Virus record (IMG/VR): IMGVR_UViG_3300044719_000048
Coordinates: 32,001-96,000 of that record
From: a virus
Taxonomy: Duplodnaviria > Caudoviricetes
Direction: 5' to 3' (one strand)
DNA length: 64,000 nt
The notes beneath the pieces are model-generated. The model ran no database searches. It was given only the letters and a program-made list of their open reading frames with translations, and was not told the origin of the DNA. Below, one piece after another: positions 1 through 64,000 of this stretch; within the stretch, counting starts at the first letter, position 1; the number at the start of each line of letters is the position of its first letter. The translations under genes and the position numbers were made by a program.

Positions 1-371
1 CGCGTATTCTGCCGACGAACTTCAGTATGGAGGTCGAGTTCCACACGAACAAGTTCAGTGGCATTGAGCCTCAAACGGTCATGGGCTATGCGCGCAGGTG
101 GCTGTTTGCCTACAAGTGCGGGTATCTCAAATTTAATATCCAGTATGGCCAGCTGGAGACCCGTATCGGCGTTACTCTAGATGAGTCGGTGTCCACGCCG
201 CCACTAGAAAACCGAGTAGAGAACGAGGCCGTCTATAAGATCACAAGTAACTTGGTGGTTCATGGATACACGTCTGAACCCATCCTTGGATCACAAGGGC
301 GCGTCTCTGACATTGATCTTCAGATGCTCTTCGGGTCTGCGCAAGGCTATGATTTCGTTCCTTTTGAATAG
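1..371 (+). CDS. 5'-truncated putative tail completion/neck protein
   Basis: Frame is open from the window edge; lies just upstream of the sheath gene; function inferred from position only. Confidence 0.5.
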   Translation, partial: RILPTNFSMEVEFHTNKFSGIEPQTVMGYARRWLFAYKCGYLKFNIQYGQLETRIGVTLDESVSTPPLENRVENEAVYKITSNLVVHGYTSEPILGSQGRVSDIDLQMLFGSAQGYDFVPFE

Positions 372-379
372 GAGTTGAT

Positions 380-655
380 ATGGACAACGTCCTGGTCATT
401 AACTTGACCACACTAACGCAGCACGTAGGGGTCATCCATGCTGATGGCCGCAGCGACAGCGTGCAGATCATGCCGCGTCGCCGAGTGCACCTTCGCACCG
501 GCATGACGGTTGACCCACGTTGGCTTGGCCTGAATCCCACTGCTGTGCGGGTCCAAAAGCCGGAGCCCCAACAGGTTCAACGGCAGGTCGTGCCCGCACC
601 TGAGGTCGTGACCACTGAGACAGCCGCAACCGAAGCCACTGGAGGCCAACAATGA
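380..655 (+). CDS. Hypothetical protein (tail module)
   Basis: GGAG RBS; ATGA overlap with the sheath gene. Confidence 0.75.
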   Translation: MDNVLVINLTTLTQHVGVIHADGRSDSVQIMPRRRVHLRTGMTVDPRWLGLNPTAVRVQKPEPQQVQRQVVPAPEVVTTETAATEATGGQQ

Positions 656-2592
656 CTATCCTCGTTCAACGTGCGTCTGACGTTCGCGTGCAGGAGATCG
701 ACCTCTCGCAGGTCATTACCTCGGCCTCCACGGCAGTGGCCTGCCAAGTGGTGGTCTCCAATCAGGGCTCCCCGGACCCCAAGTTCTTCACCAACGCCCA
801 AGACTATCTGGCGGAATACGGCAACCCGAATGCGCAGATCTCATTCGACGTGTACTGCGGTCTGGACTTCTTCCGGGAAGGCGACCAGCTGTGGGCCCGT
901 CGTGTGGTACACGCCGACGCCTTGTACAGCGGGCTGCTGATGTACAACGAGAGCAGTGTTACCCACTTGCTGGGCACTGCAAACGGCGTGTCGAATCCGA
1001 CGGCACCGGACTGGTCCACGCTGATGCCATCGCAGACGGACGTGCCCATCGCGTTGTTCTATCCGAAGCGCGGCCAGGGTTCGTACGCGAACCAACTGGC
1101 TATCAGCGTTACCTCCAACAACCTGAGTGCTCCCACCAATCTGGTGGGCTCTTCGCAAGCGACAGGTGGTTCGATGCTCGCCGGTACGTACCAGTACCAA
1201 GTGTCTGCCATCAGCGCGGCAGGGGAAACTCTGGCCTCCACTCCTGTGGTGGTCAACATCGTGGGCTCCGCCGTCACCAATCAAGTGACGCTGACGTGGG
1301 ATCCTATCGATCTGGCCGACGGCTACGTGGTGTACGGTCGGACGTCGACCTCGTCGCTTATCGGTGCTATGGCTACCATCGGCAAAGGCACCACGACGTT
1401 CGTGGACACTGGCGCAATTCCGCCGGACACCACGAAGAAGCCGATCACCAGTCCGGCGAACCTGCCGCCTCCTGATCCGCGATTCACCGTGTCGGTCTTC
1501 GATCTGAATACCTCGGTCGACAATCCGGTCGAGCAGTTCGTGTGCACGTTGACACCGTACACCGACACGAGTGGCATCGAGTGTGAGCTGGAGGAGCGGA
1601 TCAACCCGTATTCGCAGTACATCCAGGTCACGAACAATACGCTGGCACTGCTGACCGTACCGGAGATCACGACCGTCGCCAAGACCCAAATGAAGGGCGG
1701 CGATTCGGGTACGGCCCCGACGGAATTCGACGTTGCCGCTGCCTACGACATCTTCAGCAACAAGCAGTTGTACCAGATCAACACGCTGATCAACGGTGGT
1801 CACGCAACGCCCACCGTGCAGAAGGCAATGGATGCTCTGGCCGTGAAGCGCTGGGACACCGCCGCTATGCTGGACGTGCCGTCGTCGAAACAGACGTTCC
1901 AGGCCGCAGTCAACTATCGCAAGCTGGAGCTCAACCTCAATTCGTCCTACAGCGCGCTGTTCTGCCCGGACGTACTGGAGGCCGACACGATCAATGGCAA
2001 ACAACAGTACGTGCCGTTCTCGGGCTGGGCTGCTGCGCTGTGTGCCCGTACTGACCGTGTGGCGAATCCGTCGTTCAGTATCGCAGGCCTGAATCGCGGT
2101 TTGGTCGACGTTCTGAAGACCCGCTATACCTACGACGATGGACAAGCCACCGAGCTGTTCAAGGCCCGCGTGAACTACACGAGGACCTTCGTCGGTCAAG
2201 GTATCGCACTGTGGGAACAGCAGACCCTGCAGGCCCAAGAGTCTGCCCTGCAGTGGCTGTCGGTACGCCGGATCGTCAACGTCATGAAAACGGCGATGTA
2301 TCAGTTCCTACTCTACAGCCTGCAAGAGCCGAACGACGACTTCACTGGTCGCCAGATCGTCAGCGCATGCACTCAGTACCTGCAGTCGATCAAAGATGCA
2401 CGCGGTATCTCGGATTTCACAGTGGTCTCCGATTCATCCAATAACACGGCAGCGATGTTCAACAGTGGAGTGCGCCGTGTCACCGTCATCATCATTCCGG
2501 TGATTCCGATCCACGAGATCCAGCTGCAGATGGTGATCTCGAAACAAGGTGTGTCGTTCCAAGAGGCTCTGTCGCAAGTCGGCGGTCAATAA
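652..2592 (+). CDS. Tail sheath protein
   Basis: 646 aa; N-terminal VRVQEIDLS; C-terminal sheath motifs SIAGLNRG, LWEQQTL, LSVRR, LQEPND. Confidence 0.93.
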   Translation: MTILVQRASDVRVQEIDLSQVITSASTAVACQVVVSNQGSPDPKFFTNAQDYLAEYGNPNAQISFDVYCGLDFFREGDQLWARRVVHADALYSGLLMYNESSVTHLLGTANGVSNPTAPDWSTLMPSQTDVPIALFYPKRGQGSYANQLAISVTSNNLSAPTNLVGSSQATGGSMLAGTYQYQVSAISAAGETLASTPVVVNIVGSAVTNQVTLTWDPIDLADGYVVYGRTSTSSLIGAMATIGKGTTTFVDTGAIPPDTTKKPITSPANLPPPDPRFTVSVFDLNTSVDNPVEQFVCTLTPYTDTSGIECELEERINPYSQYIQVTNNTLALLTVPEITTVAKTQMKGGDSGTAPTEFDVAAAYDIFSNKQLYQINTLINGGHATPTVQKAMDALAVKRWDTAAMLDVPSSKQTFQAAVNYRKLELNLNSSYSALFCPDVLEADTINGKQQYVPFSGWAAALCARTDRVANPSFSIAGLNRGLVDVLKTRYTYDDGQATELFKARVNYTRTFVGQGIALWEQQTLQAQESALQWLSVRRIVNVMKTAMYQFLLYSLQEPNDDFTGRQIVSACTQYLQSIKDARGISDFTVVSDSSNNTAAMFNSGVRRVTVIIIPVIPIHEIQLQMVISKQGVSFQEALSQVGGQ

Positions 2593-2604
2593 ACCATAAA
2601 CCAA

Positions 2605-2621
2605 GGAGGGTATATCCCTCC
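2605..2621 (+). promoter_or_regulatory. Intergenic hairpin GGAGGG-TATAT-CCCTCC
   Basis: Inverted repeat between the sheath gene and the next gene; no U-tract. Confidence 0.4.
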
Positions 2622-2641
2622 ACTCTCTACAGGGAAAAGAA

Positions 2642-3064
2642 ATGAAGATCCAAATCAACGCAGCCGCGCGCCTTGCCAAAGCCCGCGAGGTTCGAGCCGC
2701 GTCTGCAGCCGACGCAGGCAAAATCGTCCTGTGGATCCAGAAGGCTATCCCGGGCGTCAAAGGCAAGAAGCACGGCAGGGCCGGCAAACAAGAGGGTATG
2801 GAGTTCAAGATCGGCAAGGGTGCGAATCAGGTGAATCTGCGCGTTCTGCTGGACCACACCTACGAACCCCCGCAGCTGCTGCTGGAAGGTGACTGTGCGG
2901 CAGGTGACGACTGGCGTTCGGAGGAACGTACCGGAACTTTGACCGTTCGCAAGTTCAAAGACCAGCTGCGTGAAACCGTTGCTCAGTTGAAGGCCGATCC
3001 CGACGTTGCAGAACTCGTCGGTGTGCTCAAGAAGCTGATCTCGGTCAAATCGAAGATTGAATAA
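2642..3064 (+). CDS. Hypothetical protein with the shared N-terminal leader (putative internal head protein)
   Basis: Starts MKIQINAAARLAKAREVRA. Confidence 0.75.
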   Translation: MKIQINAAARLAKAREVRAASAADAGKIVLWIQKAIPGVKGKKHGRAGKQEGMEFKIGKGANQVNLRVLLDHTYEPPQLLLEGDCAAGDDWRSEERTGTLTVRKFKDQLRETVAQLKADPDVAELVGVLKKLISVKSKIE

Positions 3065-3073
3065 GGAGCTGAA

Positions 3074-3577
3074 ATGCGTACATCTTTGAATGACGTGCTG
3101 AGCCTGCAAGACCCGGCACTCAGCTATAACTTCGACCTGTTCCTGCCGAACATTCCGGGCTCCTCCGACACGCGAGACCTGACGTTCAAGTGCATGACCA
3201 CCGATCTTCCGGGGGTGGCTCTGGATGCAGTGGACGTCGCGCTGCATGGCGTAAACATCCCGTTCGCAGGCCGCAAGACCTTCACGCACACGCTGAACGC
3301 CACGTTCCTCGAAACCGCTGACTGGATGACTCGCGAAAAGTTCCGTCGCTGGAACGAGTTCATCCGTTCGTGGGACAACAACAGTGGTGCTCTGTCGTCG
3401 GCGTACAAGGTCGATTCGCAGATCGTGCTGTACAACGACGTACCGGAAGTCGTGCGTACTACGAACCTGATTGGTCTCTACCCTGAGACCGTTGCAGAGG
3501 TCCAGTTGGATGGCGGGGCCTCCAACCTGATCAGCCTGCAGATCACGTTCAAGTACACGCTGTGGCGCGATTTGTGA
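3074..3577 (+). CDS. Tail tube protein (T4 gp19-like)
   Basis: 167 aa; AAGGAG RBS; FAGRKTF, GLYPETV, ITFKY motifs; downstream of sheath. Confidence 0.85.
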   Translation: MRTSLNDVLSLQDPALSYNFDLFLPNIPGSSDTRDLTFKCMTTDLPGVALDAVDVALHGVNIPFAGRKTFTHTLNATFLETADWMTREKFRRWNEFIRSWDNNSGALSSAYKVDSQIVLYNDVPEVVRTTNLIGLYPETVAEVQLDGGASNLISLQITFKYTLWRDL

Positions 3578-3625
3578 TTTCACACTTTCGCAATTTAATG
3601 GGGAAACGTTTTAGACGGAGTACCC

Positions 3626-4768
3626 ATGAACAAGAAAGAGCTGTACCAGAGAATGCTGGAGCTGCATTCAGCTAGTCCACGTAGCTTTAGGGTTCACGGC
3701 TACCTGCGAGACGAATTCCCAAAGCTCTGCGCCAAGTTGAAATCAGACTTCGACGTGGAGCAGCTAGGGTGGGAGCACGTCTTCAGGTATTGCCATCCGA
3801 AGGTCAGCGGTAAATGCGGAACGTGTCAAAAGCCAACTGCGTTTATCTCTGACCAACGGAAGTTCAGAGATTATTGTTCCCTGTCGTGCATGCAGAACTC
3901 ACCTGAGGTCAGAGCCAAGAAGGAGGCAACGAATCTCAAGCGACGAGGAACCAAGTGGCCAACACAGTCCAAGGAAGTGCGGGACAAAGTGGAGGCCACG
4001 AACTTGAAACGGTTTGGTGTCAAGCATCCTGCTCAATCGCAGACGTGTCAGAAGAAAGCCCGCAAGACCAATCTGCGCAAATACGGCGTCGAGCATGGCA
4101 TGCAAAATCCAGAGGTCCGTGCAAAGGTCGTTGCCACCAATCTGGCAAAGAGCGGAGGGAAGTACACTACGCCGTTCCAAGATCCGAAATCAATGAGGAA
4201 GGCGCGCAGGACCATGACAGAACGTTACGGTGCGCCTCACTCTGGTCAGGTACCAGAGCTGTTTGCCAAAGGGCAGAAGTCGAGGTACACGCATTACGAC
4301 GTGACTCTAGGTGGTATGGGGTTTCGCGTCCAAGGGTACGAAGACATGGCGTTGCGTCTTCTACTAAAGTGGGGAGTGCCCACCAAGAAGATCAGATGCG
4401 GCCGCTTTGATAGGTTCATTTATAGGGCTGGTGGTACTAAGCACTCCTACTATCCTGACTTCTACTTGAGTCATGGAAAGCAGCGTGTGTATGTGGAAGT
4501 GAAGAGCCTCTACACAGCGGGCCTTAGGACCGGCGAGCTGGACTCAGTCATCCGTGCGAAAGGTAAGGCTGTAGTAGCAGAAGGGAGGCCATTCCTGCTG
4601 TTGGTTCTGCGAACGAAAGATCAAAGAAGTGCATTGCGCGGAAATCGCGTCGGGTGGATAACCCACTTTATGTTCTCAACACCTAAACGTCCTGACTGGA
4701 AGCTGTACAGCAAGAAGTCGGACAAGGAGCAGTTGAAGGCTCGTATCCAAGCGTGGCTTGCGAGCTGA
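3626..4768 (+). CDS. Free-standing putative homing endonuclease (Cys-rich N-terminus, ~23-aa repeats, C-terminal PD-(D/E)XK domain)
   Basis: CGTC..YCSLSC; repeats of the type TNLKxxGVxHxxQ; YYPDFY...YVEVKS catalytic motif. Confidence 0.75.
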   Translation: MNKKELYQRMLELHSASPRSFRVHGYLRDEFPKLCAKLKSDFDVEQLGWEHVFRYCHPKVSGKCGTCQKPTAFISDQRKFRDYCSLSCMQNSPEVRAKKEATNLKRRGTKWPTQSKEVRDKVEATNLKRFGVKHPAQSQTCQKKARKTNLRKYGVEHGMQNPEVRAKVVATNLAKSGGKYTTPFQDPKSMRKARRTMTERYGAPHSGQVPELFAKGQKSRYTHYDVTLGGMGFRVQGYEDMALRLLLKWGVPTKKIRCGRFDRFIYRAGGTKHSYYPDFYLSHGKQRVYVEVKSLYTAGLRTGELDSVIRAKGKAVVAEGRPFLLLVLRTKDQRSALRGNRVGWITHFMFSTPKRPDWKLYSKKSDKEQLKARIQAWLAS

Positions 4769-4800
4769 TACGCAATCCGTTATTTTCCGAAGGACAGATC

Positions 4801-5157
4801 ATGATAAGGGTCCAAGCAAGCACTCGTCTTAAGGCAGTAAAGATGGACGAAATTGACGTGGCGGCGCAGTTGATCCGGGACTACGCAGGGATCGATGTAG
4901 GCGAAGTGTTTCAGTACAATCCGCATAACATCATATTCGAGTTGGCGAATGCCGGTGATTTCGAGAAGGCCCGCAGCAACCTGACCAAGAAATTGGGGAT
5001 GCCACACGATGTAGGAGAGCCTCCTTCTTACGAGTTCTACTTCACTAAAGGTGAATTGCGAGGTGGCTCGATTTTCCTGTCTCGTGGGGAGGCCACAACC
5101 GGCCACATATCAGTTCAAGACTTGGCGAAGTATTTCCAGTCCAGGGTACACAACTAA
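4801..5157 (+). CDS. Hypothetical protein with the shared N-terminal leader
   Basis: AAGGA RBS before ATG 4801; starts MIRVQASTRLKA. Confidence 0.7.
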   Translation: MIRVQASTRLKAVKMDEIDVAAQLIRDYAGIDVGEVFQYNPHNIIFELANAGDFEKARSNLTKKLGMPHDVGEPPSYEFYFTKGELRGGSIFLSRGEATTGHISVQDLAKYFQSRVHN

Positions 5158-5305
5158 ACGCAGCCCGTAATTTAACTTCGATCAAGTGGGCAGCATTGTA
5201 TCCGAGCCTACCTCAGCCTTGGTTTGCCGCTCACTTGATCTTCCAGAAGGCGATGAGCCTCTATTCAATCCGTTCGGCACAGACCGTCACTTATGGAGAA
5301 CTGCA

Positions 5306-6100
5306 ATGAACATCAACACCAAAGGCATCAACGTCTGCACTGCTTCCATCACCGACTTCGACATCATCAGTCGCGGCCTGGCCCGCGTTGTGGTGGCCTT
5401 CACTGGACACCAGACGAAGGCCGAACTGGCCGAGAGTCTCGCCAAGCAGATGAAGTACATGGCAGCACCTGTCGAGAACTCGTTCCGCATGCTGAAGGCA
5501 GGCGTCGCCATCGGCTATGTGCGCGCCAATCAAGAGCTGCGCCCGGTCGACGAAAAGGAGCTGCGCGCTTCCTACAAGGTCATGAGCAGCAACGGCCAGA
5601 CCAATATTCTGATGTCGAACGAGGACTCGACGCTGTGGGAGGTGAAGAAAGGTGCCTCCGGTATGTTCCTGGCACGCAAAGGTCAAGAGGACCTAGGTGA
5701 GCTGGTGAACGCTGCTGTCAATCGTCGCATGGACGTGCCGCGCCTGTCGCAAGTCGTGTCGGCGAACGTGGCTGCGCCGCGCGAGTTCGTGGCCTTCGCT
5801 TCGGAGAGTGGCGATATGGACTACGGTTTCTGCGTGAAGGCCAGCAAAGAAGGCACGAAGCTGAAGGTCGTGTCGTCGACCACGGGTCGTGCAGAAGTCA
5901 TTCGCGCTACCCAGGTGGCTTCGGTGCTGCCCGCCAACGCAGTGGCCATCCCGCGTGAGGCACACAAGCGTGTGCTGGCTTCGGGCATCTCGCGTGACGA
6001 CGTGAACCAGCAGATCGAGTACTACAGCCGCCTGTACAGCTACGCGCCAGAGTACCTGAACGAAATCAAGCGCCAGGTCGAAGACACCGCCGCTCTCTAA
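5306..6100 (+). CDS. Hypothetical virion/head-associated protein
   Basis: GGAG RBS before ATG 5306; strong phage codon bias. Confidence 0.75.
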   Translation: MNINTKGINVCTASITDFDIISRGLARVVVAFTGHQTKAELAESLAKQMKYMAAPVENSFRMLKAGVAIGYVRANQELRPVDEKELRASYKVMSSNGQTNILMSNEDSTLWEVKKGASGMFLARKGQEDLGELVNAAVNRRMDVPRLSQVVSANVAAPREFVAFASESGDMDYGFCVKASKEGTKLKVVSSTTGRAEVIRATQVASVLPANAVAIPREAHKRVLASGISRDDVNQQIEYYSRLYSYAPEYLNEIKRQVEDTAAL

Positions 6101-6116
6101 CACAACAAGGAACACA

Positions 6117-6584
6117 ATGAAGATCGAAGCATCGAAACGACTGGCCACTTCGGTGAGTGCAGCCACCAACACGAAAGGGGCCGTCAAGTTCCTGAAAGGC
6201 GCGTTCAAGAGTGCCGGCCTGACGGTGAAGAGTGCGGAAGCCAATGGAGACAACATTGTTTTTGTGCTGAAGGGCCCTAACGGGGATGTTGTGGTCTCGG
6301 CGAGCTTGTTCAAAGACGGCAGTGTGTCGTTCGGTATCACGGATGCAACCGGTCTGCTGCCGCGTGCGATCAACGCAGAGATCTACAACCCGGAGATCGT
6401 GCTGAAGCGTGGGAAGGGAGGCGCGCGTGACCTAAATCCGACCATCAAGGCGATGGGGAAGGGCGTGAAGGAAGCGCAGGAGTTTGCGCAGAACGCGGAG
6501 GAGTGCCGTGCTTGGCTGGTGGCGTTTCAGGAAGCGCTGCGTAGCATCGAGCAGCAGATGGACAAGAAGAAACGCGGCGCCTAA
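6117..6584 (+). CDS. Hypothetical protein with the shared N-terminal leader
   Basis: AAGGA RBS; starts MKIEASKRLATSVSA. Confidence 0.75.
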   Translation: MKIEASKRLATSVSAATNTKGAVKFLKGAFKSAGLTVKSAEANGDNIVFVLKGPNGDVVVSASLFKDGSVSFGITDATGLLPRAINAEIYNPEIVLKRGKGGARDLNPTIKAMGKGVKEAQEFAQNAEECRAWLVAFQEALRSIEQQMDKKKRGA

Positions 6585-6600
6585 GAACTAGGCGTTTGGT

Positions 6601-6642
6601 AAAAAAGAAAGGGCGGTGGATCATTGCGGTCCACCGCCCTTT
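6601..6642. terminator. Bidirectional intrinsic terminator
   Basis: AAAGGGCGGTGGA...TCCACCGCCCTTT hairpin with A and T tracts, between convergent genes. Confidence 0.85.
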
Positions 6643-6647
6643 GTCCG

Positions 6648-6881
6648 TTAGTCACTGATTGCTTTCGCTGTAGTGAAAGCGAATTGGGCGATACTCAGTC
6701 GCACCTGAGCGGTGGTCAATCCGCACATGATACGTACCAACTCGTCTGACCCCTGCTTATGATAGTACCGCTGCGGTCCAACTACCGGGTCTGTCATTGC
6801 ACGCCTCCGCAGCTCGTAGACCCGTTTCTTCAGCAGCGATAGCTGTGCGATCATCACAGCGATCTCTTCCTCATAGCTCAT
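6648..6881 (-). CDS. Hypothetical early protein
   Basis: GAGGTG RBS; last gene of the small-gene island. Confidence 0.65.
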   Translation of the reverse strand: MSYEEEIAVMIAQLSLLKKRVYELRRRAMTDPVVGPQRYYHKQGSDELVRIMCGLTTAQVRLSIAQFAFTTAKAISD

Positions 6882-6919
6882 AAGTCACCTCAGAAGTGCG
6901 AGGCCCTTGCGGGCCTGGT

Positions 6920-7291
6920 TTAGTCAGCAACGCGAGTCACGACAATCGACTTGTAATTGGGAAGCACCGTTGCCCAAGCAGGATTGACAATCCACGTGCC
7001 TTGTTTCTTGACAGCGGTTGCGTTCAACAGCACCGTGAACGTCGTGTCGGAAGCGACTTTGATGAACTGCGGTACGTCCGTCATTATCCGGTTGCACACG
7101 GCCAAGCACTCAGGAATCTGATAGATGCGCCTAGGGTCATCGTTGTATCCGTCGAACATCAGCTCGTGGCGGGGTGGTCCTCCAGCCAATGCCAACAGCT
7201 CGCAGGTCTTATAGAACTCCCTCATCTTCTTTTTGTCCGATAAGTCCTGCTTGGCGAGGATTAGGAACGCTGCCGTATTCTTGTCAATCAT
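6920..7291 (-). CDS. Hypothetical early protein
   Basis: AAAGGA RBS lies in the 17-bp repeat; ATG at 7291. Confidence 0.7.
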   Translation of the reverse strand: MIDKNTAAFLILAKQDLSDKKKMREFYKTCELLALAGGPPRHELMFDGYNDDPRRIYQIPECLAVCNRIMTDVPQFIKVASDTTFTVLLNATAVKKQGTWIVNPAWATVLPNYKSIVVTRVAD

Positions 7292-7295
7292 CTTC

Positions 7296-7742
7296 GATCC
7301 TTTCATTGATCGTTAGGTAGTGCCCAGAGTGCACTACCATGCTGCTACAGCCAACCGTCGTAGTAGTCATCGTCACCGAGCTCGGCTTCCAGAGCCTTAC
7401 GCTCCCTGTCGATGCACCCACTGCATACGTCATAGACGGGGCCGCAGCTGCCTTCCTCGAAGTCGCGATGTCGGTGAATCACCGGCTGGTTGGTCTTGCA
7501 CCACTCGCAGTAGCCGCTGCGATCCGCGTTTGCCCGCTCAGCAAGATGAGCGTCGTAGCACCCCTTGCACAAGTCGTGCATCTCGCAGCCCATTGAGTCG
7601 GTCTCGCCCTGAACACGGCGGTACGCCACTCGATCAGGGTGATTGTCGCACATCATGCCGTCAGGCGAGTTGCGCACGGTACCCGGGAGGGTAGAGATCG
7701 GTCCAGTTACGTCTGCCATTTTTTTGATCCTTTCATTGATCG
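7296..7742. repeat. Exact 17-bp direct repeat GATCCTTTCATTGATCG at 7296-7312 and 7726-7742
   Basis: Read directly; partial third copy CCTTTCATTG at 8523-8532. Confidence 0.9.
7345..7719 (-). CDS. Hypothetical Cys-rich (zinc-binding) early protein
   Basis: CDNH, CKGC, CEWC, CSGC motifs. Confidence 0.75.
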   Translation of the reverse strand: MADVTGPISTLPGTVRNSPDGMMCDNHPDRVAYRRVQGETDSMGCEMHDLCKGCYDAHLAERANADRSGYCEWCKTNQPVIHRHRDFEEGSCGPVYDVCSGCIDRERKALEAELGDDDYYDGWL

Positions 7743-7752
7743 GCTGTTGAAA

Positions 7753-8265
7753 CTAATTTTTCATGATTGCCAGATCGCCGAACAAAAGGCCCGCGATAGG
7801 ACCTTTGATGTCGTCGAACTGCTGAGCCACTTCTTCGGAAGACCACTTCATGACTACCGAGCAGTCTTCCGCGTGCTCCTCCTCAACGTGGGGCAGACCT
7901 ACCCAGGTCGCGAGCTCTTTGTATTTGGGCCACGACAGCATCTGCGCTAGTAGGTCGCGAACCTTGCGACGCTCCGCTTGAGACAGACTGCGCAAGCACC
8001 TCCAATAGAAACCGTCGCGGTAGATGCCCGTACCTCCGAAGCCTACTGCGTCGTTGAATCCGCCAAACGACTCCTCGAGTACGAGGGTCACGAACTCGGC
8101 AAAGTCATTCAACTGGTTGACCATCGGCAAGAGCCCGACATTGATTTGATCAACCGAAGCGTCGAGATCATCAAGGTCAATCTCCACTGCCTTGCCGAGG
8201 TGTTTAGCAGCCTCGGCAATCTTACGGAGTTTGGCGTATCGCTGCGCATCAACTAAGGTGCTCAT
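7753..8265 (-). CDS. Hypothetical early protein
   Basis: AAAGGA RBS before ATG 8265 (MSTLVDAQ). Confidence 0.7.
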   Translation of the reverse strand: MSTLVDAQRYAKLRKIAEAAKHLGKAVEIDLDDLDASVDQINVGLLPMVNQLNDFAEFVTLVLEESFGGFNDAVGFGGTGIYRDGFYWRCLRSLSQAERRKVRDLLAQMLSWPKYKELATWVGLPHVEEEHAEDCSVVMKWSSEEVAQQFDDIKGPIAGLLFGDLAIMKN

Positions 8266-8311
8266 GATAGTCCTTTCTGGAAATGAGGAAAGGCCCGCAA
8301 GGGCCCGTTGA

Positions 8312-8515
8312 TTAGTGACCGACTCCGGGCTTGATGACGACGCCATCGATGGCGAATTCGACCCAGTTGTACTGGGGCTCCGGTTTGAGCAGCACCGCAT
8401 TGCCCATGTCATCGTGCACCCAAATACCGGTGCGACCCTTCTGAACGTATCCCAGTTGACCGCCGAGATAGAAGCTATCCATTTTGTTGGTGGAAGTGTT
8501 GGTAGTGGTATTCAT
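8312..8515 (-). CDS. Hypothetical early protein
   Basis: First gene after the sigma70 promoter; AAAGG RBS. Confidence 0.65.
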   Translation of the reverse strand: MNTTTNTSTNKMDSFYLGGQLGYVQKGRTGIWVHDDMGNAVLLKPEPQYNWVEFAIDGVVIKPGVGH

Positions 8516-8562
8516 GTCTTGGCCTTTCATTGCCGGATTTTAGGAAGAGATGCTACGCTTTC

Positions 8563-8591
8563 AGTATATCAGGATCTTGCGGTTTTGTCAC
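8563..8591 (-). promoter_or_regulatory. Host sigma70-type early promoter GTGACA-N17-TATACT
   Basis: Near-consensus -35 and -10 boxes with a 17-bp spacer, upstream of the orphan island. Confidence 0.8.
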
Positions 8592-8626
8592 TATTTCGGG
8601 GCTTGATTTTGCTCAAATAAACGACA

Positions 8627-8674
8627 GAAGGGGAGGCAAAATGGGCGTCTTTTACCCAATTTTGCCTCCCCTTC
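8627..8674. terminator. Long hairpin, probable terminator of the replication operon
   Basis: GAAGGGGAGGCAAAAT...ATTTTGCCTCCCCTTC inverted repeat. Confidence 0.65.
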
Positions 8675-8761
8675 GCCATTTTATGCGGTATGCACAGTAG
8701 GACCGATTTTAAGCATGCTGCATGCCCTTTCTACTGTCCTAAATCCCCCGCTATGAGCTGG

Positions 8762-9256
8762 TTATTTCCAACCAGTGCCTTTCTTTGCCGCCGGTTTTGC
8801 GGCCTTCACGGCTTTGGCCGAAGCAACTTTCTTCGGAGCAGCCTTGGTCGGTGCCTTGTGGGCTGCCTTGGCTTTCTTGGTCGGGGCAGCTTCCGTAGCA
8901 GTTGCGGCTTCCTCCGCTTCCTTGGCCGCCTGAGCGTCACGCTGCATCTGAGCGATCTTCTCCTCGTTGCCGGTCACGATCACGGTCTGCATGACCGCAT
9001 CGAGGTTCTGCTGCATGTTCTGCGCCGACATCTGGATCAGGAAGCTGACGTGCTGAACGCCTTGGTGGTAGAAGTGGCGGAACTGGTTGACCTGATCCAC
9101 CGACAGGGCATTGCGCCAGTCGGGATTCATCATGACCAGCGCTTTCTCGAAGCCGATCTGGATGGTCTGCTCTTGCGTTTGCTCGACCTGCATTTCCGGG
9201 ACTTGACCCGCTGCTGCTTGGGCGATTGCGGCTTGTGCGGTTTGGGTGTGGTTCAT
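8762..9256 (-). CDS. Hypothetical protein with a histone H1-like AKP-rich C-terminal tail
   Basis: AAAGGAG RBS; tail KKAKAAHKAPTKAAPKK. Confidence 0.75.
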   Translation of the reverse strand: MNHTQTAQAAIAQAAAGQVPEMQVEQTQEQTIQIGFEKALVMMNPDWRNALSVDQVNQFRHFYHQGVQHVSFLIQMSAQNMQQNLDAVMQTVIVTGNEEKIAQMQRDAQAAKEAEEAATATEAAPTKKAKAAHKAPTKAAPKKVASAKAVKAAKPAAKKGTGWK

Positions 9257-9283
9257 TTGATTCTCCTTTTGGTTGATAGTGCG

Positions 9284-10627
9284 TCAGACATCAGACGCGA
9301 GGTTAGGCAGTTCTTTGCCTTTCTTTTTGCTCTTGACTTCGCCCAACGACGAGTCATCGGCAGCATTCATATCCATCGAGTGGATTTGCATCTTCGCGTA
9401 GTCGATCCTCACATAGAAGGGGAACGACATCGAGTTCCTCGACTTCGGTTGCTCGATCTTCGTGACACCCGTTTCCTTCGACTCGGCGGTTGCCATCCAC
9501 GTCCACGACAAGCTGGAGTGCTCAGTGATGGCCCTCGAATACTTGATCTTGCCTTCGTCGGTCAACTGACAGAGCATGATGTTCGCCCTGCCAGTGTTCT
9601 CAGCGTTGATCTTGCCGTAGCGCGCGACTTGGCCGAGGGCTCGCACTTGATCGTCGCCGTCCACACCTTTCAGAAGACCGATGTAGTCGATGATGTTGAT
9701 GTCTGCATCGTAGGCCGACGTCGCTGCATACACCTCTTCGATCGACTCGTCCTGCTCGGGCTTGTAGATCGTAAGGCGCCCACCAGCGAGCTTGACCTTC
9801 TTGAGCCACTTGCGGAATTTCTTGCGCACCCTGTCGCGGTCGCCGGTGGACAGGCGCTGAAGCCATAGGTCCGAGAAATCAGTGCCCGTGACTGACGCCA
9901 TCAGACGTGTCGTCATCTCCTTCTTCGACATCTCCAGTGGTACGAGCACGACCTTGTAGCCTTGCTGGGCGAAGTTCTTGCCCAGCACGGTGGCCATGAT
10001 CGACTTGCCACCACCAGAGTTAGCACCGATAGTGAACAGGGCCCCTCGATAGACGCCACCCGACACGGAGTCATAGGACTCGATGCCCGTAGGGATAACG
10101 TCAACCGAGTTGTCTTCGTACAGGATCGAATCGACGACCGACATCGAGTTGTTGTTCTTACCGAAGTGCAGGAACGACTCGTCGGTGGCCTTCTTGGCCC
10201 TGATCACCGAGATCGCGTTCGACGTCCTGTGCAGCAAGGCATCGACATCGACCTTCGGGGCCTTCAACTGGTTTGCGAGATCGACCGCGAGGTTGTAGAC
10301 CCCACGACGCTTGCGGTACTTCTCCAGATTCGAGATCGCCTTCTTGGCGTCAGACGCCGTGTACACCAACTGCTGGGATTCGCGGAAGTGCTGGCGAGCC
10401 TCTTTCGACAAGTCCGGGTCTTCAAGCAGCAGCTTGTAGGTTGGGCTCTCGCCCGACTCGCCCATGATCTTCTTGATGGTCTCGTAGACCTCGACAGACT
10501 CCGGCGAGTAGAAGAAAGTCTCATCGACACCTGCTAGCAGCGCCCCTGCTATCTTCTTGTCCTTAGAACACATCCCGCGCAAGACTGCCAGCTCAGCCTT
10601 CGGGGACACCAACTTGAGATTACTCAT
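9284..10627 (-). CDS. DnaB-like replicative DNA helicase
   Basis: Walker A GANSGGGKS; LEMS; IIDYIGLL; LCQL motifs. Confidence 0.9.
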   Translation of the reverse strand: MSNLKLVSPKAELAVLRGMCSKDKKIAGALLAGVDETFFYSPESVEVYETIKKIMGESGESPTYKLLLEDPDLSKEARQHFRESQQLVYTASDAKKAISNLEKYRKRRGVYNLAVDLANQLKAPKVDVDALLHRTSNAISVIRAKKATDESFLHFGKNNNSMSVVDSILYEDNSVDVIPTGIESYDSVSGGVYRGALFTIGANSGGGKSIMATVLGKNFAQQGYKVVLVPLEMSKKEMTTRLMASVTGTDFSDLWLQRLSTGDRDRVRKKFRKWLKKVKLAGGRLTIYKPEQDESIEEVYAATSAYDADINIIDYIGLLKGVDGDDQVRALGQVARYGKINAENTGRANIMLCQLTDEGKIKYSRAITEHSSLSWTWMATAESKETGVTKIEQPKSRNSMSFPFYVRIDYAKMQIHSMDMNAADDSSLGEVKSKKKGKELPNLASDV

Positions 10628-10637
10628 AGTTCCTCAA

Positions 10638-11315
10638 CTAGATTACCTCGATCTTCTGTTTCACAAGGGCTTCACAGAAGTATGCGAGACCGTGAACGGC
10701 CACGTGCAGGCGCGTCGCCAGAAACGAGAGTGGGTCTGCACCGGCAACCACAACGATGCGCGGGACATCTGGGTAAGTCTCCAAGATGTCCCTCGCCTTC
10801 TCCAGCTTTTGGTTCGTCGACTGCGGCGTCAAATTGGTGAGGACGATCATCGACGGCCTAGGACGTTGAGGGTCCAGCCACTGATTATCGAAGCCACCAA
10901 CAAGGTTGATCCACCATGGATTGGCGTCTCCCTTCAAGCGCTTGCAATGGATGTCCACCAGGTAGGCAGCGAACAGCTTGGCTTTCGAGTCGTCGGGATT
11001 GCCTGCCACACCGTAGATCATCGGCTGATGTGGCTTCTTGATGAAACGCACCAACGAGGCGTCTTGCACTGAGGGCTCGATGAACTTTTCGTTCAGCTCA
11101 TCGCTCATCGTAGCAAACGGTTTCGGGTCCCACTTGAAGGCACTCTGCCGCCACACTGATCCAGGTACGATTGATGCCACGGTGCCCTTTTGGGTGACTT
11201 CGATCTTGCTCGGCAGTTCCGATTCATCGACAGGTCGCGCCGTCACCTGCTTGACCTTCGGTGGGGCCTTGGTGGGTCTCTTGGGCTTACCTGCGCCCCC
11301 TTTAATAAAGTCCAT
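10638..11315 (-). CDS. Hypothetical protein, possibly a degenerate DnaC/IstB-like helicase loader
   Basis: P-loop-like GVAGNPDDSKAK and Walker-B-like MIVLTNL; adjacent to the helicase. Confidence 0.45.
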   Translation of the reverse strand: MDFIKGGAGKPKRPTKAPPKVKQVTARPVDESELPSKIEVTQKGTVASIVPGSVWRQSAFKWDPKPFATMSDELNEKFIEPSVQDASLVRFIKKPHQPMIYGVAGNPDDSKAKLFAAYLVDIHCKRLKGDANPWWINLVGGFDNQWLDPQRPRPSMIVLTNLTPQSTNQKLEKARDILETYPDVPRIVVVAGADPLSFLATRLHVAVHGLAYFCEALVKQKIEVI

Positions 11316-11331
11316 GTTACCTCCTGACTCT

Positions 11332-11340
11332 TATTTACTG
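11332..11340 (-). promoter_or_regulatory. Putative phage promoter motif CAGTAAATA
   Basis: Recurs at 15181-15189, 27664-27672 and (AGTAAATA) 62378-62385, each just upstream of a replication-gene unit. Confidence 0.7.
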
Positions 11341-11351
11341 CGACTTCACCA

Positions 11352-12896
11352 TCAGAGCTCCCACGCCGCGTGCTGGTCAACGCGATCCTTTGTACTGAAG
11401 TAAGACTTGAGTACCTTCTCATCGACCTCCGAAATGATGGGCTTGAACTTGGGTTTGATGCAGCCCCACCACTCTTTCGCCAAACAGTTGCGTCGCACCC
11501 CGTATTCGTCCAAGAAGATACGCAATAGCGGAGGGGGCTTATCGTCCCAAGGCGTGAGCACACGGGCCACTCGCTGCTCGCAGTTCTCAAGGTTCGCAGA
11601 CATCGCCACGTCGTAGATCGCGCTTGCTCGTGGAATGTTGATACCCACTGACACGAGCTTGGAGTTACCCACCAAGATACGTGCCTTGTAGACCCTCGCG
11701 TCCTGAATGAGCTGCTTGCGCTTATCCTTCTTCAGCCCGCCCCAGAAGGCGTGTGCCATCTTCTTGCCAGCCATTCGGTTGATCGCCATAGCTAGGGCTT
11801 TGATAGGAGCCACCTGCGAAAGGGGGATGAGCACCATGTGACCGGCTTTCGCATCCTTGATCGCCCACTTGGCGATCAGCTTCAAACGCTTGGGATCAGT
11901 CTCCAGAGACTTGACCATTGACGCCCACATGGACCGCCCTTTGCTGGCTTTCCGATATTCGGTTCTGACCAAACGCACAGTCGGCCGCAGACGATCGACC
12001 TTCGCCTCGTACATGATGGGGCCGAACAAGGCTTCGGTGATGACGTACCGACCGTCCTTGCGATTCGGCGTACCGTCCAACCCGATGCGATAACGCGTGT
12101 TCAGCTTCGACACTGCGGTTGCGTACTTCGCGGCCGCACTCATACGTACCTCGTCGCATACCAGAACCGTGAACATATCGCGGATCTTCTTCAGTAGTCG
12201 CTGTCCCTTCTCGCTGTGGAACGTGGCGACCGTGACTAGGCACACGTCGTATTTCTCGAAGTCAGCTAGGGTCTTGCAGTAGCCGACCTGACGCTTCTTC
12301 GCGTTGGTCATAGCCTTTTGGGTTTCTGAACCACAGAAGGTCTCGTAGAAGCCGTCAAGCCACTCACGTTGAGCAGCCAGAATCATGGCCTTGCCGCCAA
12401 TCTCACAGATGGCTGCCGAGCTCAAAACGGTTTTGCCCGAACGAGGCGGAGCCTTCACAACCCCGAACTTCACCTTCTTGATGCGGTCAATGGCTTCCCT
12501 CTGATACTTGCGAAGCTCCCCAGTGAACTTGATGCGGCGGCTCATTTCGTTCTTGGGGCGCTTCGACTTGAAGACCAGTTCACGGTGCTTGAACAGCTCC
12601 TTGATACCCTTGCGGTCGCCAGCCGGAATGCTGACGTAGGTATTGGACCCAACCTTCACGTCCTTGACGAGGGAGACGCCTCCCTTGAAGGCCGCACAGT
12701 TCGGGCACTGGTCACTCAGGCCCGTGTCGGAGTTGACGCGCTCCTCATTGAACTCGCAAGACTCACAGATCTGCCCGTCCTTCTCGAAGAACAGGTGCGT
12801 GTGGCGCCGTTGTAGAGCTTCGATGTCGGCGGGCTTGATGTCCTTCTTCCGTATGAAGAACGCCTCGCGCGCCACCACTTTAAGTTCCTTTCCCAT
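11352..12896 (-). CDS. Superfamily 2 DNA helicase (UvsW/XPB-like) with an N-terminal zinc motif
   Basis: LRKYQ; APPRSGKT; CDEVR; GLDGTPNRKDG; GINIP; QRVARV; start placed at ATG 12896. Confidence 0.88.
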   Translation of the reverse strand: MGKELKVVAREAFFIRKKDIKPADIEALQRRHTHLFFEKDGQICESCEFNEERVNSDTGLSDQCPNCAAFKGGVSLVKDVKVGSNTYVSIPAGDRKGIKELFKHRELVFKSKRPKNEMSRRIKFTGELRKYQREAIDRIKKVKFGVVKAPPRSGKTVLSSAAICEIGGKAMILAAQREWLDGFYETFCGSETQKAMTNAKKRQVGYCKTLADFEKYDVCLVTVATFHSEKGQRLLKKIRDMFTVLVCDEVRMSAAAKYATAVSKLNTRYRIGLDGTPNRKDGRYVITEALFGPIMYEAKVDRLRPTVRLVRTEYRKASKGRSMWASMVKSLETDPKRLKLIAKWAIKDAKAGHMVLIPLSQVAPIKALAMAINRMAGKKMAHAFWGGLKKDKRKQLIQDARVYKARILVGNSKLVSVGINIPRASAIYDVAMSANLENCEQRVARVLTPWDDKPPPLLRIFLDEYGVRRNCLAKEWWGCIKPKFKPIISEVDEKVLKSYFSTKDRVDQHAAWEL

Positions 12897-13180
12897 CAGA
12901 ACCTCAACTCGTCGACGCGCTTCTTGTAGATAGCCCGATGGACTATGTTGCCATGCCCATCTTTGTTCTCCATGAAGACGAAGCCTTTGCCATAAAGGTG
13001 ATTGACGACCGACTCCACAGCAGAATTCCAATTCAAAATATCGATCTGCCAAACAGAGTGTTGATCATAGAACGTAGCTAGATCGTCAGCTACCTGTGGA
13101 GCTTCGTTTTCATGAAAGCTACTGAACGTGGCCTTCCATGTTCCATCTTCTTGTTCTACCGCGAAAGCGGGTAAGCTCAT
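12896..13180 (-). CDS. Hypothetical protein
   Basis: AGGAG RBS; stop overlaps the helicase start. Confidence 0.7.
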   Translation of the reverse strand: MSLPAFAVEQEDGTWKATFSSFHENEAPQVADDLATFYDQHSVWQIDILNWNSAVESVVNHLYGKGFVFMENKDGHGNIVHRAIYKKRVDELRF

Positions 13181-13194
13181 GATTGCTCCTGTGT

Positions 13195-13719
13195 TTAGAT
13201 GACTGTGCCGCCCTTGGAGTTCTCGAGGAGCTTCAAGATGTCGGTCATATTGGACAGATGGTATCCCGTTTTATCGATGTCTTCGATCAGCGTGTCGAGG
13301 AGCTTGATCAGTGCGTCGCCTTCGTGCTGGACCTCCAATGCAGAAGCGATCATCGTTTCCGTGAACGAGTTGCGGGCCCCGACGGTCTTGAACTTTGCGC
13401 TGATACTGTCCGCGAAGTTGGTCAGCATCGAGTGCTTCATGGCCTTGCACGCTTCGTGGAGAACGTCGATCTGCTTGGAGTAGCGCACACGGATTTCGAC
13501 CAAGCGCGAACGGGCACCCATGTCGTTGGACGAAGCATCCAACAGAGATTTCGGGCTATACCGCTTATCGCCATAGAGCTTGCGCGAAGTCCTGCCAGCA
13601 TGCAAAGCCAATGCCTCTTCGGTATCCTTCTCTATGTTCAGGCGAGCCTGCACCTGCTGGACGATCTTCTTGAAACGCTTGTAGTCCGAACTCTCTCGTA
13701 TATCGCTCTTGATTCCCAT
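13195..13719 (-). CDS. Helical hypothetical protein, possibly a UvsY-like recombination mediator
   Basis: Coiled-coil character; near the UvsW-like helicase; function inferred from context. Confidence 0.45.
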   Translation of the reverse strand: MGIKSDIRESSDYKRFKKIVQQVQARLNIEKDTEEALALHAGRTSRKLYGDKRYSPKSLLDASSNDMGARSRLVEIRVRYSKQIDVLHEACKAMKHSMLTNFADSISAKFKTVGARNSFTETMIASALEVQHEGDALIKLLDTLIEDIDKTGYHLSNMTDILKLLENSKGGTVI

Positions 13720-13727
13720 GCGAGCTC

Positions 13728-14099
13728 CTATTGTTCCGTGAAGATGGTGTCGATCTCTGGATTGACCAGTGGGCTGATCGCCAGCGTCCCCTTGTTAGGG
13801 TAGTGGAAGATCACGAGGTTCTCGTCCTTGACCAACGTCTCGTGCTCAGTGGCCGGGCCCTTGTTGTTCAGGTAGGTCATCAGGTAGGAGCCGCCGTTCT
13901 TCACCTCGAACCGCGAGGTGAAGAGGAAGCCCACTCGGGCCCCCTCTACCAACGCGAAGTGAACGTCGAACATGCAGCTCACCGGAAGACGCTGGCCCAC
14001 CGTTATCTGTGCGCCTGCTGGTACAACCGTGATGGGCAGTAGCCATTGCCCGGACATCTCGTGGAAGACTCCGGGTCCACATTCTGTCAGGGCCCTCAT
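13728..14099 (-). CDS. Hypothetical protein
   Basis: ATGA coupling to the clamp gene. Confidence 0.65.
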   Translation of the reverse strand: MRALTECGPGVFHEMSGQWLLPITVVPAGAQITVGQRLPVSCMFDVHFALVEGARVGFLFTSRFEVKNGGSYLMTYLNNKGPATEHETLVKDENLVIFHYPNKGTLAISPLVNPEIDTIFTEQ

Positions 14100-15157
14100 T
14101 GGTTCAACGAGAGAACGATGGTCGAGTCCTTCAACTGCACGGACAGGAATTCGTCCTTGACGAGCTTCATCTCGACGTTGGTGCCAGCTTTTCTTACCGC
14201 TTCGTCGAGGTACTCGAAGTCGATGGCGAAGTCGCAGCTCTTCGATTTGACCTTAAGCATAGCCTTAGCCGACCCTTGAACCGTAGTGACTTCCATCTTG
14301 AGCTTGCCGTCGGCCACGGAGATCTTGATTTCGGAGCGCTCTTTGGTAGCGATTGCCCTCGAATTGTCGAGGAAGGCCAGAAACTCATCCTTTGGAACTA
14401 CCAGCGACTGACCCTCCGCCTTCTTGGCAGCCTTGGCGGTTTCGATCACGTCGCCGAGCTGCAGCTCGTTCTCCTCTTCCTGAGGCAGCGACAGATTGAC
14501 CTTGACCAGCTTGTTCGATACCAGTACTGAGGCCTTGCCCAGCTCGAGGACGAACGACGAATTGCCGAAAGCGTCGAGCACCGAAGCCAGCGTGTCCAGC
14601 GGGAGCTTGAGCTCAACGTCGCCCTTGATTTCGTCGGAGTTCAGGAACGCCATGTGGTTCACGTCGTAACAGGCGACGAAGGCACCCTTCGACGTGAGCT
14701 TCAGACCGATTGGCATGAACGACGACAGCAGAGCCGTGGGCTTCAGCGCCACCGTAGAGACCGCCGACTTGATCCACGCGGCCTGTTCACCAGAGAACTC
14801 GATTTTGGTCTCGCGCTGCTCTTCTGTGGCTTCGACCTCCAATGCATCGACTGTAGCCAGCTCGCACTTGTAGGCCCCCGATTTGATGCGGCACATGGTC
14901 TTGGAGTACTCGATCTCCAGTTCCTTGCGTCCCTTCGTGGCATCGCGCAGAGCGTTCATGGAGATAGCGAAATTGCCGGCCTTACCTTCGACGGTAGCCG
15001 GCACGTTGATCGAACAGCGAGAGGTTTCCGACGAAGAGTGGATGAAGACTTTCTTGCCGTTGGAACTGACCGTGACATTACCGCTATCAGGTGCGGCCAA
15101 ACGACCAATAACGCGGAGGGCTTCCTGAATGGCGGCTGCATCTATTTTGAAGTTCAT
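14096..15157 (-). CDS. DNA polymerase III beta-like sliding clamp
   Basis: 353 aa three-domain pattern; C-terminal FAIDFEYLDEAV; sits in the replication cluster. Confidence 0.75.
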   Translation of the reverse strand: MNFKIDAAAIQEALRVIGRLAAPDSGNVTVSSNGKKVFIHSSSETSRCSINVPATVEGKAGNFAISMNALRDATKGRKELEIEYSKTMCRIKSGAYKCELATVDALEVEATEEQRETKIEFSGEQAAWIKSAVSTVALKPTALLSSFMPIGLKLTSKGAFVACYDVNHMAFLNSDEIKGDVELKLPLDTLASVLDAFGNSSFVLELGKASVLVSNKLVKVNLSLPQEEENELQLGDVIETAKAAKKAEGQSLVVPKDEFLAFLDNSRAIATKERSEIKISVADGKLKMEVTTVQGSAKAMLKVKSKSCDFAIDFEYLDEAVRKAGTNVEMKLVKDEFLSVQLKDSTIVLSLNQ

Positions 15158-15180
15158 GTTGATCCTTGTTGGAAATCTAT

Positions 15181-15189
15181 TATTTACTG
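15181..15189 (-). promoter_or_regulatory. Putative phage promoter CAGTAAATA
   Basis: Recurrent motif upstream of the clamp gene. Confidence 0.7.
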
Positions 15190-15231
15190 TAAAGCTGCGG
15201 TGCCTACGCTTAGAGCAATGCGTCTAAGGTC

Positions 15232-15261
15232 AAAAAGACCTGCGGTTAGGTCCGCAGGTCT
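15232..15261 (-). terminator. Intrinsic terminator
   Basis: AGACCTGCGG/CCGCAGGTCT stem followed by a T-tract on the - strand. Confidence 0.8.
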
Positions 15262-15266
15262 GTGAA

Positions 15267-16064
15267 TCAAACAACGGTCAGAGTCAGCGTGACCGGAGTG
15301 GCTTGGCCGTGTTGGTCGACCACCTGATAGTGGAAGACATAGGTACCGGCAGCGACGGGCTTGAGCTTGATGATCCTCAGGGTATTGAACTCTATGGCGC
15401 CTGCGCCAATCGTTGTCGGGTACGGCACGAGGGTGGTCTTGAACTCGCCGGACGAAGGATTGCTCACGGTCTCGATGCGCAGCGGCTGATTCTGCGATTG
15501 GGCCTTGAACAGGTTCACCCAGTTGAAGTCGAAGAAGCCGCAGCTCGCCGACAAATCGTTCATGGTCATGCTGAGGGCCCAGCGCAGCGTACCCGGCGTG
15601 ACACTCGGCGCCGGAGGCACGGCAGGAACCGTACCTTGGTCGGCGTCCATCCGAACCGAGAGATCGGTGAACAGAGGGCCGATGTTCAGGCGATAGCCCT
15701 GGCCGACCGTCGGCATGAACCACTGCATCGCGTACTGCGATTCGTCCGCCGAGACGAATGCCGAGTAACCCAGCCACGGGCGCAAATGCTCCTGGCTGTC
15801 AGGGAAGACAGCGGCCATGTATTGGAAGACCCTATGTTTCAGGTCGTCGTTCACCACGAGCTTCGGCAGAGTGACCGTCGTGATCGGGATTGCTCCGTCT
15901 GAGGTCGTGAACGACGTTTCGGTGCCGTCGAACGTTGTGGACTGAATGGTAAGCCATCCACGGATGTTTCCGTTGCCGCCGCAGATGACCGGGAGAATCG
16001 TCTGCGTCGAGGGCGCGTCTAAGGGTTGACCAACAACATTGTCGGTCGCAAAAGGGTTTTTCAT
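15267..16064 (-). CDS. Hypothetical beta-rich protein with an Ig-like C-terminus (possible virion protein)
   Basis: AGTYVFHYQVVDQHGQATPVTLTLTV. Confidence 0.65.
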   Translation of the reverse strand: MKNPFATDNVVGQPLDAPSTQTILPVICGGNGNIRGWLTIQSTTFDGTETSFTTSDGAIPITTVTLPKLVVNDDLKHRVFQYMAAVFPDSQEHLRPWLGYSAFVSADESQYAMQWFMPTVGQGYRLNIGPLFTDLSVRMDADQGTVPAVPPAPSVTPGTLRWALSMTMNDLSASCGFFDFNWVNLFKAQSQNQPLRIETVSNPSSGEFKTTLVPYPTTIGAGAIEFNTLRIIKLKPVAAGTYVFHYQVVDQHGQATPVTLTLTVV

Positions 16065-16415
16065 TTAGTTCTCCAGTTGGACTACAGCGAATCGTATCTC
16101 CGTACCACTACAGGTTAACCCGCAGATGCACTGCCCCTCAGATGGGTCTGGCTGTGTCACCAGCGAAGGATCAGTCGTCGACTCGTCGGTGTTGTCGACG
16201 TTCAGGACACGGGCCTTTATTCGCACTGCAGTCGACAGTACCTGTGAAGGAAATTCTTTGTACGGCATCGAAGGGGCGCTGACCGGAAAACTGTAGAGCT
16301 CGGCGTAGTCTATGGCCCAAGGTTGATTGAATCCTTCCCCGTCGAAGACCAGTGTGTTCGGAGCGACAGCCAGCTGGGCAGTAGCCCCTGAGGGTAGTTG
16401 AACTGTAAGTAGCAT
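16065..16415 (-). CDS. Hypothetical protein
   Basis: AGGAGG RBS. Confidence 0.7.
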   Translation of the reverse strand: MLLTVQLPSGATAQLAVAPNTLVFDGEGFNQPWAIDYAELYSFPVSAPSMPYKEFPSQVLSTAVRIKARVLNVDNTDESTTDPSLVTQPDPSEGQCICGLTCSGTEIRFAVVQLEN

Positions 16416-16430
16416 CGAAACCTCCTGGGG

Positions 16431-17138
16431 TTAAATTGACTTCTTGGAGCTCGACTTGAATAAGTACATGATCTCGAAGGGCTCTACGCCGTGAGCCTTA
16501 GCCACCTGCTCCTCATCGCCGATCTTCCTGTAGTCGGCCACGGCGTCGCGCAGGGTCTGGCATTTCTGGTCTTTCATCAGCTCACGGAGGCGGTCGAGTT
16601 TGTAGGATGACTGGAGCTTCTGGCGCAGTTTCGTTGCCGACTCGGTGCCTGCCAGATAGGAGATGACAAGGGCCTGCACCGAGCGCTTTAGTTCGTACGG
16701 CGTCAGCTTGTAGATCTCGGCCTGCACGTGATTCAAGAACGAAGGCTTAGTGGCCTTATGCACGAAGTCCTCCATCGTCGGCTCTCGGACCTCTAACTTC
16801 CAGTCAGTGGGCAGTGGGTTGTTCACCGCATACTCCAGACTGGCTCGTAGATGGTTGCGCCAATCCTTGATGACCCGAATGTTGGTGGACTGGAGCTCAG
16901 CCAGCGAACCGCAGACGAACATGATCTGTTTTTCGTCTGGTATGCGCTGCCGCTTGAAGACCGTTATGGAAGGCACTATGACTGGTAGCGCCGGTTGTCT
17001 GTACCCCATGTTCTTGAGGCGGGGCACCGCCCGCAAGGAGTTGTCGACCACTACGTGGCTTACGTTGAGGGCCGAGAGCTCAGCGCTCAACTGCATTGGG
17101 GAAGCCAACACCCCATAGATTTGGATCAGGTTTTTCAT
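16431..17138 (-). CDS. Hypothetical protein (replication cluster)
   Basis: Coupled to the methyltransferase gene; 235 aa. Confidence 0.7.
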   Translation of the reverse strand: MKNLIQIYGVLASPMQLSAELSALNVSHVVVDNSLRAVPRLKNMGYRQPALPVIVPSITVFKRQRIPDEKQIMFVCGSLAELQSTNIRVIKDWRNHLRASLEYAVNNPLPTDWKLEVREPTMEDFVHKATKPSFLNHVQAEIYKLTPYELKRSVQALVISYLAGTESATKLRQKLQSSYKLDRLRELMKDQKCQTLRDAVADYRKIGDEEQVAKAHGVEPFEIMYLFKSSSKKSI

Positions 17139-17911
17139 TTCTTGAAGAGGCTCCTTCGACTCTCTTTGTAGGCATCGTTAATACGGTCGCATGCTGTCTC
17201 GAATATAGCCTTGTCTTTTTCGATGCCCACGAATTTGCGTCCAGTTCGTACGCACGCGACACCTGTGGTGCCGGACCCCATACAGTTGTCCAACACGCGC
17301 GCACTCTCTTTCGTGTAGGAGCGAATAAGCCACGCGCACAGGTCCACGGGCTTCTGCGTTGGGTGCACCCGTTCTGCTGAGCTATTGTTCACAACGTTGA
17401 ACTGCAGAACGCTCTGTGGATGACGATCCGTGTTGCCGCCCTTATACACGTTCTTTGCAGCCTGTGATCCATAGTTGCCTGTAGCGTTTCTGCGCACAGC
17501 GGCTGCCGCCTGTCGATGACCTTGAGTCTTCTGGGAGTTGTAGGTGGCCAGCTTCCTGTAGAAGACCAAGATGGATTCGTGATACCGCATGGGCATCTTC
17601 TTGGCGTTCATGTGACCACTTCCCTTGTTCTTATGCCAGACCAGATCGTACTTGAAGTACTTCAATTGGCTGCACACAAGCAGAGAGGTGAAGGGTTGGG
17701 CTGCAAACTGGATGATGGCTCCATCGCGCATTAGCCTCCAGTACTCAGGCCATAGCTGATCGAAGTCCAGAATAGAGTCCCACGCGTTAGCAGTTGTTCC
17801 ATACGGTAGGTCACATAGAACTAGGTCGATCTTCTTGGCAGGAAATCTAGGCATGACTTTCAGACAGTCACCTCGAATCAGCAGATGAGGTCCGATCTTG
17901 ACTTTCTTCAT
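17135..17911 (-). CDS. Orphan amino (N6-A/N4-C) DNA methyltransferase, beta class
   Basis: DLPYG catalytic motif precedes HPTQKP and the LDNCMGSGTTG SAM-binding motif. Confidence 0.93.
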   Translation of the reverse strand: MKKVKIGPHLLIRGDCLKVMPRFPAKKIDLVLCDLPYGTTANAWDSILDFDQLWPEYWRLMRDGAIIQFAAQPFTSLLVCSQLKYFKYDLVWHKNKGSGHMNAKKMPMRYHESILVFYRKLATYNSQKTQGHRQAAAAVRRNATGNYGSQAAKNVYKGGNTDRHPQSVLQFNVVNNSSAERVHPTQKPVDLCAWLIRSYTKESARVLDNCMGSGTTGVACVRTGRKFVGIEKDKAIFETACDRINDAYKESRRSLFKK

Positions 17912-17919
17912 GTGCTCCC

Positions 17920-20163
17920 TTATTTTATTGTCTTCGGGTGGCCTTTGACGATTCGCGCCTCTCCCTTTTCTTTCAGGACAGTGAACTCTTGTGCACCTTC
18001 GTATCGCTCATCAGTGCGTGGCGTGATAACGATGATTGAGGGAATGACCTTCAACAGCAGAGGCAGGAGCTTGCGGAAAGCCTCAGTCGTGTCGGCCGAG
18101 AAATTGGCAGTCGGCTCGTCGAGAATCAGCACGTTGGATCGCTTCTTCTGTGGAACGAACGACAAGTGAGCCAGCATCAAGATGATCGTATAGAGCTTCG
18201 ACTCTGCACCGCTGAGTTTCCGCACATCGGAAGTCAGGACCTTCAGCTTCTTGCCGACTCGATACTTGCGCGTCACCGTAAGAGATAGCTTTGATGACTC
18301 CCACTGGAAACCGAAATCATAGTCCTCAGGGAATACCAGCTTGGCGTACTTGTTGACCTCGTCCATTAGACGTTTCGAGATGGCTTTGACCGCCATCCGC
18401 TTGATCGACTTGTCGGAGTAGGCTTCGACCAAGAGCTTCAAAGGCTCTTCGTTGACCAGCTCTTCCTTCATCTCGAGCAAGCGCTTGCGATGCTTACCCA
18501 GTGATTCGCAGACCATCGCGTTGACTTCCAGACGAGAGCGTACCTTCGACAGCTTCTCGTGGATTTCGGTGATGCGGGTCTGGAGCTTTGGTGCAATGGA
18601 AGCCGCGTTTCTCTGCTTGTCGGTCAACTCGCGGAGCTGCTTGAGATTCTCAAGGTTGGGCTCGATGAACTCCAAGAGCTCTATCTGCGCACGGTCCTCT
18701 TCGACCATGCGCTCGCATACGTTGACCTCCAGCTTACGGCCCTCGAATGGCTCAGGAGCCGACGGCAGGTCGCGTAGCTCCCGTCCGATCTTGCGGTAGC
18801 GTTTAGCCTTCTCGATACGAGTCTCAAGACCGCTGATCTCCGCGTCCGCCTTTTCGTATTCAGCTCGCTGCTTCTTGTAGCGTACTTTAAGATCTTCGTA
18901 CTCATCCCACAGGTCGATCAATTCCAGTGAGGCTTCGATCTCTTTGATTTGGGACTTGAGCTTCTTGGGGTCGCGAACCTTCACTTCTTGACCGCAAGAG
19001 TCACACGTGCCGGTCTTGAATTTCAGCGCGTGCTCTAAGCGATGCTCCAGCGAATCCAGCCGAGCCCGTAGCTCTTTCTTGGACTCGGAGGGACGACCCT
19101 CATTTGGCTTTTCTGGCTTCTCTGGTTTGTGGTCCAGCGCCTTCTGACAGGCTTCCAGTTCCGAAGTCAGTTCAGGCAGCTTGTCTGCGGCATCACTGCA
19201 CTTGCGGGCAGCTTTCTTGAACCCATACTTATTGATCAGCTTCTTCGCGTCGTTCGACAGTGCGTCGTGCGCTTTGTGGTACTTGCGAGAATCGCGTTGA
19301 TAGTCTTCCCACTCACGGGCATCTTTGAGCTTGGCTTTGTCGTCGCTAAGGTTTGCCTGAGCGTCTTTGTATATGGCCTCGAACTCTTTGAGGTCCGGGC
19401 ACAGGCTGTTGAAGCGCTCAATCTGCTTGGCGGCCGACTGCTCGAAAGCCAGCAGCTGGGCGATGGTTTGCAACCTCAGGTTCTTGCGGTTCAGGTCCTC
19501 CAGTTCAGACTCGTAGTCCTTTGCCTTCTGCTCGAGTTCCAGACGCTTCTCTTTCGGAAGAGCCTTCTCCTTGTCAGCATCGAATACAGCCTTGAGCTCA
19601 CGATAGGCGGCTCGCGTGCGCTTGAGCTTGGAGAGCTCGGCCTCGAACAGACGACGCTCCACATCGATCTTGTCTAAGCCGAATGCCTCTGTGAAGAACT
19701 TCTTCCGCTCAGTGGAGGAACCCATGACCAGAGGATGAGGTACGCGAGCATCCAGAAAGCCATAGGTGTTGAACTCCGTCTGGCTCATGGGCAAGTGGGA
19801 CCTCAGCCACTTCTGAGCATCCGGCTTCTTGCGAAATTCCTTGGGCTTCCCGTCAACGATGATCTCGAGCTTGGTGTTCTTGCGCACCACGTCGACCACA
19901 CGCTTGCCCAGCTTCAAGCGCACCTGGCGCGTGCCGTGCTTAACCGTGTCTTCCTTGAGGCCGACAATCGGCTCCTCATAGAGGATCTCGCCAATGCTGG
20001 CGAAGGCCGAGCTCTTGCCGGCACCGTTGGCTTGCATGGACTTCCTGCCGTTGGTACGGTTCAGGCCGTAGACGACGGACAGACCAGGTGGGATCTCGAA
20101 CTGCACGTCTTTGAACAGCAGCGTGTCCTTCAGACCAAAGCTGTGGATGTGTTGACCGCTCAT
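17920..20163 (-). CDS. SbcC/Rad50 (gp46-like) recombination ATPase
   Basis: NGAGKS Walker A; CDSC zinc hook within a coiled coil; LSGAE signature; LILDEP. Confidence 0.92.
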   Translation of the reverse strand: MSGQHIHSFGLKDTLLFKDVQFEIPPGLSVVYGLNRTNGRKSMQANGAGKSSAFASIGEILYEEPIVGLKEDTVKHGTRQVRLKLGKRVVDVVRKNTKLEIIVDGKPKEFRKKPDAQKWLRSHLPMSQTEFNTYGFLDARVPHPLVMGSSTERKKFFTEAFGLDKIDVERRLFEAELSKLKRTRAAYRELKAVFDADKEKALPKEKRLELEQKAKDYESELEDLNRKNLRLQTIAQLLAFEQSAAKQIERFNSLCPDLKEFEAIYKDAQANLSDDKAKLKDAREWEDYQRDSRKYHKAHDALSNDAKKLINKYGFKKAARKCSDAADKLPELTSELEACQKALDHKPEKPEKPNEGRPSESKKELRARLDSLEHRLEHALKFKTGTCDSCGQEVKVRDPKKLKSQIKEIEASLELIDLWDEYEDLKVRYKKQRAEYEKADAEISGLETRIEKAKRYRKIGRELRDLPSAPEPFEGRKLEVNVCERMVEEDRAQIELLEFIEPNLENLKQLRELTDKQRNAASIAPKLQTRITEIHEKLSKVRSRLEVNAMVCESLGKHRKRLLEMKEELVNEEPLKLLVEAYSDKSIKRMAVKAISKRLMDEVNKYAKLVFPEDYDFGFQWESSKLSLTVTRKYRVGKKLKVLTSDVRKLSGAESKLYTIILMLAHLSFVPQKKRSNVLILDEPTANFSADTTEAFRKLLPLLLKVIPSIIVITPRTDERYEGAQEFTVLKEKGEARIVKGHPKTIK

Positions 20164-20444
20164 TTTGTTCCTGAGTCCTCTGTCGGCTTCCTAAGAAGAG
20201 CCATCCATTCGGCTGACGTTATTTCAGTGGCGACTTGATCCTTCGGTATGCACCTGAAGGTAATGTCGAAGTGAACCACGTCTTGGTTTGTCGCACGGCC
20301 AGGTGGTGGATCGACGCTAATCGGATACACGAGGTGGTTGGTCTCCTCTGCCCATTTTTCGACTTCGGCTTTCATTTCCATGAACCGTTCAAGGGACAGT
20401 GTAGTCCCCATGAACGGAGACATGATTTCGCGTAGAGTCTGCAT
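20160..20444 (-). CDS. Hypothetical protein
   Basis: GAGG RBS; coupled to the SbcC-like gene. Confidence 0.65.
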   Translation of the reverse strand: MQTLREIMSPFMGTTLSLERFMEMKAEVEKWAEETNHLVYPISVDPPPGRATNQDVVHFDITFRCIPKDQVATEITSAEWMALLRKPTEDSGTK

Positions 20445-20446
20445 GC

Positions 20447-20965
20447 TTACCTCTTGTTTGGTGTGGCGGCTATGGTGGCGACAGTGTTCGACAACTCCAG
20501 CTCTTCCAAGCTCTTAGCCGAAGTAGTAGGATCGTTGTGAGCCCAGATGACTTTGTTGACTGCCGAGGCACACGGTGCGCGCATGACCTGCATCTCCAGC
20601 AGAAACGATGCCATCTGGCGTACCAGCCTGTAGTTGATGTCGGCGAACTGTGCAGACTGGCAATGAAAAAACAGGGCCTGGTCGCCGCCCTCGGCACGTA
20701 CGTATGCCAGTTCTCGGCGCAACTGGAGTAACTGACGCTGTATGTAAGAGGCAGAACCCTCACCGACCTGCCGGTTATCGACAAGATCGAGTGAGAGTTC
20801 TGAGGCGTCAGCTCCGCACGCCTCGAAGGCCCTTACGTACTGTTCGCATACTTCCGGGTATCTCTGTGCCATCTGGTAGGTCTTCGGGTCACGATCCTCT
20901 GACAACAGAGCAAGAACCCCGAACAGGGCTCCTGCCGCAAGGAAACCGCCTAAAGCGATTCTCAT
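20447..20965 (-). CDS. Hypothetical membrane-anchored/exported protein
   Basis: Hydrophobic N-terminus; four Cys. Confidence 0.65.
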   Translation of the reverse strand: MRIALGGFLAAGALFGVLALLSEDRDPKTYQMAQRYPEVCEQYVRAFEACGADASELSLDLVDNRQVGEGSASYIQRQLLQLRRELAYVRAEGGDQALFFHCQSAQFADINYRLVRQMASFLLEMQVMRAPCASAVNKVIWAHNDPTTSAKSLEELELSNTVATIAATPNKR

Positions 20966-22059
20966 TTTTGTAGGTCCTTGATCAGACGGTAGAGTTTGGC
21001 ACTCAGCATCTCTTCCGGCGACATCTGGAAAGTCGATGCCTGCGCGCGAGCCTCAACGATGGTGGCGTTGACAGCGGCTAAGGTCCCGAGAGTGATCTTC
21101 AGCTTCGACGCATCCTTGATCAGCTGGTAGCCATGTTTGTTGGTCCAAGCCTTACGATGCTTGGCGCCCTCCAGCACAGCGTTGTTCAACACAGCGTTGT
21201 TCATCCACTGCAGCTTGGTCACGAAGTGGAAGCCATCCTGCACGTCCAGCAGGCAACGCATGACCTGTTTGAACTGCATCTGATAGATGGCAAGCATGGT
21301 CCGATAAGCCAGTTCGTCATCCGACGACTCAGTGGATTTTAAGACCTGATTGATGTGCTCCTCGCTCAGCTGCTTCGGCTTCTTTTCCAAGCCTTCGTAG
21401 TACTGCTGGAGGGCCTCCATCGTGTTTGCGAGGCTACGCATGTCGGTCACGGACTTCGCGACGGACTTGATGACCTTGTTGTCATCGCCCATCACGTACT
21501 TCATCTCCTCGGCCTTGGCAATCCGTAGGCCTTGCTTGTACAGGTCGTTGGTAGTGTGCTCCTCCAACACGAACTGGTTGCAGCGCTTGAGGAAGGCCCT
21601 GCCGGTCTCGGAGGCTTGGAACTTGGAAGGTTCCATAGAGCACAAGATAAACAGCGTGTTGGCTGGCGGCTCCTCCAGGTCCTTGAGGAAGGCATTCGCC
21701 GCCTGACCATTGGACAGCAGACCCTGAGCCTCGTCGATCACGATGACTCTTTTCTTGTGCTGGGGCTTGAAACGTGCGGTCTGTCGCCACTTGGCAACGT
21801 CCTCCATCGTCTTCTGTGCAGAGGCATTGACCTCCGAATAGTCGCGCGACTCACCGATGGACTTCAGCCCGTTGATGTCGGCTGCGAATGCTCGGGCCAG
21901 CGTGGTCTTGCCTGCACCAGAGGGTCCGAAGAAGGCCATGGCCGTCGGAACCTTCCCTGAATCGACCATCCCTTTCAGTCGCGTCACTGCCGCGTCGTGT
22001 CCGATGACTCGTGCCAGATTCTTGGGGCGGTACTTCAAGTGAAAACCTGTGTGACTCAT
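20962..22059 (-). CDS. Clamp loader, DNA polymerase III gamma/tau (DnaX)-like AAA+ ATPase
   Basis: KYRP; GPSGAGKTTLAR; VIDEAQ; NAFLKDLEEPP. Confidence 0.92.
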   Translation of the reverse strand: MSHTGFHLKYRPKNLARVIGHDAAVTRLKGMVDSGKVPTAMAFFGPSGAGKTTLARAFAADINGLKSIGESRDYSEVNASAQKTMEDVAKWRQTARFKPQHKKRVIVIDEAQGLLSNGQAANAFLKDLEEPPANTLFILCSMEPSKFQASETGRAFLKRCNQFVLEEHTTNDLYKQGLRIAKAEEMKYVMGDDNKVIKSVAKSVTDMRSLANTMEALQQYYEGLEKKPKQLSEEHINQVLKSTESSDDELAYRTMLAIYQMQFKQVMRCLLDVQDGFHFVTKLQWMNNAVLNNAVLEGAKHRKAWTNKHGYQLIKDASKLKITLGTLAAVNATIVEARAQASTFQMSPEEMLSAKLYRLIKDLQK

Positions 22060-22382
22060 TTATTGTCCTTCAGTTGGGTTAAACGTTTGGTTGCATACTC
22101 CTGCATATATTTACGAGTCTTATACGAAGGGTAATGCAAACCTTCGTGCCACTGAATGGCTTCACCTAGTCGGCAGTCTCCTATCAAGACGCACTTGCCT
22201 TTCAGGTGGATCTTGATTCGTACTTTCAGTTGACTTGGATATAGGTGGACCTCCATATCATAGCCATCGTACTGGAAGACTTCGAGGTTGCCATTCTTGT
22301 GCACTACAGGTAATGCGGGATCGGGTACGTCGCACCCGAGTAGCCTACACAGCCAGCGCTTCAGCTTCGTTTTCGCTTCCAT
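22056..22382 (-). CDS. Hypothetical protein
   Basis: In operon; GGA RBS. Confidence 0.6.
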   Translation of the reverse strand: MEAKTKLKRWLCRLLGCDVPDPALPVVHKNGNLEVFQYDGYDMEVHLYPSQLKVRIKIHLKGKCVLIGDCRLGEAIQWHEGLHYPSYKTRKYMQEYATKRLTQLKDNK

Positions 22383-22576
22383 AATGTCAGTTCCTCCTTC
22401 ATGAATCGGTGGACGGATGCCGATGCGCTCTCATACAGCTTCTGCTTCGCTTCGCTGGCCTTTGTATCACCCAGCTCAGCAGTCTCCGTCACGGAGATGG
22501 TGACGGGCTCGAATTGAGCGGCTTGCACAACTTTGGTTACGGTAACAGATACGGTCTTACGTTTCATGATTATCAC
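22361..22576 (-). CDS. Hypothetical protein
   Basis: Small ORF coupled to the upstream nuclease. Confidence 0.6.
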   Translation of the reverse strand: MIIMKRKTVSVTVTKVVQAAQFEPVTISVTETAELGDTKASEAKQKLYESASASVHRFMKEELTLWKRKRS

Positions 22577-23436
22577 TTCAGGTTGATTAGCGGAAGGTGT
22601 TTCAACTTCTTGCCGGTCTTGTAGGCTTTGCGCAACTGCTCTTTTAAGGAAACCCCGGAGCGGCAGATCCTACACCACTCACCTTTGCACTTGCCGTACT
22701 CAGCTAAGGCTACGGCCTCCTCTAGGGTCTCGGCGTGCAATGCTTCCTTGTGCTGCTGTTTGTATTTCTTGACGCGCTTGGCAACGCGCTTGAGGTCTTT
22801 CTCGTCGATCAGGTTGACCCATACTGAGGGCTTGGTGGGGTCGTCGCGTGGAATGAACATCAGCATCACGCCCTCGACTTTGATACCGTACTGACGGTAC
22901 AGCATCAGCGCGTAAGTCTCTACCTGCTCCTTGTACGCTGCACCTGGACTCTTTTGCTTGTATGACGCACCGGAGACCGTGCAGGTCTTGAAGTCCAGAA
23001 TCCAGTAGCGACCCTTCGAGTCCTTGAAGATGGCGTCGATGTGCCCTACCACTCCCTTGTGGTCGATGAGAACCTCGTGGTACTCCATCGTGAAGTCGCA
23101 ACACTCTGACTTGGTGCTCATACGCCGCCACTTACCGCAGATCTTACAGCGCCAGTCCGCCAAGAACCGGCCGCTAGGGGAGAGATAGCGTTGGACGACT
23201 TCGTGTACTGTAGTACCCACCGATGTGAAGTAGGCACTCATCATATTCTGAGTGGCAATCATGCCTTGGGTCGCGTGCTGCACAAAGAACCCTGCTGGGC
23301 AGAACGGCATTTGGGAAGGGCGCAGGAATTTGATGCGGGTTGCGTCCCTCTTGGAGGCCATGACTTCGTCTTGGGCTCTCAGGTAGACGCCGAGCAGGTC
23401 CGAGATCACCTGCTTCTTTTTTAGTTTAGTGGTCAA
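22573..23436 (-). CDS. Cas4/AddB-like PD-(D/E)XK exonuclease with Fe-S Cys ligands
   Basis: RPSQMPFCP; GTTVH; GHIDA; LDFKT; QVETY; C-terminal CKGEWCRIC; start uncertain (TTG 23436 chosen). Confidence 0.82.
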   Translation of the reverse strand: MTTKLKKKQVISDLLGVYLRAQDEVMASKRDATRIKFLRPSQMPFCPAGFFVQHATQGMIATQNMMSAYFTSVGTTVHEVVQRYLSPSGRFLADWRCKICGKWRRMSTKSECCDFTMEYHEVLIDHKGVVGHIDAIFKDSKGRYWILDFKTCTVSGASYKQKSPGAAYKEQVETYALMLYRQYGIKVEGVMLMFIPRDDPTKPSVWVNLIDEKDLKRVAKRVKKYKQQHKEALHAETLEEAVALAEYGKCKGEWCRICRSGVSLKEQLRKAYKTGKKLKHLPLINLK

Positions 23437-23473
23437 TTTTAGTCTTTCGGAAGATGCCAGAAAAGGAACCGTT

Positions 23474-25558
23474 ATGATTTTACAGCTCACTGACTACGCA
23501 GTCGGGGTCTTGGCTACCAACCCGGTGCCGCAGCTCGATGTCTTCAAGATTGGTTCGGCCTACAACTATGTCCCGCAGCCCACGGATACGGACATTCACG
23601 GCACTACGCTGTTCAGCGGACTGATCTCTCCGCCCAGCGTGTTGAACGCCAACGTGGTAAGGTACACGGTCTCGATGGACACCTCGGTCGGTGACTTCAA
23701 CTGGGGTGAGATCGCGTTCTTCTATCAAGGCCAGCTGTTTGCCCTGGCCGTCGGGAATTCGCTTCAAGCGAAAACAAAGGTCGGAGCCTCCTCCGGCAAT
23801 CAGGTTCGCTTGGATGCTTTCCTGACTGTCGTGGGCACGAACTACAGCATGATCGTGGATCAAGCAGACTCGTCGAGCCAGTTCCAGATGGCTTCCCTGT
23901 CTACCATTGACCAATTGCCGCCTTCCAATCAAGCGACTCCTAACGCATATATAATTAGCGGCGCGTCGGCCACGCAGAGCTCGTTCATTGCCTACACAGA
24001 CCGCAACGGTCTGTGGAACTTCGATGCCTTCCAGTATTCAAGCGGTGCTCCGGCGACGATCACCGCAGCAGACAATCAGAGCGTGACAATCAGCTTGTCG
24101 GATTACGTGCCGTCGATGACCCCTTCGTATTTCGGACAAGTGGCGCTGGAGTTCACCACAGGCAAGCTGTACTCCATTTGCCGGTATGTGAAGACTGCCA
24201 TTCAAAGCGGGGGATCGGTGACGCTGGGCTTCCAGACTCCGCTGGCTATCGTGCCACAGGTCGGTGCAAAGGTCATGGTCTACACGCGACTGGTCAATTC
24301 GGCGCAGATTACGATCCCCATCGCGTCACCCAGCGTGCTGGGCGGTATTAAGATCGGTGCAGGTCTGCAGGTGGCGCTCGATGGGACATGCTCGGTAGAC
24401 GCGGCATCGCTGGGTGCAGTGACGTCTGTCAACGGCAAGACCGGAGTCGTCAACCTGACGCCCTCCGATATTCCGGGATTGGCTACTGTAGCAAGCACGG
24501 GCAACTACAACGATCTGATCAACAAGCCGACTCCCTATTCGCTGCCGATAGCAGGTCTGTCCACGCTAGGTGGGGTGAAGCTACCGTCGAACGGCAACCT
24601 GGTGGTCAACGGACAGGGCGTAATCGACTTCGGCTTCTCTCCGGTCAAGACCGTCAACAATGTGGCACCGGATGTGAACGGTAACGTGCAGGTGACGACA
24701 ACCGACATCGGTTTGATCAACCCGGCCTCAGTGTCGAACGCAGCAGACCTCAACACCTACAAGACCACTGGTCTATTTACTGTTACCGCAGCAGTCGCAC
24801 CTACGCTGACCAACTCTCCTGGGATCACGCAGGCGGCCACCCTTGAGATCGTTCCGCTTGTGAACGGCGGCACTGGAGACGTTATCCAGCGGCTGACCAC
24901 TGCGGCAGGCTTATGGTGGAGGGCATGCTACAGCGGGACGTGGAACGCATGGCAGCAAGTGGCGACCGAAGCTGTTGCGACAACCACTACGCTGGGCGTC
25001 GTCAAGATCGGTGCAGGTCTGAGCGTCGGTGTGGACGGTACAGTATCCGCAAGCTACTCGAACATCCCTGTGGCCTCGGCGTCCACACTGGGTGCAGTCA
25101 AGGTAGGAACAGGGCTGAGCATCGACGGTTCCGGAGTGCTGTCCATCAGCTCCTCGTTCGACAAGCTGGACCGCGTGAACGGCATAGCAGTCGGCTTGTT
25201 CTTGAAAGGCAGTGCATTGCCCTCGGCTACGACAACCATCAGCGGAAATGTCTCGACTGCGAACTTCCAGACTGTGACTGTGACGGGCACTGGAGCCATC
25301 ACGTGGTCGCTTTCAGGGTGGCCAACTTCCGGCAACTACAGCGAAATGGAGTTTCAGCTCACGAACGGCGGACTGGCGTCTTCGCACACGTTCCCGGCTG
25401 CGGTGCAGTGGGTGAAGCCTGACGGAACGTTGACGAACGACTTCCCCACCTACATGACTGCCAAACGTGGGGCCACCAACTTCCAGAACCCAGGTGTCGA
25501 CTTCGTTATCTTCTGGTCGTCTGATGGGGGCACTACTATCTTTGCTCGGGTGATGTAA
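23474..25558 (+). CDS. Tail fibre protein 1 (collar-fibre-like N-terminus)
   Basis: AAGGA RBS; FKIGSAY...GEIAFF; repeated LGGVKIGAGL knots; DLNTYKTTG pyocin-knob-like segment. Confidence 0.85.
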   Translation: MILQLTDYAVGVLATNPVPQLDVFKIGSAYNYVPQPTDTDIHGTTLFSGLISPPSVLNANVVRYTVSMDTSVGDFNWGEIAFFYQGQLFALAVGNSLQAKTKVGASSGNQVRLDAFLTVVGTNYSMIVDQADSSSQFQMASLSTIDQLPPSNQATPNAYIISGASATQSSFIAYTDRNGLWNFDAFQYSSGAPATITAADNQSVTISLSDYVPSMTPSYFGQVALEFTTGKLYSICRYVKTAIQSGGSVTLGFQTPLAIVPQVGAKVMVYTRLVNSAQITIPIASPSVLGGIKIGAGLQVALDGTCSVDAASLGAVTSVNGKTGVVNLTPSDIPGLATVASTGNYNDLINKPTPYSLPIAGLSTLGGVKLPSNGNLVVNGQGVIDFGFSPVKTVNNVAPDVNGNVQVTTTDIGLINPASVSNAADLNTYKTTGLFTVTAAVAPTLTNSPGITQAATLEIVPLVNGGTGDVIQRLTTAAGLWWRACYSGTWNAWQQVATEAVATTTTLGVVKIGAGLSVGVDGTVSASYSNIPVASASTLGAVKVGTGLSIDGSGVLSISSSFDKLDRVNGIAVGLFLKGSALPSATTTISGNVSTANFQTVTVTGTGAITWSLSGWPTSGNYSEMEFQLTNGGLASSHTFPAAVQWVKPDGTLTNDFPTYMTAKRGATNFQNPGVDFVIFWSSDGGTTIFARVM

Positions 25559-26439
25559 TGTTCAGGCTCAGGAAATACTTAGACGCAGGCGGCAACTACG
25601 TGCCACCGATCACAGACGGTGCGTACGCCATTTTCAAGACCACCGGCAACTCGTCGGCCAAGTACACGTACACAGGAAACACGACGAGCGTGGCTCAATC
25701 GTTCTCCAGTACGATTGACCGGACCATCTCGGTGGGTAACGCAACGAAAGGCGTGTTCTTCCAATCGTCCTCCGGTGGGCTCTCAGCACGATACACCTAT
25801 GCGTCCAACACCATAACAGACGATGGTGCGGCGCTAGGGGTTGCGACGGGGTCGGGCTCTGCTTCGTGCTCTAACGCGTCGTTCGGTTTGGTTTCCCCTA
25901 ACGTGTCAGGCGTGCAACCCTTCATGAAGTACACGTTCGCGGCCAACACGTCTGCGGCATCGACATCAGCTACTGTAGCACTAAGTGGAGGTGCGGGGTG
26001 CGGCAACGACACCTATGGCATCTTCGCAATGGGCGGCACTGCAACTGCGGGTACGAACGTATCGAATCGGTACACGTACTCGGACGACTCTGTGATAGCA
26101 GGTGGTAACCTTACGACCACTAGCAAGAACGGTGGCGCTACTGGCAACATGACTATGGGTGCATTCGTCACAGGTGGTTCGTCAGCTAACCTAGTGACCA
26201 ACACCTACTCGTATGCGAGCAACACCTTCGCTGTGGGAAACAACTTGTCGGCAGCGATTATCAGCCTACAGGCAACAGGGAACAGCGCGTGCGGTATCTT
26301 CAGCGTGCGCACCGGAGTGGCAACGACAGCAAGATGCGATTACGCCAGCGATACGTTCAGTGTAGGTACGAGTCTACCGACGAACACTGCGGCAACCAAC
26401 AATGGCGCCACGTCGAACGGAAACACAGGCATACTCTAA
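25558..26439 (+). CDS. Fibre-associated repeat protein (putative receptor-binding tip)
   Basis: ~41-aa KYTY/GN repeats; coupled to fibre 1; paralog of 34080-35009. Confidence 0.65.
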   Translation: MFRLRKYLDAGGNYVPPITDGAYAIFKTTGNSSAKYTYTGNTTSVAQSFSSTIDRTISVGNATKGVFFQSSSGGLSARYTYASNTITDDGAALGVATGSGSASCSNASFGLVSPNVSGVQPFMKYTFAANTSAASTSATVALSGGAGCGNDTYGIFAMGGTATAGTNVSNRYTYSDDSVIAGGNLTTTSKNGGATGNMTMGAFVTGGSSANLVTNTYSYASNTFAVGNNLSAAIISLQATGNSACGIFSVRTGVATTARCDYASDTFSVGTSLPTNTAATNNGATSNGNTGIL

Positions 26440-26454
26440 TCGACTAGAGTGCAC

Positions 26455-26492
26455 AAAGGGAGCTACCATTGCTAGTGGTAGCTCCCTCTTTT
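26455..26492. terminator. Bidirectional terminator
   Basis: AGGGAGCTACCA...TGGTAGCTCCCT plus T-tract, between convergent genes. Confidence 0.88.
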
Positions 26493-27363
26493 ATTTCCTG
26501 CCGAACAGACCTCGGGTCTTGGGCCAGCACAGATCTTGGTGTGCGTACCACCAACTACTCATGCCGGTCTTCTGCACCTTGGCTGGCTTCAGCATCTTCG
26601 GATCAGGCAAAGCCAAGTCGGTTTTGAGCGTCACCAGCTTGTTGTTGATCATCAGCTGAGCCTGCTTGGAACGAATGAACCTCTTGGTCGCTTCGTCAGA
26701 GGCCTCGAACCAGTCTTTGATCGACTTGTGCTTGAGGCAAACGGCCTTAGCTTTCGCAGGGCTAAGGATCCGCGGTATGTCGTCGATGCCGTCACCTATC
26801 AGGGTTTGGTACATCACCATCTTGGAGACGGGTACACCTTTTAGCTTCTCCGCCTTCTCCGCCGTCATGTACTTGGGCTCAGGCTTGGCGCTTGAGTCGT
26901 ACATGCGGACACCCTTCTTCAGGGCTTGAAATCCGTCCTTGTCCTTGCATCCTCCCACCACGTCATAGCCAAGTGCCGAGTACTGCGCAGCAGCGGATGC
27001 CCACACGTCGTCGGCCTCGTACTTCTTGTGCTGGAGGACGTGGACGCCACACGAGGCGAATAGCGACCGTACATTCGGTAAACAGGCGTAGACGTCCGTG
27101 TACCCCTCTCCTGATTCCTTCTCTGCCCTCTTCTCCTCTCTGGACACCTTGTAATTCTTGTAGATGTCGTAGCGAAAGACCGCGTGCCCGTCGAATGCCA
27201 CCAGAATGCGAGGGGCCTTGACGTTGACGGCGTCCTTCAGAACGAGGTTCAGAAGATTCATTGGCAGCACGTCTTCCAGACGGCGATTGGTCTTACCTAC
27301 GACCGTGTGATAGCAGCGATGCAGATACCAATTTGCATCCACCACCAATATTCGTTCACCCAT
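26491..27363 (-). CDS. 5'-3' exonuclease / flap endonuclease (T4 RNase H / Pol I N-terminal type)
   Basis: LVVDAN; VAFDG; YEADD; DKD; LIGDGIDDIP. Confidence 0.92.
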   Translation of the reverse strand: MGERILVVDANWYLHRCYHTVVGKTNRRLEDVLPMNLLNLVLKDAVNVKAPRILVAFDGHAVFRYDIYKNYKVSREEKRAEKESGEGYTDVYACLPNVRSLFASCGVHVLQHKKYEADDVWASAAAQYSALGYDVVGGCKDKDGFQALKKGVRMYDSSAKPEPKYMTAEKAEKLKGVPVSKMVMYQTLIGDGIDDIPRILSPAKAKAVCLKHKSIKDWFEASDEATKRFIRSKQAQLMINNKLVTLKTDLALPDPKMLKPAKVQKTGMSSWWYAHQDLCWPKTRGLFGRK

Positions 27364-27644
27364 TAGTGCATGCTCCTTGAGTAGAGTGGGGCCTCTTGTT
27401 TGATCACCAGTACGTAATCCGCTTCAGGCTTCTCGGTCTCGAGCTCCGCGTAGTGATCGACGAAGCCTACAGTGACGTGCGGTATGGACTTGCGGAGACG
27501 GGTCTGCACGGCCTCTCGTAGAATTTGCGGATCTACATCGGGACCCCGGTTGAGTATTACGGTTTGGCCTTGCGCAAGCGCCAGCTCAGGATTGAACAGC
27601 GCAGAGTGAGCACCCTCAGCTATGAATATTCCAACGCAGCTCAT
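27363..27644 (-). CDS. Hypothetical protein
   Basis: AAGGAGG RBS; follows a CAGTAAATA motif. Confidence 0.7.
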   Translation of the reverse strand: MSCVGIFIAEGAHSALFNPELALAQGQTVILNRGPDVDPQILREAVQTRLRKSIPHVTVGFVDHYAELETEKPEADYVLVIKQEAPLYSRSMH

Positions 27645-27663
27645 ACTTTCCTCCTTTGCTAAC

Positions 27664-27684
27664 TATTTACTGTCTCAATTTCAT
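27664..27684. promoter_or_regulatory. Back-to-back divergent promoters: CAGTAAATA (-, 27664-27672) and AATTTCAT (+, 27677-27684)
   Basis: Both recurrent motifs sit in the 70-bp divergent gap. Confidence 0.7.
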
Positions 27685-27714
27685 GCAATGACTTTAAATT
27701 AAAAAAGGGCTTCT

Positions 27715-28062
27715 ATGGATCCGAAGATATTAGAGACCCTGTCTCAGTGGCGGGACCCATTGGGCTATACTTGGACCACCTACCTGTGGGTGGTCATGGT
27801 GGCCACTATGGCAAGCGTAGTCAAACACCTGAACGCCATGAAGAAGTTTCGATTGGGAAAGCTCTTGTTGGACATGATGACTGCAGGTGTTACGGGCATC
27901 ATCGTGTTCTGGCTGTGCGAAGCGCGCGACATTCATGGGCCGATGAGTGCAGTGGCAATTGCTATAGCAGGAGCAATGGGAAATCGCTGCTGGGCAGAGT
28001 TCGAGAACATCTGGCGAATCAAATTCGGCTTGAGAAAAACTGAAGACGAGGAACCAAAATGA
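27715..28062 (+). CDS. Holin (LydA-like)
   Basis: Two to three TM segments; charged C-terminus; upstream of the endolysin. Confidence 0.75.
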   Translation: MDPKILETLSQWRDPLGYTWTTYLWVVMVATMASVVKHLNAMKKFRLGKLLLDMMTAGVTGIIVFWLCEARDIHGPMSAVAIAIAGAMGNRCWAEFENIWRIKFGLRKTEDEEPK

Positions 28063-28508
28063 CCGCAACTCAACTACTGATCTTAGGCAAAAAATTCAAG
28101 ACCATAGCAGATGCCGTGTATGCCCTCTCAGCACTATTCGTGGTTCCGTGCGTCGTAGTCACTCCCGTGCTTTGGTGCTTGCAGAAACCACCTGAGATAC
28201 GTTCACACGTACAGGCACGAACAGTCTTAGGCGGGTCAATGCAAGAGCTTCAAGGCGGTATCGAGTTCAATGAGGGGCAGCCTCTCAGGGTTGCCTATCA
28301 CTTGGAATTAATAGATCGACACGGGCGGATCATCAAGTTCCCAAAGGTAGAGACGCGAGGAACACCTCGTTTCGACAACATGCTGATCCCTATCCCCGCA
28401 ACGATCAAGCCCGGCGACTACCAGTTGGTCGCCAAAGTTCAGTACACGGTGAATCCCATTAAGGCCGTGGCAAAAGAGATCCCAGTCACCACCATAACGG
28501 TGAACTGA
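28059..28508 (+). CDS. Membrane-anchored lysis-cassette protein A
   Basis: Single TM; beta-rich domain ending GDYQLVAKVQYTVNPIK. Confidence 0.65.
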   Translation: MTATQLLILGKKFKTIADAVYALSALFVVPCVVVTPVLWCLQKPPEIRSHVQARTVLGGSMQELQGGIEFNEGQPLRVAYHLELIDRHGRIIKFPKVETRGTPRFDNMLIPIPATIKPGDYQLVAKVQYTVNPIKAVAKEIPVTTITVN

Positions 28509-28921
28509 TGGGGGCTCTCCGATGGATTGCAAGTACGGTTTCAGCAGGAACGGCTTTGACCTTAATTTTCTGGTGGTGGCAACCTGATGTTGAGATCAAC
28601 GTCGGCGACGTGTCGGTACTCAGTCAAGTTGAAGGTCAGAGCCTAGCGCTTAACGTGCCAGTCGAGAACTATGCGTCGGTGCTTCAAGATTTCACCATGC
28701 GAGCGGAGATACGCAATCTACGAGGTAAGCGCGTTAGTCAAACAGACGCCATTCACTACGAACCCGGGATGAACTACAAGTTCGTCACCAATCGTAATAT
28801 GGCCCGCGGTCGCTACGAGGCGCACGTAGTGATCGGATACAAGCTGAACCCACTGCGCTCTAGTGAGCTAGATTTCCCACTGGCTATAATCTATGTGGAG
28901 CCAAACAATGATCAACAGTAG
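28508..28921 (+). CDS. Membrane-anchored lysis-cassette protein B (paralog of A)
   Basis: Single TM; GRYEAHVVIGYKLNPLR. Confidence 0.65.
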   Translation: MGALRWIASTVSAGTALTLIFWWWQPDVEINVGDVSVLSQVEGQSLALNVPVENYASVLQDFTMRAEIRNLRGKRVSQTDAIHYEPGMNYKFVTNRNMARGRYEAHVVIGYKLNPLRSSELDFPLAIIYVEPNNDQQ

Positions 28922-29525
28922 TCAACTCATGAGCTTCGTCGGCAAGTCCGACGAGGCTCTAGTAGATTCTATCAACGCCGTGCTGGATCGCTTCGCCATA
29001 AACACGCAAAGGCGTGTGCGGTACTTCCTCACCCACGCAGCCTTCGAGACCCAGATGTTCACTAGATTCGAGGAGGACCTGTGGTACTCGACGCCTGAGC
29101 GGTTAGTTGCCGTATGGCCCAAACGGTTCACCTTGGACCGGAACATCCGCCTCGCCTACGCACCTGACTACATCAAGAACCCCCAGAAGCTGGCGAACTT
29201 CGTGTATGGAGGGCGCAACGGCAATAGCGGAACAAACGACGGATGGCTCTACAGAGGACGAGGCGGATTCCATCTGACATTCCTCGACAACTACAAGGCG
29301 TACTCGCACGCTATATACGGCGATGACCGCTGCGTGACTGATCCGGAGCTGGTAGCCAAGCCGGCCGACGCCATGATGAGCGCAGGATGGTTCTGGGATA
29401 GTCGGGGCTTCAATCACTTAGCTGACCTGGATCAGTTCACCCAAGTCACTACTCAAATCAACGGGTCTGCTGCTACCGCGCCTGCCCGACTCAAAGTTCT
29501 CAACAAAGCCAATCAAATCTTCTAG
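28908..29525 (+). CDS. Endolysin, glycoside hydrolase family 19
   Basis: FLTHAAFET..F..FEE; DGWLYRGRG; SAGWFW; TTQING. Confidence 0.92.
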   Translation: MINSSQLMSFVGKSDEALVDSINAVLDRFAINTQRRVRYFLTHAAFETQMFTRFEEDLWYSTPERLVAVWPKRFTLDRNIRLAYAPDYIKNPQKLANFVYGGRNGNSGTNDGWLYRGRGGFHLTFLDNYKAYSHAIYGDDRCVTDPELVAKPADAMMSAGWFWDSRGFNHLADLDQFTQVTTQINGSAATAPARLKVLNKANQIF

Positions 29526-29537
29526 TCGGAGGTTGTA

Positions 29538-30248
29538 ATGGTCCCAGATTCACTGCTCTATCTGCCTCTAACGATACACGCAGAGGCAGACATTTATTCG
29601 TACGCACCTCTGTTGCCTACGACACCCTCGACGTCTAGCGGTTTGGGGGCTTTCGTATTGACAGCGGATCTGGGGTCATTCCACCAGGGTCTATACGTAT
29701 TGGAGAACGAGACATGGCGATTTGCCTTGCCTCAGCCGGTGGTCTCCGACGTGCTGATCCGGGGCTACGAAGTAGACGCCTACATAGGACTTGATAGTCC
29801 TTTGTCTGTACCCGCAGCTGCCATCTCGTACAAGAATGGAGTTCTTTCGCACTCGCCGAGTCTCCAAGGGCACGGCGTCTTCTGCGTGTTGAGTCCACGT
29901 CCGTCAGAATTTTATTTGAAGGCGTCGCGGACGCTAGACAAGCATAGAGTGCTCAAGACCGCTGACGATGGCGCCGACTACGCATCCAGCAATGTGCCGG
30001 CCGACGCTTTCAAAGTGGCAGGCATAAGTGCTGAGGCCGCAAGCCAGGGCCAGCTCGTAAGAATTCAAACAACCGGAGAGCTGACCGACTCTGGCTGGAA
30101 TTGGGAAGTCGGTCAACCAGTCTTCAATGGAATAGACGGGAATCTGACACAAGAAAACCCTTCCGTGGGATACAGCCTGATAGTTGGGATCGCTATCAAG
30201 CCGTCTTCAATTCTGATCTCGATGAAACAACCTATCATTCTCGACTAA
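29538..30248 (+). CDS. Virion structural protein (fibre/decoration-like)
   Basis: N-terminus paralogous to fibre 2; C-terminal AGISAEAASQGQLVRIQTTG..WNW. Confidence 0.65.
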   Translation: MVPDSLLYLPLTIHAEADIYSYAPLLPTTPSTSSGLGAFVLTADLGSFHQGLYVLENETWRFALPQPVVSDVLIRGYEVDAYIGLDSPLSVPAAAISYKNGVLSHSPSLQGHGVFCVLSPRPSEFYLKASRTLDKHRVLKTADDGADYASSNVPADAFKVAGISAEAASQGQLVRIQTTGELTDSGWNWEVGQPVFNGIDGNLTQENPSVGYSLIVGIAIKPSSILISMKQPIILD

Positions 30249-30258
30249 GGAGCGTAAC

Positions 30259-30864
30259 ATGGGTACTGCATCGACTAAGAAATTCATCAAGCAAGTTAAC
30301 GGCCAGCTGACGGAAGAGGCCGCTCTCACCACCTCGGCAGGCGCAGGTGACGCAAACAAGGTTCCGGCGCTCAACGCATCCGGCGTACTGGATCATTCCA
30401 TCATCAATGCCACAGTGACTTCCGCGGGCGCGGGCGACTCGGGTAAGACTCCGGCTCTCGACTCCACCGGCCGGCTGGACACGTCGGTGATGCCAGTGGG
30501 CATCGGGGCGGAAACCGGCAGCATCGTGGCTTCCGAAGACCTGGATGACGGCGACTTCGTGAACGTGTGGAACAACTCGGGTACGCCGAATGTCCAGAAG
30601 GCAGACGCCGCCACGGGCAAGGAGGCGCACGGCTTTGTGCTGGCCGCAGTGACCAGCGGTGATCCGGCCACCGTCTACTTCGAGGGCTCCAACACGCACC
30701 TGACTGGCCTGACAGCGGGTCCGGTGTTCCTCAGCACTTCCACTCCGGGTGGTACGCAGTCCTCAGCTCCTACCGGAAGTGGTCAAATCAGTCAGCGTCT
30801 GGGCACTGCATTTGCCGCCACGTCGCTGACCTTCGAGCCGCAGCCCGTCATCGTGGTGGCCTAA
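30259..30864 (+). CDS. Virion structural protein
   Basis: Internal duplication TSAGAGDxxKxPALxxxGxLD; EAHGFVLAAV. Confidence 0.7.
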   Translation: MGTASTKKFIKQVNGQLTEEAALTTSAGAGDANKVPALNASGVLDHSIINATVTSAGAGDSGKTPALDSTGRLDTSVMPVGIGAETGSIVASEDLDDGDFVNVWNNSGTPNVQKADAATGKEAHGFVLAAVTSGDPATVYFEGSNTHLTGLTAGPVFLSTSTPGGTQSSAPTGSGQISQRLGTAFAATSLTFEPQPVIVVA

Positions 30865-31239
30865 ATGGCGCAGCGCCGTCCACTGGTGAACGTGAGCGGC
30901 GCTCTTGCTGAGGTCTCTCTCACCGACAGTTTAGTAAGCGGGATGGAGGCCAATCTTTCCGATACGGTAGATGCCACAGACGAGCTGACTGAGGTCAGCT
31001 TGTCAACACGCTATACCTACCTAGTTGGAACAGCAGGGGCTTCCCTCGCTATAACGCTGCCAGCTGCTTCGTCTGACATAGACGGGCAGCTTATGACAGT
31101 GACCTCAACAACTGACCGGGCATCTACGTCGTGGACCTCTTCTGGGGGTACTACGACAGGGCTGCCGGGCTCTCTAACAGCGAACCAATCGGTTACTGTG
31201 AAGTACATTCATTCTCAAGCACGTTGGTTCGTAAGCTAA
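30865..31239 (+). CDS. Virion structural protein (fibre-associated)
   Basis: MAQRRPLV start; ITLPAA motif. Confidence 0.65.
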   Translation: MAQRRPLVNVSGALAEVSLTDSLVSGMEANLSDTVDATDELTEVSLSTRYTYLVGTAGASLAITLPAASSDIDGQLMTVTSTTDRASTSWTSSGGTTTGLPGSLTANQSVTVKYIHSQARWFVS

Positions 31240-31256
31240 CTCTCCAAGGAGCTCTA

Positions 31257-34028
31257 ATGCCTACTCCTCTTTTTATCCCAGCAACTCTCTATGACGGCCC
31301 GAACTCAGGGGCCGTCCTCGTTCCTTACGTAGACGCTCTACCACTGGCGCCTACAACAGGTAGGGCCTTGATCCTCGACCAACTGGTGGGTGTCAATGTG
31401 CCGGGCCTGTACGTCTACGACAACACGCAGGCGTGGCGCTACGCGCTGCCTATCGAAGCAGTGAGTGCCATCGTTGTCGGTGGAGATCAGTGCGATCTCT
31501 ACATCAACGTTTCGCAGACCTATAATCTGGGTTCGACCACCATCGTCTATCGCAACGGCCAGTTGCAGACCGGTCACGACGTGGTTCCCGCGAATGCCGT
31601 GTACGCTGTGAGGACACCTAGCCAAGCGTCGCAAGGTGCGGTGACGTCCGTGAACGGCAAGACCGGAATCGTGGTGTTGACTGCGCAAGACATAGGAGGC
31701 TTCGCCAATGTCGCTTACTCTGGCCTGTACTCTGACCTGATCGGCGCTCCTGGTCCGTACACGTTGCCCGCTGCCACAGGCTCTGCACTAGGCGGCGTAA
31801 TCGTCCCGTCGTCGTCGAACATTTCTATCGATAGTTCGGGCAATATCGATCTCAAGTCGACGGTGCTCACGAAGATCAACAATGCATTGACCGACGTGCA
31901 GAACGCAGGTACGGGCGCGTCACTGATTCTGTCGAAGGCCTCTGGCGTGGTGACGCTGAAGTCGCTGGCCGCAGGCTCCAATGTGACCATCACCGACAAC
32001 GGGACAGGTACCCTCACCATTGCCAGCTCGGGCGGCTCCATCACCTCGGTGGGTACCGGTGTGTCCCTGATCGACTCGCAGGCTTCCTCGAATACCAATC
32101 TGCGCTCTATCGTTGCAGGCTCTAATGTGACTGTTACCTCGAACGGCACAGGCGGCATCGTCATCGCATCGACGGCAGGATCAACGTCTACGACTCTCAC
32201 CGGAGACGTCACGGGTACTGGTACGGGCACCGTAGCCACTACGCTGGCGAACAGCGGCGTCACGGCAGGCACCTACACACAGGTAACGGTTGATGCAAAG
32301 GGCCGCGTGACTGTGGGTGCGAATCCGACCACTTTGGCAGGCTTCGGCATCACCGACGCTCTGCCTCTGGCCGGGGGAACGATGACAGGCGACATCAACA
32401 TGACCCTCGGGAAGACCATCAAAGGTGTCCCGGACCCAGTCGCGCTGACGGATGTTGCAAACAGGAACTACGTCGACACTGCGTTGGCCGACGCAGCCAA
32501 CGGCGTGTCGTGGCGTGAATCGGCCGCAGTGGCTACCACTGCAAACCTTGCGGCTCTGAGTGGACTGCAGACCATCGACGGCTACACGCTGCAAGCGGGC
32601 GACCGAGTGCTGGTCAAGAACCAGACCACGGCAACTCAGAACGGTGTCTACGATGCCGCGAGTGGTGCGTGGACCCGCTCGTCGGATTCCAACACAGGAG
32701 CAGAGCTGCTCCACGCCGCGTACCTGGTGGTGAACGGTACGACCAACGGCTTGACGCAGTGGGCCAATACGAACCAAACGACTCCGAACGTAGGAACTGA
32801 TGCCATCACGTTCGGTCAGCTGCGGGCGGCAGGCAACCTGTACACGGCGGGTGCAGGTCTGACTCTGAGTGGTCTGCAGTTCAGTATTGCCCCAACTGGA
32901 GTGACTGCGGGCTCCTACGCGAAGGTGACAGTCAACACTCTGGGTCAGGTGACTGGAGGTTCGGCGCTGACCAGCTCAGACATCACGACGGCTTTGGGCT
33001 ATACGCCGTACAATGGGACGACGAACCCGAGTGGCTTTATCGGAGCCCTTACCGCAGCGGGCGATGCGACGGGCTCGACGGTGGTAACGGGTTCGGCGGG
33101 TGTGCTGACACTCGCATTGGCAACAACGGGTGTTGCGGCCGGCACCTATACCTCGGTAACAGTCGATGCAAAAGGTCGGGTGACGGCAGGTGGTCAGATC
33201 ACTCCGTCTCAGATCACGACGGCCTTGGGCTACACGCCAGTGAACAAGGCAGGCGACACTATGAGTGGCGCGCTGAACTTCGCAGCGCAGGCGACCGTTA
33301 CGGCATCGGCGACGACAGGAATCGGTGCGGCTGGGGCTAACCAAATTCTTGTCAATGGTACGACGACAATCACGGCCTTCGACACTATCGCATCTGGTGC
33401 GTATCGTATCGTGGTCTTTGCCAGTTCCCTGACGCTGACCCACAATGGTACGTCCCTGATCCTACCAGGCGCTGCGAACATCACGACCGCAGCTGGCGAT
33501 GTTGCCCAATTCGTGAGTCTCGGATCAGGTAACTGGCGGTGCGTCAACTACATGAAGGCAGACGGTACGCCGCTCAAAGGTGGTAGTGGTTCGCCATACA
33601 GCACGGTGCAGATCTTCAACGGGTCAACAACTGACTTTGCAGCAGAGTTCGTCAACGCGGTCGAGCTGGTGAAGATCACCGGCACTACCCCGAGTCCGAA
33701 CTTCGACGTTCAATTAGGTGCTGTGCAGTACTACACAGTCAACCTCAGCCAGAACTTTGGTATAAACTTCAGGTTCAACAGCACCACAACCCTCGGATCG
33801 ATGCTGTCCTCCGGGATGTCGGTAACACTGGCCCTGATAGTGAGCAACGGCTCGAATGCGTTTATGCCCACCACTTTCCAAATCGATGGTTCGGCTATAA
33901 CGCCTAAGTGGCAAAACGGAGTGGCCCCCTCAGGAGGAAACCCTTCGGCCTACGACATCTATACGTTCACGATCATTAAGAGCGGAGCGAGTTTCATAGT
34001 ATTCGCGGCGCAGACCACGTTCTATTGA
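31257..34028 (+). CDS. Tail fibre protein 2
   Basis: AAGGAG RBS; repeated GVTAGTYTxVTVDAKGRVT; GDRVLVKNQT..NGVY module; ALGYTP repeats. Confidence 0.88.
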   Translation: MPTPLFIPATLYDGPNSGAVLVPYVDALPLAPTTGRALILDQLVGVNVPGLYVYDNTQAWRYALPIEAVSAIVVGGDQCDLYINVSQTYNLGSTTIVYRNGQLQTGHDVVPANAVYAVRTPSQASQGAVTSVNGKTGIVVLTAQDIGGFANVAYSGLYSDLIGAPGPYTLPAATGSALGGVIVPSSSNISIDSSGNIDLKSTVLTKINNALTDVQNAGTGASLILSKASGVVTLKSLAAGSNVTITDNGTGTLTIASSGGSITSVGTGVSLIDSQASSNTNLRSIVAGSNVTVTSNGTGGIVIASTAGSTSTTLTGDVTGTGTGTVATTLANSGVTAGTYTQVTVDAKGRVTVGANPTTLAGFGITDALPLAGGTMTGDINMTLGKTIKGVPDPVALTDVANRNYVDTALADAANGVSWRESAAVATTANLAALSGLQTIDGYTLQAGDRVLVKNQTTATQNGVYDAASGAWTRSSDSNTGAELLHAAYLVVNGTTNGLTQWANTNQTTPNVGTDAITFGQLRAAGNLYTAGAGLTLSGLQFSIAPTGVTAGSYAKVTVNTLGQVTGGSALTSSDITTALGYTPYNGTTNPSGFIGALTAAGDATGSTVVTGSAGVLTLALATTGVAAGTYTSVTVDAKGRVTAGGQITPSQITTALGYTPVNKAGDTMSGALNFAAQATVTASATTGIGAAGANQILVNGTTTITAFDTIASGAYRIVVFASSLTLTHNGTSLILPGAANITTAAGDVAQFVSLGSGNWRCVNYMKADGTPLKGGSGSPYSTVQIFNGSTTDFAAEFVNAVELVKITGTTPSPNFDVQLGAVQYYTVNLSQNFGINFRFNSTTTLGSMLSSGMSVTLALIVSNGSNAFMPTTFQIDGSAITPKWQNGVAPSGGNPSAYDIYTFTIIKSGASFIVFAAQTTFY

Positions 34029-34033
34029 TTAAC

Positions 34034-34066
34034 AGGGCCGCCATTAACATAATGGCGGCCCTTCTT
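34034..34066 (+). terminator. Hairpin (terminator/attenuator) between fibre 2 and its tip gene
   Basis: AGGGCCGCCATTA...TAATGGCGGCCCT followed by TCTT. Confidence 0.65.
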
Positions 34067-34079
34067 CTAGGAGATTCAA

Positions 34080-35009
34080 ATGCCTATGATTGGAACACGC
34101 GGGGTAATGTCCTCGCGCGGGCTCGGGCAATTCTCGGCAAAGAATTTGGTGCCAGGTACATTTGCGGTAGTTGTATTAGGGCTCGGTTCTTGGAGATATT
34201 CGTTCGCTACAGACACCGCAGTGCAGTTGCTGTCGAGCATAGACTCGAACGGCACTACCCCGTCTGGTAATAGAATGACCAACGTTGGTAACTCTGTAAA
34301 GGCTTATCTGAGCGTGCGGTCTAACTCCAACGGCATTCTGTTCATGAAGCGCATGCTCTGGTCCGCCCAGAAAGCGCTTAAGAGCGTCAGCTTAGTGCCT
34401 CAGGTTAACAACCTGAGCCCTACCGCGTCTGGCAACTCAACCGTGGGTGTCATATCCAACAGTAGTGGAGCGTCCCCTTCGGGTGCAGTGGACACTATTA
34501 CCTACTCAAATGATGCAGTGGCGTCCGGCACTACACTGACAGGGCAGGCCTACGGAGGTCAGTCTGTCGCGACTTCGGACCACGCTCTGTTTGCTCTTAT
34601 GGGATCTTCGCTACAGCAGACTAACAAGTACGGATTTGCTGACAACAGCGTCGTCTCTGGGACCAACCTCACGTTCACAGCGTCGTACTCGGCCGGTGCC
34701 TCAATCGGGAACGCTAATGTAGGTATCTTCACCCGAGCCAACAGCACAAACCTCACCTGCAAGTACACGCACACAGGTGACACTACGGCGAACAGCACGA
34801 ACCTTGTGGGTAACACGTCTGTAGTCGGCGGGTGGAATAACGATGTGAGTGGGGTCATACCCTATGGCGCTGCAACAGGGCAGACCAACTGGACGAAATG
34901 GCTTTTCGCCAGCGACACGGTTAGCGCTGTCCTAGGAAGCAGTACAGGCCTCGGTAGTGCCATATATGCCTATGGCTGCGCCAACGGTATTCCAGGAGTC
35001 TCTGTGTAA
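34080..35009 (+). CDS. Fibre-associated repeat protein (paralog of 25558-26439)
   Basis: AGGAG RBS; KY/GN repeats. Confidence 0.65.
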   Translation: MPMIGTRGVMSSRGLGQFSAKNLVPGTFAVVVLGLGSWRYSFATDTAVQLLSSIDSNGTTPSGNRMTNVGNSVKAYLSVRSNSNGILFMKRMLWSAQKALKSVSLVPQVNNLSPTASGNSTVGVISNSSGASPSGAVDTITYSNDAVASGTTLTGQAYGGQSVATSDHALFALMGSSLQQTNKYGFADNSVVSGTNLTFTASYSAGASIGNANVGIFTRANSTNLTCKYTHTGDTTANSTNLVGNTSVVGGWNNDVSGVIPYGAATGQTNWTKWLFASDTVSAVLGSSTGLGSAIYAYGCANGIPGVSV

Positions 35010-35053
35010 GCCAGCAATTTCACGACACCTATAACAACCCTTCCGAGGACTAA

Positions 35054-35704
35054 ATGACTGCCAAACCGCACCGCCAGAACTCCGGCTTCCAGCTTCGTTA
35101 CTTCCTTGCTGGTCAGTGCTCAACACCTGATGGAGCATACGTACTCATGTACGGTCAGATGACCGACATGAAGAACAAGCTGCGCCACGCGGAGGCCCAG
35201 CTGAAGCGTCGACATGCCAAGCTGGCCAAGGCTCAGTATGTGATCGACCACCCAGCAGAGTTCAAGGCCTACGAGGTATTGGAGGCCGAAGCCGACAAGT
35301 TGGAAATCGAGGCCGACATTCCTATCTGGGATATGAATGTGTTAGCCGCTCAACAAGAGTTGGCCGACATCGAGAACCTCATGTTGGAGATACGCCCCAA
35401 GTGCAAGTATGCGGATCTTCCTATTCTGGAGATGAGCGAGGCCTGTCAAGAAGAAGAGTGGCTGGGCGAATTGAAGCAACGCGCTGAGAACTTCCTCATC
35501 ACTGCTGGTACGATCCCGCATGATCATTTCCAGACCATGCGGTCGCACCCGAGGTTCAAGACCGACCTGGTGCCGCACATTCAGCTCGTAAATCAGAAGC
35601 TGGCAACAGCAGCAGCGTTGACTCACAAAGGCCAAGACGGTATGACTTCCCTCATGCTGGAACTGGAGGAACCAAAGTTGCTTGAAGCTCCAAAGGAGGA
35701 TTGA
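35054..35704 (+). CDS. Hypothetical coiled-coil protein (possible fibre chaperone)
   Basis: GAGGA RBS; preceded by AATTTCAC at 35016-35023. Confidence 0.7.
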   Translation: MTAKPHRQNSGFQLRYFLAGQCSTPDGAYVLMYGQMTDMKNKLRHAEAQLKRRHAKLAKAQYVIDHPAEFKAYEVLEAEADKLEIEADIPIWDMNVLAAQQELADIENLMLEIRPKCKYADLPILEMSEACQEEEWLGELKQRAENFLITAGTIPHDHFQTMRSHPRFKTDLVPHIQLVNQKLATAAALTHKGQDGMTSLMLELEEPKLLEAPKED

Positions 35705-35901
35705 TGGACTTTGCAGACATCGGACTTGAGGCCACTGAGGCGCGCACGGAGGCCTTAATCAAGGAGGCGCGCGAGCGAGTCGAAACGACGCCTAAAGCGA
35801 AGGGCTCGTGCAACAATCCATTGTGCGGGCTCGACACTGACAAACCTTTCTGTTCGCCGGAATGCCGTGACGAATACGACCGAGTAAAGGACAAGATATG
35901 A
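35704..35901 (+). CDS. Small C4 zinc-finger protein (DksA/TraR-like C-terminus)
   Basis: CNNPLCG...FCSPECRDEY. Confidence 0.65.
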   Translation: MDFADIGLEATEARTEALIKEARERVETTPKAKGSCNNPLCGLDTDKPFCSPECRDEYDRVKDKI

Positions 35902-36281
35902 CCTACATCACAGGCAGTGCCTCGCCGCCTCAGAGTTTGGGGCTCGAACTCAAGGCTACGGTGTGCCGCAATCAGATACAGCGCACGGTGGGCAATTACT
36001 CTGCACTGTACTTCGCTGACCAGTCCAACATACAGGACGTGTACATCGAACTCGATGAATTGCAAGTGTGGTCATCGAATCCGCAGGAGACTTACCAGCA
36101 GCTGGTGGTTTCCTGTTCGGGGCCGCTGGAGTTCACTGGGGTTCGCCCTAACGGATCATCCGTAACGCTGACGGCCAACAAGATGCTGGTTCTGGACACT
36201 GAGTTCAGGACGTTCAAGTTGTCGAACATCAACACCGAACGAGTAAGGGCCCAGTTGAATTTCGTTTCGACCCGGCCGTAA
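35898..36281 (+). CDS. Hypothetical protein
   Basis: ATGA coupling. Confidence 0.7.
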   Translation: MTYITGSASPPQSLGLELKATVCRNQIQRTVGNYSALYFADQSNIQDVYIELDELQVWSSNPQETYQQLVVSCSGPLEFTGVRPNGSSVTLTANKMLVLDTEFRTFKLSNINTERVRAQLNFVSTRP

Positions 36282-36320
36282 AAGAGGGAGCTACCATTGC
36301 TAATGGTAGCTCCCTCTTTT
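36281..36320. terminator. Bidirectional terminator, nearly identical to 26455-26492
   Basis: AAAGAGGGAGCTACCATTGCTAATGGTAGCTCCCTCTTTT. Confidence 0.9.
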
Positions 36321-36336
36321 CGTTTTTCACAGGGGA

Positions 36337-36864
36337 TTACGGAATGAGCATGCGTGGCTCCTGCAACAGTGCCTGCGTGAGAACCGGTGGATTCTTCTCA
36401 AGCTCATCAGATTTCCTCTGATACGTACCCAGAGCAACTGCAACTGCTTCGTGGTATGCGTTGGCCTTGATCACGATCTTCTGGGCAAGTACGTCTACGT
36501 CTACGCCCCTGATCCTGCTCAGGGTCTCCAAGAAAAGGCTGGGCGTGCCTGTCTTGAGATACTCCCTCGCGTCTGCCTCCTGTCGCGAATACGTCGCCAC
36601 TTCGTCGGGAGACTTACCTGACGTGAGTGCATTGATGGCATTGCGCAGCTCCCGCTTCAGAGCTCCTTGCGCCGCTTCACTTAGCAGCTTGGGCGTAATC
36701 TGATCAAGAGGGCGTCCGTGCATCCAGCCATGCCCGTTGAAGTAGACCTGCTGTCCTTCTCGTTGAGCTGGTGGCGCCCACGTAGTTGAATTAGGCGGCG
36801 GATTCTCAGATATGACAAAGCCTTGAGGAATAAAGGTCTCCGGGCAATAGGTGTAGTAGATCAT
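36337..36864 (-). CDS. Tail fibre assembly chaperone
   Basis: PPNSTTWAPP..FNGHGW (Tfa-like); EVATYSRQEADAREY. Confidence 0.7.
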   Translation of the reverse strand: MIYYTYCPETFIPQGFVISENPPPNSTTWAPPAQREGQQVYFNGHGWMHGRPLDQITPKLLSEAAQGALKRELRNAINALTSGKSPDEVATYSRQEADAREYLKTGTPSLFLETLSRIRGVDVDVLAQKIVIKANAYHEAVAVALGTYQRKSDELEKNPPVLTQALLQEPRMLIP

Positions 36865-38885
36865 CCCCAAGACGTGACTCCTTCAGGATACAGCCACACA
36901 TAAGAGAACGTGTCCGTTCCAATAACTCCGTAATCGCCCGTTATTTGTATGCGGTCTCCTGGGTTGACCGGAATCGTGTACATACCGCTATGGCCCGGGA
37001 ATCCAGGGGACTCCTCAATGTCGATGAAGCAGATCTGGACTCCGTTGACCAGCAGGTAGGCAGTACCCACGTTGTCGTGCTCGCAGCGTACCGTCACGTA
37101 GTAGCCGATGCGATCTGATGGTACGGTGTAGTCCGTCGGATCGGGCACATTGATGCGCTCCAACATGCCGCTGCTGGTTGGCAAGATGTTGGTATTGAAG
37201 TTCGTGTAGGTCGGGGAGCTGGCCACCTTGTTGCCGATGAATGCCGCTACTCCTGCTACCGTCATAGTTCGTGAGCCTACAGCACCACCTCGGAAGTTGA
37301 AGGACATGTCCCGCGACTCTGCGGTGAACAACTTGCCACTGCCAGAGACCAGCGTAGACTCTTGCAGCAGATTGTGCGGCACCAGCGTGAAGTTGGAACC
37401 GAATTGCGACTCCGCCTGAGGCAACGAAATCTCGCAGTTACGGAGAAGCCAGCTGCCACTTGCATAGGGGTCCATGAAGCTACCATTCCGGTGTACCGGA
37501 TTGGCGTTGGCGACCTTGATACCTGCAACGAACTTGATGTCTATGGCTTGCACGTAGGCCCCGAGGTCGGGTATCAATGCTGAGGCGTACTGCACCATCA
37601 GACCACCCTCGTTGTACTGCATGAACGGCTGGGATTGAATCGTCGGGCTGACGGCTTGGGCGGCGACAGTCATGAAGACCGAGTCACCTGGGTTAGGTGG
37701 TAGTGCATCGGACAGAGGGCCATACGGTTGGATCAACCACTTGCCACCCCTGAACACTGCGCAGTTGTTGGGATCGACGTAGTGGGTCTGTTGCTCGTAC
37801 AGGAAGATGTTGCGGTCGATACCGGAGGCACCAAGGCTCAATGCGTATTGCAGGGTCTGCAGGGGTTGAGCACGCGTACCCGGATTGCTGTCACTACCGT
37901 TCACTGCATCGACATAAATGTTCTGAAGTTCAGGCGGCGCTACCGTCCCATAGTAAAGGCCGTCCGACCGCTTCTCCAGCAGGTTCCCAGAAGTGGCTGA
38001 CAGGCGGACTTTGCTGAGGTCCTTGGTCGTGTGAATCCAGACCTGATTGCCGCTACTGAAGGCAGTCGGGAACGCCTCAGTAAAGGTGAAGGTCAGCGTT
38101 GTCTCATCGGCACTCAGAACTGCTGTAGAGACCGCGCGGAGATAGCCGGCGCTATTTTCGATCACAAATTCCTTGGCAGTCGAGGACACCAACTCGTGTA
38201 CGGAGAGCACGGAGTCCAGAGCGCTGGTGGCCACTACGACTGTCGTGGTGCTGCCTGATTGACACGGACCTTTGTACACCGATTGGTAGTTAGTGCCTAC
38301 CGTCCAGTGAGTATCCGACGCTTGGTGGATCAAGGTCGAGTCACCTTTCGGATCGAGCTCGCGCACCAGAATCGAAGGAATGCCCGGATTGGCCGACAAG
38401 GCAGGTGGGTAGACATCCGACCAGTGATCAACTTCCCAAATGTCTGGAGGCAAACAGTTGGTGTTGACCTGGAAGACTGCAACTGACTGCTCCAGCTTCA
38501 GCAGGCAATTGAAGGTATAGGTCGACAATACGTTAGTGCCCAAAGAACTGTACTTGATCTGCGGGGTAGCGAACGCCGCCTTGGCGAACATCGCTCCGCC
38601 CGTCAGGAACAGTGCGACCTCACCGAACTGGAAAGGGCCGGCCTGAGTCGGAATACGGCACACGATGTCCAGTGTGTTGTTACCTACGTATTTGTAGGTC
38701 AAGGGCTCGCCCTCGTACAGCAAGTCCCCGTTGATGTCGGTGTCGGTAGGCTCTGGTGTATAGCCGTACGCCGAGCCGATTTTGAAGGACGCGATCTCAA
38801 TGAAGGGACCGGTTGGAGTTGCTACTGAGGCTGCGGCCTCCCCTACGTTGGTAACAACCAGCTTAGGCGTTGTGAAGTCGGTCAT
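36861..38885 (-). CDS. Baseplate-attached tail fibre protein 3
   Basis: Collar-fibre N-terminus FKIGSAYGY..GEVALF; IYVDAVNGSDSNPGT..PLQT motif. Confidence 0.8.
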   Translation of the reverse strand: MTDFTTPKLVVTNVGEAAASVATPTGPFIEIASFKIGSAYGYTPEPTDTDINGDLLYEGEPLTYKYVGNNTLDIVCRIPTQAGPFQFGEVALFLTGGAMFAKAAFATPQIKYSSLGTNVLSTYTFNCLLKLEQSVAVFQVNTNCLPPDIWEVDHWSDVYPPALSANPGIPSILVRELDPKGDSTLIHQASDTHWTVGTNYQSVYKGPCQSGSTTTVVVATSALDSVLSVHELVSSTAKEFVIENSAGYLRAVSTAVLSADETTLTFTFTEAFPTAFSSGNQVWIHTTKDLSKVRLSATSGNLLEKRSDGLYYGTVAPPELQNIYVDAVNGSDSNPGTRAQPLQTLQYALSLGASGIDRNIFLYEQQTHYVDPNNCAVFRGGKWLIQPYGPLSDALPPNPGDSVFMTVAAQAVSPTIQSQPFMQYNEGGLMVQYASALIPDLGAYVQAIDIKFVAGIKVANANPVHRNGSFMDPYASGSWLLRNCEISLPQAESQFGSNFTLVPHNLLQESTLVSGSGKLFTAESRDMSFNFRGGAVGSRTMTVAGVAAFIGNKVASSPTYTNFNTNILPTSSGMLERINVPDPTDYTVPSDRIGYYVTVRCEHDNVGTAYLLVNGVQICFIDIEESPGFPGHSGMYTIPVNPGDRIQITGDYGVIGTDTFSYVWLYPEGVTSWG

Positions 38886-38895
38886 GAGTTGCCTT

Positions 38896-39642
38896 TCAAT
38901 AATTGGTGAGCTTGATTTGGAAATCGTTGTTCAGGCCTATCGCCACAATGACGGCTGCATCGCCGTCTATCTCGGAGACTATCTGCATGTCGAAGTTTGC
39001 GTCCACCGACTGAAGCACGAGATTGTAGTTGGCGATCTCGTAGAAGAACTGCTGGAGCGTCAGGATGTCGATGCCCTTCAACCCTCCCTTGGCCTCAATC
39101 AATACGTGCGTTGTCGGATACCACGGTCCGCCCTCCCATATAGGAGTGCCTATGGTTTCATCTCCCTCAGGTACGAAGGTCACGTAGTCAGTGGTCCACA
39201 TATTGAAGACCCTGAAATCTGAGGACAGGCAGTAGTTGATGAACTCGATGAACTGTCCTGTGCCCTTGCCGAACCAGTAGGTGCCGACGAAACGAGCAAT
39301 GGTCTGGTAAGCGTCGTCTGAGACGATGCCTGCGGTCTGGAGCTTCATGCCGAGGGCGTTGACCTGCTTGACTACTAGGTCGCGGTCAGGAGTAGACCAT
39401 GCACTGTCAGGTATCAACGCCTGCTGGTCCACGCTGGCCTCCGTCGTAGGGTTTTGCACCCACATATTGCGGAGATTAGCCAGAGTCCGAAGCTCTGCAT
39501 CCACAGTGGGGCCGAACACAGCATCCATCGCATTGCAGTACTCGACGAAGTAAGGGTTCGATGCGAGATACGGTGGCAGCAGAGTCGAACGAGGGACGAT
39601 GATTCCGTGGCGCTGCCTGTACTTTGCGCTTTCAGTATCCAA
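38896..39642 (-). CDS. Baseplate wedge protein (P2 gpI-like position)
   Basis: LLPPYL start; lies between the baseplate J-like gene and the fibre; TTG start. Confidence 0.65.
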   Translation of the reverse strand: MDTESAKYRQRHGIIVPRSTLLPPYLASNPYFVEYCNAMDAVFGPTVDAELRTLANLRNMWVQNPTTEASVDQQALIPDSAWSTPDRDLVVKQVNALGMKLQTAGIVSDDAYQTIARFVGTYWFGKGTGQFIEFINYCLSSDFRVFNMWTTDYVTFVPEGDETIGTPIWEGGPWYPTTHVLIEAKGGLKGIDILTLQQFFYEIANYNLVLQSVDANFDMQIVSEIDGDAAVIVAIGLNNDFQIKLTNY

Positions 39643-39835
39643 AGAGGACCTCTCTTGATTCTGGAGTGGAGACCAGCATTTCCGGGCACTCCTTTATGGG
39701 CCGCAACCCGTGAGTCATAGCCATCTGCTCTTTCGGGTTGCTGACCATGTTGTTGAATAGCTTTATGGTGGCCTCTTCGTTCGACATGGCTTCCGCCACG
39801 TAGACCACCTTGTCGCACTGGCACAGATAGATCAT
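39632..39835 (-). CDS. Small hypothetical protein
   Basis: TAATG coupling to the baseplate J-like gene (MIYLCQCDK). Confidence 0.5.
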   Translation of the reverse strand: MIYLCQCDKVVYVAEAMSNEEATIKLFNNMVSNPKEQMAMTHGLRPIKECPEMLVSTPESREVLFGY

Positions 39836-41595
39836 TATGCCAGCCTCGTGGGTGCACCTTGGATGCGCTGTTGCCGCTCGGCGTACACAACATTGACCAC
39901 CAGGCTGTTGATCTTGTTGTAGCGGATTGGAACATTGGCCGTTCCCGGAGGCGCGACACCCGGCGTGATAGAGCCGTTGTCCGTGAACTGCAGCGGATCG
40001 CCTGCGTTGATTGTGGCTAAGAGGCCTACACCCTCGGACGCTTTCCGACCATAGACCTTGTACTGTGCAGCGACTTCCATAGGGAGCCACGTGAGTTTGA
40101 CGGAGTTGTTGTTACCCATCGCATTCGTGATCTGCGGGAAGACCCAGTTCGACGGGGGCCCTTCCTCGCCGTCGCCGTTCACGACCGACACGCCGTAGGA
40201 GTACATCAGAGGCGTCAGCGTACCTGATCCGTGAATGAGCTCGAACTGCAGGCCCGGACTCGGCGGCGCAGTCACGATCATCGGATCGGTCGGCGACTGC
40301 ACGGTGACATAGGACACTAGGCCAGGAGCAGCTATACGGCAAGCGTTCTCCAAGTCATAGCCATAGAAGTTGGTCATCAGCAAGCCGCTGCGTGGCGCGA
40401 ATAGCTGATTGATCTGTGCCTCACACGCCGCTTGCACTTGCGAGAGGATAGCAGTGTTGAAGCAGAAGACAGTGACCTCGATGTCACGTAAGATCGCTAT
40501 AGGATCTTGGAACACGAAACGTGGTGCGTACATCGTGACCGACTGCAGGTATGAACAGTAGTCTTTCTTCTGCTGCGTTGTCCAAGGTGTAGTGGTTAAT
40601 GCCGAGACACGCATCACGTTCATCCACTCCAAGGCCATCGGGTTAATGTCGCGCTGGGCCTGCGTCACCGAATCGATGACGCCTGGATAGTCACCGACTG
40701 TCGCCAGATACTGGGACTTCGTGACCGCCGACGAGTAGGTGCCGAAGGCCCCACTACTCAAGTTCTTGTAAGTCTGGATCGGCTGCTCATCGCCACCCCC
40801 TGTCGGGTTTGCCAAGGCCGTGCCCGTGATTTCCGGATGGCCGTCCACTGAGAGAGGCTTGCCTTGCAGAGTCTGGTTCGACCCGTCTGCGCCATTCGTG
40901 ATGGCGTATTGAATGACGATGACATCGGAGACCTGCGGCGTATAGCCGAACTGCTGCGAACCGAAGACCACGAGTAGGCGTCCATCCGACGTGGTGAGAT
41001 CCGCATACGCCGGAAGGCCCCTGTAGTTCCAGAGCGTGCCAAACGATTTTTCGATCAGCGTATTGTTCACGTAGACCCTTACGTCTTGGTCGGAGACGGT
41101 GAACGAGTCGTCCTCGGAGAGGAAGGTCTGACGAGGCGAACCCAAACCACTCATCGCGAAGGCCGTGATCCGGCCTTGGAACAGCGTCACCGTCTGCGGT
41201 ACGTTAGCGGTGAAGAACAGCTGCTCGCGATTGAAGTAGTATTGCCCAGCGATCAGGAACTGAGTCATCGGATTCAGCGTCTGCGTGGTAGTCGACGTGA
41301 GCGAAACATCTAGCCCGGCCGGGAGCTTACGCGTCATGCGCAGGCCCTGCATCTGGGTGATGGCTCGAATAGCGTCATCGGACTGCGCGGTTTCCGCGAA
41401 TGCGTCCTCCGCCGTTCGGATGTTTCGGCCTTCCATGAAGGTGCCAACAGCGGCGACCAACTCGATTAGCGTCTGAGAGGTCTGCGTGGTCAGATTCCCT
41501 TTCCACGTAGGCGTGTTCGACAAATAGGTCTCGAACGCCGTGACGAAGTCGTTGAAGTCCGCTGCTGTTACTGGGATGCTCAGGTCTTGGCTCAT
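39835..41595 (-). CDS. Baseplate wedge protein (T4 gp6 / baseplate J-like)
   Basis: AFAETAQ; GGGDEQ; AVTKSQY; follows the gp25-like gene. Confidence 0.85.
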   Translation of the reverse strand: MSQDLSIPVTAADFNDFVTAFETYLSNTPTWKGNLTTQTSQTLIELVAAVGTFMEGRNIRTAEDAFAETAQSDDAIRAITQMQGLRMTRKLPAGLDVSLTSTTTQTLNPMTQFLIAGQYYFNREQLFFTANVPQTVTLFQGRITAFAMSGLGSPRQTFLSEDDSFTVSDQDVRVYVNNTLIEKSFGTLWNYRGLPAYADLTTSDGRLLVVFGSQQFGYTPQVSDVIVIQYAITNGADGSNQTLQGKPLSVDGHPEITGTALANPTGGGDEQPIQTYKNLSSGAFGTYSSAVTKSQYLATVGDYPGVIDSVTQAQRDINPMALEWMNVMRVSALTTTPWTTQQKKDYCSYLQSVTMYAPRFVFQDPIAILRDIEVTVFCFNTAILSQVQAACEAQINQLFAPRSGLLMTNFYGYDLENACRIAAPGLVSYVTVQSPTDPMIVTAPPSPGLQFELIHGSGTLTPLMYSYGVSVVNGDGEEGPPSNWVFPQITNAMGNNNSVKLTWLPMEVAAQYKVYGRKASEGVGLLATINAGDPLQFTDNGSITPGVAPPGTANVPIRYNKINSLVVNVVYAERQQRIQGAPTRLA

Positions 41596-41596
41596 A

Positions 41597-42019
41597 TTAT
41601 GTTCCTGCGGTCTCCTGGAACCGAATGTCCAGTGGGTTTTTGGTTAAGGTATCCGTGCCTACGATCCGAACTTCGTAACCGGGGATCAGGGTATTGGGCG
41701 TGATAGAGCACTTGGCGTAGTCCAGACGAATGCGCGGCTCCCACCTTGAGATAGCCTGAATCATGGCGATCCTCATCTTCGCTGCGGTGACGAGATCGAT
41801 GGGCTCTTGCAGGAACAGTTTCCATTCGGAACCGTACTCAGGCTGAAAGATCTTGCCGCGCTCTCCAATAGAACAGTTGAACAAGTTGAAGAGGCTCGAA
41901 TGAACAATGGACAGTGAGTCAGGCAGTCGGTCAGGCAAAGCGTCCTGGGTGACCCTGCTGTTGACGTCTATCCATGTTGCCCCTGACAGGGACAGTTCAA
42001 AGTTGGTAGGCTGTGGCAT
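41597..42019 (-). CDS. Baseplate wedge subunit, gp25/gpW-like
   Basis: GERGKIFQPEYGS; AISRWEPRI. Confidence 0.9.
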   Translation of the reverse strand: MPQPTNFELSLSGATWIDVNSRVTQDALPDRLPDSLSIVHSSLFNLFNCSIGERGKIFQPEYGSEWKLFLQEPIDLVTAAKMRIAMIQAISRWEPRIRLDYAKCSITPNTLIPGYEVRIVGTDTLTKNPLDIRFQETAGT

Positions 42020-42030
42020 GTTGTCCTCAA

Positions 42031-42038
42031 ATGAAATT
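42031..42038 (-). promoter_or_regulatory. Putative late promoter AATTTCAT
   Basis: Exact copies at 27677(+), 50628(-), 53544(-), 56382(-), all intergenic. Confidence 0.72.
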
Positions 42039-42884
42039 CTACACTATGCTGGTGATGATGCCGTCTTGCACGGTTATGGTCTTGTTCTCCTTGGAGTGGA
42101 ACACGCCACTAGCACCGTTGCCCGCCGACAGACTACCCGTTGAAGACGTACTCGGCGCGTTTAGGCTGATCCCACCGCCACTTATCGTGACCAGACCGCT
42201 ACCACTTATAGTAATCGTTGGGGCGTTCAGCGAAATCGAGCTACCAGCAGTTTCTGTGATAGTGTCGGCACTTAAGCTGGCCGCGCTCTGTACGCTTTCA
42301 GTCTGGTTCCCTTGGATGTTCAAGGTGCTGTTCCCTTGAACCGTCGTGTCTTGATTACCACCTATGGTGGAGGTCTGGTTGCCAATCACGTCTTCGCTCA
42401 GGTCCTTCGCAACGTGCAGGTTGACGTCTCCTGCGCCGTCGTACTTCAGGGTCGTACCCGACTGATGCGTGAACTCCCATGCGCCTGTATCCATATTTAC
42501 CCACAGCTCCGAACCTCCTGGGTCCTTGAACCCCCAAGTGTTGGGATTGCTGAACTTGGGATTGGCGTGCGCAGCCAGATACTCGTCGCACTCGTAGACG
42601 GGGTGATGCGGATCGCCTCCTTGGAAGGACACCCGCACTGGCGATCCGACCTTGGGTGCGCCGTACACTCCGTAGTTGGGACCCTGTCCGAACGGAGACT
42701 TCTTGGACGGCAGGCACCACGGTATGGGACCTTGATCGCTGTCCAGAAGCTCTGGTATCCGAACCTTGACACGAGCAATGCCCAGTGGGTCGTTGTTCTC
42801 TACGACGGTACCCACTACAAAGCCGTCGTACTTGTCGTCCTGCTCTGCATCAGAGAGACGATCGTTCACTGAGTTCATTGTCAT
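42039..42884 (-). CDS. Baseplate central spike (gp5/gpV, VgrG-like)
   Basis: OB-fold NNDPLGIARVKVRIP..PKVGS..GGDPHHP; beta-helix GN repeats; TVQDGIIT tip. Confidence 0.9.
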   Translation of the reverse strand: MTMNSVNDRLSDAEQDDKYDGFVVGTVVENNDPLGIARVKVRIPELLDSDQGPIPWCLPSKKSPFGQGPNYGVYGAPKVGSPVRVSFQGGDPHHPVYECDEYLAAHANPKFSNPNTWGFKDPGGSELWVNMDTGAWEFTHQSGTTLKYDGAGDVNLHVAKDLSEDVIGNQTSTIGGNQDTTVQGNSTLNIQGNQTESVQSAASLSADTITETAGSSISLNAPTITISGSGLVTISGGGISLNAPSTSSTGSLSAGNGASGVFHSKENKTITVQDGIITSIV

Positions 42885-44005
42885 TGCGCACCTATTACTG
42901 TCTCGTTAGTGCCGTGTCGGCACAGGCCCAGCTTTTCTGAATAGTTGGCACCCTGCACGTAGATCGCTCGACCCGTGACGGTATAGGTGCCACTGTTTGG
43001 AGTGTCCTGGCTCGTGGCCTCCGTCTGAAGACTCAACGATAGCCGTTCGCACAACTGCACTGCTGTCGTGTCCACCATCAAGGCCTCCAAGCCTAAGCTG
43101 AACAGGTTGCGGTACCTCAGATTCTGATACGCAGCCTTCTCGTAGTTCAGGTGTACGTTTCCAGCGTCGATAGGTCCGAACCTCACGGCACCTCGGCCGA
43201 GCGTCTGCTTGAGCGTATCATTGTAGTGCGGCGTCTTCACGTCAGGAGTGAACGAAAGGTTCTTGTTCGCCGTCCAGATGTCGTTCACCGTTACCGACTG
43301 AGATACCCGCATGTTTTGATAGCCGGACAGGGCGTTGTTCAGACCTGACGAGGCACTCAGCTGTATGTCGGAGGCGGTCATCGCGTCCTCCGCGTACGTA
43401 TAGCCAATGATCTTCTGCTTGGGTTCGGGTAGGTTGTTGACGTCTTTGAGTCTCAGAGTTCCGTCGAGGTCGACGCACAAAATCATGCATGAGGTGTCGT
43501 TGATCCATGAGTGATCGGCCACGTCTTTCGCCCATGCCCGATACAGTCGATTGCGTGGCACCCATATCTGACTATCGTTGGTTGTCGTGCCGTCGTACTT
43601 TAGTCCGCACGTAGATGCTATCTCCTGAAGTACGTTGCTGGCGGTGCCTTCGATAGTCCTGACCGAAGACGCCAGCCAGTACAGAGGAGCATCCCAATAG
43701 CCATAGATGCTCCAGGTGTAGGCCTCACCAGAGAACACCCGCTTGTGGTTGAACTTGCGGAACAGGTAGGTCCGACTGTCCTTGCCGTTAGGCTTCACCA
43801 CGATACGAAGAGGAGTACCGTCGAGAATACCGATCTTGTCGAAGACGTGCTGGACATCAGTGATCTGGAATCCGCAGACGGGTAATGCCTGACGCACTGT
43901 TGTTGCGATGTGCAGCCAGTTCAGAAGGTTGAGTGCCCCTAAAGGGTACTCCTTGTCGGCGATGAAAATCGAAATCTCGATTTGTCCGTTCACCAAATAG
44001 GACAT
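42881..44005 (-). CDS. Baseplate hub protein (gp27/gpD-like)
   Basis: AGGAG RBS before ATG 44005; lies between the LysM-like gene and the spike. Confidence 0.7.
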   Translation of the reverse strand: MSYLVNGQIEISIFIADKEYPLGALNLLNWLHIATTVRQALPVCGFQITDVQHVFDKIGILDGTPLRIVVKPNGKDSRTYLFRKFNHKRVFSGEAYTWSIYGYWDAPLYWLASSVRTIEGTASNVLQEIASTCGLKYDGTTTNDSQIWVPRNRLYRAWAKDVADHSWINDTSCMILCVDLDGTLRLKDVNNLPEPKQKIIGYTYAEDAMTASDIQLSASSGLNNALSGYQNMRVSQSVTVNDIWTANKNLSFTPDVKTPHYNDTLKQTLGRGAVRFGPIDAGNVHLNYEKAAYQNLRYRNLFSLGLEALMVDTTAVQLCERLSLSLQTEATSQDTPNSGTYTVTGRAIYVQGANYSEKLGLCRHGTNETVIGAQ

Positions 44006-44013
44006 GTGGTCTC

Positions 44014-44352
44014 CTAGATCGTGAGGGTCTGCTGTTGCGACTGAAGCTGTGAATTCAGGTACTGAATGACAGCTGCCTTGGCCGGGAGTTTCAAGATCTG
44101 ACCTGGGTACATATCCTGGATCGGGTCTTGCATGCCGTTGTAGGCCAGCAGCATTCGCCACATCGAGACGTCACCGTAGAACCGGAAGGCTATACCTGCG
44201 AGGTTGCCAACGTCCGGATCGCTGATCACTAGAGTCTGAACAGCTGGAAGAGCGAACCGAATGTTCTTATACGCCGACTTCACGAAGTTGTAGGCCGTAC
44301 CTGTGTTATCCAACGGAGTGAACCGCGAGTAGTCGTAGTCTGAGGAAATCAT
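44014..44352 (-). CDS. Baseplate LysM-like protein (gp53/gpX-like)
   Basis: LAGIAFRFYGDVSMWRMLLAYNG..GQILKLP. Confidence 0.85.
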   Translation of the reverse strand: MISSDYDYSRFTPLDNTGTAYNFVKSAYKNIRFALPAVQTLVISDPDVGNLAGIAFRFYGDVSMWRMLLAYNGMQDPIQDMYPGQILKLPAKAAVIQYLNSQLQSQQQTLTI

Positions 44353-45173
44353 CAGGCTCTCCTAGCGAAGATCTGGTCCAAGTCATCTTGGGTGACAAGG
44401 AACAGTGGTTTGAAACGAATTGATACCTTGGCATGCAAGGGGAGGCCCGTACGCGTATCGATTTGATTCGACCACGTCTCTTGTGCGGACATGATGACCA
44501 CGGAGTCGAAGAATGCGTAGTTACCGATCTGCACGCTGATCTGATTGCGAACAACAGACTTCCAGAACTGCGCACCGCCCAAGCCGTTCTGCGCGGTGGG
44601 TGGGCTGTTGGCCTGCTGATTGGAATTCAGGTTGGCATTAGGTCCGTTCAGTCCTCGGTCGGTACGTAAGGTACCGGAGATGCCTGTTACGCTGCCCAAT
44701 GCGTTAAGAGCCTGCTTCGATTCATTCAGCAGCGTAGAGCCCGAAGACGACAGGATCTTGCCGGTATCCTGTAGGCTTATACGTGGCCCTGGGCTCTTGA
44801 GCAAGCCTGTTGCAGCATCGACAGAGGCAGCAGCCAACTTCAGGAGCGTCAGCACCGGTTGGCGCACATCGGCATCCGGATCGTCATAGGTCTGAAAGTC
44901 CAGCTCCAGGCTCATGTCGTTCTCTGTGGCGCCTTGCCATAGTTGTGCCGTCATCGCTTGCGTGGTCAACCTCACACCCAGAGACGACAATGCAGTAGCA
45001 GCATTGCCAGACCCTAGCATGCCCTGCGCAAAAGGTGTTGCGTATTCGGACGATGTATCGTACGCCGTGCTCTCGGGCAGAGGTGCCGTCACCGTGGGGC
45101 CTGCGAGTCCAGGGTTTGCGGGATCCGGCACCTGCTTGATGATGACCAAATAATCAGGGTTGTTGATTCTCAT
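44352..45173 (-). CDS. Tail tube initiator-like baseplate protein
   Basis: Tube-fold motifs LWQG, GLPLHAKVSIRF; synteny. Confidence 0.6.
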   Translation of the reverse strand: MRINNPDYLVIIKQVPDPANPGLAGPTVTAPLPESTAYDTSSEYATPFAQGMLGSGNAATALSSLGVRLTTQAMTAQLWQGATENDMSLELDFQTYDDPDADVRQPVLTLLKLAAASVDAATGLLKSPGPRISLQDTGKILSSSGSTLLNESKQALNALGSVTGISGTLRTDRGLNGPNANLNSNQQANSPPTAQNGLGGAQFWKSVVRNQISVQIGNYAFFDSVVIMSAQETWSNQIDTRTGLPLHAKVSIRFKPLFLVTQDDLDQIFARRA

Positions 45174-46603
45174 TGTAGTCCTACCAAAGTTTTGCCCGGA
45201 CCTTTGATCAGATCGGTGGGGCTATTGTTGGACGTTATGACCGGAGTAGTGCTCTGAGCTGCGGTCTTGAGTGTGGTCTTGCGTGGAGGCTCCACATATC
45301 GAGACTCGGCCATACGCGGTTGATCCGTTACTAAGGCCGTAGCAGAATTGGCCTCCCTGTAAGCACGCTCGTAGTTGGCGATCTGGAACTCAAGGAAGTC
45401 TTGAGCACTCATGCTGGCTTTCATGCCGTTTTGCTGCATAGCCAGCAGCGTTGCTGGACTGGCTTCACCACCTTTCATGACATTGATAATGCCGGGACCA
45501 ATGTTGTGCATCATGTATAGGTTAGCTCCCGTCACAGGAAGTCCAGCCTGCCTGAGCAACGTGGCGTTCTGGGAAGCCAACAATGCAGTGGCCAAAGTGT
45601 TGATGCGCTTATCAAAACGGGGGTCCTCCTCTGTTCTGAAGTTGCCGTTTGGATTGGGCTTTACGTGAGGCCGTATCGGCCTCCCCTTCGCATCCTTCTC
45701 CTCTCGGTAGATGCCAGTGATAGGCTGCATGCCAATGGCTGCACCACCTTTCGAGATCAACGCATTCCACGTACTGGCTACAAACTGACCCGTACCGATA
45801 GCACCAGTGGGAGACATCTTGCCTGTCCAGCCAGACTCCATCTTGATGAAGCCCCGCAGCACGTCCAGTGGAAGTGTCGGGAACATCGTTGAGGCTTCTC
45901 GTATGTAACCATCCACGTCGGCGCCGAAGCCCGTGAACTTTTTGCCCTCCTTGGCTTTATAGATTTTCTGCGTCGCGAAGGCGCGCTTTATGGCCTTGAC
46001 CGCTGAGCTTTCAGTGATAGTTTCCAGCGTGGACTTGGGCTGTGCGGCTACCGGATTCGGAAGTTCTTCAACCACTGCTCCGGTAGGTGCAGTGTCTATC
46101 TCTTCCACTTCAGGCTTGGCGAAATACTTCCGATACAAAGCAACGCCACCTGCCACTGCGGCGGCGATGCCTAAGCCTATGAGTACCTCAGGCGTCAGCA
46201 CCGCGGCAACGGCTGTCGCAGCGGCCTCGAAGAGGGGAACGATGACCCAGCGTAGGGCTGCGCGTGCGGCGATTCGTACCAGGTTCATTGCCATGCGTGC
46301 GGCAAAGCGGAGTATGGGGCGCATGATGGCCTTTATCAGCCGTTTGCCCACCATCTCCATGACCTTACCCATAAGGCGGCCCATCACATCACGCTCAGGC
46401 TCACCTTCCTCTAGGCGCGTTGCCATTTCTACCACTGACTGCATGGCCTTCTTAGCCTGTCGGCTGTCATGCGCCTTCTTGCCCAGCTTCGTCAGCAGCC
46501 GCTCTAGCTTGGTAGTAGCGACCGCCAGCCGTTGAAGACCGTCGAAGGCTTCCAAGACTGGACGGTCTTCTCTGGTCGGGAATCGGTCCAGAGTGTAGTT
46601 CAT
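45170..46603 (-). CDS. Virion-associated lytic transglycosylase with a TM segment
   Basis: IKMESG; GAIGTGQFVASTW; LYMMHNIGPG (SLT motifs). Confidence 0.85.
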   Translation of the reverse strand: MNYTLDRFPTREDRPVLEAFDGLQRLAVATTKLERLLTKLGKKAHDSRQAKKAMQSVVEMATRLEEGEPERDVMGRLMGKVMEMVGKRLIKAIMRPILRFAARMAMNLVRIAARAALRWVIVPLFEAAATAVAAVLTPEVLIGLGIAAAVAGGVALYRKYFAKPEVEEIDTAPTGAVVEELPNPVAAQPKSTLETITESSAVKAIKRAFATQKIYKAKEGKKFTGFGADVDGYIREASTMFPTLPLDVLRGFIKMESGWTGKMSPTGAIGTGQFVASTWNALISKGGAAIGMQPITGIYREEKDAKGRPIRPHVKPNPNGNFRTEEDPRFDKRINTLATALLASQNATLLRQAGLPVTGANLYMMHNIGPGIINVMKGGEASPATLLAMQQNGMKASMSAQDFLEFQIANYERAYREANSATALVTDQPRMAESRYVEPPRKTTLKTAAQSTTPVITSNNSPTDLIKGPGKTLVGLQ

Positions 46604-48249
46604 GAGATCATACCTAGGTTGAGGATATTCAGTGCAGAGTCGCCACTGTCGAAGCCAAACGAACCCATGCCGATCTGCGCTATAGCGGCCTTAGACTTCT
46701 CCTCTGCCGTCTTCTCCTCAGCCTGCTTTTCGGGACTGTCGTACGAACGACCGGGTAAGAACCTAGGCATGTCGCCAATCACTTGAGTGGATACCGGCGT
46801 TGCAGCGCTCGACTTGTTCAGCATTTCCTGCGGATTTGCCACCGTAGTAGGGGCAGGGACGGTAGATACCTCCGTTGCCTGCTGAACGGCCGTTGCTGCC
46901 TGACTTGAAGAGATCTCACCTACCGCAGTAGAGGCCGAGGCCTGCGGGGCTTGAGCAGGAGTCACCAACGTCTTTGCCTGCTCGATGTCAGAGCCTGCGG
47001 TCTTCACTTGCTGCGCACGTGAGCCATACATGGTGACGCGGCTCTGCCAGTAATTGACGCTCAGCTGCGCTTCGTCAACGGCCTTCTTATTGGCAGCAGT
47101 TGGGTTAGCAGTGTAACGCGCTGTTGCTTCGGACAGACGCTGTTGCGCTTGCGCCAGACCAGACTGCTGAGTGGGCAGCGCCTTCTTAGCCTCTTCCGCA
47201 CTGATCTCTTTCGGCAGCTCCGTCGTTTTGGCGACAGGTTTGACCTCAGCCCTCGTCTCCGACTTCTTTTTCTCCTTGGTGCCGAACCCAAGCAACGACT
47301 TGACCTTATCGATGATCCAGTCAAGGGAATCGGTGCCTAGCTTCTTCGTTTCCTCCCAAGTAGAGTCCACAAACTTGGAGATGTTGTCGAAGTTGAGGAG
47401 CCTCGATACCTCGTCGGTTATGGACTGAATGAGCTGAGGATTCATGACAGCCATCAACAAGGGCCTGCTAATCATGTCGAAGAGGTCGGACGCCTTAGAT
47501 GCTCCCGACTTCGCTTTGGACCATGCTCTGCCGAAAGGCGAGAACACGGCTTTGAGCTTGCGTAGCCAAATGTTGGCTCTACGTTCCTCGTCGTTCTCTT
47601 CGTTTGACCGTGAGAACCTCTCGTACAGAGAGGACACGCGATCACGAATAGCACCTGCCGTGTCGCGTATCATCTGCATCACTTCGGTACGCTGCTGATC
47701 AGCGCGCTCCTGTCGATCGAGTACGCGATCCATGAGCGCTCGATTCTGCGGAGTCTCCGGCGCACCCTGCTCAGGCTCAGAGCGGTCGAGAAGACGGTCC
47801 AGAGGATTGCGCTCGCCGGCAGGGACCTGCTGCGGTACTGGCATCGCGCGTATGCGTTCGAGTGCAGACTCCACTCTGGTTCGTATCGTCTGCTCCTGCT
47901 GCTCGAATTCGTCGTGCACCTGCCCGAGTATGTCCTCGATGGCCTGACTCATCACGTCTTGGAACGCACGGTTGAACAAGCGTTCTTGCGCGCGGTCTGT
48001 CAGGGCTTTCTTGCCAGATTCGATGCGCTTGCGCTCAAGGCTGTCTACTACTTGATTGGCGGTCTTCACCGCGTCTTCAACACCTTGATCGAAAATCTGC
48101 CCCGCTAGTTCGTGTTGCTCAGCCAGCAGTTTGGATATGGCGTCCAAGTCTTCTTTTGAGCCCTTGCCTGCCAGTATCCTATCGATGTGGGCATGCCCTG
48201 CGTCTTGCAGGGAGTCCCACTTCGATTGATTTCGTGCATTGAGTGTCAT
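46600..48249 (-). CDS. Tape measure-like protein
   Basis: Helical, Ala/Gln-rich; lies between the chaperone genes and the tail lysin. Confidence 0.6.
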   Translation of the reverse strand: MTLNARNQSKWDSLQDAGHAHIDRILAGKGSKEDLDAISKLLAEQHELAGQIFDQGVEDAVKTANQVVDSLERKRIESGKKALTDRAQERLFNRAFQDVMSQAIEDILGQVHDEFEQQEQTIRTRVESALERIRAMPVPQQVPAGERNPLDRLLDRSEPEQGAPETPQNRALMDRVLDRQERADQQRTEVMQMIRDTAGAIRDRVSSLYERFSRSNEENDEERRANIWLRKLKAVFSPFGRAWSKAKSGASKASDLFDMISRPLLMAVMNPQLIQSITDEVSRLLNFDNISKFVDSTWEETKKLGTDSLDWIIDKVKSLLGFGTKEKKKSETRAEVKPVAKTTELPKEISAEEAKKALPTQQSGLAQAQQRLSEATARYTANPTAANKKAVDEAQLSVNYWQSRVTMYGSRAQQVKTAGSDIEQAKTLVTPAQAPQASASTAVGEISSSQAATAVQQATEVSTVPAPTTVANPQEMLNKSSAATPVSTQVIGDMPRFLPGRSYDSPEKQAEEKTAEEKSKAAIAQIGMGSFGFDSGDSALNILNLGMIS

Positions 48250-48252
48250 GCT

Positions 48253-48417
48253 TTACCCCACGAAGATCTTGCCGGCCTCTGCTGCCTTAAAGCGCTCATT
48301 CCTTCGGTTCTCAGCCAAGGAGGCCATGAACTGAATCTCATAGAGTGGCGTGGAATCCGGCAAGTGGATATGATATTCAGCAGCAATCAGTCCGTGCATC
48401 TCCAGATAGGACTTCAT
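48253..48417 (-). CDS. Small gp51-like chaperone ORF (own ATG, or the C-terminal part of a -1 frameshift product)
   Basis: ATGA overlap with the upstream stop; in the -1 frame after TTTTTTC. Confidence 0.6.
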   Translation of the reverse strand: MKSYLEMHGLIAAEYHIHLPDSTPLYEIQFMASLAENRRNERFKAAEAGKIFVG

Positions 48418-49448
48418 GCTGCCAATGGGAAAAAACTGTGGGCCTCGATCTCCAGTTCGTCGGTGTGAATGTGTCCGCACGTCTTGCAGGTCCACTTGAG
48501 GGACTCGACCACGCCGTAGTCGGAAATCGCTTTCTCATAACGGGCGATGGTAGCAATGTCGTCGCCGCTCATGTCGTCCACCAGCTGCATGCGCTCTTGC
48601 AGGGATGCATTCCGGTCAACGAGCTGAATCGAGGCTGCGGTGCGCGCAGTGAAACGGTCGATGTTTTCGTTCATGGTGATCTCCAGAACGTCTTTCATCA
48701 GAATCGGCACGAGCTTGATTCCCTGATAATCCAACGCGAATTCCTCCGGGTTCGGAAGCACCTTCAGCTGCTTGGTCTTCAGCGTGGCGCTGGTGATGAG
48801 CGTTGCGTACTTCAGCGTGTCGGGTTCAACCTTCACCAGCTTGCCATCGACTGGACGACCGTTGTTCACCCAGTCATGGTGAACCTTGGAGCGGCACATC
48901 GTCTGATGCGTGAAGCCATGCTTGAGGAACGAATGCATACGCAGCCAATACAGACAGGCGTAGTAATCGGGAAGCGTGAGCTCGAAGGCTAGGCCCGTAG
49001 GATACGCCGCGTTGGAGATGACCGAGGACACGACCTCGATCATGTGCAGCATGGACTGCTCCTCGCGAGCACGGTGCAGCTTGGCGAAGTGCCGTCCCTT
49101 GAACGGTCGAATGTACAGGTCCTTGAACTGGTCGTAGACCAGAAAGTTGGAAGGCAGAGCGAACGATACGGCCTCGGCTTCCGAGTTGGGCGTCACATGC
49201 ACATACGGCTGCGGTTCAGGAATGGGTGCTGCCATTGGTTGCGGCATCTGCGGACGACCTTGCGGAGCCACTGTACCTTGAGTGGTGAGCGAGATGCCGG
49301 CTGCTGCAACCTTGGGCTGACTAGCCGCCTGCTGGGCCTTCACATGAGGGTGATGCGGATTGTGAACCGTGCCGGGCTTGACGCGGTTTTCCATTTGCTG
49401 CCGTTTTTCTGCCGGGAAGGGTACGAATTGTTCTGAGGAGTTTTCCAT
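48414..49448 (-). CDS. Baseplate hub/tail assembly chaperone (T4 gp26-like)
   Basis: LPSN..IRPF; C-terminal CKTCGH..SFF; upstream of the tape measure-like gene. Confidence 0.7.
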   Translation of the reverse strand: MENSSEQFVPFPAEKRQQMENRVKPGTVHNPHHPHVKAQQAASQPKVAAAGISLTTQGTVAPQGRPQMPQPMAAPIPEPQPYVHVTPNSEAEAVSFALPSNFLVYDQFKDLYIRPFKGRHFAKLHRAREEQSMLHMIEVVSSVISNAAYPTGLAFELTLPDYYACLYWLRMHSFLKHGFTHQTMCRSKVHHDWVNNGRPVDGKLVKVEPDTLKYATLITSATLKTKQLKVLPNPEEFALDYQGIKLVPILMKDVLEITMNENIDRFTARTAASIQLVDRNASLQERMQLVDDMSGDDIATIARYEKAISDYGVVESLKWTCKTCGHIHTDELEIEAHSFFPLAA

Positions 49449-49458
49449 TTATGGCCTC

Positions 49459-50442
49459 TTAGAATAGTTGTTTGATTGCGGACCTAGCCGTGTTCCTGAC
49501 GAGGTCACGTGCGCTGCCTTTGAGTGCGGAGAGAAGTGCTTGTCCTGAAAGATTGCTATTCACCTTGAAGGCTGTCATGAAGACATCGCCTGCGCTGAAG
49601 TTCACGCTGTAGGTCAGCCTCGTCGAGCTTTGACTATCCAGCTGTATCTGATCGAGGTTGGTGGGCCAGCACTCGATGTACTCCAACATCAGAATCACTG
49701 CCTTGGACTGGTCAACGAGATAGATGCGGATGGGCTTCCAGTAATCGGAAGGACGCCCAAAGCCTCCACCCACCGTAACCGCACCAGACCCGAAGGGCGC
49801 CAGAATTGCGCCGTCCCAGGACATCAGGTAGTTCAATGACTTGTTCTCAACGTCTGCGTAGAAGTTCAGACGCAGGTTGTCTACGTTGTATGTACCGGCA
49901 ACCTTTCGGTTACGGCCAGAGCCATAGATCTGACGTACCTCATAGGTACGGAATGACGGAGCGGCTTCTTCGACATAGCTCCAGTCGAGGTTCGCAGGCG
50001 CACCGTCAATAGGCGTGACAGTAGGGAGCTCGCAGTACCACTGGAAACTCATCATGGGGTCGGCGCGACCTAATGCACCCTGCAAGGTATTTACGATGCC
50101 ATTACTAGAGCCGAAGACACCGCCACTAGAGGACAGCCCGAATGCCGCACCGAACTGGCCGAGTACGTCCTGCGGCCCTTTGGCAAGAGTCGTTAAGGCA
50201 CCGCTGAAATCTCCAGTGGCTGCTTGGGCTGCTGCCGCGCGAATGTCGTTCACTCCGACGTTGAGCGCACTGGAGACAGCTCCACGGACGTCTGCGGCAC
50301 CAGCCTGCATTATCGACTTGGGTATGTGCAGGACTTCCGTTGCAGTGGCTTGGATCGCCGTTGACACCTGCCTGTTGACCTCTTTCGCCAACACGGAGCC
50401 CGCCTGCAGCTTCTTTCCTAATATATCATTGAGAGATGGCAT
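49459..50442 (-). CDS. Tail-tube-fold baseplate junction protein (gp48/gp54-like)
   Basis: C-terminal tube-like IECWPTNL..YSVNFS. Confidence 0.65.
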   Translation of the reverse strand: MPSLNDILGKKLQAGSVLAKEVNRQVSTAIQATATEVLHIPKSIMQAGAADVRGAVSSALNVGVNDIRAAAAQAATGDFSGALTTLAKGPQDVLGQFGAAFGLSSSGGVFGSSNGIVNTLQGALGRADPMMSFQWYCELPTVTPIDGAPANLDWSYVEEAAPSFRTYEVRQIYGSGRNRKVAGTYNVDNLRLNFYADVENKSLNYLMSWDGAILAPFGSGAVTVGGGFGRPSDYWKPIRIYLVDQSKAVILMLEYIECWPTNLDQIQLDSQSSTRLTYSVNFSAGDVFMTAFKVNSNLSGQALLSALKGSARDLVRNTARSAIKQLF

Positions 50443-50455
50443 GATGGGTCCTCAA

Positions 50456-50627
50456 AGGGAACCCACGAGAATAGCTGGAGAGGGATCCTCATGAGCCAGC
50501 TACGCTCATGGGTTAAAAAAGAGAGAACGGCTATTCGTGGCCTACAGCCTAGCCGTTCTCTAAACGCGGAGACTGCACCCTTCCGCGAGTCGGCTGCAAG
50601 CAACCCAGCTCCGCGTGTAGGCACAAC
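50456..50627 (-). ncRNA. Candidate structured RNA / regulatory leader
   Basis: Three stem domains, a U-tract and a potential pseudoknot directly after the AATTTCAT promoter. Confidence 0.6.
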
Positions 50628-50636
50628 ATGAAATTG

Positions 50637-51080
50637 TCATCCCCAGAGCCATACGATGTTGGCTGGAGGTCCTCCCGGATACCAGGCCGGCATAGGTCGG
50701 TTGAGATCCAGAGTAGGGCTGATGTTGCGCCCTTGTGGTGCCAGATAGAAGCCTGAATGCTCGTCGGTGTTCAGGTTGGGGCTCTTCAATCGAACCTGCA
50801 GATCGCGCGTCACCACTTCTCTTGCGTGGTCAGGCGCAACCAGCAAGTCTGGACCAGTCTGATACAGCACCCACAGAGTGGCCAGCTCCTTGCTAGGAGC
50901 CCGATTGACGCCCAGAGTTTGAAGTGCGCTCTCCAGCTTGGGCTCATTACCTTCGTAGTAGACACTGAGCTCTCGTGTGGATGGCTGATTCTGAATGGCG
51001 ATGACATCACGAATGATCTGACCTTCGACTTGGGACGTGAAGTGATCCCACATCAGACCTATGACATAGGGAGCTCTCAT
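50637..51080 (-). CDS. Hypothetical protein
   Basis: Last gene of the portal unit. Confidence 0.65.
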   Translation of the reverse strand: MRAPYVIGLMWDHFTSQVEGQIIRDVIAIQNQPSTRELSVYYEGNEPKLESALQTLGVNRAPSKELATLWVLYQTGPDLLVAPDHAREVVTRDLQVRLKSPNLNTDEHSGFYLAPQGRNISPTLDLNRPMPAWYPGGPPANIVWLWG

Positions 51081-51081
51081 A

Positions 51082-51333
51082 CTATTTCCCCTTCGCTATG
51101 CCCTTGGCGATCTTCTTTGCCAACGGCAGGTCCAACGTCATGACCCTCGTTGGGTCGCCTTGGAAGATCATGCGGATCTGCTTCCCGTTCGACGACTTGC
51201 GGACACCGAAGCGCTGACCCTTCTCCAGAGTGCGAGTGATGCCCCGGAAAGGAATTTCCAGAGGCGGCCCTCCGTACTTGAAGAAATCATATTCCTCTTC
51301 GCCCTTAACGCGGGCTACCAAGCATGAGTACAT
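51082..51333 (-). CDS. Hypothetical protein
   Basis: Follows the portal gene. Confidence 0.65.
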   Translation of the reverse strand: MYSCLVARVKGEEEYDFFKYGGPPLEIPFRGITRTLEKGQRFGVRKSSNGKQIRMIFQGDPTRVMTLDLPLAKKIAKGIAKGK

Positions 51334-51334
51334 A

Positions 51335-53182
51335 TCAGGGCTCCAGTCGTGATTGTCCGAACTTCAGTTGATTGGTCTTGGCGAGTTGCAAGCGGTAGTG
51401 GGCGTCGGTCTGAGCACGCGCGCTGATTTTCGCGATCTGTGCGTTCTGATCACGCGTCTTCAATCGCGAATTGTAGACGTATTGCTTCTTGCCGGTCTTG
51501 CCGATGGTGTAGTCTTGAGGATCGCCCCAGTCGCGTCCCAAGATGGACCGCTTGCCCGTCACGCCCTTGCGCATAGACTGAGCGGTGGGCACACGTTGAA
51601 CGCCCTTGACCTTTGCGTACTCCTCGTTGCCGACCTCTTCCTCACCTTCGTGCGACGTATCCTTGCCGGTGTATTTCGCCAGCAGGCTGCGCAGTTCCTT
51701 GTCTTCTTTGAGGTCTTTCAGCAGCGTGTCCTTGTCGAGACCGGCCGCCGCCATCCACTGCTTCAGCGGAATGGGCACACCCTTCTCGGAGACCTGCTCC
51801 AGCATGTCGAACGTCGACTCCTCGCCCTTGGCTTCTAGCGACTTGTGCCACATCAACTTGGGAATCAGCAGGTTGGCTTTGTTGTTCGAGTGCATCAGGA
51901 ACTTGGAGATCTGGCCGTTCCGCAGCTTGGCTTCGGCAGGGGTACCCGGCTTGTACAGCCCGTTGGCCACTGCGATCAAGGGGAACAGCGTCGAATAGAA
52001 GATCGCGTTCGTCATGTGGTTACGATACACGTTCTGCGATTCGAGGAACAGCGAATACGCCGACTCCATTGCAGCATACGAAGTCTCACCTGACAGAAAG
52101 GACTCGGAGACGCCTAGTGCCCGCAGCTTGTAGGGGATCATCTGATCGCCCATGTCGGTCCACTTCCAGAAGTCACCACCGGGGCGAATGTCGGTCAGTT
52201 GAACAGCGTTGCGTGTCGAGACCCATCCACCGAGAGGATCGAACTCAGCTTGCTGGAACTGCGAGACCAGCGCTTCGAGCTCTTCACCCGTAGGCGTCCA
52301 CACATCGTCGCCTGCCGTGATGTGCGTTGTCGCCCGCTGCCGACGTGAGGCCTCGACCAACGTGCCTCGGAACATCGTCTTCTCGATCAGGTACATCGGA
52401 AGCAAGCGATGCAAATACGACACGTAAGCCCTGTCAGTCAGCGTCTTCCGAGCCACGAACAGCGTAGAGATCGGACTCAGCGTGTACTGGCCTTGGTTCA
52501 TCAGCTGTACGAACTCGGGAGGCAGCGAATGCACGTACTCGCGAGCATACGGCGAATCCGAGCCCAGCAGATTGACTGTCTGGCTCGAAGTCTGCACGTT
52601 GATCTGCGGCATCATGTTGAAGAACGAACCGGGGATGATCGAGCACTGGAGCGCATCGTGCACCAGAGTGTCCACGAACCGCTTGGTTCTCGGATCGAAG
52701 ATCAGCGACCCCGCGAAGAACCCGTCAGCCAGATAGGCCGTCGAGATGTGCGGAAGCATACGCTGGATGTTCAGCTGCTCGATGGCGTCATTGTAGATCT
52801 GAATCGACTTCTCGTCGGCGCCGCGCAGATCGAAGTCTGAGAATGGAAACGTCGACTGCAGGTCAACCACCGTACCGCCAACGTTGTCATTCAGGTAGAT
52901 GTCCCGGTAGAACAGAGCCAGCTGCGCAGATTGGCTGTACATCGGCTCTGCTGGAATCAGGCCGGTGAAGAAGTACTGGTATTGGCTATTCCAGAACGAG
53001 TTCATCGACACGGAGTTGCCTCCGCCAGAAACACCCAGATTGCCACCTAGTGCAGCGGTGACCTTCGTTGAGGCTTCGCTGTAAGAACGCTTTGAAGCGT
53101 ACGCCGAGACGGCAGCAGGTGCCCCCATCTCGGTCTTGATGCGCCCGTTGTTGACGCCCGTAATACGGTTTTTCGGGAACAT
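51335..53182 (-). CDS. Portal protein (putative)
   Basis: 615 aa; FYRDIY..VDLQSTFPFSD; ALGVSESFLSGETSYA; near the terminase. Confidence 0.75.
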   Translation of the reverse strand: MFPKNRITGVNNGRIKTEMGAPAAVSAYASKRSYSEASTKVTAALGGNLGVSGGGNSVSMNSFWNSQYQYFFTGLIPAEPMYSQSAQLALFYRDIYLNDNVGGTVVDLQSTFPFSDFDLRGADEKSIQIYNDAIEQLNIQRMLPHISTAYLADGFFAGSLIFDPRTKRFVDTLVHDALQCSIIPGSFFNMMPQINVQTSSQTVNLLGSDSPYAREYVHSLPPEFVQLMNQGQYTLSPISTLFVARKTLTDRAYVSYLHRLLPMYLIEKTMFRGTLVEASRRQRATTHITAGDDVWTPTGEELEALVSQFQQAEFDPLGGWVSTRNAVQLTDIRPGGDFWKWTDMGDQMIPYKLRALGVSESFLSGETSYAAMESAYSLFLESQNVYRNHMTNAIFYSTLFPLIAVANGLYKPGTPAEAKLRNGQISKFLMHSNNKANLLIPKLMWHKSLEAKGEESTFDMLEQVSEKGVPIPLKQWMAAAGLDKDTLLKDLKEDKELRSLLAKYTGKDTSHEGEEEVGNEEYAKVKGVQRVPTAQSMRKGVTGKRSILGRDWGDPQDYTIGKTGKKQYVYNSRLKTRDQNAQIAKISARAQTDAHYRLQLAKTNQLKFGQSRLEP

Positions 53183-53189
53183 TTGATCC

Positions 53190-53528
53190 TCAGTAGTAGA
53201 GATCGACTTCCAGCGTGTCGTGGTTCAGGATCAGGTCGAGGATATACTCACCCGACTGATAGTGGCCGTCCGACTCCACAGCCTTGGTGTCCATCTTGTG
53301 AATGGGCAGCTTCCGGAACTTGAAGCCTATACGCTCGAACTCGCGCTGCACGTCCTCCAGCATAGGAGGCGGAGCCTTCTTGCGGTACTCACGCGGGTTG
53401 GGGCCGTTTGACGACAGCTTCCGCTGGATGTTGAATTTGTTGGTGACGTTCTCGACTTCTTTGACCAGATCGTTCAACGAGGCCCTGAAGGCTTTGAGTC
53501 GAGCTGCTGCGCTAATAGTGATAGTCAT
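53190..53528 (-). CDS. Hypothetical protein with the shared N-terminal leader
   Basis: AAGGAGG RBS; AATTTCAT promoter; starts MTITISAAARLKA. Confidence 0.75.
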   Translation of the reverse strand: MTITISAAARLKAFRASLNDLVKEVENVTNKFNIQRKLSSNGPNPREYRKKAPPPMLEDVQREFERIGFKFRKLPIHKMDTKAVESDGHYQSGEYILDLILNHDTLEVDLYY

Positions 53529-53556
53529 TGTGTCCTCCTTGCAATGAAATTTGGAG

Positions 53557-54150
53557 CTACACGTATAGAGCGTAGTTCTCGGCGTCCTCTATCGACCTGC
53601 CGCCGACCACTGGAATGTCGTTTGGTCCCCAGGTGAAGGGTACCGTGCTTCCCGTGTCCACGTCCAGCATCTTGATCTTGTACCCGAACTTCTCCAACGA
53701 CTTGAAGGCTTTCAGTGCACCAACAGCCATCGTAGTGTCGCTCTCAAGATGCTTGAAGACGTGCACGGCCCCCAAGTGAAGAACGGTTGCCAGTTTCTTG
53801 CCTCGATAGCTCTTGTCCACATACAGGTTGTACATGCGCCACCTGGCGGAATACGGCGACTTCTCCAGCTTACCGTAGGCCACGACCTTTGTACCATCAT
53901 CGAGCGTCACCACTCGATCCATCGTGTCGGCTATGAGCTTCATGTTCAAGCCGTCCTTGGAACCCAGCTCTTCCTTTATCAGACCTGGATTGTTGATCGC
54001 GTACTTGAAGATCGTGCGAGTGAATTTCTTGCACTGCTGCCGACCAAAGCTATCAGACAATGGTTGGCCGCCTATCTTGGAAATGACTTCCGAGGAGGCT
54101 TGAACCTGCCGCCTTAGTCTGGAGCGTTTGACGAACGAAAGCAAACTCAT
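53557..54150 (-). CDS. GNAT-fold acetyltransferase-like protein
   Basis: Acetyl-CoA-binding motif A: LYVDKSYRGKKLAT. Confidence 0.7.
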   Translation of the reverse strand: MSLLSFVKRSRLRRQVQASSEVISKIGGQPLSDSFGRQQCKKFTRTIFKYAINNPGLIKEELGSKDGLNMKLIADTMDRVVTLDDGTKVVAYGKLEKSPYSARWRMYNLYVDKSYRGKKLATVLHLGAVHVFKHLESDTTMAVGALKAFKSLEKFGYKIKMLDVDTGSTVPFTWGPNDIPVVGGRSIEDAENYALYV

Positions 54151-54695
54151 AGCAGTCCTTTCATAGCTGCATCGACGGCAGCGAAAATGGAGTTGCGAGA
54201 CCTCGGCTTGGGCACCGACTGAACGGCATCAAGCATCTTGTTGATCACGTACTGACGACCTGCGGTCTTGGACTTGCGCTGATGCAGCGTCTGATCGGCA
54301 GAGCGGTATCCCATACGTACAGCTATGGATAGCCGGGTCTTGCCGTGCATGGATTCGTACTTGGCACGCTTGGCTACATAGATTGAATCCTGCCCAACTA
54401 CGTAGACACCAATGCCGGGCAGCACCTGATCCTTGATCTTGTCGTAGACCTCTTTGGTGCAAGCCAAGTACATCTTGTCGCAGTACTTGCGGTATTGGCC
54501 CATCTTCTTATCGGATCGAAAATCAGCAACTGAGGATTTGACCTCTACGATGTCGATGCCGCCTCCCATGTTTAGGGCCACTATGTCGGCACGAAGGCGT
54601 CCACCCTTTAATAGGCCGAGTTCAAAGTGCGTGGCCCATCGCTTGTGGTTATACCGCGCGGCCACTACCTGTCTGATGTGATTGGCGTCTATCAT
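54147..54695 (-). CDS. MmcB-like PD-(D/E)XK nuclease
   Basis: RADIVAL..IVEVKSSVADFRSDKK..YRKYCDKMY. Confidence 0.85.
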   Translation of the reverse strand: MIDANHIRQVVAARYNHKRWATHFELGLLKGGRLRADIVALNMGGGIDIVEVKSSVADFRSDKKMGQYRKYCDKMYLACTKEVYDKIKDQVLPGIGVYVVGQDSIYVAKRAKYESMHGKTRLSIAVRMGYRSADQTLHQRKSKTAGRQYVINKMLDAVQSVPKPRSRNSIFAAVDAAMKGLL

Positions 54696-55321
54696 TTTTG
54701 TAAGTAGCTGACGATTCCGTCTTGGATTGTGCGGTAGTGCGCGGTCATGCGGTTCGCTAGACGGGCTCGGGACTCGCGCAGAAGAGGAGCGAACTTCTCG
54801 TACTCCTCGGAGGTCATGTTGGCCTTGGCATCAGCTGCAATGTTGGAGAACTCAAGAACAGTGTCTTGAGCAAGGTCGCCGAACGCCGGCTGCACGATAG
54901 AGCGCACTAGCATCTCGCCCATCATGCCACGGTCTTGGGCAGACTGTACGTCAACCATGAGCTCGCGCAGCGAACTGATAAGCATGTTGAAACCGTGGAC
55001 GCCGCGCACCCCCTTGGAGTTGCGAATCCCCATTTCGGCTAATGGAAGCACGTCCACCACCGACTGAAGAAGCCGCTTGTAGATCAATGCGATTGCAGGG
55101 TCCGTGTCGTCCTGCTCCAGCAGTCGCAGAATCTTTTCGGTGCCTTTGCCGAATTGAGTGCGCAAGGCCTTGCCTTTGAGCTTGGAGAGCTTGGGTTCGT
55201 CCTCGTCGTCAGCAGGAACCAATGCGTTCTTTTTCTTCTTTTTCACCGGCTCTGCGGACACGTCGTACTCCGTCTTTTTCTTTTTCTTCTCGGGTGCGGG
55301 AAGGGATTTCATTTTAGCCAT
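54692..55321 (-). CDS. Hypothetical helical protein with a Lys-rich N-terminus (terminase small subunit candidate)
   Basis: Context only. Confidence 0.5.
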   Translation of the reverse strand: MAKMKSLPAPEKKKKKTEYDVSAEPVKKKKKNALVPADDEDEPKLSKLKGKALRTQFGKGTEKILRLLEQDDTDPAIALIYKRLLQSVVDVLPLAEMGIRNSKGVRGVHGFNMLISSLRELMVDVQSAQDRGMMGEMLVRSIVQPAFGDLAQDTVLEFSNIAADAKANMTSEEYEKFAPLLRESRARLANRMTAHYRTIQDGIVSYLQK

Positions 55322-55355
55322 AGGTGAGGAGAGGGCGCAAAGAGCGCCCTACGAG

Positions 55356-55643
55356 TTATTGGTCGAGGTACGTGTTAGGGCCGACGGTCGCGTGAGACGC
55401 AGCGTCGTCCTGAACCACTGCAGTGGGATCAGCCGTGGGCAAACTGATCCGGCAATCCATGCAGGTTTGGGTTTCGATGTTGGCAGCGACCATAGGCTGC
55501 ATCGGCTGCTTGCAGTCGGGGCACAGACCAGCGCCAGCGACTTCGGTGCTCATATCGATGCGGGCCTCTACCTTCTTCTTTGCGGTGACTGCCGAGGGTG
55601 CGTTATTGGTCTTCGGTGTAGACCACGCTTGCGGTAGCTTCAT
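55356..55643 (-). CDS. Small zinc-ribbon protein
   Basis: AAGGAG RBS before ATG 55643; CPDC..CMDC. Confidence 0.7.
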   Translation of the reverse strand: MKLPQAWSTPKTNNAPSAVTAKKKVEARIDMSTEVAGAGLCPDCKQPMQPMVAANIETQTCMDCRISLPTADPTAVVQDDAASHATVGPNTYLDQ

Positions 55644-55757
55644 TTGCTTCTCCTTTGTCATTGGATTGTTTTGGCTCAGGTGTACGCGGACAGTAGCATC
55701 CTCTAGTGCAGCCGCCTTCGCACAGACCTCGGTGTACTTCCAGTGTTTCATGGAACG

Positions 55758-56366
55758 TCATTTGCGAGCCCTCCGTAGCTCAAGGCACGATGTGGTTTCC
55801 ACCATCTCGATGATTTTCTCAGGTGTGTATTTCAGCTCGCGCTGCAAGGCATATTCCAGGCCGTAGATACCAATCAACACTGAATCCAGCTGGTGAGGCG
55901 TGGTCAGGCAGTCGGCGTACATGCCCTTCAGGTAGTCGTCACCCCAGCGGCGATTGAATGCCACTTTCCACTGAGAGGCCGGAATGTACTTGTACGGTAT
56001 GCGGCGCACCGCACCCAGTAGGGCATTCATAGTGGACACCAGTTCGATGGTAGGTCCACCATTGCCGCGTGTCTGGAACCGCTCGGCAATCGTCAGATTC
56101 GGATCGTACAGCTTGAACCACTGACGAACCTCAGCCGAGTACAGATTGCGCTGCGCCATGACCTCTGCCGTCAACGAGGTCATCGGATTGGTAAGCAAAG
56201 AGTTCGCCACCACATCGATCTTGTCACCGATGACCCCAATGCAGGCGATGCCGTAGTTGCGTGTTCCCGGATCAGCAGACAGAATGCGGTAGTCGTGTTT
56301 CCTGCTGCACGGCACCAGTTCGTATTCCTTGTTGGGCTTTCGCTCTTTGGTTTTTCGTTTGGCCAT
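55758..56366 (-). CDS. RuvC-like Holliday junction resolvase
   Basis: ILSADPGTRNYG; IAERFQ; PASQWK; HQLDS. Confidence 0.85.
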   Translation of the reverse strand: MAKRKTKERKPNKEYELVPCSRKHDYRILSADPGTRNYGIACIGVIGDKIDVVANSLLTNPMTSLTAEVMAQRNLYSAEVRQWFKLYDPNLTIAERFQTRGNGGPTIELVSTMNALLGAVRRIPYKYIPASQWKVAFNRRWGDDYLKGMYADCLTTPHQLDSVLIGIYGLEYALQRELKYTPEKIIEMVETTSCLELRRARK

Positions 56367-56394
56367 CTTCCACTCCTTTGCATGAAATTTGGTT

Positions 56395-58578
56395 TCAACG
56401 AAGACCAGGCCAACGCTGGGCGTGCCCTCCTGAACGACCTGCGTAGGCGGGCATAGGCATCCTTGCGCGATTGCCAGTGTCGCCGTACGTCCAGTTGCGA
56501 GCCTCTTGGAGGGCCTCCATCACTTTCGGATGATGCATCTTCGCCAGACCCAGTGCAAAAGCCCTGAAGATGTCATCGGTCATGTCGTCACCCTTGGTGG
56601 GGCAGCGCTGCTCTCCGACGTCTTTGACCGTGCTCATTTGGAGCATTAAGTGCTGGACTGGCTTGTTCACCATCTCCTGCTTATACGAAGCCACTCCGCC
56701 CTCGAGGATATGTTTCGCATCGACCTCGTTCACTGTCGGGAGCAAAACGTTACCTGCGGCCAGCATGGCGCGCACTGCCGCGAAGTCCTTGTAGGTGGGG
56801 CTGTGCTTAACGGCCTTGCATCGCGGCTTACCCAGCGGGTTCTTGCCCATGTCGTCCTGCGCACGGTTCAAAATGTCGATGGATTGCCACTGGTCAGCCA
56901 ACAGCGCAACAGCGTTGAGATCCTTCAACAAAGGCAAAATCACATAGAGATACAGCATATTGAAGTTGACCCTGCGGCCTTCTTGCGGCATGCACTCGAG
57001 AATGGTGGACACCACCGACTTATTCAAATCGAAGTCGTAGTGCATACCCGTGATGGTGAACGAGTTGTCGACCTGTCCGGCGTCGATGGACACCACCGAC
57101 GGCCACCTGAAGGTCCTGATCTTCTGGATCTTGCCGTAAATCAGGCCGGGCTGATCAAAGCAGTACTCGAAGTTGTGCGAGTTCTGCCCGTTCATGAAAG
57201 CCTTCACGAATCCAGAGGGTTGCAGATAGCGAGAGTGCACGGCTGGTGGGTTAGCACCATAGTCGCGCTCTGCCTTTTCCGCGTTCGCCGCGTAAGCCGC
57301 AACGATTGCAGGATGGTCCCGGTCGAAGTCCGGGTTGATGTCCCACGTTGCGAAGTTCGTACCCAAAATGGTCTGCGAACCTTCAGGAGTGCGTGAATGC
57401 CTCAACAGGCGCATCACCTTGTCGCGTAAGGAGAACGGCGACGACACCGACATAAGGAACGCTCCGGGCACCGAGGAATAGCCTTGCTTAAGTAGCTTAA
57501 GGCGAATGCCCTGCACCGTCAGCAAGCTGTTCATCAGTGACTTGTGCGCCTCGTCAGCATTAGCGCGCTCCGACTCCGTATCCTCCTCTTGATCGCCTTG
57601 CGGCAAAGGGAAAAGACCCAACTCGTCAAGACCCGCGCCGATTCGCGTGTCACCACGAAGGACCGAGCTACGAGGCCCCGTAGGATAGAAGTGCATGTTC
57701 TTGTGGTGGAACTTCATGTACATGGTACTGTTCCGATAGAGCTCCACCCCGTACTTCTCTTTCGAGTCGTCGAGGATCTTGAAGTACTCTTTCCACCACC
57801 GGGAGGCCTCTATGTGTTTCTTGAACGGAATCCACATGACACCTATGGCCTTACCCGTCGTCAGCGACACGAAGCTCATGGTCAGCTCCGTGGACGCCTG
57901 CATGGACTGAGGTGCTAGGGTCGGCAGGTTCGGGAACTTCATGTATTGGTGCGCGATGTACGGGGAGAAGCCACCGAACGCCGAGCTCGACTTACCCGAA
58001 CGCTGCCCCCACACGTTGACCAGCTCCATGTAGTTGCGCATGCCGTGATTCTTGATCAGGTCCCACTTGTGACGACCGCACTTGGGACACACTCCGTGCT
58101 CCAACAGAGTCACCAGCTTCGGGAACTCCATCGAGTTGAAAGCCTTCGGTATATTGGTGGGGTCCAGATACTTCTGCTTAGTGCACGCAGTGCAGATCTC
58201 GCCGTTCAGCAGCAGACCAACCAGCATCTGCTTGGCCCACGGCATGTTGGCATCTCGGCCAATGATGTTGGCCGAGTAGTCCCAGTAGTTCTTCGCGTGC
58301 GGAAGATCACGGTCGTCGATTCTCAGGTTCCGCATCGTCCCTGTGAGAGGATCTTCGGCCTGCGCCATCAGAGCCTTGATGTCGAAGTCGTCAGGAAGGA
58401 CAATCTCTTTGTCATCGGGAAGGATGATGGTCTCAGAGCGGCCGCGGTCAACGGCCTTCTTGGTCTTCCGCGCTAGGCGGTCAAGTTCCTCAAGCTGCTC
58501 AGGGGTCGTGAAGTCTGGAAACAGCTCATGAAGGGTCTGCAGCTTTTTTAACTTCTTTTGCTCTTTCTTGTCGCTCAT
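56395..58578 (-). CDS. Terminase large subunit
   Basis: GQRSGKS Walker A; LDELG Walker B; SSP coupling motif; RNase H-like SIDAG..DNSF; TDD. Confidence 0.88.
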   Translation of the reverse strand: MSDKKEQKKLKKLQTLHELFPDFTTPEQLEELDRLARKTKKAVDRGRSETIILPDDKEIVLPDDFDIKALMAQAEDPLTGTMRNLRIDDRDLPHAKNYWDYSANIIGRDANMPWAKQMLVGLLLNGEICTACTKQKYLDPTNIPKAFNSMEFPKLVTLLEHGVCPKCGRHKWDLIKNHGMRNYMELVNVWGQRSGKSSSAFGGFSPYIAHQYMKFPNLPTLAPQSMQASTELTMSFVSLTTGKAIGVMWIPFKKHIEASRWWKEYFKILDDSKEKYGVELYRNSTMYMKFHHKNMHFYPTGPRSSVLRGDTRIGAGLDELGLFPLPQGDQEEDTESERANADEAHKSLMNSLLTVQGIRLKLLKQGYSSVPGAFLMSVSSPFSLRDKVMRLLRHSRTPEGSQTILGTNFATWDINPDFDRDHPAIVAAYAANAEKAERDYGANPPAVHSRYLQPSGFVKAFMNGQNSHNFEYCFDQPGLIYGKIQKIRTFRWPSVVSIDAGQVDNSFTITGMHYDFDLNKSVVSTILECMPQEGRRVNFNMLYLYVILPLLKDLNAVALLADQWQSIDILNRAQDDMGKNPLGKPRCKAVKHSPTYKDFAAVRAMLAAGNVLLPTVNEVDAKHILEGGVASYKQEMVNKPVQHLMLQMSTVKDVGEQRCPTKGDDMTDDIFRAFALGLAKMHHPKVMEALQEARNWTYGDTGNRARMPMPAYAGRSGGHAQRWPGLR

Positions 58579-59152
58579 GCGGTACTCCTACTGGGATGAT
58601 CTGAGGAGGACGCGGCTTCATCGCCTGTAGTATCTCAGTGGCTTCTACCTTCGTCAGCCCCAAAGCGCGGGCGACAAAGCGGGCCATCTTGATGTCTACT
58701 GCAAGCGCCGTCATCCTCTCGAATTTCTCAAATTGAGTTCCGTCGACGTCTGACTTCACAAGACGTCTCACGACCTCTAAGGCTTGACTGGTGCCGGCAC
58801 CCACTGCCATCGTTATAGGAGCAATCTCCTGAAGAAAGAACTCGCGGACTTGGTCGATGTTGTACGCCAGCTCAGACGGCACCTGCTGCTTGTAGCTCTT
58901 CAGACGACGCTCGACCTCAGCGTCGATGTGCACCATCTGTTTGGGAACGAACACCTTCTTCTTGGCCTCGACCTCGTCCGCGAATGACCGGGACAGCCGG
59001 AAGAAGAACTGTGACTTGCGGACCGTCACCGGCTTAATTGGCTCAGGAACCGCCGTGGAGTACGCGATGTCGGTCAATGAGGCCAACATCGCATCCTCGT
59101 TGGCTAAGTCCTCGTCCGACACTGGTACTAGCGCGTTGGCCTCGTTTTTCAT
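58526..59152 (-). CDS. Hypothetical protein
   Basis: Coupled to the RecA-like gene; overlaps the terminase start. Confidence 0.65.
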   Translation of the reverse strand: MKNEANALVPVSDEDLANEDAMLASLTDIAYSTAVPEPIKPVTVRKSQFFFRLSRSFADEVEAKKKVFVPKQMVHIDAEVERRLKSYKQQVPSELAYNIDQVREFFLQEIAPITMAVGAGTSQALEVVRRLVKSDVDGTQFEKFERMTALAVDIKMARFVARALGLTKVEATEILQAMKPRPPQIIPVGVPHERQERAKEVKKAADPS

Positions 59153-60648
59153 TCGTCGTCGCCCTCGTCGTCTTCTTCGTCCTTGTCCTTCTTGCCTGCG
59201 TCCTTCGCACTCTGGTAGGCGACGTACAGCTCTTCGGCGACCCCCTTCTCCATCTGCTTGAAGCAGAAGGCCTTGAGCGACATCGGCTTGAAGCCCAGCT
59301 CCTTGGAGATCTGAGTCATCGTATCCTTGTCACCCAAAACCCACCGCTTGAGCGTCATCCAATCGACAGGCTTCTTGGCTTTGCCCAGTCCGTGCAGTTC
59401 CAACTTGAAGGCTTTGCGCTTACCACTGAGCTGGCCGGTCTCTTTCAAGAAGCAAATCACGTCGAAGACAGGATCAAGGCCGCGTGCTACGCCTGACGCA
59501 TCTTCGACCCAAATGCGGAAGAAGCACTCGCGGTTCGGTGTCCAGTGCTTGTTCTTGATGGCCTTGACGTGGACATAGCGGTAGGAGTCCTTGCCTTTGT
59601 ACTCGACCGATTTCTCCAGTTCGTTGAACGTGGTCTTGCAGGTCTCTTGGACCTTGAACGGAGCAGCAGACAGAGCACGCGAGGTCTGACGGATACGCAC
59701 GTCCGAGAACTGCTGGAGGGCCTTGCCGCCTTTCTCGGATACTTTGGGTCCGAACATCGCCATCGGATTGTCGCGCAGGTGATTCAGGCCGTAGACCAGA
59801 ATCATCTTCTGGAGCATGCGGCCCTTGATGCGCTCCAACTGCTTCGAGAACGCGGAGGCCTTGACCGACAGCTGATTGCCGATGTCTTCCTCGTCCTTGG
59901 CGGCAGGGTTCATAGCCGTGTAGGAGTCGAGAACGATGATGCCTTGGGGGTTGCCGTCAGGCGCTTCAACCCACAGGCCGCCTCCGTACTTCTTGGTCAT
60001 GGCTGCATCTACTTCATCGCCGACACGCGCCTTGTTCTTCTTGTTGTCCTCGAAGACATACCACCACTTGTTCATGAGGAACCGCTTGTCCGGCAGCTCG
60101 CGCAGAATAGCGGCCAGCCATTCGTAGAAATGCTCCAGGATGGCCATGTTGATGTAGCGGACGCGGGGTTCGATTTCCCAGCCACCTTCCTTCGATTCCT
60201 TGCCGAAGATCTCGTTCATCTTGAGCTTGATGCCTTGCCCCTTGAAGATCTCGTGCACGTAGCGCTTTGCCGCTTTGGTTGAACCCTCATAGTCGACCAT
60301 CGCTAGGAAGGGTACGCCACGTTTGACCGCTGCCGCGAGACCAGTCAGGGCCAGCGTAGTCTTCGCGCACTGTTCCTCCGCCGCCGCCGTCAGCATGCCC
60401 GGACGCATACCGCCACCAAGAATGAGGTCTACCATCAACAGACCCGACGACACAGGTGGCGATACGTCGAGGCCAGATGCCACGATGCCTTGTCGCTTAG
60501 CAACCTCGTTGAGAGTGCCGTGAATCAGGGCATTGACATCGAACCCCATCTTCTTTTTCTTGGGCTCTTCGTCCTTGACCAGCTTGGCTGCCTTCGCATT
60601 CTTCGCCTGCTTGGGAGCCGCCTTTGCTGCCTTCTCTTTCTTTGCCAT
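59149..60648 (-). CDS. RecA/UvsX-like recombinase
   Basis: SSGLLMVDLILGGG; variant P-loop AAEEQCAKTT; VDYE; IVLDS; NHLR..MFG..GGKALQQFSDVRI. Confidence 0.88.
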   Translation of the reverse strand: MAKKEKAAKAAPKQAKNAKAAKLVKDEEPKKKKMGFDVNALIHGTLNEVAKRQGIVASGLDVSPPVSSGLLMVDLILGGGMRPGMLTAAAEEQCAKTTLALTGLAAAVKRGVPFLAMVDYEGSTKAAKRYVHEIFKGQGIKLKMNEIFGKESKEGGWEIEPRVRYINMAILEHFYEWLAAILRELPDKRFLMNKWWYVFEDNKKNKARVGDEVDAAMTKKYGGGLWVEAPDGNPQGIIVLDSYTAMNPAAKDEEDIGNQLSVKASAFSKQLERIKGRMLQKMILVYGLNHLRDNPMAMFGPKVSEKGGKALQQFSDVRIRQTSRALSAAPFKVQETCKTTFNELEKSVEYKGKDSYRYVHVKAIKNKHWTPNRECFFRIWVEDASGVARGLDPVFDVICFLKETGQLSGKRKAFKLELHGLGKAKKPVDWMTLKRWVLGDKDTMTQISKELGFKPMSLKAFCFKQMEKGVAEELYVAYQSAKDAGKKDKDEEDDEGDDE

Positions 60649-60668
60649 ATGATCCTCATGTGGAAAAC

Positions 60669-60704
60669 GAAAACCCGACCGAGCTCTCACAGCCGGGCCG
60701 GGTT
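60669..60704 (-). terminator. Probable terminator after the SSB-like gene
   Basis: AACCCGG...CGGGTT stem followed by TTCGTTTT on the - strand. Confidence 0.6.
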
Positions 60705-60713
60705 GAGTACTAA

Positions 60714-62330
60714 TTACTTCTTGGACTTCTTGCCCTTACCGGACTTCTTGGACTTCTTGGGTTCGTCGTCCTCATCGTCATCGTCGAAGTCATCATCGTC
60801 TTCGTCGTCATCGTCCGACTTGGACTTCTTGCCCTTACCGGACTTCTTGGACTTGGATTTCGGCTCATCCTCTTCGTCATCATCGAAGTCGTCATTTTCA
60901 TCGTCGTCTTCGTCGTTCTTCGATTTGCCCTTCTTGCCCTTGGCAGGCTTCTTGGGTTCGTCATCCTCGTCGTCGAAGTCGTCATCCTCGTCGTCCTCGT
61001 CGTCTTCATCCGAGTCGTCGTCATCGTCGTCCGACTTGGATTTACCCTTCTTTCCCTTGGTCGACTTCTTGGACTTCGACTTGGGTTCATCATCTTCCTC
61101 GTCGTCATCCTCGTCGTCATCCTCGTCATCGTCTTCGTCGTCCGACTTGGACTTCTTACCCTTCTTGCTCTTGGCACCTTTCTTGGACTTGGGTTCGTCT
61201 TCGTCATCATCGAAGTCGTCATCCTCGTCGTCGTCCGAGTCGTCTTCCTCGTCTTCATCCGACTTGGACTTCTTGCCGCCTTTCTTGGACTTCTTCGACT
61301 TGGGCTCATCGTCCTCGTCATCCTCGTCATCCTCGTCATCCTCGTCATCCTCGTCATCCTCGTCATCCTCGTCATCCTCGTCATCCTCGTCCTCGTCGTC
61401 CGACTTGGATTTGCCCTTCTTGGCCGACTTCTTGTTCTTGCCTTTCTTGGACTTCGGTTCGTCCTCGTCGTCTTCATCATCGTCGCCGTCATCGTCAGGC
61501 AGGTCTTCGTCGTCCTCGTCTTCATCCTTGGACTTCTTCTTGCCTTTGGCGCCCTTGACCTTGACGCCGTTGCGGGACGCCCACGACTCGAAGTCACGCT
61601 TGATCTCGGCTTCCGGGATTTCGTCCTCGAGCTCCGACAGGTCCCAGATCAGGTATTCCTTCTGCTCATCCGTCAGCGGCGTACGTTTGTCGCCCATGAC
61701 GACCTGGTATTGGTCGGCTGGTGCTTTGGTCGAGTCGTACTTGATGCGGACATCGCGGCCGTACTTCTCGTGCGTCAGCGGGAATGCCTTGGTCTGGCCG
61801 TTCACTTCCTTGGTGTTCAGCTGGCCTTGCTCCTTCAGCTTGTTCAGCGCAGCAGTGCCGAGAGGGAATGCGAACACAGGCGTCCACGAATCGCTGTCTT
61901 TGTCCTTGAAGTGGGTCTTCAGTTCCTTCTTTGTGGCTGAGACTTTGCGCGGTTTGTCCTTTTCGGCCGAACGCACGATGCCGTTGATGTAGCCTTTCTT
62001 GGCGAAACGAACCAGCCGCTTGTCTTGCGGGACTTCGTCGGCGATCTGCTGGGCCTCCAGGTCACGCCACGGGTCGTACTTGCTGCTGTCGCGTTGCTGC
62101 GTGTTCGGGTCGTACGACGGGCACGGCGTGTAGAACGTCGTCATCTTGCCGTCCTTCTTCTTGGTCTTGACCCAGTAGCCAGCGTACGTGTAGATCGGGC
62201 CGAACAGGCGCGCCTGCAGCCACTTGCCTTCAGGGAACTTCACCATTGTGACCTTGTCGGCGATCTTCGGCCGCTTACCATTGCCACCGTCGGCGATGTC
62301 GTCGAGGTCGGTGCCCTTTTGCTTTGCCAT
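60714..62330 (-). CDS. Putative ssDNA-binding (gp32-like) protein with a ~280-aa D/E-K block tail
   Basis: Aromatic-rich N-domain with YGRDVRIKY..YQV; adjacent to the RecA-like gene; AAGGAG RBS. Confidence 0.6.
   Translation of the reverse strand: MAKQKGTDLDDIADGGNGKRPKIADKVTMVKFPEGKWLQARLFGPIYTYAGYWVKTKKKDGKMTTFYTPCPSYDPNTQQRDSSKYDPWRDLEAQQIADEVPQDKRLVRFAKKGYINGIVRSAEKDKPRKVSATKKELKTHFKDKDSDSWTPVFAFPLGTAALNKLKEQGQLNTKEVNGQTKAFPLTHEKYGRDVRIKYDSTKAPADQYQVVMGDKRTPLTDEQKEYLIWDLSELEDEIPEAEIKRDFESWASRNGVKVKGAKGKKKSKDEDEDDEDLPDDDGDDDEDDEDEPKSKKGKNKKSAKKGKSKSDDEDEDDEDDEDDEDDEDDEDDEDDEDDEDDEPKSKKSKKGGKKSKSDEDEEDDSDDDEDDDFDDDEDEPKSKKGAKSKKGKKSKSDDEDDDEDDDEDDDEEDDEPKSKSKKSTKGKKGKSKSDDDDDDSDEDDEDDEDDDFDDEDDEPKKPAKGKKGKSKNDEDDDENDDFDDDEEDEPKSKSKKSGKGKKSKSDDDDEDDDDFDDDDEDDEPKKSKKSGKGKKSKK
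61312..61383. repeat. Perfect 9-bp tandem repeat (TCCTCGTCA)x8
   Basis: Read directly; encodes (DED)n on the - strand. Confidence 0.95.
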
Positions 62331-62377
62331 CTACTACTCCTTGTTGTTGATGAAATGAATGTTTGCCACAGCGATTC

Positions 62378-62385
62378 TATTTACT
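62378..62385 (-). promoter_or_regulatory. Putative phage promoter AGTAAATA
   Basis: Recurrent motif upstream of the SSB-like/RecA-like unit. Confidence 0.65.
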
Positions 62386-62550
62386 AGTTGCTTAAGAGAT
62401 ACGCAACCGATGCGGACCAAACTACGAGGGCTATGGCCCATAGTGCGCCACGCAACACGAGCGCGAGATGGCCGGTCTTGTGTGCTCGGTACAACAAATG
62501 CAGGAAAGGTGCGAGCAACAGCGCCAAGCCTGCGTAGTGCGAAACGGTCT

Positions 62551-62931
62551 TCATGGTTTAACCGCCGATCCGTAGCCTTCGCTGCCATCAGCAGCTATGA
62601 CGTAGATACGATGCACTGGCAGTATCCTCTGATCCGGATTATAGATGCCGTCAGTGAACATATCCATGCCCATAAGGGCACCAAAGTGGCCTGCCATCAC
62701 GGCCTCGTGCTGCGGGACTGGGTCGAAGAGGAGAAGCAGATCATCGTCGTGCACGAGTGCATTGTACGCCCGAATGTCCAACAGTACGTACGCAGTGTCA
62801 CGCTTGTCGCGCGGCAGCTTGTTGCGCAACGCCGATACCAATTCGCTATTCAGCGTGACTGGGACGGTAGAGACCTCAGAGTTGCAGTGGGACTCTAGCT
62901 TGGCTTTGATCTCTTCAGGACTGTACTGCAT
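62551..62931 (-). CDS. Hypothetical protein resembling part of an HK97-fold major capsid protein
   Basis: AAGGAG RBS; FDPVPQHEAVMAGHFGALMGMDMFTD..ILP..IYVI. Confidence 0.55.
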   Translation of the reverse strand: MQYSPEEIKAKLESHCNSEVSTVPVTLNSELVSALRNKLPRDKRDTAYVLLDIRAYNALVHDDDLLLLFDPVPQHEAVMAGHFGALMGMDMFTDGIYNPDQRILPVHRIYVIAADGSEGYGSAVKP

Positions 62932-63301
62932 TGGATTCTCCTTGTTTGGTAGGGCGAACAGAGTCGCATTCGATTGTCAACGTCAGATTTTTGATGACCT
63001 CGATGAGACGATGTTTAGCCCCTTGGTCTGCGCAAGCCAATGCCGTCTCGTTCAGCACCATCAGCGTCGTCTGAATAACGCCTTTGTATTGGGCTGACCG
63101 CTCGGCATCGCGCTCCTGCAGATGCTCAACGACCTTGGAAAACAGCTCATCGCGTATCTCCTGAGGCAGCTTGTCGCGCATGAGCACTGCGTTGGAAGCC
63201 TCTGACTGTCGACAGCGCATCGTCAGATCGGAGACCTGCGAGCGTAGGGCTGCTATGGTCAGCAGGAGCCCTCGGTCGGGTTGGTTAGGCTGGATCTTCA
63301 C
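62915..63301 (-). CDS. Hypothetical helical protein
   Basis: GAGGAG RBS; GTG start. Confidence 0.6.
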   Translation of the reverse strand: MKIQPNQPDRGLLLTIAALRSQVSDLTMRCRQSEASNAVLMRDKLPQEIRDELFSKVVEHLQERDAERSAQYKGVIQTTLMVLNETALACADQGAKHRLIEVIKNLTLTIECDSVRPTKQGESNAVQS

Positions 63302-64000
63302 ACACGAACTCCTCTAATAGACGACGATGCTTCAACGAGACGTACTGCGGTATGTGCATGGAGGTCCGAACCAGTCCTTCGGGGTCCACCTGTTGGCTGA
63401 TGTACGCAACGTGCTGCCACATCTCAGCTGACTGGTCAGGCATAACCATACCAAGCAGGTCATGCACTGCGTCACCGTGCTCTTCGATAAGGCCTTCGTA
63501 CGACGAGTCCTGATGGCCTTCTGCCAGTTTGGCTACTTCCGACTTGGCCGACTTGAACCAAGATTGCATGAATGTCGTGATGACTCCGTGCCGTGAGTCG
63601 CAGCGGTCGATGGCTCGGGAGACAACCAACAGGTAGATCTGCACCACGTCGTCCAGCTTCACCACGTAGTTGTAGTCCCGGTAGGTGGCTTGAGCCTGCA
63701 AGAGGGCCATGCGCGTGTACTTCTCGACGATCTGCTCTTTCCACTTACGGGCCTTCGCCGACCAGTACTCGACCTCCATGATCGCGGCGTAGAGTTCACC
63801 GCCTTCGCGCATGCCTATTGCGCGCTCTATCTGCCAGCACAGGCTTCGGGTGCGGACAGTCAGCAGGGCGCTCTCGTGCATTTTCCTGTAGTCCTTGAGG
63901 CGGTTGAGGAAGAACGAGATGAAGCCAAACAGCAGACCGCGGTTGATGTGCATGTCCTTGGCGAGGTCCACCAGCTTGGTATCTTCGGCACGTAGACAGT
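63285..64000 (-). CDS. Phage RNA polymerase sigma-like factor (5'-truncated)
   Basis: Region-2-like IVEKYTRMA..LDDVVQIYLLVVSRAIDRCDSRHGVITTFMQSWFK; frame open to the window edge. Confidence 0.65.
   Translation of the reverse strand, partial: CLRAEDTKLVDLAKDMHINRGLLFGFISFFLNRLKDYRKMHESALLTVRTRSLCWQIERAIGMREGGELYAAIMEVEYWSAKARKWKEQIVEKYTRMALLQAQATYRDYNYVVKLDDVVQIYLLVVSRAIDRCDSRHGVITTFMQSWFKSAKSEVAKLAEGHQDSSYEGLIEEHGDAVHDLLGMVMPDQSAEMWQHVAYISQQVDPEGLVRTSMHIPQYVSLKHRRLLEEFVCEDPA

Follow-up and report, generated by a model that had tools for sequence, protein, structure and literature searches.

The 194-nt gap that separates the portal gene cluster from the tail-initiation operon in a 189.5-kb genome of an uncultured phage from IMG/VR (positions 50443-50636, minus strand) holds, with good support, a conserved structured non-coding RNA, situated in front of the tail-initiation genes. 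This conclusion follows from the combination of i) an overlapping open reading frame that is not conserved; ii) abundant covariation among homologous gaps; and iii) the absence of any Rfam match. Positions are given with respect to the window, i.e. the complete stretch of 64,000 nucleotides of this genome that was analyzed. As to the role of the RNA, we give somewhat better than even chances to a cis-acting leader or attenuator of ~185 nt, in which a terminator limits entry into the tail-initiation operon, and a bistable domain, together with a hairpin over the Shine-Dalgarno (SD) sequence, sets the translation of the first gene. The evidence, and the other explanations that it bears on, are described in the following.

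All genes around the gap lie on the minus strand. The genes upstream encode the portal protein (51335-53182) and a KMPT-N-like protein of 83 aa (51082-51333), both recognized through PHROGs/Pfam matches, and, as the last member of the portal cluster, a protein of 147 aa taken from the ORF list (50637-51080), for which no family or useful match was found in PHROGs, Pfam or the protein atlas. The tail-initiation operon starts with a gene encoding a 327-aa protein that resembles a 'tail tube initiator' (49459-50442; PF23849, Phage_TTP_2; PHROGs tail tube, E 1e-14) and is followed by a gene encoding a baseplate-hub-like protein of 344 aa (48414-49448; PHROGs baseplate hub). The PF23849 domain was recovered on all homologues and the gene order around the gap was the same in all relatives. 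Several observations on the annotation of this locus were made in passing. In close relatives, GIY-YIG (PF22945) homing-endonuclease-like genes were found at three different intergenic places near the portal/tail-initiator locus (L020, 81-1097; L021, 1328-2287; L022, 4833-5741), and the window has none at these places. Public records probably give a wrong start for the tail-tube-initiator gene: in BcepSaruman the annotated CDS begins ~340 nt within the tblastn match (L035, 6001-6340), in BcepSauron the stretch is divided into two CDS (L002, 3207-3944), and ORF208 of phiRSL1 has been given a GTG start that precedes the likely ATG by ~30 nt (L037, 5923; MPFVKDA...).

Homologous gaps were sampled by a protein search with the downstream gene, such that graded relatives (86% to <50% identity) were obtained, and the corresponding contigs were retrieved from metagenomes. 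The procedure yielded 16 further distinct gaps (17 with the one in the window), with a flanking tail protein that is 52-86% identical, and each of the 17 sits between the gene for the 147-aa protein and the tail-tube-initiator gene. The length from the CAATTT of a motif at the 5' edge (see below) to the ATG is 193-203 nt in 16 of the 17, namely in the window, with 197 nt, and in 15 of the 16 gaps that were recovered, the exception being L029, which carries two insertions. The leader DNA is 73-93% identical to that of the window, whereas 300 nt of either flanking gene reach just 53-76%. The 68-aa ORF (50418-50624), whose conservation the initial annotation had listed as an argument against a structured RNA, is uninterrupted in just two sequences, the window and the distant relative L034; the other 15 homologues, including the closest one, have stops in every frame of both strands and show frequent indels of 1-2 nt. 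The higher DNA identity of the leader as compared to its flanks, in the absence of a conserved frame, thus indicates that the stretch is under strong selection but does not code.

A protein product of the gap, whether from the 68-aa frame or from a mini-ORF of six codons in domain 3 (AUG AGC GUA GCU GGC UCA UGA), is therefore barely credible. The first frame is open in the window and the second is found in 15 of the 17 sequences, but the 68-aa frame is interrupted in most homologues as described above and its product belongs to no protein family (PHROGs, Pfam), while the mini-ORF lacks an SD and its start has changed to GUG in L013 and to ACG in L034, in step with the partner in the RNA pairing. 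A repeated or mobile element was rejected as well, as the element is single-copy in the genome.

The predicted fold of the minus strand of the gap (194 nt) has an energy of -82.6 kcal/mol, against -62.6 ± 4.6 kcal/mol for 200 dinucleotide shuffles, none of which is as good (z -4.35); the plus strand folds more weakly (z -3.53). Many conserved G-U pairs are present, and only on the gene strand, which argues for an RNA of minus polarity rather than for DNA or an antisense RNA and agrees with the strand preference that had been read from the G-U pairs in the window initially. The same data bear on the explanation that the inverted repeats act as DNA, e.g. as a protein-binding site, as a target for recombination or a homing endonuclease, or as a signal for replication or packaging. 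We consider this very improbable. The repeats do fold on the plus strand too and GIY-YIG endonuclease genes have landed around the locus in relatives, but in a cruciform, or on the opposite strand, the conserved G-U pairs would turn into A-C mismatches, the covariation of the pseudoknot described below has no rationale at the DNA level, the U run and the pairing with the SD are strand-specific, and the element occurs as a single copy.

Every helix that had been named in the initial annotation was found on the minus strand at the place assigned to it. We built two covariance models to describe the fold: R1 comprises the 5' arm, domain 1 and the terminator, with a seed of the 11 sequences that were easily aligned, and R2 runs from domain 3 through the ATG. 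Five sequences that had been kept out of the R1 seed still score 60-75 bits. In the R1 alignment, 96% of the cells of the 27 pairs in domain 1 and the terminator are paired and 18 of these pairs have changed on both sides; none of 500 shuffles reaches any of these measures and sliding the partner by 1-3 columns reduces the paired fraction to 40-52%. Covariation, the lack of which had also been considered an argument against the RNA, is therefore abundant among the homologues, be it that the set comprises only 16-17 sequences and that their relatedness, together with the fitting of the alignments to the model, makes the counts lean towards structure. The E-values of the covariance models stem from a shortened calibration and are rough. 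A weak R1 match elsewhere in the window (6601-6658, minus strand; 19 bits, E 0.002) is probably another terminator-type hairpin.

Domain 1 (50564-50616) contains 15 pairs, with 96-97% of the cells paired and 11 pairs changed on both sides. It is closed by the helix ACGCGGAG (50616-50609) with CTCCGCGT (50571-50564), within which the P1 stem pairs 50609-50615 with 50565-50571, and continues with P1a (CUG, 50606-50608, with CAG, 50573-50575), an apical hairpin P2 (50601-50605 with 50592-50596) and a bulge of 16 nt, GACUCGCGGAAGGGUG (50576-50591), whose 14-nt core CUCGCGGAAGGGUG is nearly invariant. This architecture was predicted in nine of the 17 single-sequence folds. The domain had been proposed to be a three-way junction: the long stem (P1 and P1a), P2 and the bulge were recovered, and the third helix would consist of 3-4 bp between invariant bases, so that the alignment speaks neither for nor against it. 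Covariation in 11 of 15 pairs around a nearly invariant core that is unpaired is a combination expected of riboswitch-type aptamers, and domain 1 displays it. The invariant purine run GGAAGGG of the bulge (50576-50591) is in all sequences complementary, mostly via G-U, to the tail UCUUUUU of the terminator (50515-50522); this is a complementarity of low information, but such a pairing could fold back the 3' end of the terminated transcript.

Domain 2 (50515-50561) is a hairpin that resembles an intrinsic terminator and is part of the minimum free energy (MFE) fold of all 17 homologues. Its 12-bp stem, AGAGAACGGCTA (50561-50550) with TAGCCGTTCTCT (50533-50522), is 95% paired with seven of the 12 pairs changed on both sides, and directly precedes, on the transcribed strand, a C and a run of six U (50520-50515), of which 4-6 U are kept in every homologue. 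The terminator-like character that was initially ascribed to domain 2 was thereby corroborated. The hairpin was missed in a simple terminator scan because the tool takes loops of 3-8 nt and the loop of domain 2 has 16 nt. Within this loop, UGUAGGC (50540-50546) is complementary to GCCUACA near the 5' end (50616-50622). The complementarity, noted before in the window as a pseudoknot of 7 bp, is kept in 15 of 16 sequences and the covariation bears it out: L034 has swapped both arms (CACCUGC/GCAGGUG), L026 shows a compensatory exchange of C-G to U-A, and the arms of L003, L027 and L028 are G-U compatible. Column-wise, 89.6% of the cells are paired, with two sequences being misaligned there. The order of the segments (50616-50622, 50550-50561, 50540-50546 and 50522-50533, with the first pairing to the third and the second to the fourth) and the loops of ~60, 3 and 6 nt are those of an H-type pseudoknot, and judged by this order the RNA would adopt an H-type topology with domain 1 in the first loop.

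The pseudoknot is predicted to stabilize the terminator rather than to compete with its stem. An unbiased scan for conserved complementarity recovered no conserved antiterminator pairing that could open the terminator stem, and added only low-information purine runs (GGAAGGG of the bulge and GAGGA of domain 3 and the SD) opposite UCUUUUU. As no antiterminator was found and the pseudoknot uses the loop and leaves the stem uncontested, there is no visible mechanism for conditional control of termination. A pairing of CCACGAATAGC in domain 2 with GCTATT..CGTGG in domain 3, which the initial annotation had put forward as an alternative, did not hold: it is strong only in the window and in L018 and L011, two of its closest relatives, and is at the level of shuffled sequences in more distant homologues.

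Domain 3 (50460-50514) is a long-range hairpin that is found in the MFE fold of 17 out of 17 sequences. It consists of an outer helix, AACCCATGAG (50514-50505) with CTCGTGGGTT (50469-50460), and an inner helix, GTAGCTGG (50503-50496) with CCAGCTAT (50478-50471), and holds a near-invariant loop core GCGUAGCUGGCUCAUGAGGAUC (50484-50505). The sequence is mostly invariant; 94% of the cells are paired and the three pairs that changed on both sides lie in the outer helix. An alternative, proximal hairpin can be formed by CAUGAGC (50504-50510) and GCUCAUG (50490-50496), for which 99% of the cells are paired (15-62% in slid controls) and two pairs have changed on both sides (UA/UG/CG and AU/GU/UG/GC). 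The 5' arm CAUGAGC thus covaries with two mutually exclusive partners, the nearby GCUCAUG and the distal CUCGUGG; a U in column 8, for instance, faces G in the proximal and A in the distal pairing. In stability, the long-range fold has an advantage of 3-12 kcal/mol over the proximal hairpin. To judge from these pairings, the bistable part of the leader would be located within domain 3 and not between domains 2 and 3.

A last hairpin is predicted between GGGUUC (50459-50464) and the GAGGACCC side (50446-50451). It covers the Shine-Dalgarno sequence GAGGA (50449-50453) and has GGGUU in common with the outer helix of domain 3. In relatives it reads GGUUCC/GGAACC or GGUCC/GGACC, and hairpins of unrelated sequence are found at the SD in phiRSL1 (UUCCUUCUUU/AAAGAAGGAA) and Motura (AGUCC/GGACU). 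In a column-wise count of covariation, sequences of the GGG and GG type fell into two registers, such that the count speaks neither for nor against this hairpin. Thermodynamic models of the two states of domain 3 gave no consistent difference in the accessibility of the Shine-Dalgarno sequence, and no link was found between domain 1 and domain 3.

The long, nearly perfect stem of domain 3 just upstream of the SD hairpin, in an intergenic region between two late operons, could also be read in terms of processing and stability: domain 3 (~19 stacked pairs) would be a site of the RNase III type as in the intergenic sites of T7, domain 2 would stabilize the 3' end of the upstream mRNA, and cleavage would separate the message of the portal genes from that of the tail genes and make the ribosome binding site (RBS) accessible. 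This explanation appears unlikely to us, as it accounts neither for the pseudoknot and the promoter motif, nor for the near-invariant sequences of loop and bulge, nor for the covariation of the alternative hairpin, and three relatives already end the upstream operon with a terminator of its own.

The 5' edge of the conserved element is formed by the promoter-like motif CAATTTCAT (50628-50636, minus strand), which contains an invariant CAATTT and has the form CAATTT[C/A]A[T/C] in each of the 17 homologous gaps, including those in which it shares bases with the stop codon of the upstream gene. The pattern AATTT[AC]AT has 11 copies in the 189.5-kb genome (besides window positions 3591, 27676, 42038, 53551 and 56389 there are six more). 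Eight other copies are located 11-33 nt before an SD and the ATG of a same-strand ORF of 112-1175 aa, among which is the ORF just upstream of the portal gene, and the copy before the tail-initiation leader is the only one that is followed by a long leader. Compared to a reversed control, CAATTTNAY was enriched in the genome of the window (9 versus 2), BcepSauron (13 versus 1), Motura (11 versus 1) and phiRSL1 (10 versus 0); no enrichment was seen in BCSR5. We infer that CAATTTNAY is a candidate for a promoter element in this group of phages, putatively for the late genes.

L028 (2252-2290), L003 (2256-2290) and L012 (1679-1712) have a separate terminator hairpin with a U run that follows the upstream stop codon and precedes the CAATTTCAT motif; no such hairpin is present in the window. 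The internal terminator therefore does not just mark where the portal operon ends. L021 carries a GIY-YIG gene, equipped with a CAATTTAAT motif of its own, as an insertion just upstream of the motif, and the leader block is intact. No other copy of the motif was found between the internal terminator and the ATG. The position of the motif, the upstream terminators and the lack of a later copy together imply that transcription of the tail operon most likely passes through the internal terminator.

The features can be connected as follows, within the reading of a cis-acting leader. Transcription would start a few bases after CAATTTCAT and the nascent RNA would fold into the long stem of domain 1, with its invariant bulge that is rich in purines. 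The terminator hairpin would follow and its loop would pair with the first bases of the RNA to create the H-type pseudoknot, the first loop of which contains domain 1. A majority of the polymerases would then not get past the U run, such that a compact RNA of ~110 nt would be released, and only the fraction that reads through would produce mRNA of the tail genes. On the read-through mRNA the small proximal hairpin of domain 3 would form first, to be replaced by the more stable long-range hairpin, which would compete for GGGUU with the hairpin that covers the RBS, so that RNA folding would also set the initiation of translation of the first tail gene. That the motif acts as promoter and the hairpin as terminator, and that read-through and translation are modulated, is what we infer from the sequence. 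Of the small RNA or attenuator-like switch that had been proposed initially, the structured RNA and the layout of promoter motif and terminator fit the data, and the pairing between domains 2 and 3 that was part of it is not conserved.

Phage phiRSL1 encodes no RNA polymerase and is sensitive to rifampicin (PMC5468394). A gene for the beta or beta' subunit of RNA polymerase was not found in the present contig either, which makes a host-type intrinsic terminator meaningful and plausible. A weak Sigma70_r2-like match, below the cut-off (15 bits), was seen within an ORF of 330 aa (window 63552-63674, minus strand).

The layout of the first ~110 nt is also that of a classic small RNA gene, with a promoter motif and an intrinsic terminator, and the 5' arm, domain 1 and the terminator could constitute a stable, trans-acting small RNA of the phage, the bulge serving as seed or as protein-binding site. 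Domain 3 and the SD hairpin would then be a separate and ordinary 5' UTR and an effect on the tail genes a by-product. The 5' end that is paired into the terminator loop would protect such an RNA, which would be compact with both ends tucked in; the single-stranded stretch of 14 nt is nearly invariant across phages in which the neighboring protein is only 52% identical, and R1 and R2 behave as separable modules in distant phages. On the other hand, no complement of at least 12 nt to the bulge or to the core of domain 3 occurs in the phage genome besides the element itself, the matches of 9-11 nt being at chance level (a search confined to the phage genome), the position before one operon is fixed in every relative, and in those relatives that have a separate upstream terminator no other promoter of the tail operon is visible, such that the internal terminator must be read through. 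We regard the small RNA as a possibility, albeit a doubtful one; the two readings are not exclusive and both can be true.

More speculatively, domain 1 and the pseudoknot could act as the sensor in a new class of RNA, either riboswitch-like or responsive to a protein, that gates read-through into the tail-initiation genes of phiRSL1-like jumbo phages, or the RNA of ~110 nt that is released with its ends protected could have a function of its own, as a cofactor of assembly or as a regulator of the host. In the first case, the onset of tail assembly would become dependent on a metabolite or on a structural or assembly protein of the phage. Sensing of the 7-deazaguanine pathway of the phage was weakened as an option, since QueC is found only in this genome and in Motura and is absent from BcepSauron, phiRSL1 and BCSR5.

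We then inspected how far the element extends beyond the 17 gaps. With Rfam 15 (4227 models), the region in the window gave three matches at E≤10, all at chance level (11.6-15.9 bits versus thresholds of 40-100), the whole window gave none at the gathering threshold, and seven homologous loci gave none in the leader at E≤1, in line with the initial impression that the RNA belongs to no known family. A degenerate pattern of 22 nt for the core of domain 3, run against IMG/VR and 185,579 genomes, returned no new members: the IMG/VR hits were two contigs that were already known, and two bacterial matches were rejected, with flanks that lack all other features and about nine matches being expected by chance. 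A literature search did not return a publication on the leader.

The nearest cultured relatives, as judged by protein (32-36% identity), are Motura (Achromobacter), BcepSauron, BcepSaruman and BCSR5 (Burkholderia), and phiRSL1 (Ralstonia); a tblastn search with the downstream gene matched BcepSauron (where it is named 'tail tube initiator'), Motura, phiRSL1 and BCSR5. All five have the same gene order and a gap of ~170-270 nt at the same place, and blastn against the cultured phages gave no DNA match to the element. The only significant covariance-model match among these phages was that of R2 in BCSR5, immediately before the ATG (24.7 bits, E 2e-4), where the architecture of domain 3 is kept while both helices and the proximal hairpin have been re-written. 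BcepSauron gave weak matches of both models at the syntenic place (13.8 and 8 bits), and has a GCCUG/CAGGC loop complementarity and GUGAGGAUC in common with the element. In phiRSL1 and Motura the sequence differs, but the motif, hairpins, the terminator with U run, a hairpin domain and the SD hairpin follow each other in the same order.

Several known systems share part of this organization. The late leader of phage lambda has a promoter (PR'), a '6S' transcript of 194 nt and a terminator (tR') that is read through only with the antiterminator Q. Like in lambda, the present leader would combine a late promoter with an intrinsic terminator within 100-200 nt, with a short RNA as default and late structural genes that need read-through. 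Unlike in lambda, it lies within the structural module and before the tail-initiation genes only, while the leaders behind some ten other copies of the motif are short and plain, and it has a conserved pseudoknotted fold with invariant unpaired bases; a Q-like protein or qut-like site was not identified here. Riboswitch and attenuator leaders in which an intrinsic terminator is combined with sequestration of the SD, among them pseudoknot classes (preQ1, SAM-II, fluoride), have in common with it the covarying 5' domain, invariant unpaired nucleotides, a pseudoknot, a terminator, the overlap between a bistable downstream domain and an SD hairpin, and the location in cis to one operon. The differences are that there is no Rfam match at E up to 10, that no antiterminator competes with the terminator stem, and that the partner of the pseudoknot lies in the terminator loop and would stabilize the terminator instead of excluding it.

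The put RNA of HK022 acts in cis and makes RNA polymerase resistant to terminators. By description only, it is similar as a promoter-proximal structured RNA with conserved bulged stems, immediately before a terminator in a phage operon; the present element differs by its pseudoknot and third domain. The translational operators of T4 (the leader pseudoknot of gene 32 and the regA and gene 43 operators) are short and come without a terminator or promoter-proximal domain. They resemble the leader in that a structure in a phage mRNA beside the RBS sets the dose of a protein that is needed in fixed amounts, whereas the leader has both a terminator and a promoter-proximal domain. Finally, the pRNA of phi29 (RF00044) is likewise a phage RNA of ~110-170 nt, with loop complementarities that are possibly intermolecular, and encoded beside the portal cluster, but there is no Rfam match, the fold is different, the present phage is an unrelated jumbo phage of the myovirus type and nothing indicates a role in packaging.

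To our knowledge, structured regulatory RNAs have rarely been documented in the late operons of phages, and we know of almost nothing on gene regulation in the jumbo phages related to phiRSL1 and the Sarumanviruses. The leader is more conserved than the surrounding proteins, carries a pseudoknot that is supported by covariation and built onto a terminator, and is located where the dose of the low-copy proteins of tail initiation (tube initiator, hub and tape measure) must be set. It yields a candidate late-gene promoter motif for this phage group and a defined RNA motif for the libraries of RNA families. As BCSR5, BcepSauron/BcepSaruman, phiRSL1 and Motura have the same layout, the predictions on how these phages may control their tail-initiation genes are directly testable in cultured pairs of phage and host.
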